Shown piece after piece: positions 1 to 28,220 of a stretch of DNA of 28,220 bases (its first letter is position 1; every line of letters begins with the position of its first letter). The translations under genes and the position numbers were made by a program. Location: the NCBI GenBank assembly GCA_027491435.1, contig JAOZFG010000025.1, positions 1-28,220 on the forward strand, given 5' to 3'. Origin of the DNA: Thermoproteota archaeon. GTDB lineage: Archaea; Korarchaeota; Korarchaeia; Korarchaeales; Korarchaeaceae. Below the pieces are notes generated by a model that did not search any database, was not told where the DNA came from, and worked only from the letters and a program-made list of their open reading frames with translations.

Positions 1-183
1 GGATTTATGGGCTACTCTGCGTACTCATTTCATCACGCTTTCAATCCCCTTTTCGGGATTCAGAGTTCAACGACATTCTGGACGAGCTCATAAGCGAAAA
101 CTTTCAATCCCCTTTTCGGGATTCTAGACGGAATGAAACTCGCCATAGGCTATTATATTCTTTCAATCCCCTTTTCGGGATTC
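1..183 (-). CRISPR. CRISPR array (leader-proximal end; continues off the left edge)
   Basis: Identical 24-bp repeats CTTTCAATCCCCTTTTCGGGATTC at 38-61, 101-124 and 160-183, plus a partial GGATT at 1-5. Unique spacers of 39 bp (62-100), 35 bp (125-159) and ~31-32 bp (6/7-37). On - the repeat reads GAATCCCGAAAAGGGGATTGAAAG, with the archaeal 3' ATTGAAAG handle and an AATCCC/GGGATT stem. Confidence 0.97.
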
Positions 184-468
184 CGACGGTGTATTACCCT
201 TGACTTACTTAAATAGGTTACCTCCACAGTACAATTTTTAACAGCCATTCGCTGCACTCCTATTTGCAGCCACTTTATATGTAGCAGCGAATTACTCACA
301 GAACCTATTATCGAAATACTTCCTTAGTTTATTATCAATATTTTTGAAAGCTCTTAGGTCAGTTGACTAGTTTCACTTAACTAAAAGCACTACTCCGAAT
401 AATACCTCTTGCCCCCGTCTCCCTTTGTAAGCCCCACTCACTACGACGGAGCTGGACGCTTGATCAGA
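184..468 (-). promoter_or_regulatory. CRISPR leader (AT-rich, non-coding); right boundary approximate
   Basis: AT-rich ORF-free stretch on the 5' side of the array in its inferred transcribed orientation, with TATA-like runs (e.g. ctttatat near 272-279). Confidence 0.7.
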
Positions 469-574
469 ATTTCTAATTTTTCTAAATGGTTATGCTTCTA
501 ATTAGAGATAAATTTAACAGATACTCCTGAAGCTTAATGTAGACCAAAGAATAGATGGCTCAAACGAACGTATT

Positions 575-722
575 ATTTCATTATTTCTAAATGACTTCTA
601 CAAGTCAAATTGCCAGTTATGCGCAAAAAGCCACAATTTCATTATTTCTAAATGACTTCTTCTGAGGGGGGTAACATAAGGGCCTTACAGGCCATACTAT
701 TTCATTATTTCTAAATGACTTC
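575..722 (-). CRISPR. Second CRISPR-like mini-array with divergent repeat (3 repeats, 2 spacers)
   Basis: Perfect 24-bp repeats ATTTCATTATTTCTAAATGACTTC at 575-598, 636-659 and 699-722, with unique spacers of 37 and 39 bp. On - it reads GAAGTCATTTAGAAATAATGAAAT (GAA start, AATGAAAT end). A degenerate copy lies at ~469-492. Confidence 0.6.
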
Positions 723-751
723 CGATCCCATAAAGTCTCAACATTCTCTTT

Positions 752-848
752 GCTTACTTGATAAAATCAAGCTTTCTAAATCGACGTTGAGCATCTCCCC
801 CTGGGTTCCCCTAGCCAGGGCTTACTTGATAAAATCGCACTTTCTAAA
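752..848. repeat. Two 29-bp direct repeats GCTTACTTGATAAAATC(AAG/GCA)CTTTCTAAA
   Basis: Copies at 752-780 and 820-848, 26/29 identical, separated by 39 bp. They share the TTTCTAAA core with the 575-722 repeats. Confidence 0.85.
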
Positions 849-984
849 GCCCATTATAATAACGAGAGCTCGTTACAAGGCAGTTTCTATAGCTGCACAA
901 CGCACCCTTTAAGTTAGAACCTCTTTATCAACACCTCTCCGAGAGCTAAGAGAGGCTCGCTGCAACTCTCAGCTCCCCTGGATT

Positions 985-1004
985 AATCGAGCATATGCTC
1001 GATT
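985..1004. repeat. Perfect 20-bp palindrome AATCGAGCATATGCTCGATT
   Basis: Read directly; lies in non-coding DNA between cas6 and the arrays. Confidence 0.85.
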
Positions 1005-1470
1005 CCGCTTTAGTAACTTTAATTTCTAGTAGCCTTAAATCTCTTTAGAAGTGGCGGATGGTAACATAGACCCACTATCAGTTTAAAAGGCAACTTCTAT
1101 CAACCATTCTAATTAGAGCAAATTGACGCTTTATTTTACCGGTATAAATTATTAGGAAGCTTCCACCGTCCGAGTCGCCTCGGTCACAAAGGACCTTAAC
1201 AACTAACTGTGAGGAACCTAACAGCAGCCGAGGGGGCCTTTAAAACAAGCGAACGCTCCCTTATAGTTGAAAGTTGTAACCTAAGGAGGGTTTTCACCGC
1301 ACTACGAATCTCGTCCGGCAGACCGTTTAGTCATAGGCCATTAGCGGTAGAAGCTCGCCTTAAGCTGCCTTAATCCTTTCAAACACCTGCCAGAAGTTAA
1401 CCCCACACCTCCGTTTAATTACGCTTTACTTGTCCGCTGGACTTAAACCCCGGTGTAAGCACGGCCACAG

Positions 1471-2241
1471 CTATTTCCCATGTGCGGACCTTTCAGCTTT
1501 CCTGTAACTTATCACTCCAAAACCCTTAGACCTCAACCCCCCTACGTTAACGTACTCTCCCAGCCTCATTAAGGCGTCTACTTTCCTCAGGAAGTCATCT
1601 CTCTCGTAATGAGAGTTGGCGGAGAAGTGAGCCCACCCTACAAATCCCACCTTGAAGTCGCCCTCGTCTTCATACTTCAAAGTCTTTATCTTGAGAGCTG
1701 AAATTACAATTCCCCAACTTTTTAACCAATTATGGAACTCCTCCCTCTCGTCCTCATCCTCCATAGGTCCCAAATACCTGTTCCAGACCCTGTGGAGGTT
1801 TATTAACATCCTATCAGGCAGGGGAACTGGAATGAACACGCCGCCCTTCACCCCTCCGCCGGGCCTGAAGAAAGTGGGGGTCCTGAACTTCACGGAGAAC
1901 TTCCTGACCACATCGCCCCGATATGGCCTGACCTCCTCTACCTCTACCCTGACCACCTCGAAGTCCCCTAGCCTGCTCCTGATTACACCGGAGAGTATGG
2001 CCTCGCTTAAAGCAGAAGTCACCTCTTCAGTGAAGGCCGTTACGTCCAGCACTAGGGCTTCCTCCTCTTTCTTCAGTGGTTTTACAGCGAAATCAGTTTG
2101 CATAGAACCTGATCTCCTAAGCTGGACGATTTGAGGGTTTACTTGCTCCAAGGCGCTTAAGACTATCGAATAGGAGGCAAACCCTTGGAAGCCCCTGGGC
2201 TCGTATCCCTCAGCCACCAAGTACAACCTGAACCTGTGCAC
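1471..2241 (-). CDS. cas6: CRISPR pre-crRNA endoribonuclease Cas6
   Basis: F-x-TPT-x-F motif, LP-x-P...LHRVWN, GFVG, and a C-terminal Gly-rich loop NVGGLRSKGFG. Start placed at GTG 2241 (256 aa, typical size) rather than ATG 2445, because TTTTAAAG lies 21-28 nt upstream. Confidence 0.92.
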   Translation of the reverse strand: MHRFRLYLVAEGYEPRGFQGFASYSIVLSALEQVNPQIVQLRRSGSMQTDFAVKPLKKEEEALVLDVTAFTEEVTSALSEAILSGVIRSRLGDFEVVRVEVEEVRPYRGDVVRKFSVKFRTPTFFRPGGGVKGGVFIPVPLPDRMLINLHRVWNRYLGPMEDEDEREEFHNWLKSWGIVISALKIKTLKYEDEGDFKVGFVGWAHFSANSHYERDDFLRKVDALMRLGEYVNVGGLRSKGFGVISYRKAERSAHGK

Positions 2242-2261
2242 TTGGAAACGTATGCCTTTCC

Positions 2262-2269
2262 CTTTAAAA
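2262..2269 (-). promoter_or_regulatory. Candidate TATA box for a leaderless cas6 transcript
   Basis: TTTTAAAG on - at archaeal TATA distance from GTG 2241. Confidence 0.45.
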
Positions 2270-2453
2270 GGTGAGGTGACCGAAGTTTCGTTTAGACGAG
2301 GCCGGTTGGAGCGATCGGTCCACACTAAAGATACTAGAGGTTCAAGTAGTGAGAGGAACTCTAAACGGTGGGCTTGAAAAATTCCCTTTAAAGCCTGAAG
2401 TTGACCCTCCCTGGCGACCCACCCATTTATTTTTTCCGAGCTCATATAAGGGG

Positions 2454-3953
2454 ATGAACCCGCTGAAATCCTTGCTAAGCGAAGTTAAGCTCTTGGCCCA
2501 CCTGCTTGGCGTTCCGCCAGCCAGGCCACTGCCCAGGGAGGTGAGGGTCTCTAACGTTCCCCCGTCGGTCCACGTCAAGTCCTCCCTCTCGGGAGACGAG
2601 CTGTTGATAAGCGGGGAGCTTGACCTCTCGGACGAACTGCTTCTGAGGAAGGAGGCCTTCTCCCTTTTCATACCTGAGGAGGCCGATGACATACCTCAGG
2701 TTCACGGCATGTCTTGGTTTTACGCCAGGGCCTCTAGGAAAGTCTGGAACAGGTTCAGGGAGAAGCCACCCCCTCCCTTCGAGACCTTCGACCTCTTCGA
2801 CTACCTGGAGCGCCTAGAAGGAGCGCAGGGGTTAAAGGAACTGCTCATGATGGTCAGAGCTGCTGCCATGAGCGGTGAGCTCACCTTTCCCGTTTTCACG
2901 GCCCTGGTTAGGAGGTGCACCATGAAGCCCCACAGGCCCACTAAGTCTCAGCTCGCCATCCTGAAGGAGCTGGCTAAGAGGCCCACAGCCGATATAAAGG
3001 AGCTCTCTTCCAGGACGGGAGTGCCCTACTCCACCCTCTGGAAGGCCCTCAGCAGCCTCAGGGAGGAGGACCTGATATCAGGGCCTGAGAACGTGGACAT
3101 CGGCATGTTAGGCCTGGACACGTACGTGATCTCCTATCCCAACGTTAAGGAGTTCAGGGAGGCCTTCTGGGAGTTCCCCTTCACCTACAACCAGTTGATC
3201 CCCCTGAACGGTGCCAGGGTTCATGCGTTCGTCCTGGCCCCAACAAAGGCCCTGATAGCCCTTTCCAGCCTGGAGGAGTTTGGGATGGAGGTGGGCAGGG
3301 TGACGATGGTGGCCCAGTCTTTCAACCTCAGCTACAGGGACGAGGAAGTGGGCGAGATGTTGAAAAGGGCGTTAACTGAGAGGTACACCTTCAGGAGGAA
3401 CGAGCAAAGGGGGAGCCCCTACCTGAAGCTCAAGGAGGACGACCTAAAAGTCCTTAACCAGATCCTGCTCTACGGGACCACCTCATCGTCCAAGCTGAAG
3501 GCCCTGGGGGTGAAGTCCGCCAAGAGGAGGTTAGCCAAGCTCAGGAACCTGGGGCTAATTAAGAGGTACTACACGGTCGGCTCCCCTCCAGGGACCAGGG
3601 TTCTGGTGGTCAAGGCCTCCTGCAGCGAAACGGAGGTTGGCAGGGTCTTCTCCCTCTTCAGGTCAGCTCCTGAAGTTCAGGTGGCTCACGTCTCGTCCAG
3701 AGAGGAGTTCTGCCTGGCGGTGATACACGCTTACCCTGGAACGGTGGAGCGATTCGTGGCGGCGGCTAAACTCTTCCTGGGCGACAGGCTCAGGTTCGCC
3801 GGCGAGGTATACGACGTGGTCACCTCTTGGACTTTACCAGTTGAGCTTTGGGTTCCTAGAAAGGGGTTCAACTGGGAGGAGCCCCTGGAGGATTTGAAGG
3901 GTAAGCTCGGCCCAATTTCCATGAAGGCTACTGGATTTAGTGATAAGGGGTAA
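2454..3953 (+). CDS. Putative transcriptional regulator: unknown N-terminal domain plus two wHTH/Lrp-AsnC-like modules
   Basis: HTH1 TKSQLAILKEL..IKELSSRTGVPYSTLWKALSSLREEDLI followed by 'VDIGMLGL' (Lrp-like linker). HTH2 LKEDDLKVLNQI..AKRRLAKLRNLGLIKRY. Start at ATG 2454 is inferred (499 aa). Confidence 0.7.
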   Translation: MNPLKSLLSEVKLLAHLLGVPPARPLPREVRVSNVPPSVHVKSSLSGDELLISGELDLSDELLLRKEAFSLFIPEEADDIPQVHGMSWFYARASRKVWNRFREKPPPPFETFDLFDYLERLEGAQGLKELLMMVRAAAMSGELTFPVFTALVRRCTMKPHRPTKSQLAILKELAKRPTADIKELSSRTGVPYSTLWKALSSLREEDLISGPENVDIGMLGLDTYVISYPNVKEFREAFWEFPFTYNQLIPLNGARVHAFVLAPTKALIALSSLEEFGMEVGRVTMVAQSFNLSYRDEEVGEMLKRALTERYTFRRNEQRGSPYLKLKEDDLKVLNQILLYGTTSSSKLKALGVKSAKRRLAKLRNLGLIKRYYTVGSPPGTRVLVVKASCSETEVGRVFSLFRSAPEVQVAHVSSREEFCLAVIHAYPGTVERFVAAAKLFLGDRLRFAGEVYDVVTSWTLPVELWVPRKGFNWEEPLEDLKGKLGPISMKATGFSDKG

Positions 3954-4268
3954 CTCTGATTAATAAGCTGTCAGGGGGTGGGGGGCTGGCCCTACCCCGG
4001 GAGAGGTGGGACGGGAGGTTCTACAACTCCCTCCGTGCCCCTGATATGAAACGTTATACTAAAAAAAGGTTGTTGAGAGCCCTCACTCGGGAGGGCTGGG
4101 AGGAGGATAAGGCGGAATCTTCGGACCCTTCATAGGCATCTGATCATTCCTGGGCCGAACTGACCATTATTCGAGATCCACAACCGCTTAACGGGCTAAT
4201 AACTTCTCTTGTAGGCTTTCTCTAGGAAAGGACTAATTAGATGGGTAGTTACACCTCTGGGAAAAATT

Positions 4269-5768
4269 CTAGTGGGTCAGCTCGTATATGAGCTGGATCA
4301 CCCTGCCTAGGTGGAGGTAGACGGGAAGCCTCCTCATCAGGGAGCGAACCACCCAGCTCTCCTCGTTGGGGACCAGGGCGTCAACGTCCCTCCCCCTTCT
4401 CCCCCTCGCCCTCGCGTGCACCTTCCTCAAGAGCCCCTTCTCCACCATCTTGTTGGTCAGGTACCTCTTTTTGAGTCGATATTCAGCCCTCTCATCTCTT
4501 AACGACAGGAGCTCGGCGAGCTCCGATACGGTCAGCCCATCCCTGGGAGCCCTGGACCTCAGCATCTGGTAAAGCCTCTCGGGACACCCTCCAAACTCCT
4601 TCTTGCCCTTGATTGAGGCGTCCGCCAGCATGTCCAGGGCTTTATCCGCTCCCTCCATAAGCCAGCACAGGTAGGCTGAGATGGGCTTTAAGGCCTCTGA
4701 TTCGCCCTGAAACTCCTCGTCAAGCAGGCGCTTCACCACGACAAGCCTTAGCACTTCCCTCTCCACGTCGCTCAGCTCTGGTAAGGTCCTAACGCTGACC
4801 TCCCCTCCGAGCCTCCTAACTACTACCTCAAGGGTCAAGGCGTCCCATGGATCCTGGGAGATGGACACCTCCCCGAACCTCCTCCTGTAGCCCTCCCTAA
4901 GGCCCATGGCCTCCACTAGCCCCTTGAAAACCCTGTTAAAGGTAGCGCCCAAGAACTTCCAGAGGGAAGTGAGCACATCCGGGTTCAGATTCACGGCGCC
5001 CAGGTAGGTGGCGTAGGGCCCCTCCAGCTCAAACCAGTTGTCCACCGCCAGCTTTAAAGAGAGGGAGTGATCCACCGCAATCCTTGCAAATCGCCTGAAC
5101 TTCCTCCTGCCGGCCTTGCCCTTCATCCTCACGAAGGAAAGGCCGAGAAGGCCGTCTCCGGATAAGAAGGTAGGGTGTAATCCCCTTATCAGCTTTGGGA
5201 CAGGGCCGACAGCCTTCATGGGTGACGTAATTCGGGCTAACTCCTCTCTAGTAGAGTTTAACGCCAGCTCCGGGCCCTCAAGTGGGATGGCTGGGGACCT
5301 TATGGATATGAACACCTCTGAGAAGTAGTTGGATGACATCCTGCCCTCTGTGGGCCTGTTAGCGTCTAGAACCTCCTTCAAGGATCTAAAGAGGGCTCTC
5401 CACTCCTCAGCGAACTCTGGGAGGGAGAAATCCCCTGAGGGCACTGCCGAGATCCTGACCCTGTGGACCTGACATAAGCCGAACCCCAGCCTCCTGACCT
5501 CGAACCTGAGGGGCCTGGTGGTCTTGAAGGTTCTGGCTCCGTTGATGACCTCCCTAACCCGCTCTAGCTCGTCCTGCGTAAGCCCTCTTGAGCTGGACAG
5601 GACCCTGAACCCCTCACAAAGCTTTCCCCATCCCGGAAAACCCTTGACCATCTCCCTGCAAATTTTGGCCACGTCCTCAGGTTTTTTAAGGGGTTGTCCC
5701 TTTAGGAGGGGCTCTTTAAGCAGGTAGGCCCTGACTATGGACATGGATAACCCTATCACGGGCATCAT
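4269..5768 (-). CDS. Uncharacterised 499-aa protein with C-terminal wHTH-like region, coupled to cas3
   Basis: Long ORF with host-like codon use. ATGA overlap with the cas3 stop and GAGGTG SD. C-terminal GLTVSELAELL...KMVEKGLL...ARGRRGR resembles an HTH plus basic wing. Confidence 0.8.
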   Translation of the reverse strand: MMPVIGLSMSIVRAYLLKEPLLKGQPLKKPEDVAKICREMVKGFPGWGKLCEGFRVLSSSRGLTQDELERVREVINGARTFKTTRPLRFEVRRLGFGLCQVHRVRISAVPSGDFSLPEFAEEWRALFRSLKEVLDANRPTEGRMSSNYFSEVFISIRSPAIPLEGPELALNSTREELARITSPMKAVGPVPKLIRGLHPTFLSGDGLLGLSFVRMKGKAGRRKFRRFARIAVDHSLSLKLAVDNWFELEGPYATYLGAVNLNPDVLTSLWKFLGATFNRVFKGLVEAMGLREGYRRRFGEVSISQDPWDALTLEVVVRRLGGEVSVRTLPELSDVEREVLRLVVVKRLLDEEFQGESEALKPISAYLCWLMEGADKALDMLADASIKGKKEFGGCPERLYQMLRSRAPRDGLTVSELAELLSLRDERAEYRLKKRYLTNKMVEKGLLRKVHARARGRRGRDVDALVPNEESWVVRSLMRRLPVYLHLGRVIQLIYELTH

Positions 5769-7792
5769 CGCACCTCGTGGAGGCCCAGCTCAGGGGAGTA
5801 GGCCACCCTGCCGCCTACCACGATGAAGGGGATCCCCTCCTCCCAGGCGTGCCCCCTCTCCAGGTACCCCTTAAGCTTGAGGAAGGGCACAGGGACCAGG
5901 GACTCCTTCATCCTCGCGTATATCCTCCTTCTTTCAGCGTAACCGGTGGCTTCCCTGTACTTCTGGTGGAGGGAGCGAACCTCCTGGACCTTGCTCTCGG
6001 GAACAGCTAATACGCTGGCTTCTCCCCTCAGGTGCCTGGCCAGCTGCTCTAGATCCGTGTCGACCCTGAAGAACTGGTCCTCGAAGATAGGCCTGAGGAG
6101 CCTTTCAGCCTGGATCAGCTCTGAGCTCATTATTTCCTCCACGTACTCATCGTACTCCCTTATCATTTCCAGGTAAGCGCCCTCACCTTCCCTCAAACTC
6201 TCGTGGTGTTTGTGAATCACTTGTCTGGAGTACTTAAACTCCAGCTCCGAGTAGGGGCGATGGTCCTTCACCTCAATTACGTAGACGTTGGGCTCCCTGG
6301 GGCTCACCTCCCCGTACCTGTTAACCCTGCCGGCCCTCTGTATCAAGGCCGGCACCGGGGCCATGTCCGTCACCAGGACGTCGAAGCTAACGTCTAGGGA
6401 GACTTCAGCAATCTGCGTTGCCACCAGAACCTTGGCGGCATCTATTTCTCCCTCCTTCCTCGCCCTGTCCCCTACGGTGAACCTGCTGTGAAGCAACACC
6501 TTTCCTGGAACCTCCAGCTTCCTGTAAAAGTCTATGGCCCTGTCCACCCTGTTGAGGATCACTAGGACCCTCCTCCCCCGGTTGAGTTGCTCCCTTACAA
6601 CATCTTCTCCCTCCCCTTCGTCGACGAAGGCGATGATGTGCCTCCTCTTCCTGGAGTACTCGTCAGACAGGTCGACCTCCTTGTAAGGGATTCCAGCCTC
6701 ACTGAGCGCCCTCACCAGCACCTTCTTGTAAGCCTTTATTGGGGTGGCGGTCATTAGCACGAACTCCATCCCGTAATCGGGGTAGTTAGCTATCGCCGTG
6801 GCCAGGGCCCCTATCATCCTGGCCGGCAGGAGGTGGTACTCGTCTATGACGAGCAGGGATCTCCTAAGCTGGAACCTCCTCATGTGGTACCTGTTGGCCC
6901 TCAGCATTGAGAGGAGCACCTGGTCCACCGTCGTGACGTTAACCTTGGGTATGAAGAGCCTGTAGAAGTCCAGAACCCTGTCGTCCTCGTCTAGAAGCCC
7001 CTTCCTGAGGAGGTCAACGTCGGCGAAGTAGAAGTACTCGCCCACCTCGTTAAACTTAAGGGACTCCACCAGCTTCCTCACTGCTGTGATGGTAGGGAGT
7101 GAGTAGAAGAGCTTCACCGGCTTTTCCTGGACCGCCTTGAGCAGGCCGACCAGGGTTTTACCCCAACCTGTGGGGGCAGTTAGGATTAGGCTTCCACGCC
7201 CCCTAGCAATCTCCTCCTGCCTCTTCAGCCTTTCCTCATCTACCTCACTTAGAAAGGAGGTGACTATCTCCTCTAGGGGCGGCCAGTCGCTTTCCAGGAT
7301 TTCCCTAACCCTGTCCACCATCCAGTTCGCCGAGGCGAAGTCGGCCAGCTTGAATATCCCGAAGGCGTCGGCGCACCTGACCGGCTCCCTCAGGGCCCCG
7401 GCTATCCTCAGGTATTCCTTGTAACTGGGGGGTTTTAGGGAGGAGTGGTGCTTCCTCACCAGGTAAATTAGGAGGTCGACCTGCTCCCCGGTTAGAGGCC
7501 TTAGAAGGGGCCTAACCTCGTCAAGCAAGCGGGCCCCCTCCCTGGAGTGGCTGAACCTGGCTCCAAACCCCCACTTAGGGTGGAGCTTCCCCAGGTCGTG
7601 CAGTTCGCAGAGGCACTTGACCAGGGGCTTGTGTGAGAGGCCGAACACGTCCAGGGCAAAGCTGGCCAGCTCCCAGCACTCTTGGACGTGCCTGGAGAGG
7701 GGCTTCCCTGGATGAGACTCCTTCTCGTCAGGCGAAGCCAGCTTATACCCCTTCTCGATGAGGGCCTTAACCACTTCCTTTAAAGAGCACAT
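5765..7792 (-). CDS. cas3: Cas3, fused N-terminal HD nuclease + SF2 helicase
   Basis: HD motifs RH..LHDLGK..SHS..KHHS..LADFAS. Helicase motifs APTGWGKT, IDEYH, MTATP, HSRF, ATQIAEVSLD, QRAGRVNR. Start at ATG 7792 overlaps the upstream stop (TGATG); 675 aa. Confidence 0.97.
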   Translation of the reverse strand: MCSLKEVVKALIEKGYKLASPDEKESHPGKPLSRHVQECWELASFALDVFGLSHKPLVKCLCELHDLGKLHPKWGFGARFSHSREGARLLDEVRPLLRPLTGEQVDLLIYLVRKHHSSLKPPSYKEYLRIAGALREPVRCADAFGIFKLADFASANWMVDRVREILESDWPPLEEIVTSFLSEVDEERLKRQEEIARGRGSLILTAPTGWGKTLVGLLKAVQEKPVKLFYSLPTITAVRKLVESLKFNEVGEYFYFADVDLLRKGLLDEDDRVLDFYRLFIPKVNVTTVDQVLLSMLRANRYHMRRFQLRRSLLVIDEYHLLPARMIGALATAIANYPDYGMEFVLMTATPIKAYKKVLVRALSEAGIPYKEVDLSDEYSRKRRHIIAFVDEGEGEDVVREQLNRGRRVLVILNRVDRAIDFYRKLEVPGKVLLHSRFTVGDRARKEGEIDAAKVLVATQIAEVSLDVSFDVLVTDMAPVPALIQRAGRVNRYGEVSPREPNVYVIEVKDHRPYSELEFKYSRQVIHKHHESLREGEGAYLEMIREYDEYVEEIMSSELIQAERLLRPIFEDQFFRVDTDLEQLARHLRGEASVLAVPESKVQEVRSLHQKYREATGYAERRRIYARMKESLVPVPFLKLKGYLERGHAWEEGIPFIVVGGRVAYSPELGLHEVR

Positions 7793-8847
7793 CAAGCCAC
7801 CTCCAACCACATCACGAAGCGAAGCGAGGGCTTCAAATTGAACCTGGAGCAAAGCCCTACGTACTTATCGACGATGCGCCTTAAAGGCTCCCAGAGCAAA
7901 ATCCCTCTGTCCACAAGCCCCCTGGCTAAAACCTCCAGTTCAGAGTAGATCAACTCGACGTCTTCGTTAGCCTTCCTTCCAACATTGGACAGGCCGGCCA
8001 GGGAGTTCCAGAGCCCCTTCAAGGCCCTTTCCCTCTCGGGATTCTCAAGCCAGCGGGACACGAAGGCGTTTAGCTGAGGGAAGGTAAAAGTGTTGTACCT
8101 CTCCTTGTCCTTAGGGGTGAAGTAGATCATGCCGGAGGAGCCCTTGAGCATCTCTACAGTCTCATCCCTGAAGTTTTTGTGGACCCACATGAGCAGCCTG
8201 ACCAGAGTTACAAAGGGCTGCTGAAGCTCCCACCTAGAGGCGCCCAAGTCCTTGGCTTCCAGGTTGGTCTTGCCAAGCTCCGCCAGCCTGAGCCTCAGGT
8301 ACCTCTGGAAGGGCCCCTCAAAGTAGACGGCCATGTTACTCCCTACCCCTATGGACCTAACCAAGTTGAGGGCCAGCCTGACCTTATCCAGGAGGGTGTA
8401 GCTCTCCCCGTAAAGGTAGAGGTTCTCCACCTCGCTCCTGCCGACTGTGCCTGGGACTATGGTGGGCCTCAGGTCGTCACCCTTCTCCAGGGTCCTCTGG
8501 ACGGTTAGGTCCACCACCACCTCAACTATCCCATCCAACACCTCCTTGGCGATTCTCAGGAGGCTTAGCGGGTCCCCCTCTACCATGTTAACTAGCTTGG
8601 ACAGCTTTTTCCCCAGCCGATCGTTGACCTCCCTGGTGAGGTTCCCGTAGTCCATTACCTTGGCCAGGATTGGGTGGTCCACCGAAACTACGTCCTTCAA
8701 CGAGAAGAGCCCCTTCCCCTTTCTCCCCACCCTGGGGGGCATGCCCTCCTTTACTGCCTCCTTCACGATGCTGGCCAGCTCCTCTGGTCCCACCTTAATG
8801 TTCAAAATGCTGAACAGCTCCTCCCTCAGCTCGTCAACCTCCTTCAC
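7792..8847 (-). CDS. Putative Cascade large subunit (Cas8a-like, divergent)
   Basis: 351 aa, located between cas5 and cas3, with a GAGGTGA SD. Assigned mainly by position and size; no diagnostic motif recognised with certainty. Confidence 0.65.
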   Translation of the reverse strand: MKEVDELREELFSILNIKVGPEELASIVKEAVKEGMPPRVGRKGKGLFSLKDVVSVDHPILAKVMDYGNLTREVNDRLGKKLSKLVNMVEGDPLSLLRIAKEVLDGIVEVVVDLTVQRTLEKGDDLRPTIVPGTVGRSEVENLYLYGESYTLLDKVRLALNLVRSIGVGSNMAVYFEGPFQRYLRLRLAELGKTNLEAKDLGASRWELQQPFVTLVRLLMWVHKNFRDETVEMLKGSSGMIYFTPKDKERYNTFTFPQLNAFVSRWLENPERERALKGLWNSLAGLSNVGRKANEDVELIYSELEVLARGLVDRGILLWEPLRRIVDKYVGLCSRFNLKPSLRFVMWLEVA

Positions 8848-8851
8848 ACCA

Positions 8852-9556
8852 TCACCTCAAGAACCTCCAGGACTCGTGAACGAAAACCGTTAACGAGCCG
8901 TCGGTGACAGCCGGCCTTCTAACGGTTTTCAGGGTCAAGTTGTAGGAGAAGGCGTACTTGCTCACCTCCCCGTCGTTGACCTCATCTACCCTGAGCTCCC
9001 CCTTCCCCTCCCAACCCTCAACCTCGGAGAGCCTGCAGTACCCAACGCCCCTATCAGTTTCAACGTACCTGGCCCTTCTAACGCTTTTAACGTCCAGGAG
9101 AAAGTTGTAGTCGTTGCCCCCGAAGACCTCGTACTGGAACTCCATCTTTTGGAGCCTGCTTGTCAGCTCTTCCACCACCTCCCCAGTTGAGGAGACGGCG
9201 AACACGTAGGAGGGCCTGTAGAGGAGGACGCTTCTCTTGGGAGTCCTCACGAAGTCCCTCCAACCCTTCACCTTGATTATGGTCATGGTCTCGCTTATCA
9301 GGCCCTCGTAGCCCAGCATGGCCGCTCCCGTCATAACGCCGTTTTTACAGGCGAAGTCTCGCAGGTTCCTTCTCTCCACTCCCAGGACGGCCCCTATGAA
9401 CCCGAGGACTGAAGAAGGGAGGGGGATCAGGTAGGTGTCCCTGTAGAGCTTGATGAGGTGCTTCCTGAACTGGGCGGTCTCGAATTCAACCTGGAAGATG
9501 ATCGCTTCCTCATTGGGAGCGTAGCAGGTAGGACGTAACAGCTTCGATAACGTCAT
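8852..9556 (-). CDS. cas5: CRISPR-associated Cas5
   Basis: N-terminal AQFRK...TYLIPLPSSVLGFIGAVLG signature, TP..R..L.RP.Y, and FGG loop. Start uncertain. Confidence 0.92.
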   Translation of the reverse strand: MTLSKLLRPTCYAPNEEAIIFQVEFETAQFRKHLIKLYRDTYLIPLPSSVLGFIGAVLGVERRNLRDFACKNGVMTGAAMLGYEGLISETMTIIKVKGWRDFVRTPKRSVLLYRPSYVFAVSSTGEVVEELTSRLQKMEFQYEVFGGNDYNFLLDVKSVRRARYVETDRGVGYCRLSEVEGWEGKGELRVDEVNDGEVSKYAFSYNLTLKTVRRPAVTDGSLTVFVHESWRFLR

Positions 9557-10457
9557 CCAGGGAATCCCCCTTCAGCTCCAACTCCTTGTCGCCCATCTTG
9601 TAGAGCCTGCCCCCCCTATAATCTATTATGAAGCCCTTATCCCAGGAGTAGAGGTCCAAAGCCCTGTTCACAGCGTCCAGATCCAAGTTGAGGTCTTCGT
9701 CCATCCTCAAAACGTTTGGGGTTGGTATGAAGCTCTCGCTAAGCAGGACTATGGCGTAGTGGTACTCCGGGATGCTCTCAGCCTCCGACCCCCTTGGGAA
9801 GGACCATCCCTCCCTTAGGAGGATCTCCAGCAGGGCCCTGAGCCTAGCAGCCCTCTCCTCTTCCTTGAGCTCGTAGTACCCGTCCTTCTTACTCACAAGC
9901 TCGGAGTAGTCCTTTATCCTCTGCAGCACCTTCTTGGGCAGCTCGTCCTCCCTGAACCTGCCGACCCTCTCGTTTACGATCACGTGCATCCCCCCCAGCC
10001 ACTTGGCCGTCTCTATTTCGAAGGGCACCGGATTAGCTTCAGGGGCCTCGTCGCTTATGTCAGTCCTCGGGAAGCGGCCGGCGAACTCAACGCTTATCTC
10101 CGTGTGGTGTAACGCTATCAAGGGGGAAACCTTGACTGGACCGCTCCTGCTGGGCTGAACCTCCCCCTTGCCCTTCTCTGGAGCCAGGTAGCCGAAAAGG
10201 TCGTCGTCCACGTAGATTATGGGGTCCCCCACGTCGGTCAGCTGGCCCTTCTGGGTGATTAGCGGGTCCACCCTGAACCCCTTCTCAGCTAGCCTCTCCC
10301 TTATCCCCCTCCTGATGCACCTGGGGGAGACGAAGGCCCTGACCTCCCTGTTCCAGGTTACGACCTTCTTGATGGGTATCCTGACGCCCACCCCTGAGTC
10401 GGCGTTAACGTTACCGGTAACACCTAAAACTAAGGAGATGAAAGCCCTCCTAGGCAT
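9510..10457 (-). CDS. cas7: Cas7 backbone subunit (DevR/Csa2/Cst2-like)
   Basis: N-x-D..IKK, FVSPRCIRRGIRE, DDDLFGYL, R-x-GPVKVSP motifs; 315 aa. Confidence 0.93.
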   Translation of the reverse strand: MPRRAFISLVLGVTGNVNADSGVGVRIPIKKVVTWNREVRAFVSPRCIRRGIRERLAEKGFRVDPLITQKGQLTDVGDPIIYVDDDLFGYLAPEKGKGEVQPSRSGPVKVSPLIALHHTEISVEFAGRFPRTDISDEAPEANPVPFEIETAKWLGGMHVIVNERVGRFREDELPKKVLQRIKDYSELVSKKDGYYELKEEERAARLRALLEILLREGWSFPRGSEAESIPEYHYAIVLLSESFIPTPNVLRMDEDLNLDLDAVNRALDLYSWDKGFIIDYRGGRLYKMGDKELELKGDSLDDVIEAVTSYLLRSQ

Positions 10458-10458
10458 A

Positions 10459-10782
10459 TCACCCCTCTCCCGAGAATATGGCCTCGTAGAGCCCCGAGAG
10501 TATGGCCGTGCTGTACCTGTAGAACTCGTCGACCTTCCAGGGCCTCTCCTCCTTTATTTCCTCGGGTATTGGGATCTTCTTGGGACAATCTGTCATGACA
10601 GAGACTATCTGATCCACCAGGGCCCTCCTGAACCTGTCAGGCGTTAGCTCGGATCTAAGGGAGAGTATGAAGCTCCTAAGCTGGTTCTTGACAGAGTCCT
10701 CCCTCCCGGGGCTCTTGGACTGGAGGCACTCCAACATGGCCTTACCGGCCTTGAAGGCCCACTTGTAAAGGCTGTCGGGCAG
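10459..10782 (-). CDS. Putative Cascade small subunit (Cas11/Csa5-like)
   Basis: Small helical protein first in the operon, ending AILSGL. The frame is open upstream of ATG 10737 (LPDSLYKWAFKAGKA-M), so the start is proposed at CTG 10782 behind GGTGGT. Confidence 0.65.
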   Translation of the reverse strand: MPDSLYKWAFKAGKAMLECLQSKSPGREDSVKNQLRSFILSLRSELTPDRFRRALVDQIVSVMTDCPKKIPIPEEIKEERPWKVDEFYRYSTAILSGLYEAIFSGEG

Positions 10783-11059
10783 CTTACCACCCAGCTTACG
10801 TCTAGCTTTAGTACTTAAGGTAAATGACCCAATTTTTAACTTTAGATCCCTTCCTAAGGAAGATTAGTCACACGCTCCCAGGTCTAAGCGCTGGCGATCT
10901 CGCCTCAAGGGGCTCGCCGCGTTGGGGGTAGCCAGTCCCTCGCTTTAGTTGAAGCTGTTCGAAGGGCTTTAGGTCCCTTCACATAAAGGGGTGTGCTACT
11001 CGGCTAGTATCCTCCCTTAGAAGCCGCCTGAGAAAGCTGTTAAGCCCCCTAGTCTATAT

Positions 11060-12931
11060 TCAAGCCCTGTTGGACACCTCATCAGCTCCCTGATCACGCC
11101 TCACCCACCCCTCTACCCTGCTAACCCAGCTCATGACTAGGGGGGTTAGGAAACCCTGTATCCAGCGCCTGTTCCTTATCAGGATCTTCGCCACTAAAGC
11201 CAGGGCTGATATCCCTATTATGTCCATGGCCACCCTGGTGAACGGCAGGAATGCCACAGTCGAGGGGGGAAGGGCGCCCACCTTAGATAGATCCTCCATC
11301 CCCTTGACCACCGACGGGGCAGCTAGAAGGGCGAGCACGGAAGTCACCAGGGCGAAGTACTCAACTATCTCCAGCTCGTAGGCTGCCACGCCCAAGGCTA
11401 TGGTGGCCACCAGTATGAAGAGGACTCCCCCGTAGGCCACGTCAGGGGACTTGTAAGCCAGGACTACAGCGGCTACGAGCGTGAAGGCCGCTGACACCAG
11501 CGGCAACAGGGGGTTGCTCCTCTCCCTGGCCAGCTTGGATAATCTCAGCTCGCTCATGGCTATTATCGCCATGGAGATTAGCACCCCGAAGTCTGTCAGC
11601 TCTATCAGATAGGTCGCATCGGCTGAGAGCAGAAGTAGGACGAAGAAAGCTACTAAGTACTTGCCCAGAGAGGATTCGGCCACCTCCGCCCTTACCTCAA
11701 AAACGTCCACCAGCATCTCCCTCAAGTGATTTGAGGCCGTCACCAGGGCTGGGATAAAGGTTGTCGCTATGCCTAGGAGAAGGGCCCCCTCTGTTAGCAC
11801 CCTTCCGTAGCCGGAGAGCACTCCCACAGCCGGTATGGACTCCCTTGGAATCTCAGGGAGCTTTAGCAGGGAGTAGGAGTAGGCTAAGAATAGGGCGGCC
11901 GGCAACAGGACGCTCATAGCCAAAGCCTTCCTCAGCAGCCTCTCCCTCTCCTCGGGAGTTCCGGGCACTCCCTCAGCCAGGCTCTGTATCTCCTGAAAGC
12001 CGAAGACGACCATGTAGACGTAGGCCATGGCCATCAGGGAGGGGGAGACTCCCAGGGATAGCTCCTCCACAGATCCGGGGAGCGAGGCCACGGCCACCAC
12101 GTGAACTAAGAAGAGGAAAACGAATAAGGGGCCCAACATCGACTGAAGCCTAACTAAAGACTCCTCACTTTCAGCGTACTTGAGGGAGAGGACCGAAAGG
12201 AGGAATATGAGGGCCCTAAGCGGGAAGTTCATCGTCTCGGCCAGGTAGCCGGAGTTGATCAGGTTGAGCAGGTCCGGGACCACGTACAGGGTTACCACGT
12301 CCATCAACACGATCATGTTGAAGGCCGCTATCGACGTGTTAGCCACCCACATGCTGAACCTCGAAGCCAGGTAAGCTGGATGGCTATGCCCGTAAGCCTG
12401 CTTGACGAATGCTGGCCCCCCAACGCTGGGGGTTCCCAGCTTGTAGGTTAGGTAGTCCATCCTAGCGTATATTATGGCCAGAAGGAGGGCCGAGAGGGAG
12501 GCCAGGGTCACGCCCACCAGCGCTGAGGCCCCGTAACTGTGGACGGCCTCCGGCAGAACCACGAACACTGAAGGCCCGACGGTAGCCCCTATCCCGAAAA
12601 GGGAAAGCTGCAACAAATTGTACCTGGAGTGACTCACCTTCTTCTCCTTCACGGACCTCTTTGGAGTCTCTATCAGGGTTCTGACAGCCACTACTATCAC
12701 TAACAGGAGGGGCGTGAGGGACAAAACCAGGAAAAGCTGGGGTATCCCAGGGGATAACACGAAGATGTCCACTAGGACGGGAAAGGACATGAGCAAAGTC
12801 ATTACGCCTGGGGTATGCTCTAGGGACATTACCCTAAAGGCTCCTAGGAGCACCAAGGCTGATATGGCCGCTAGAACGCCCACTACCACCATCATGTAGT
12901 CTATTACGCCCTTAGCCCTCACGTTTACCAC
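11060..12931 (-). CDS. APC-family amino acid permease
   Basis: Many hydrophobic segments. TM1 motif GIGATVGPSVF, GGPAFVKQAYG, TM6 FGFQEI. Confidence 0.85.
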   Translation of the reverse strand: MVNVRAKGVIDYMMVVVGVLAAISALVLLGAFRVMSLEHTPGVMTLLMSFPVLVDIFVLSPGIPQLFLVLSLTPLLLVIVVAVRTLIETPKRSVKEKKVSHSRYNLLQLSLFGIGATVGPSVFVVLPEAVHSYGASALVGVTLASLSALLLAIIYARMDYLTYKLGTPSVGGPAFVKQAYGHSHPAYLASRFSMWVANTSIAAFNMIVLMDVVTLYVVPDLLNLINSGYLAETMNFPLRALIFLLSVLSLKYAESEESLVRLQSMLGPLFVFLFLVHVVAVASLPGSVEELSLGVSPSLMAMAYVYMVVFGFQEIQSLAEGVPGTPEERERLLRKALAMSVLLPAALFLAYSYSLLKLPEIPRESIPAVGVLSGYGRVLTEGALLLGIATTFIPALVTASNHLREMLVDVFEVRAEVAESSLGKYLVAFFVLLLLSADATYLIELTDFGVLISMAIIAMSELRLSKLARERSNPLLPLVSAAFTLVAAVVLAYKSPDVAYGGVLFILVATIALGVAAYELEIVEYFALVTSVLALLAAPSVVKGMEDLSKVGALPPSTVAFLPFTRVAMDIIGISALALVAKILIRNRRWIQGFLTPLVMSWVSRVEGWVRRDQGADEVSNRA

Positions 12932-13355
12932 CCCAGAACTCCTCGTAGACCTGCTTGATCATGTGCGCCTGGTAGAAGGCCACCACCGCCACCACTATCA
13001 TGGCGAACCCCAAAAGCCTCATTATGGGGTCTGTTATCCTGAGTAGCTCCGGGTTCTCGGCAACCGCTACTAAGAAGGAGCGAATGAGTTCAGTGGCGTT
13101 GGTCCCGGCGAAGGAGTAGACCGGGGTGAGCAAGTAAATGCCTGCTATCAGGGAGAGGGAAGCGACCACGACCCACAAGATCTGGAAGAATACGGCCGCA
13201 AACCTGCTGGACATCCAGGGATTGGCCACAAGAATCCTGAAGCTCTTGACCTTCTCCTCCGTGGAGTCCCTCACGGCCTCCGCTAACATGAAGACCTCCT
13301 CTGCTGTTAGGGAAGATATTTCATCTAACAGGGATTTGACCTTTTCAGCTGACAT
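12912..13355 (-). CDS. Hypothetical membrane protein (2 TM)
   Basis: 147 aa with two hydrophobic helices; overlaps the permease start. Confidence 0.75.
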   Translation of the reverse strand: MSAEKVKSLLDEISSLTAEEVFMLAEAVRDSTEEKVKSFRILVANPWMSSRFAAVFFQILWVVVASLSLIAGIYLLTPVYSFAGTNATELIRSFLVAVAENPELLRITDPIMRLLGFAMIVVAVVAFYQAHMIKQVYEEFWGGKREG

Positions 13356-13951
13356 CTATCAAACGGGAAGGGGAAAATATTATGCTTTCCTAGGAGCGAC
13401 CACCCGCCTGTGGGTCCACGGGGGCGCACTACTCGATGACCTTCATCCAGCTCGGGGTCCGTTTAGATCAATCAGGCCCCTCACTCCGTGCCCTGAAGGG
13501 GATAGCACGAGCTTAGCGGCCTTTCCGGCAATGCGACCCTTACACCGACCCTTACCAATTTTCCCTGAACTGCTCGGTAAATTCAGACCAGTTGGGAAGG
13601 GCCGCGAGCGCTGTGACAGCACCCAGTTGCAAAAAACCTGGGGAGAAGCGCTACCACCTGCCAACTGAAGACGTACGGCGTGGAGCATAGCAGAGGGAGA
13701 GTTTTTCCGCCTCGGGAAACCTCCCGTGGGCCTAGCACCCCAACCTTACCCGGGAAGGAGATAAGCGCAGCTAATGAGGACAGGTCAGTCCTAATAGGCC
13801 ATAGCTGGGGCCATGATAAATGCATAATAAAGCTTCTCCTGTAATATTTTAGCAATTAACGCCACTGCCCTCCACAAATTGAATGTCCGGTCCCCTCCAT
13901 ACCCATACTTTATAAGGTTCATAGTGGGGGCTAACAGGGGGGTGTTCTCCC

Positions 13952-15112
13952 ATAAAGGTAGCTGTTCTTGGTGTCGGACTCGTCGGCAAAGTTATAGCCT
14001 ACGACCTTTTCGAGAGGGTTACGGGGTCAGACCTGATCCTGGTGGACTCCAGAAAGGAGGCGCTGGAAGATGCCAGGAAGCTCCTCAACCACAAGGTGGA
14101 GCTGGTTCAGGCCAGGCTAACCGATGAGGACTCAATATACAGGATCATGAAGGATGTCGACGCGGCGGTGAGCGCCCTCCCAGGGAGGTTCGGGAAGCTC
14201 ACCTGGCTCGCCGCCATAAGGGCAGGAATAGACCTGGTGGACGTGTCCTACTCGCCCGACGACCCGCTCTCACTCCACGTTCAGGCCAAGGAAGCTGGAA
14301 TAACCATAGTGCCCGACGCCGGAGTTGCTCCGGGCCTGAGCAACCTCATGGCCGGCAGGGCTTACGCCTCATTGGACGAGGTTTACAGCCTCAGGATATA
14401 CGCTGGGGGGATTCCCGAGACCCCCGTACCCCCTCTCGGTTACCTCGTAACCTGGAGCCCTGAGGACCTCATTGAGGAGTACGTGAGGCCCGTCAGGGTG
14501 ATAAAGGACGGGAAAGTAGTGGTGAAGGAGCCTGTAAGCGAGGTCGAGAAGGTCCTCATACCTGGAGTCGGCGAGCTCGAGGCTTTCCTGACTGACGGGC
14601 TCAGGAGCATGCTTAAAACCCTCAAGGACGTTAAGGAGATGGAGGAAAAGACTCTCAGGTGGCCCGGACACGCTGAGAAGATAAACCTGCTGAAGACCCT
14701 CGGCTACCTGGACATGGAGCCGGTGGAGGCCAACGGGAGCAAGGTGGTTCCAGCCCTGGTCACGGCAAACCTCTTCAGGAGGAGGCTCAAGGGTGACAGC
14801 AAGGACATGACAGTCCTCCTGGTCAGGGCCGAGGGCAGGAGAGGGCTTGACAGGGTGGAGATAGAGTACAGGCTCGTAGACAAGTACGACGAGGGCACTG
14901 GGTTTTTCTCAGTCTCCAGAACCACCGCCTTCGCTGCTACAGCCTTCCTGAAGCTGGTCAGCGAGGGAGCCGTGCCAGGGCCTGGCGTCGTGCCCCCCGA
15001 GGTAATAGGGATGGACGATTCCCTCTTCTCCTCCGTGGCCGAGTGGATATCCTGGCGCGGCATAAGGATAGTGGAGAGGGTAACAGAGGCAAGGGAAGTG
15101 CCCTCGCTGTGA
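13952..15112 (+). CDS. Saccharopine dehydrogenase / lysine 6-dehydrogenase family protein
   Basis: Rossmann KVAVLGVGLVG lies in frame upstream of the tracked ORF (from ATA 13952). Also DAGVAPGLSN, GGIP, TWSPEDLIEEY, EAFLTDGL, KTLRWPGH, SRTTAF. Confidence 0.9.
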   Translation: MKVAVLGVGLVGKVIAYDLFERVTGSDLILVDSRKEALEDARKLLNHKVELVQARLTDEDSIYRIMKDVDAAVSALPGRFGKLTWLAAIRAGIDLVDVSYSPDDPLSLHVQAKEAGITIVPDAGVAPGLSNLMAGRAYASLDEVYSLRIYAGGIPETPVPPLGYLVTWSPEDLIEEYVRPVRVIKDGKVVVKEPVSEVEKVLIPGVGELEAFLTDGLRSMLKTLKDVKEMEEKTLRWPGHAEKINLLKTLGYLDMEPVEANGSKVVPALVTANLFRRRLKGDSKDMTVLLVRAEGRRGLDRVEIEYRLVDKYDEGTGFFSVSRTTAFAATAFLKLVSEGAVPGPGVVPPEVIGMDDSLFSSVAEWISWRGIRIVERVTEAREVPSL

Positions 15113-15121
15113 GGGAGCCCA

Positions 15122-15370
15122 ATGAAGGACGACACACTCTCCACAATCCTAATTTCTCTTGGAGTCCTTCTCCTCCTAGTTTCAGCATACGTATCAATTA
15201 GTGAGTTCTACAATGCCAGGATAGAGGCAAAGAACTTCGCTGAGGCGGCCACCGAGGCCATGAAATACCTGGTGAAGGCGATCCCCCTGATAATGTCCAT
15301 AGTGGTTGGGGCGATCCTGCTGGACTACGGTGTGAAGGCGAGGAGTGTCAGGGTTGACGTCCAGGATTAG
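15122..15370 (+). CDS. Small membrane protein (2 TM)
   Basis: 82 aa, GAGGGAG SD, operonic spacing. Confidence 0.7.
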   Translation: MKDDTLSTILISLGVLLLLVSAYVSISEFYNARIEAKNFAEAATEAMKYLVKAIPLIMSIVVGAILLDYGVKARSVRVDVQD

Positions 15371-15371
15371 G

Positions 15372-15680
15372 ATGCTCGGCTACGTAATCAAGTTCACCTT
15401 CCTCTTCATAATCCTGACGCTCGGGCTCATTTACGTTGACTTCGTGACAGCCCTAACAGACGGGAGGATCTCCCTAAAGCCAGTCCAGGGAGAGAGGGCT
15501 TACCTGAATATAAGCAACGGCGCCTCCTTCCCCCTGGGCTACACCTTAGGAAACGAGTCAGGGCTCGTCATGCCTGGGGAATCTGCGCTGGTCGAGCTCA
15601 AGGGGAGGGTGGGCCTGGTAGGCCTGTCCTACGCGGGCCTGATAGAGGTGAGGATAGGTGTTGCGGAGGAGGCTCCTTAA
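15372..15680 (+). CDS. Membrane-anchored hypothetical protein
   Basis: N-terminal TM followed by a beta-rich segment; ATG 1 nt after the previous stop. Confidence 0.65.
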   Translation: MLGYVIKFTFLFIILTLGLIYVDFVTALTDGRISLKPVQGERAYLNISNGASFPLGYTLGNESGLVMPGESALVELKGRVGLVGLSYAGLIEVRIGVAEEAP

Positions 15681-16035
15681 GGGGGTTAGGAGGGGGGTTG
15701 AGAACTTCCTCCTGGTCCTCTCTCTGGACCTGCTCGTACTCCTCATTACTTCCCCCCTCAACTCCAAGCTGGTCTTCGGGTTGGACGTCTGGCTGATCTT
15801 CTCCTTCCTGGTGGGCTTCCTCTACGGCTTCACCTATAACAGCAGGTGGAAGGCCCTTCCCTCCCTCATCTTCTGGTCCTTCATAATATACGGGCTCATG
15901 AGCTGGGAGCCCGTGGTCTCCGGGATTTACTCAGGCGTCTACGTCAGCGTCAGCTTAAAGCCCGTAAAGTGGATAGCCCTCACCTGGGCTGCCCTCTCCC
16001 TGTTGGTTGACCTCTTGCTGGACGTGGTCAGATGA
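15658..16035 (+). CDS. Hypothetical membrane protein (~4 TM)
   Basis: 125 aa, hydrophobic; ATGA overlap with the next gene. Confidence 0.7.
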   Translation: MLRRRLLKGVRRGVENFLLVLSLDLLVLLITSPLNSKLVFGLDVWLIFSFLVGFLYGFTYNSRWKALPSLIFWSFIIYGLMSWEPVVSGIYSGVYVSVSLKPVKWIALTWAALSLLVDLLLDVVR

Positions 16036-16277
16036 GGAAGGGGAAGGTCAAAGAGGTCCTGGAGATGATGCTCTGGAAGCCCGGGGAAGATCCATCGAGT
16101 TATGAGATAATCTTCGTTTCCAGGGGAGCTCCAGGAGACTTGGAGTCCGTCAGGGGGGATCAGGTGAGGCTCTGGAGGGACAGGCTCGTCCTCGGCGATG
16201 GGAGGGAGATACCCCTCCACAGGGTCGTGGAGGTGAGGAGGGGAGGGGTGCCCCTTTACAGGAGGGGTAGGGGATAG
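16032..16277 (+). CDS. UPF0248/DUF504 (MJ1316-like) small archaeal protein
   Basis: 81 aa with EVL..MLW, RGAPG and IPLHRV motifs. Confidence 0.85.
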   Translation: MRKGKVKEVLEMMLWKPGEDPSSYEIIFVSRGAPGDLESVRGDQVRLWRDRLVLGDGREIPLHRVVEVRRGGVPLYRRGRG

Positions 16278-16305
16278 GGGTAGTTCGTGCTCACAGCAAG
16301 CCTTA

Positions 16306-16349
16306 CGTGTGCACATCTTTATAAACTAGAGGCTAATAATGTGCACACG
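16306..16349 (+). promoter_or_regulatory. Promoter/operator: 11-bp inverted repeat bracketing a TATA box
   Basis: CGTGTGCACAT-N22-ATGTGCACACG with TTTATAAA at 16318-16325; ends directly before ATG 16350. Confidence 0.75.
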
Positions 16350-17114
16350 ATGAGGGTGGAAGCCAGAGGAGTGACCGTAGCCTACGGCGACGAGGTCATC
16401 TTCAGAGAGGAGGACCTTCTAGTGGAGGGCAGCGGCCTTTACGTCATCATAGGACCCAACGGAGCTGGTAAGACAACCCTTTTCAAGGTGCTCCTTGGGC
16501 TGATAAGGCCAGTGAAGGGGAGGGTTTTCCTCAACGGTCAGGACGTCACTGGAAGGCCTGAAGTCGCAGGCAAGCTGGTTGGTTACGTGCCTCAGCTCAC
16601 CTCCTTGGACTTCCCCTTCCCGGTCAGCGTCGAGGAACTGGTGGAGTCGGCCGTGGCCCTGAGGAGGAGACCAATCAGGCTTTTCTTTCCAAGGGAGGAG
16701 AGGTGGAGGGTTGAGAAGGTCATGGAGGAGATGGGGATAAAGGACATAGCTGACAAGCCTTTAGGCAGCCTCAGCGGAGGACAGAGGCAGAGGGCTTTAA
16801 TAGCCAGGGCCCTGGTCTGGGACCCTCAAGTCCTCTTCATGGACGAGCCTGTCGCTTCAGTGGATCCTAGGGGCAAGGCCGAGATAGCGGAGAGGATAAA
16901 GGAGCTCTCCAGGGACAGGATGGTCCTGGTGAGCAGCCACGACCCCAGCCTCTTCCTTGACTCGGCCAAGGAGGTGATAGTGGTGAACAGGGGGATAGTG
17001 GCAAAGGGAAGGCCAGCTGACGTCATGAGGGCGGAGCTGCTCAGGGAAGTTTACGGAGGGGGAGTTTCCCTGGTGGAGAGGTGCGTTCACCTTGTGGACT
17101 CCCACATCGGTTGA
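16350..17114 (+). CDS. Mn/Zn-type metal ABC transporter ATP-binding subunit
   Basis: GPNGAGKTT, GYVPQ, LSGGQRQR, FMDEP, SHD; C-terminal C/H residues. Confidence 0.93.
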   Translation: MRVEARGVTVAYGDEVIFREEDLLVEGSGLYVIIGPNGAGKTTLFKVLLGLIRPVKGRVFLNGQDVTGRPEVAGKLVGYVPQLTSLDFPFPVSVEELVESAVALRRRPIRLFFPREERWRVEKVMEEMGIKDIADKPLGSLSGGQRQRALIARALVWDPQVLFMDEPVASVDPRGKAEIAERIKELSRDRMVLVSSHDPSLFLDSAKEVIVVNRGIVAKGRPADVMRAELLREVYGGGVSLVERCVHLVDSHIG

Positions 17115-17898
17115 GCTGGACGTGAGGTGGTTCCTGGTAGTTCTGATGGCCTCCCTAACCTACGGGGTCATGAGCCCCGTGGTTAAGGCGAGGCGCTTCC
17201 TCTTCCTGGCTGGAGCCCTACCGCACAGCGCTCTACTCTCAGCCCTACTCGCTATAGTCCTGGAGAGGACGCTGAACTTTCCATTTGAGGTGGGCTCCGT
17301 GATCCTGAGCCTCCTGCTGGTCTCCATGGTCTCCCTGCTAATAGCTAGGGGCCTGTCCCCTGACTCAGCTACGGCCATATTCGTCTCCTTCACCGTCTCC
17401 ATGACCACCATAGTGCTCTATTACATACTGACGGCCTTCCCCATGGAAACTAGCGTCTGGGCCCTGATAATAGGGGACCCCCTGCTGGTAACCTGGTCGG
17501 ACGTGAGGTTCGGCTTTCTGATAACCGTGGCCGTCGTCCTAGCCTTACTCCCGTTCTTGAGGGAGCAAATACTGCTGGGCGTGGACAGGGACTTTGTAAG
17601 GCTCTCAGGTGTAAGGCCAGAGTTCTACGACGCCATGCTGGTGGTGGCAATGGCCCTCTCAACGGTGGGCCTCCTCAAGGTGGTGGGCTTCGTGGTGGAG
17701 CACGTCATGATACTCTTGCCGGGGGTGATAGCTTCAGTGTACGCCAGGAGCGGCAGGCAGGCCGTCTTGGTATCAATGCTCGTCTCCCTGGCAGGCGGTC
17801 TTGTGGGCCTAATCCTGAGCCTCCTGACCGGGCTGGCCCCCTCCGGGGTTATAGGGCTCGTGCTCCTCTTCGCCTACCTGATGGTGAGCAGGAGATGA
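17092..17898 (+). CDS. Mn/Zn-type metal ABC transporter permease (ZnuB-like)
   Basis: ALPHSAL, GDPL, LKVVG and APSG motifs; multi-TM. Confidence 0.9.
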   Translation: MWTPTSVELDVRWFLVVLMASLTYGVMSPVVKARRFLFLAGALPHSALLSALLAIVLERTLNFPFEVGSVILSLLLVSMVSLLIARGLSPDSATAIFVSFTVSMTTIVLYYILTAFPMETSVWALIIGDPLLVTWSDVRFGFLITVAVVLALLPFLREQILLGVDRDFVRLSGVRPEFYDAMLVVAMALSTVGLLKVVGFVVEHVMILLPGVIASVYARSGRQAVLVSMLVSLAGGLVGLILSLLTGLAPSGVIGLVLLFAYLMVSRR

Positions 17899-18287
17899 GG
17901 AAGAGGAGGTTTGGGATCTCGTTACCCAGTCAGGTGGCGGAGGAGCTGGACGAGCTTGCCTCAACCCTGGAAGTCAACAGGTCAAAGCTGATAGAGGAGA
18001 TGGTCTCCCAGGGCATGGTGGAGAGGGGTCACCTGCTCAGGGAGCACAGGTGCACGGGCGTCCTGATGGTGGTGACCACTAAAGGGAGGGAGAGCGAGCT
18101 CTACAGGGTTTACAACGAGTTCAGGGGGGTGATAAAGTCCATAGCCCACTTCCACTCCAAGGGCCTATGCATGGACGTCCTCTTCATAGAAGAGGCGGAG
18201 AGCTCCGAAATAGCCAGCCTGGAAAAAGAGATAAGGAAGGTCAGGGTGTCGGTGGAACGATACTTCCCCGTATGCCACCTCTCCTGA
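17895..18287 (+). CDS. NikR/CopG-family ribbon-helix-helix regulator
   Basis: RFGISLP..ELDEL..NRSKLI RHH, plus C-terminal HFH...C metal-binding domain. Confidence 0.85.
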   Translation: MRKRRFGISLPSQVAEELDELASTLEVNRSKLIEEMVSQGMVERGHLLREHRCTGVLMVVTTKGRESELYRVYNEFRGVIKSIAHFHSKGLCMDVLFIEEAESSEIASLEKEIRKVRVSVERYFPVCHLS

Positions 18288-19032
18288 GCCTCCCGTCGAA
18301 GCCCAGCCAGAGGCCCAGTTTAACCTTTCTCAACACCTCCCTGGGGAAGACTGGACCGTCAACGCAGACCCTTAGCCCTAAGGGCTCTAAAACACAGGAC
18401 CCACACAGGCCCACGGAGCACCTTATCAGCCTCTCCATGGAGGCCTCCACCCTCACGCGAGAGGGGAAGAGGTTCAGGGCTCCCTCTATCATGGGCTCCG
18501 GCCCTGAAAGGTGGGCGTAATCCGGCCACTCCAGGTCCAGGTGCTCGATTACATAACCTTTAAGGCCGTAGCTCCCATCATCTGTGGTTATGACGGTCTC
18601 CCCTAGGTCCCTCATCACTCCCTCCAGCAGCACCTCCTCCCTGGTCCTGAAGCCCGCGTAGAACCTCACCTCGGCTCCTAAGTTGACGAGCTCCCTTCCC
18701 AGGTAGATCAGTGGAGCCACGCCGTACCCCCCGGCCACGAGCTCGTGCCTCCCCGGCGAGACCGTGAAGCCCCTCCCATAGGGCCCTCTCACCCAGAGCC
18801 TGTCCCCCTGGCCCAGGGAGTGGATGGCAGAGGTGACCTCACCCACCCTAGCTATTAGGAGCCAGGTCTCCCCCTCGGCCTCAGTGGCCACGCTTATCGG
18901 TACCTCGCCCACCCCGGGAACCCAGACCATCAGGTACTGGCCTGGCCTGGACCTGAGCTCCCCGTCCAGGACGAAGAGCTTCACCCTGGGGCTTAACCCC
19001 CTTACCTCCTTTACCTCAAGGGGGACGTGCAT
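18241..19032 (-). CDS. pyrK: Dihydroorotate dehydrogenase electron transfer subunit
   Basis: PGQY, RGPYG, AGGYGVAP, TDDGS, CSVGLCGSC...VCVDGPVF [2Fe-2S] motif; start at ATG 19032 with GGAGGG SD. Confidence 0.9.
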   Translation of the reverse strand: MHVPLEVKEVRGLSPRVKLFVLDGELRSRPGQYLMVWVPGVGEVPISVATEAEGETWLLIARVGEVTSAIHSLGQGDRLWVRGPYGRGFTVSPGRHELVAGGYGVAPLIYLGRELVNLGAEVRFYAGFRTREEVLLEGVMRDLGETVITTDDGSYGLKGYVIEHLDLEWPDYAHLSGPEPMIEGALNLFPSRVRVEASMERLIRCSVGLCGSCVLEPLGLRVCVDGPVFPREVLRKVKLGLWLGFDGRLRRGGIRGSIVPPTP

Positions 19033-19043
19033 TTTCCCTCCCG

Positions 19044-19505
19044 TTAAGGAGCTATTTCCCCTTCTCCCATCACTTCCCCGCAGTAGTGGCACTCCAGCTT
19101 CACCGGCTTCTTGGATAGAACTTTGAACCTGGGCTTCACGTGCTCCCTGGGCTGGTTGGTGACGCAGTTCGGGTTTATGCACTTGACTATCCCTTCTATG
19201 ACGTCGGGGAGCTCCACCTCCCTCTTCTCCACCACCTTGTAATCCCTGATTATGTTTATGGTGGCGGTAGGGGCTATTAGGGCGATCCTGTCCACCTCCT
19301 CCTTGCTCAGGAACCTGTCCTCCACCTTCACTATGTCCTTCCTCCCCAGCCTATCGCTTGCCACGTTCATCACTAGAGCCACTCTGTAGCCCTCCTCCCC
19401 TGTTATTCCCAGTATTTTGAGGACCTTCAGGGCCTTTCCAGCCGGTATGTGGTCTATTACAGTCCCGTTAGCTATCTTACTCACTATGAGCTTCTTCTCG
19501 TTCAT
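19044..19505 (-). CDS. pyrI: Aspartate carbamoyltransferase regulatory subunit
   Basis: [16 protein letters not shown]-x-NPNC..CHYC. Confidence 0.97.
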
Positions 19506-20383
19506 CCTATCACCTCCTGAAGCAGGGCCATCCTCACAGGCACGCCGTTGGCGGCCTGCTTGAAGTAGAAGGCGTGCTCAGTCCTGTCGACCTCTGGATC
19601 TATTTCGTCGACCCTGGGCAGGGGGTGGAGTATCATCAACCCACCCTTCGCGTCCTCAAGCAGCTTCAGGTCCACCTTGTAGCTCCCCTTGACCCTCTCG
19701 TACTCGGCTGGGTCTGGGAACCTCTCCTTCTGGATCCTGGTGACGTAGAGGACGTCCAGCTCAGGGAGGACGCTCAGGTCAGTGAGCTCATAGTCCAGCT
19801 TAAGCCTCTCCAGGAGCTCCTGCTTTGGCTCTAACCCCTTAGGGGCTATCAGGTAAACCCGCTTGGGGTTAAACAGGGTCAGGGAGAGTATGAAGCTCCT
19901 GGCAGCCCTGCCATACCTGAGATCACCTAAAACCCCGTAGGTGAGGCCGTCCACACTGCCTTTCTCCCTCCAGACCGTGTAGAGGTCTATCATCGCCTGG
20001 GTTGGGTGCCTCTTGGACCCATCCCCCGCGTTTATGACGGGGGCCTCAGCCAACTCGGCTGCCAGCTTGGCGGCCCCCTCTATCCGGTGCCTCACCACTA
20101 TCGCATCTGCGTAGGCGTCCAGCATCCTTATGGTGTCTGAGAAGCTCTCCCCCTTCTGTATGGATGTGCCCTCAGCGGAGCTGAACCCTATGTAACCGCC
20201 CCCCAGCCTCAGGACTGCCGTCTCGAAGCTTAACCTGGTCCTGGTGCTGGGCTCGAAGAAGGCTAAAGCCACTACCTTCCCCCTGAGCTCGTCCCCTTCA
20301 AACCTGGTGGAGGCTATCCTGAAGAGCCTTTCCAGCTCGGACCTCTTGAAATCGAGGATGCATATCACGTCCCTACCCCTCAA
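19502..20383 (-). CDS. pyrB: Aspartate carbamoyltransferase catalytic subunit
   Basis: [29 protein letters not shown]. Confidence 0.98.
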
Positions 20384-20952
20384 CCTCTCACCTCCTTCAG
20401 GTAGGAGAGGGCATATTCCCTCTCCTGAGGGGGGAGCGAGGGGAGCAGCTTCTCCACCAGCTCGGGCAACGTCAAAAGGCTCTCCAACCTAACTCCAACA
20501 TTTTCGAGGGCTTCCTCAGCTCCCTGCCTCCTGTCCACCACGACCAGGGCCCTCTCCACGATACCTCCCCTAGCCCTCACCTCCCTGACCGCCTTCAGCA
20601 GAGACCCTCCTGTCGTGGCCACGTCGTCAAGCACCAGAACCCTGGAGCCCCCCTTCAAGGAGCCCTCCATCAGTGACCTGGTTCCGTGACCTTTCCTCTC
20701 CTTCCTAACGTAGATTAGCGGGATCTTAAGGCTGAAGGCCACGGCAGTTGCCAGGGGGAGGCCCCCCACGGCTATGCCGCAGACGTATTCCTCCCTAACC
20801 CTCTCTGATAGCTCCCTCACCACCTCTGAGAAGGCCTCGGGGAAGGAGGGGAGAGGCCTCAGATCAACGTACACCGTGCTCTCCCTGCCTGAGGTCAGCT
20901 TGAACCTCCCGAACTTTATCATTCCGTTCCTGTAGAGGAGCTCGGCCATCAT
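20380..20952 (-). CDS. pyrE: Orotate phosphoribosyltransferase
   Basis: [32 protein letters not shown]. Confidence 0.96.
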
Positions 20953-21602
20953 AGGCTCTCCCTCTCCATCTCCACCACCTGCTCGGCAGCCCCCCTCGGA
21001 TCCTCGGACAAGGTTATGCTCCTGCCCACTATCTCGAAGTCCGCTCCAGCTTTTAGAGCCTCTCCAGGCTTGGCTCCTTGGAAACCCACCCCCGGAGAGA
21101 AGATCAGGGCCTCTGGAAGCCTCTTCCTGGCTTCCCTTATCATCTCCTGCCTAGTAGCCCCGACTACGATTCCCATCACCTTGAGCAGGTAGGCTTGGTC
21201 CAGGAGCTTGGTGAAGTTCCCCCTGACTATGTGGGACTCAGGGTGGCTCATGCCGGCCACCCCTATGACGTCTATTCCCTCGTACCTCCTGTGTCCAGTG
21301 AAGAGGTGTATTATGGCGGCGTCGAACCCCCAATCGGCGAACTTGCTGAGCACGTGCGACGTCACGTCTGGTATGTCCGCTAACTTGAAGTCAGCTATCC
21401 AGTAGTAGTCGGGAAACTCCCTGACCAGCGACCTTAGGCCCCCCCAGCCCACCTCCAAGGCCAAGGGGAATCCTACCTTCACGCCAACGGCCAGGCCTTC
21501 AAGCTCCGATAGGATTTCCCCTGGCTCAACCTTGTGAAAGTCCAGGGCCAGAATCAGCCGGGAGTTCAAGGAATTGGACCTCTCCAGAAGCTTCTCCCTT
21601 AT
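20949..21602 (-). CDS. pyrF: Orotidine-5'-phosphate decarboxylase
   Basis: LILALD, DFKLADIP, SPGVGFQG, IVGRSI. Start is either TTG 21569 or the in-frame ATA 21602. Confidence 0.95.
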   Translation of the reverse strand: MREKLLERSNSLNSRLILALDFHKVEPGEILSELEGLAVGVKVGFPLALEVGWGGLRSLVREFPDYYWIADFKLADIPDVTSHVLSKFADWGFDAAIIHLFTGHRRYEGIDVIGVAGMSHPESHIVRGNFTKLLDQAYLLKVMGIVVGATRQEMIREARKRLPEALIFSPGVGFQGAKPGEALKAGADFEIVGRSITLSEDPRGAAEQVVEMERESL

Positions 21603-21801
21603 TCGAACCCTTCCGAAGTGGAACCCTCACCTTATAAGCGTTTCCCGGGCACGAAGTTCACAGTTCGGTTGCGAGCTCCATGGACTGGGAAACCAGCCGC
21701 AGCGATTAGGTGAGGGGGAGCTTGGATGGGCCGTGTAAGGTCGTGTCAAGGGAAGCTCCTTCTACGGGGCCCCTGCGCCATTAGTAAAATTTAAATTAAA
21801 A

Positions 21802-21817
21802 GTAATTATTTAATTAC
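21802..21817. promoter_or_regulatory. Candidate ArsR operator GTAATTA-TT-TAATTAC downstream of TTTAAA
   Basis: 7-2-7 inverted repeat in an AT-rich promoter, 13 nt before the ArsR start. Confidence 0.6.
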
Positions 21818-21830
21818 GGGTTAAAGATGA

Positions 21831-22118
21831 ATGACGTGTGGGGAGCTAGCCAGGCTCACGTCAGCCTTGGGACACGAGGTGAGGTTGAGGGCGCTCTCCC
21901 TGCTGTCGGACGGGAGGGAGAGGTACTTGTCGGAGATAGCGGACTCCCTGGGGATAAGCCGAGCCTTGGCAAAGGTTCACCTGAAGGTGCTGGAGAGGGC
22001 TGGGCTGGTGGAATCGAGGCTAGTCCTGGACAGGGAGAGGGGGAAGGCCCTTCGTTACTACAAGGCGAGGGAGTTTGAGCTCCACCTAAACCTGGAGGTG
22101 TTGAGGGAGGTGTGCTGA
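21831..22118 (+). CDS. ArsR/SmtB-family wHTH regulator
   Basis: ALGHEVRLRAL..YLSEIADSLGISRALAKVHLKVLERAGLV..RYY. Confidence 0.9.
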   Translation: MTCGELARLTSALGHEVRLRALSLLSDGRERYLSEIADSLGISRALAKVHLKVLERAGLVESRLVLDRERGKALRYYKAREFELHLNLEVLREVC

Positions 22119-22573
22119 TGGATAAGCTGTCGTTCGGCTTGATCGGTGCTAGCATGCTCCTAGCCCTTATTGGGGCGTTCCTGTACGAGTATACTGGGAA
22201 CTTCGTCCTTGGGGTGACTTTCGCCGCCGGGTCAATAGCCATCTTAGCTCTGGTCGGTATGGCTAAGATGGGAGGGGTGTTGAAGGAGCTGGAGCGTAAG
22301 GAGTTCATGAGGGAGCATGAGGAAAGGGTATTCGAGAGGGACGGGGTTAGCGAAATCCTGGCGATCTTCTTGATATACGCTGGCCTCTACGTGCTGGGCT
22401 ACAAGATAGAGCCCGTGGTGCTGGGCATAATCGTAGCTGGATGGGTTGCAGTATCGGCGATAAGGGCTAGGAAGCCGTCTGAAGAGATGAAGAGGACGTT
22501 GGAGGAGCTACCAAAGAGCGTAGAGGAGCTTAAGAAGAGGGTAGAGGAGCTGAACCGCCTGTTGAAGGAGTAG
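22118..22573 (+). CDS. Membrane protein with C-terminal coiled coil
   Basis: About 4 TM segments and a heptad-like tail; TGATG coupling and GGAGGTG SD. Confidence 0.75.
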   Translation: MDKLSFGLIGASMLLALIGAFLYEYTGNFVLGVTFAAGSIAILALVGMAKMGGVLKELERKEFMREHEERVFERDGVSEILAIFLIYAGLYVLGYKIEPVVLGIIVAGWVAVSAIRARKPSEEMKRTLEELPKSVEELKKRVEELNRLLKE

Positions 22574-23047
22574 GGTCCAGAGTAGCAGGCCCTACCTCCC
22601 CTCGCTGTTTTTTAGGACAGAAGGCATCTTAACGTTGGTCATGGGCAGAGTTAGCTAACCTCAATGGAAAGGGCCTTCTGAGGGGGGCAGACCCCTGCTA
22701 AACACGTGATGAGCTGAGGAAGCTACGCCAGTCAGAAACGGGACAGGCTAATGGGTCAAGTTCAGGCGAGTGATGCCCTAGTTGGGAAGGCTTCACGAGT
22801 TATGCTTCACAACTTAAACTGAGTACATTATGAGAATGCGCGCTCGAGTGGATAATGCCTTCTCCCGAACCGGAGGTGAGCCAAGTCCAGATATGCTGTG
22901 AAGCTGCTCTAGAGTTATTGGAAGGACGAAAAGCCTTCTGGCGTAGTTCCTCTTAAGCCTCACACAGGTACATCGCCATTGGACGCTTAAAAAAGCTTAT
23001 AGGGTGTTTATGGGAAGTGAGAGGGCATAGAGATAGGAGGGGAAGAG

Positions 23048-24055
23048 TTGAGGCCTAAGGACGAGAGTGACCCCATCATCTCTAGGCTAGCTCCTGAGGA
23101 TCTGGAATGGCTACTTAAGAGGTCCTACGAGAGGGCAGAGAAGGAGGTCGTTAGGATAGCCAAAAATCCCGACATGTACAGGAAAGTTGAGGATATAATC
23201 TCCCGAATACCCACGAAACACAGGCTGTATCTGGGAGACTCCAGGGACATGGGCATGATCCCCGACGAATCGGTGCACCTGGTCGTGACCTCTCCCCCTT
23301 ACTGGACGATAAAGAAGTACCGCCCAATAGAGGGGCAGATAGGAGCTATACAGGATTATGAGAAATTCGTGGAAGAGTTGAATAAAGTTTGGAAGGAGGT
23401 TTACAGGGTCTTAGTCCCTGGAGGCAGGCTCGTTGTCGTGGTGGGAGATGTGCTCCTGCCTAGAAGGAAGCATGGAAGGCATATGGTGATCCCCTTACAT
23501 GCGGATATCCAGAGGTCTTGCATGAAGATGGGCTTCGAGAACTTAGCCCCCATCATATGGTACAAGATCGGCAACGTTAACAGGGAAGTCCCCGGGTCAG
23601 GGGGCTTTTTGGGTAAGCCCTACCAACCAAATGCCGTCATTAAGAACGACATCGAGTACATACTCATGTTCAGGAAGCCAGGATACAGGAAGGTCAGTCG
23701 GCTGAGGATGAAGCTCAGCGTTATACCCGAGAACAAATTCAAGGAGTGGTTCGTGCAGGTGTGGCAGATACCTGGAGCCTCCACAAAGGAACATCCGGCT
23801 CCTTTTCCACTGGAGCTCGCTGAAAGATTGATTAGAATGTTCAGTTTCGTGGGAGACACGGTTCTCGATCCCTTCGTTGGGACTGGAACCACCATGATAG
23901 CGGCCGCTAAATCGGGTCGGGATAGCATAGGTATAGAGATTGACCCTGAGTTCGTTAAGTTAGCGACCAAAAGGTTCCTGAGGGAGACAACAAATTTATT
24001 TGGAGTGAGTAAGCTCAAGGTCTTCGGAATCCAAGATGAGCAGCCCCTTCTCTAA
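23048..24055 (+). CDS. Beta-class amino-DNA methyltransferase (N4-C/N6-A)
   Basis: TSPPY catalytic motif precedes HPAPFP and DPFVGTGTT (SAM binding). SPPY suggests m4C but does not prove it. Confidence 0.93.
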   Translation: MRPKDESDPIISRLAPEDLEWLLKRSYERAEKEVVRIAKNPDMYRKVEDIISRIPTKHRLYLGDSRDMGMIPDESVHLVVTSPPYWTIKKYRPIEGQIGAIQDYEKFVEELNKVWKEVYRVLVPGGRLVVVVGDVLLPRRKHGRHMVIPLHADIQRSCMKMGFENLAPIIWYKIGNVNREVPGSGGFLGKPYQPNAVIKNDIEYILMFRKPGYRKVSRLRMKLSVIPENKFKEWFVQVWQIPGASTKEHPAPFPLELAERLIRMFSFVGDTVLDPFVGTGTTMIAAAKSGRDSIGIEIDPEFVKLATKRFLRETTNLFGVSKLKVFGIQDEQPLL

Positions 24056-24751
24056 CTGGGAAAAGCTCAATAAACAGATTATCGCTCAGGGGCTTTCTTT
24101 CTCTAGTATAAAGGATGACCTCCTCACAATCCTGGAGCGACTTGATAATCTATGGAGAGTGGGCAGGATATCCCAAGGGAAGTACCGACAGAAGGGAAAT
24201 AGTACAGGGACACAATTATCTCCCTAATAATTGCGAAATGCGAGTCGAAAGGTATCTCTATTTCCCTAAAAGAGAGGTTATTAAAGGGGAGAACTGACTT
24301 ACATAAAGTGGACTTTGCATACCCCTTAGAGGGCGATCCCGTCGTCACGGGAGAAGTGAAGGCAATTGGAAGCCCTGAACACGTCGGTTTTGATGAGAGA
24401 CACATAGGGATGGACATAGACAAGCGCGTGAAGGAAGTTAAGTACACCCCCGTAGATCTGAAGAGGAAATTCGATCCGTTAGTATCAAAGGATTGGTTTA
24501 CTTGGATAGAAGAAACCCGACCCAAATTTTACGTGTTTTGGATCATGAGACAGGGGGAAAGGAACTCGCTCAACAAGATTTTGGAGAAGGTTGCCTCTAT
24601 TAGAGAGTATGCCAACGGCGTTTCAGCGGTTATCTACGCACCAGCCGGCCCTCACTATCAATACGTATTTCTGGGCAGTGGACAACAGGCAATACTGTCA
24701 GTTGACGATCTAGTTAATGATATTTGTGACGTGATAAGTGGGACGAAATGA
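24036..24751 (+). pseudogene. Frameshifted putative type II restriction endonuclease (PD-(D/E)xK-like)
   Basis: The 5' frame (..YRQKGN) joins a -1 frame that is open from 24203 (YRDTIISLIIAK..HKVDFAY..GEVKAIG) to 24751; ~238 aa if repaired. Overlaps the MTase stop. Confidence 0.7.
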
Positions 24752-25273
24752 TAAGCCTTAGCCGCACGTCCAAGAGGGAGCCAGTGCCTCAGCGCTCACG
24801 CCGGTGATCAAAGCGCGGAGGTGGCCCTAGGTCAGCACCCCATGAAGCTTCTGTTTCCACCCTTCCGTACTCACTGTAGGGCGTCTTCACCTAAGGGACA
24901 AGGAATTAGGGCTCCTACAACGTACGACAGCATTATGGATAACTCCCTTTCACGCTTAGCGACTGCTCTCTGATTTCCCTGCGTGTCACGCTTCAGCCGC
25001 GCCAGGTCACGTGTACCACTCCCCTCTTTCCATGTTTAGACCCAGTTCTTCTAGCGGGAGGCCTCCACTATCAAATATCCCTCAGATTTGCCTATTGAAA
25101 ACGTGATGGGCTCTTCGGTCCGGTCAGGGATCTCTTGACCCCTCCAAACTTCCAGTGTTACCCTGTGCTTACAACACTTTTAAGTGTGAGCCGTCTTTAA
25201 CCTCCTGTTTTGAAACATTCTGATGGCTCTCTTAGTAGCGTCATTCCTTAATGGAGGTGTTAGGTGGGCCAAC

Positions 25274-25765
25274 ATGATCATCAGAAAGCTTTTGATAGCG
25301 CTTTTACCCCTACTTCTAGTTGCTTTACTGCTTATCATCGTTAGGAAGCCTGAAGTAGTTGAGGTCAGCCTTCAGGAGCTAACTCTGGACATGACCTGGA
25401 GGATAGTCCCGGCTGAGAGGCCAGTGCAGCCCATAATTAGGGGAGGGGTAGCTATTGTGAAGGTGTCGCTCAGGAGCCCCCTGCCGTCCGAGGGTCAGAT
25501 TACCTGCAGGGTCTGGCTAGAGGGCGAGCTTGCTGGAGAGGTGAAGAGGAAGGTCTCCGTGGGCTCAGGGGATGAGGAGATAACCCTTGAGGTACCCGTG
25601 AATCCAGGCAACGGTGTGGTGAACGTCCTCTACGAGTTCGCCGGGCTTGAGAGGGCCCCCCTCTACTACAGGGTGGAGGTCGAGCTTGGAGGCTCACACG
25701 CTTCCAAGGAGGGGGTGATCATGGTTTCGCTGCCGAGGCCCAGGCCCCTAAGTAAACGATTTTAA
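25274..25765 (+). CDS. Secreted/membrane-anchored beta-rich hypothetical protein
   Basis: RK + hydrophobic N-terminus, AGGTGG SD, beta-strand-like pattern. Confidence 0.65.
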   Translation: MIIRKLLIALLPLLLVALLLIIVRKPEVVEVSLQELTLDMTWRIVPAERPVQPIIRGGVAIVKVSLRSPLPSEGQITCRVWLEGELAGEVKRKVSVGSGDEEITLEVPVNPGNGVVNVLYEFAGLERAPLYYRVEVELGGSHASKEGVIMVSLPRPRPLSKRF

Positions 25766-25793
25766 GTCCCCTGGGAAGGCTAACCCGATAGGC

Positions 25794-26942
25794 ATGCCGG
25801 CCAAGCCCCACGGAGGAAGGCTAGTCAGGAGGGTGGCCACCCCCTCCAGGAGGCAGAGGATCCTGGACTCGGCCCACGAGTTCAAGAAGTTACCCATAGA
25901 TGAGGAGAAGGCCGTCGACCTGGAAAACATAGCCATGGGCGTCTACAGCCCCCTGGAGGGCTTCATGTACTCCGACGACCTGGAGTCTGTCCTGGTGAGG
26001 ATGAGGCTCACCAACGACGTCCCCTGGACCCTCCCCATAATCCTGGACTTCAGGGAGGAGCAGCTAGCTGAGGTAAAGGAGGGGGACGAGGTCCTCCTAA
26101 CCCTTGAAGACAGGCCGTTGGCCCTGATGGAGGTGGAGGAGGTTTACGACCTGGATAACAGGGAGATAGCCCACCTGACCTTTAACACCTTGAGCCCTGA
26201 GCACCCGGGCGTAGTTAAGACCATGAAGCAGGGGGAGAAGGCCTTAGCTGGTAGGATCCTGCTAGTCAACAGGCCCCCCAACCCCTTCGAGAGGTACACC
26301 CTTTGGCCCGCCGAGACCAGGTTCCTCTTCAGGGAGAGGGGCTGGAAGACAGTTGTGGGATTTCAGACCAGGAACGCCCCCCATCTAGGCCACGAGGCCA
26401 TACAGAAAACGGCCTTAGCCATAGTGGACGGGCTCTTCATAAACCCGGTGATAGGGAAGAAGAAGAGGGGAGACTTCAGGGACGAGGTAATCCTGGAAGC
26501 CTATAAGGCGCTGATATCCAACTACTACCCCAGGGACACCGCTGTTCTAGCTGTGGTGAGGTACAACATGAGGTATGCAGGCCCTAGGGAGGCCATACAC
26601 CACGCAATAATGAGGAAGAACTTCGGCTGCACCCACTTCATAGTCGGGAGGGACCACGCCGGCGTCGGGAACTTCTACCCACCCTACGCTGCTCAAGAGA
26701 TCTTCAAGAAGTTCCCCGACCTGGGAATACAGCCCCTCTTCTTCAGGGAGTTCTTCTACTGTGAGAAGTGCGGTGGGCTAGCCAACGAGAAGACCTGTCC
26801 TCACGAGGAGAGGTACAGGACCAGGTTCAGCGGGACCAGGATAAGGGAGCTCCTCTCCAGGGGAGAGGTGCCCCCGGACAGGATGATGAGGCCTGAGGTG
26901 GCCCAGGCCATCCTTAATTTTGACAACCCGTTCGTGGTGTGA
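25794..26942 (+). CDS. sat: Sulfate adenylyltransferase (ATP sulfurylase)
   Basis: PHGG, YSPLEGFM, FQTRNAPHLGHE, MRYAGPREA, GRDHAGVG, CEKC..CPH. Confidence 0.98.
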   Translation: MPAKPHGGRLVRRVATPSRRQRILDSAHEFKKLPIDEEKAVDLENIAMGVYSPLEGFMYSDDLESVLVRMRLTNDVPWTLPIILDFREEQLAEVKEGDEVLLTLEDRPLALMEVEEVYDLDNREIAHLTFNTLSPEHPGVVKTMKQGEKALAGRILLVNRPPNPFERYTLWPAETRFLFRERGWKTVVGFQTRNAPHLGHEAIQKTALAIVDGLFINPVIGKKKRGDFRDEVILEAYKALISNYYPRDTAVLAVVRYNMRYAGPREAIHHAIMRKNFGCTHFIVGRDHAGVGNFYPPYAAQEIFKKFPDLGIQPLFFREFFYCEKCGGLANEKTCPHEERYRTRFSGTRIRELLSRGEVPPDRMMRPEVAQAILNFDNPFVV

Positions 26943-26945
26943 GAG

Positions 26946-28220
26946 ATGAGGCTGCTGGTAATAGGTTTAGACTCCGCCCCCCCTTCCCTGCTCTTCGACA
27001 GGTACCTGGACGTGATGCCCAACCTAGCTGAGATGCTGGACTCCTCGCTGCACGGCCCCCTCAGAACTTGTCACCCGCCCATAACCGTGCCTGCCTGGGC
27101 GGTGATGGCCACCGGAAAGACCCCGGGAGAGCTGGGCATCTACGGCTTCAGGCACAGGAGGCCTGGGGACTACCAGGACTACTACATAGTCACGAGCAGG
27201 GATGTAAGGGAGCCCTTCGTCTGGGACCTGCTGGCTGAAAGGGGGTACAGGTCCCTCCTAACTTTCTTCCCCCCTTCCTACCCTCCGATGCAGGTGAAGG
27301 GCTGGCTGATAAGCGACTTCCACACGCCCAGCGACGCTAAGAATTACACCTTCCCCCCCTGGCTGAGGCTGGAGGTGGAAAGGCTGCTGGGCAGGAGGCC
27401 AACCTTCGACGTCAAGTTCAGGGTGGAGGACAGGAAGCCCCTGGAGAGGCAGCTCTTCGCCATGACCGAGGAGCACTTCCTCCTCCTAGAGCGCCTCCTG
27501 AAGAAGGACTGGGATCTGGCCTGGCACGTGGAGATAGGGCTCGACAGGTTGCATCACGCCTTCTGGAAGTTCTTCGATCCATCTCACCCCAGGCACCCCG
27601 GGGAGAACGAGTTTCAGGACGTAGCTGAGAGGTATTACGCCCTGCTGGATGAGCTAATAGCTAGGGTCAGGAGGGCGGCTGGAAATCCCCTAACCCTCGT
27701 GGTGTCAGACCACGGGGCCAAGGCCATGGAGGGGGCCTTCGTGATAAACCAGTGGCTGGAGGAGGTGGGGCTGCTCACCTTCAAGGAGAGGCCCCAGCAG
27801 CAGACCAGGTTCGAGAGGGCCAAGGTGGACTGGGAGCGCACCAAGGCCTGGGGGTGGGGGGGCTACTACGCAAGGCTCTTCGTCAACCTGAAGGGGAGGG
27901 AGCCCCAGGGAGTCGTCAGCCAGGAGGACTACCAGTCCTTCCTGGGAGAGCTGAAGGACCTGCTAAAGGGGGTTACAAAGCCCGACGGCTCCCTGATGGG
28001 GGTGGAGGCCTACACGCCCCAAGAGCTCTACCCGGAGGTCAGGGGCGATTATCCAGACCTGATGGTCTACCTGGGCGACCTCTCATGGCGCTCAGCTGGC
28101 ACGGTGGGCCATCCCACCACATTCCTGGAGGAGAACGACACGGGGCCCGACGACGCGGTCCACGACTGGGAAGGTGTTTACCTGCTCCACGACCCAGAGG
28201 GGAGGTTCTCTGGGGAGAGG
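26946..28220 (+). CDS. Alkaline phosphatase superfamily phosphodiesterase/nucleotide pyrophosphatase-like protein (3'-truncated by window)
   Basis: Absent from the ORF track because it has no stop in the window. MRLLVIGLDSA..PPITVPAW..TGKTPG, DRLHHAFW, VSDHG, GPDDAVH. Confidence 0.9.
   Translation, partial: MRLLVIGLDSAPPSLLFDRYLDVMPNLAEMLDSSLHGPLRTCHPPITVPAWAVMATGKTPGELGIYGFRHRRPGDYQDYYIVTSRDVREPFVWDLLAERGYRSLLTFFPPSYPPMQVKGWLISDFHTPSDAKNYTFPPWLRLEVERLLGRRPTFDVKFRVEDRKPLERQLFAMTEEHFLLLERLLKKDWDLAWHVEIGLDRLHHAFWKFFDPSHPRHPGENEFQDVAERYYALLDELIARVRRAAGNPLTLVVSDHGAKAMEGAFVINQWLEEVGLLTFKERPQQQTRFERAKVDWERTKAWGWGGYYARLFVNLKGREPQGVVSQEDYQSFLGELKDLLKGVTKPDGSLMGVEAYTPQELYPEVRGDYPDLMVYLGDLSWRSAGTVGHPTTFLEENDTGPDDAVHDWEGVYLLHDPEGRFSGER

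Follow-up and report, generated by a model that had tools for sequence, protein, structure and literature searches.

A candidate natural neo-CRISPR array beside the leader of a canonical CRISPR array in an archaeal genome

The CRISPR locus and its genome

The stretch of DNA analysed here, called the window throughout, comprises bases 1-28,220 of contig C15 in a draft genome of 1.64 Mb and 43 contigs, with a completeness of 99.5% and an estimated contamination of 2.5%. The genome is taken to be archaeal on the strength of Csa1, of a recombinase with an archaeal XerA-type protein as its best hit and of a LysW-type kinase. The GTDB phylum of the source genome counts 43 species in all, and the 42 other genomes, 20 of them of the same genus, formed the set with which the locus was compared. 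The contig begins within a CRISPR array, the leader of which lies to its right; further to the right follow 1.2 kb without long reading frames and then cas6, a Csa3-like regulator and the type I effector genes (Table 1). No Rfam family was found at its gathering score in the window, and a tRNA scan returned no tRNA.

Three different Cas6 genes are present in the genome, namely the one in the window, a stand-alone gene on contig C16, of a type found in nearly all of the 20 other same-genus genomes, and a third on contig C43. The last of these contigs opens with a further type I locus, in which the third Cas6 is accompanied by Csa1-Cas1-Cas2-Cas4 and split Cas3 genes, and the array belonging to this locus is missing from the assembly. 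Complete adaptation modules (Csa1, Cas1, Cas2, Cas4) occur twice, once on C4 and once on C43, and the genome also holds two Cmr2/Cas10 genes.

The repeat of the array at the contig start, referred to here as canonical, is 24 nt long and reads GAATCCCGAAAAGGGGATTGAAAG on the - strand; this repeat is shared by a second array, at C4:10202-10538, beside Csa1-Cas1-Cas2-Cas4. The repeat folds into a 6-bp hairpin of -8.7 kcal/mol, a value equalled by 0/200 shuffles, and its position 24 varies along the C4 array (G, G, T, T, A, A). Eight canonical spacers of 35-40 nt are available (seven complete and one at the contig start), none of which matches the genome that carries it beyond 16 nt (0/8). The two leader-proximal ones have no exact match in viral contigs, and when the 1.4-kb array of a relative (G015) was compared with the genus, almost all matches were repeat-to-repeat and no canonical protospacer was found. 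Positions 187-261 of the leader in the window are identical to the leader start on C4, where the leader copy is truncated after 75 nt and where an extra C stands at the leader-repeat junction compared with C15, and positions 228-257 share 93% identity with the leader of a same-genus genome (G002).

Table 1. Features of the locus, in coordinates of the window
Feature	Position	Strand	Remark
Canonical CRISPR array, truncated by contig start	38-183	-	24-nt repeats 38-61, 101-124, 160-183
Canonical spacers	1-37, 62-100, 125-159	-	first reaches contig start
Leader of canonical array	184-574	-	ends TCG against first repeat
Degenerate fourth copy of mini-array repeat core	469-488	-	ATTTCTAATTTTTCTAAATG; without leader-side GAAGT end
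Repeat R1	575-598	-	copy most distant from pseudo-leader
Spacer S1, 37 nt	599-635	-	41% GC; no source match
Repeat R2	636-659	-	
Spacer S_xer, 39 nt	660-698	-	copy of host XerA-type gene minus one base
Repeat R3	699-722	-	adjoins pseudo-leader; junction TCG/GAA
Linker, 29 nt	723-751	-	between mini-array and D3 pair; serves as leader-proximal DNA of mini-array
Repeat D3a, 29 nt	752-780	.	contains palindrome CTTGATAAAATCAAG, ends TTTCTAAA
Insert S_lys, 39 nt	781-819	.	copy of host lysZ
Repeat D3b, 29 nt	820-848	.	26/29 identical to D3a; three adjacent differences
cas6	1471-2445	-	first gene after leader stretch
Csa3-like regulator	2349-3953	+	after cas6
Type I effector genes (Cas3, Cas5, Cas7)	to ~10737		best scores I-B-like

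A divergent mini-array next to the canonical leader

At the far end of the leader lies a second, much shorter array, which an earlier note on this DNA had described as a divergent mini-array of three perfect 24-nt repeats. The three copies are indeed identical and read ATTTCATTATTTCTAAATGACTTC on the + strand and GAAGTCATTTAGAAATAATGAAAT on the - strand. The likeness that the note had drawn to the main array is likewise confirmed, as repeat length, spacer size, polarity and junction all agree, and so are the differences, with identity of the two repeats at 11/24 positions (1-3, 6, 11, 17 and 19-23) and with the hairpin of the main array absent from the mini-array repeat, the fold of which reaches -1.7 kcal/mol and is matched or bettered in 28 of 200 shuffles. 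On the + strand, both arrays are followed on their 3' side by CGA (184-186 and 723-725), and the internal repeats on C15 are followed by AGA and TAG.

Searched for in the whole 1.64-Mb genome with up to three mismatches, the 24-mer of the mini-array occurs at these three sites only, and because it is restricted to three spaced sites in a sequence of this size, the repetition is far above chance. Allowing up to five substitutions adds one match (on C26, with five mismatches). The repeat was found in none of the other phylum genomes (0/42) and in none of the viral contigs and genome contigs scanned for exact matches, and in metagenome contigs a single exact match was obtained, a lone copy within the coding sequence of an AT-rich, unrelated contig. 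With a GC content of 25%, it is similar to the intergenic DNA around it.

Several further elements are scattered around the mini-array. The degenerate copy of the repeat core has a local alignment score of 13, against a 95th percentile of 11 and a maximum of 13 in 500 shuffles; it sits 83 nt beyond R1 and could instead be what is left of an older array in decay, or a motif that recurs locally. The sequence TTTCTAAA has 44 copies in the genome, of which six lie within 479-848, all on one strand, and this enrichment may go back to a recurring motif in the ancestral DNA, or else the age of the array may be greater than it seems. The region is also bracketed by a palindrome, TTCTAATTAGAG, which has no copies in the genome other than those at 496 and 1107. 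Alignment of the true leader with the DNA upstream of the mini-array gave a best local score of 26, inside the range of shuffled sequences (maximum 29), and a duplicated leader as the source of this upstream DNA was thereby ruled out.

Sources of the inserted sequences

Comparison of the stretch 187-1470 with the genome itself brought out two self matches. The spacer S_xer corresponds to C40:35796-35835 with one base deleted, being thus a 39/40 copy, and its target is part of the conserved LLRGGNIRALQAILGH box within a host tyrosine recombinase gene. As the missing base would shift the reading frame of the gene, the deletion lies in the spacer and not in the target. The recombinase has an archaeal XerA-type protein as its best hit and is the sole XerA-type match in the genome, its orthologues (48-52% identity, single-copy-like) are present in 17 of the 20 other genomes of the genus, and its neighbours are housekeeping genes; taken together, these observations identify it as a core chromosomal gene. 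An origin of the target from a mobile element was ruled out on the same grounds of uniqueness, orthologue distribution and gene neighbourhood. A transcript of S_xer from the - strand would be antisense to the recombinase mRNA.

The second self match, S_lys, is found in the insert between the two 29-nt repeats D3a and D3b, and corresponds to C31:24601-24639 at 38/39 positions, within lysZ ([LysW]-aminoadipate/glutamate kinase; 310 bits, cut-off 194). The one difference is synonymous and falls on a third codon position (ACT to ACC, Thr). Relative to their respective mRNAs, S_xer and S_lys have opposite sense. The duplication that frames S_lys, 29 nt long and with three adjacent mismatches, misses the repeat length of 24 nt, and the D3 pair around the lysZ fragment probably represents a third, less regular integration event.

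The spacer S1 matched nothing in the genome itself, and neither phage and plasmid records nor viral contigs nor the 42 other phylum genomes yielded a match to it. Among the ectopic spacers of the window, two out of three (S_xer and S_lys) are therefore self-derived, compared with none of the eight canonical ones. That the self matches might be tRNA or att fragments was ruled out, the tRNA scan being empty. The draft genome stems from a population, with 2.5% contamination, so that a spacer and its target could come from slightly different or sister strains, and the synonymous difference in lysZ fits such an origin as well as it fits later drift.

An independent duplication scar on contig C40

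The genome was also scanned for direct-repeat pairs at array-like spacing. On contig C40, an exact 24-nt duplication (34169-34192 and 34231-34254) flanks an insert of 38 nt, and this is the only isolated pair of 24+38-nt geometry in the scan, the remaining matches being arrays, tRNA genes and coding repeats; in particular, pairs on C10, C22, C25, C27, C33, C36 and C43 were dismissed on inspection, being tRNA genes or coding repeats. For the 38-nt insert, the genome itself, viral contigs and the 42 other phylum genomes were all searched without a match. The duplication breaks the 3' part of a gene for an AAA_14/DUF4143 ATPase, in which the duplicated 24 nt encode ELRIKEAT. The corresponding stretch is uninterrupted in orthologues from four genomes (G011, G008, G002 and G020; 70-76% identity) and in a homologue from a fifth (G016; 52%), and the homologous proteins continue from ...CRELR..EA.. 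to ..PLWKWL without a break. In the C40 protein, similarity to the close orthologues ends at residue 149-150 of 168, and the native C-terminus, VVTWDEEQTLLERCKIKVVPIWKWL, resumes in a different frame past the second copy, after an insertion of 62 nt.

Judged by its sequence, this scar would be the footprint expected of a spacer inserted with a 24-bp stagger into non-CRISPR DNA, and it shows that, outside any array, the lineage has undergone such an insertion. The scar and the recombinase protospacer are 1542 bp apart, with an estimated chance of about 0.004 for one of the two protospacers to fall so close. In Pyrococcus furiosus, spacer uptake is reported to be enriched around sites nicked in the course of integration (PMC5737086). 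The proximity of protospacer and scar on C40 is remarked on here as such, and the main reading of the locus does not rest on it.

Possible signatures of integration at flanks and junctions

The protospacer of S_xer carries CCC at -3..-1 in the orientation defined by the repeats (- strand), and that of S_lys carries CCC or CCA, depending on the orientation; the frequency of the CC dinucleotide in the genome is 0.083. By analogy with other archaea, CCN would be the motif of this CRISPR system: a CCN located 5' of the strand matching the crRNA is reported for P. furiosus (PMC5737086), and also for Sulfolobus solfataricus and Thermoproteus tenax (PMC4005679).

The junction of the mini-array, TCG/GAA, is identical to the true leader-repeat junction on C15, and the motif TGAAA at repeat positions 19-23 is common to both. 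The composite pattern TCGGAA-N15-TGAAA, searched for on both strands of the whole genome, occurs at exactly two sites 539 bp apart, namely the true junction (C15:186) and that of the mini-array (C15:725), with about one site being expected by chance from base composition. At the far end, the two repeats differ at position 24 (G vs T), the same position that is variable in the canonical array on C4. In the published account of S. solfataricus, integration cannot do without leader positions -4..-1 and repeat positions 1-4, and Cas1 favours C at -2 and either G or C at +1, repeat positions from 13 onwards being of little weight (PMC5815122); the true junction and the mini-array junction described here both fit these preferences. 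Specific integration in the same organism is reported to require a leader of at least 400 bp (PMC5815122).

The dimensions of the ectopic units agree with those of the canonical arrays as well. The inserts measure 37, 39, 39 and 38 nt, inside the canonical range of 35-40 nt, and the duplicated unit in both the mini-array and the C40 scar is 24 nt, the same as the canonical repeat. An empty-site allele of the mini-array was found in none of the genomes searched, where the intergenic region is not conserved. The anatomy of the array, the self matches, the motifs flanking them, the uniqueness of the site and the independent 24+38-nt scar can all be read directly from the genome.

Probable origin by off-target integration

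Nivala, Shipman and Church reportedly described in 2018 that off-target integration by Cas1-Cas2 gives rise to neo-CRISPR loci in the type I-E system of E. coli, and the same work is said to mention circumstantial natural cases in two other species. Of the known processes, off-target Cas1-Cas2 integration comes closest to what is seen in the window. As in the neo-CRISPR loci of that account, a stretch of non-repeat DNA, as long as the true repeat, is present in duplicate on either side of an insert of spacer size, and the site of insertion has end features of the true repeat. The P. furiosus Cas1-Cas2 is likewise reported to use off-target sites with repeat-like features in vitro (PMC6698737). 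The reading that we favour, with reasonable though not high confidence, is as follows: the mini-array is a natural neo-CRISPR that arose by off-target Cas1-Cas2 integration and has grown by two spacers.

The responsible enzyme, the order of events and the absence of interference are what we infer, and the sequence of steps could be pictured as follows. The integrase, Cas1-Cas2 with Csa1 and Cas4, would have been recruited to the long leader of the true array and would have hit a look-alike of the leader-repeat junction in ordinary AT-rich DNA, some 540 bp upstream of the true one, at a site that by chance bore TCG/GAA together with the TGAAA motif found at the far end of the real first repeat. 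Each insertion would have copied 24 bp, the true repeat length, so that two insertions yielded three identical copies. The second insertion would have reused the newly formed leader-side copy, in which case the recombinase spacer, presumably excised from the host recombinase gene beside its CCN motif, would be the younger of the two.

Since the mini-array repeat lacks the hairpin and differs from the canonical one at 13 of 24 bases, its RNA is probably neither matured nor loaded. A comparable case may be seen in T. tenax, where arrays with a repeat differing by 7 exchanges are thought to be left unprocessed by the Cas6 proteins (PMC4005679). RNAs of the mini-array are thus probably unused for interference, which would account for self spacers surviving here when they do not do so in the real arrays. 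The host is reported to be the source of most new spacers in P. furiosus, where the cells that carry such spacers are lost (PMC5737086); if uptake is mostly from self and purging acts only where spacers are active, the difference between two in three ectopic and none in eight canonical self spacers is what would be expected. An archaeon is also reported to tolerate self-targeting (PMC5435918), so that surviving self spacers are no proof of inactivity.

Alternative explanations

The interpretation offered in the earlier note has been borne out in one respect, namely that the unit was built by CRISPR machinery, whereas neither of the two roles that it had suggested, a regulatory cassette or an array for a second Cas6, gains support from the comparisons. 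A true second family of CRISPR repeats, with another Cas6 or the second type I locus to serve it and with self spacers picked up by chance, would be at home in a genome with three Cas6 proteins, two adaptation modules and two Cmr2/Cas10 genes, in which the array of the C43 locus is absent from the assembly, and the degenerate copy at 469-488 looks like a terminal repeat that has decayed in an older array. We nevertheless regard it as unlikely, as no further copy of the mini-array repeat with up to three mismatches exists in the genome or in the 42 other phylum genomes, and the 20 same-genus genomes are without it even though nearly all of them carry the C16-type Cas6. The exact scans were empty except for the one unrelated coding match in a metagenome, and the repeat, with its 25% GC and a fold that is not significant, is like the intergenic DNA surrounding it. 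As to a second Cas6 in particular, there are three Cas6 genes to choose from, yet no other array with the mini-array repeat was found in the genome, in the 42 phylum genomes or in the contig scans.

A regulatory, non-immune guide cassette, the crRNA-like RNAs of which would steer Cascade or Cmr to xerA and lysZ, is in our judgement quite improbable. Such a role might be suggested by the vicinity of the cas genes and of the Csa3-like regulator, by the single change that each spacer shows against its target, which might weaken cleavage, and by the antisense orientation of a - strand S_xer RNA; about 10% of the I-A loci of archaea are moreover reported to hold a mini-array (PMC10120712). However, the matches are full-length and lie inside the coding regions of two unrelated housekeeping genes, as opposed to the partial promoter pairing of Cre RNAs, and the two self fragments are opposite in sense to their mRNAs. 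A search of the 28-kb window with all three spacers, combining seed (at least 9/10 bases) and PAM, gave no CCN-flanked match, and hence none to any cas promoter in the window; in lacking a promoter match of this kind, a regulator of the Cre or Racr type, as it had been proposed earlier, fails on its defining test. The unit is also not conserved, being present in 0/42 phylum genomes. In the relative G015, the region between Cas6 and the array contains no mini-array unit, and the six other Cas6 loci compared, most of which run to the contig end, show neither an array nor a mini-array. Mini-arrays with three or more repeats are, in the survey cited above, rare (12 cases; PMC10120712). In its fullest form, this idea would make the locus a working self-directed guide cassette, in which RNAs with a AAUGAAAU tag, bound in Cascade or Cmr, attach to the recombinase gene or mRNA and to lysZ DNA and tune chromosome resolution or growth; the single deletion and mismatch would then hold binding under the threshold of killing. 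We consider this, too, a speculative and rather improbable proposal. In a milder variant, ectopic integration would be physically coupled to spacer sampling, which would explain the distance of 1542 bp between protospacer and scar on C40.

That the copies are an array of leader-associated protein-binding motifs, or the product of a duplication process unrelated to Cas1-Cas2, we hold to be very unlikely. The local enrichment of TTTCTAAA (6/44 genome copies, on one strand) and the bracketing of the region by the palindrome TTCTAATTAGAG at 496 and 1107 would be in keeping with it, but the sequences between the copies are CCN-adjacent fragments of host genes, of spacer length, and the duplication has the length of the repeat both at the mini-array and at the C40 scar. 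A leader-binding motif, an option raised in the earlier note as well, would be expected to recur upstream of further arrays in the lineage; neither TTTCTAAA nor TTTAGAAA occurs in the seven loci of relatives scanned for them, three of which show a match to the leader (L008, L011 and L032), and no R-like or D3-like sequence is found in the 11 loci scanned for these. With intervening DNA that is CCN-flanked host sequence, and with a motif that does not recur in the relatives' loci scanned, this explanation fails.

Relation to known systems and significance

Compared with the neo-CRISPR loci of E. coli, the mini-array is natural and archaeal and follows a 24-nt ruler. It differs from them also in lying within the extended leader region of a real array, in having had its site used twice, which makes it a growing array, and in having at least one spacer taken from the host chromosome beside a PAM-like motif.

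With CreA/CreR mini-arrays and CRISPR repeat-like elements, as these are described in the source drawn on here (PMC10120712), the unit has in common that a short array of divergent repeats stands in a cas locus, outside the main array. The Cre units are described there as usually having a pair of repeats, of which one is degraded, and a spacer partly complementary to a promoter (PMC10120712), whereas the mini-array has three identical repeats, full-length matches to coding sequence and no promoter match in the window. As in the self-targeting systems on record (PMC6990116; for P. furiosus, PMC5737086), spacers have been taken from the host chromosome beside CCN; unlike in the known cases, the self spacers stand here in an ectopic and not in a canonical array. 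The divergent arrays of T. tenax resemble the mini-array in having a repeat that differs from the active one (by 7 exchanges there and by 13 here), but they are full arrays of an established repeat family, whereas the repeat described here is unique to one place. What is unusual in the present case is thus the position beside a real leader, the growth to two spacers and the presence of spacers from core host genes, taken beside a PAM-like motif.

If the favoured reading, off-target integration by Cas1-Cas2, is correct, the locus would be a natural record of the start of a new CRISPR array and not a new regulator, in which a chance look-alike of the junction was hit by the integrase, duplicated by the 24-bp ruler and then hit again. 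The new repeat probably cannot feed interference, so that its spacers would escape purifying selection, and they would reveal what the integrase takes up when nothing is filtered, host DNA included. For annotation, the case is a warning against taking every divergent mini-array next to cas genes for a regulator. The mini-array and the gene-breaking scar on C40, taken together, would also mean that off-target integration carries a real mutational cost in wild archaea.

CRISPR-Cas Loci of the Genome

The effector genes adjoining the canonical array at the start of the window (the C15 array) obtain their top scores with I-B-like families (Cas3b, Cas5b, Cas7b), and their Cas3 is an HD-helicase fusion. 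Csa1 is a hallmark of type I-A systems, and it is present in the adaptation modules elsewhere in the genome. Three reading frames of the window effector operon (499, 351, and 92 aa) gave no family match. The coordinates of these and the other features are collected in the table below.

A second canonical array lies on contig C4 of the same draft genome, where the leader junction has one additional C and the final base of the repeat changes along the array in the order G, G, T, T, A, A. Since contig C4 ends 75 nt into the leader, the C4 and C15 arrays may be either two separate arrays or the variants of a single array in two strains. The further type I locus on contig C43 begins 617 nt in from the contig start. 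Two repeat-like remnants in a decayed state, AATCCCGAAC...TGAAAC and GGGATTGAAAT, lie within the first 320 nt of this contig, so that the C15 array may continue into C43.

A stand-alone Cas6 gene is found on contig C16, where the genes around it have housekeeping roles (adenylate kinase, IMP dehydrogenase, and AdoMet decarboxylase). Most genomes of the genus have a weak match to this type of Cas6, usually in a frame of 272 aa, regardless of which arrays they carry. The genome also has two Cmr2/Cas10 reading frames, one of which contains the exact in-frame duplication on contig C25.

Features of the window and of other contigs of the draft genome
Feature	Position	Locus	Description
Effector genes	window 4269-10737		adjoin C15 array
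Second array	C4:10202-10617	L042	repeat and leader start identical to C15 array
Scar	C40:34169-34254 (outside window)	L071/L044	24-nt exact duplication flanking 38-nt insert
Scarred ATPase gene	C40:34164-35386		AAA_14 ORF and separate DUF4143 ORF, divided by frame change
Further type I locus	C43:1-9000	L072	Cas6, Csa1, Cas1, Cas2, Cas4, split Cas3'' and Cas3'
12-mer TTCTAATTAGAG	window 496-507 and 1107-1118		contains palindrome
10-mer ATGCTTCTAA	window 492-501 and C40:34259-34268		
Perfect 20-nt palindrome, centre CGAGCATATGCTCG	window 985-1004		non-coding, between mini-array and cas6
Stand-alone Cas6 gene	C16:12557-13375	L043 3558-4376	
39-nt exact duplication	C25:5482-5592		copies separated by 33 nt, period 72, in frame

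The C40 Scar and Motifs Around the Mini-Array

The scar on contig C40, located 1542 bp from the recombinase protospacer, breaks an AAA_14/DUF4143 ATPase gene near its 3' end, and four orthologues with 70-76% identity to the scarred gene are free of the interruption. Because a frame change also divides this gene, the scar may have formed in what was by then a pseudogene. The 10-mer ATGCTTCTAA has two copies genome-wide, one at a distance of 74 nt from the mini-array and the other only 4 nt away from the scar, and its sharing by the two sites may be a coincidence, as the chance of sharing such a 10-mer is roughly estimated at ~0.08.

The sole exact copy of the mini-array repeat in the metagenome collection (locus L038, 1850-1873) is a lone copy within coding DNA on an unrelated, AT-rich, phage-like contig and is regarded as a chance match. 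Within the genome, both copies of the 12-mer TTCTAATTAGAG lie in the intergenic region of the mini-array, one on either side of it, and this motif could be the site of a regulator, e.g., the adjacent Csa3-like protein.
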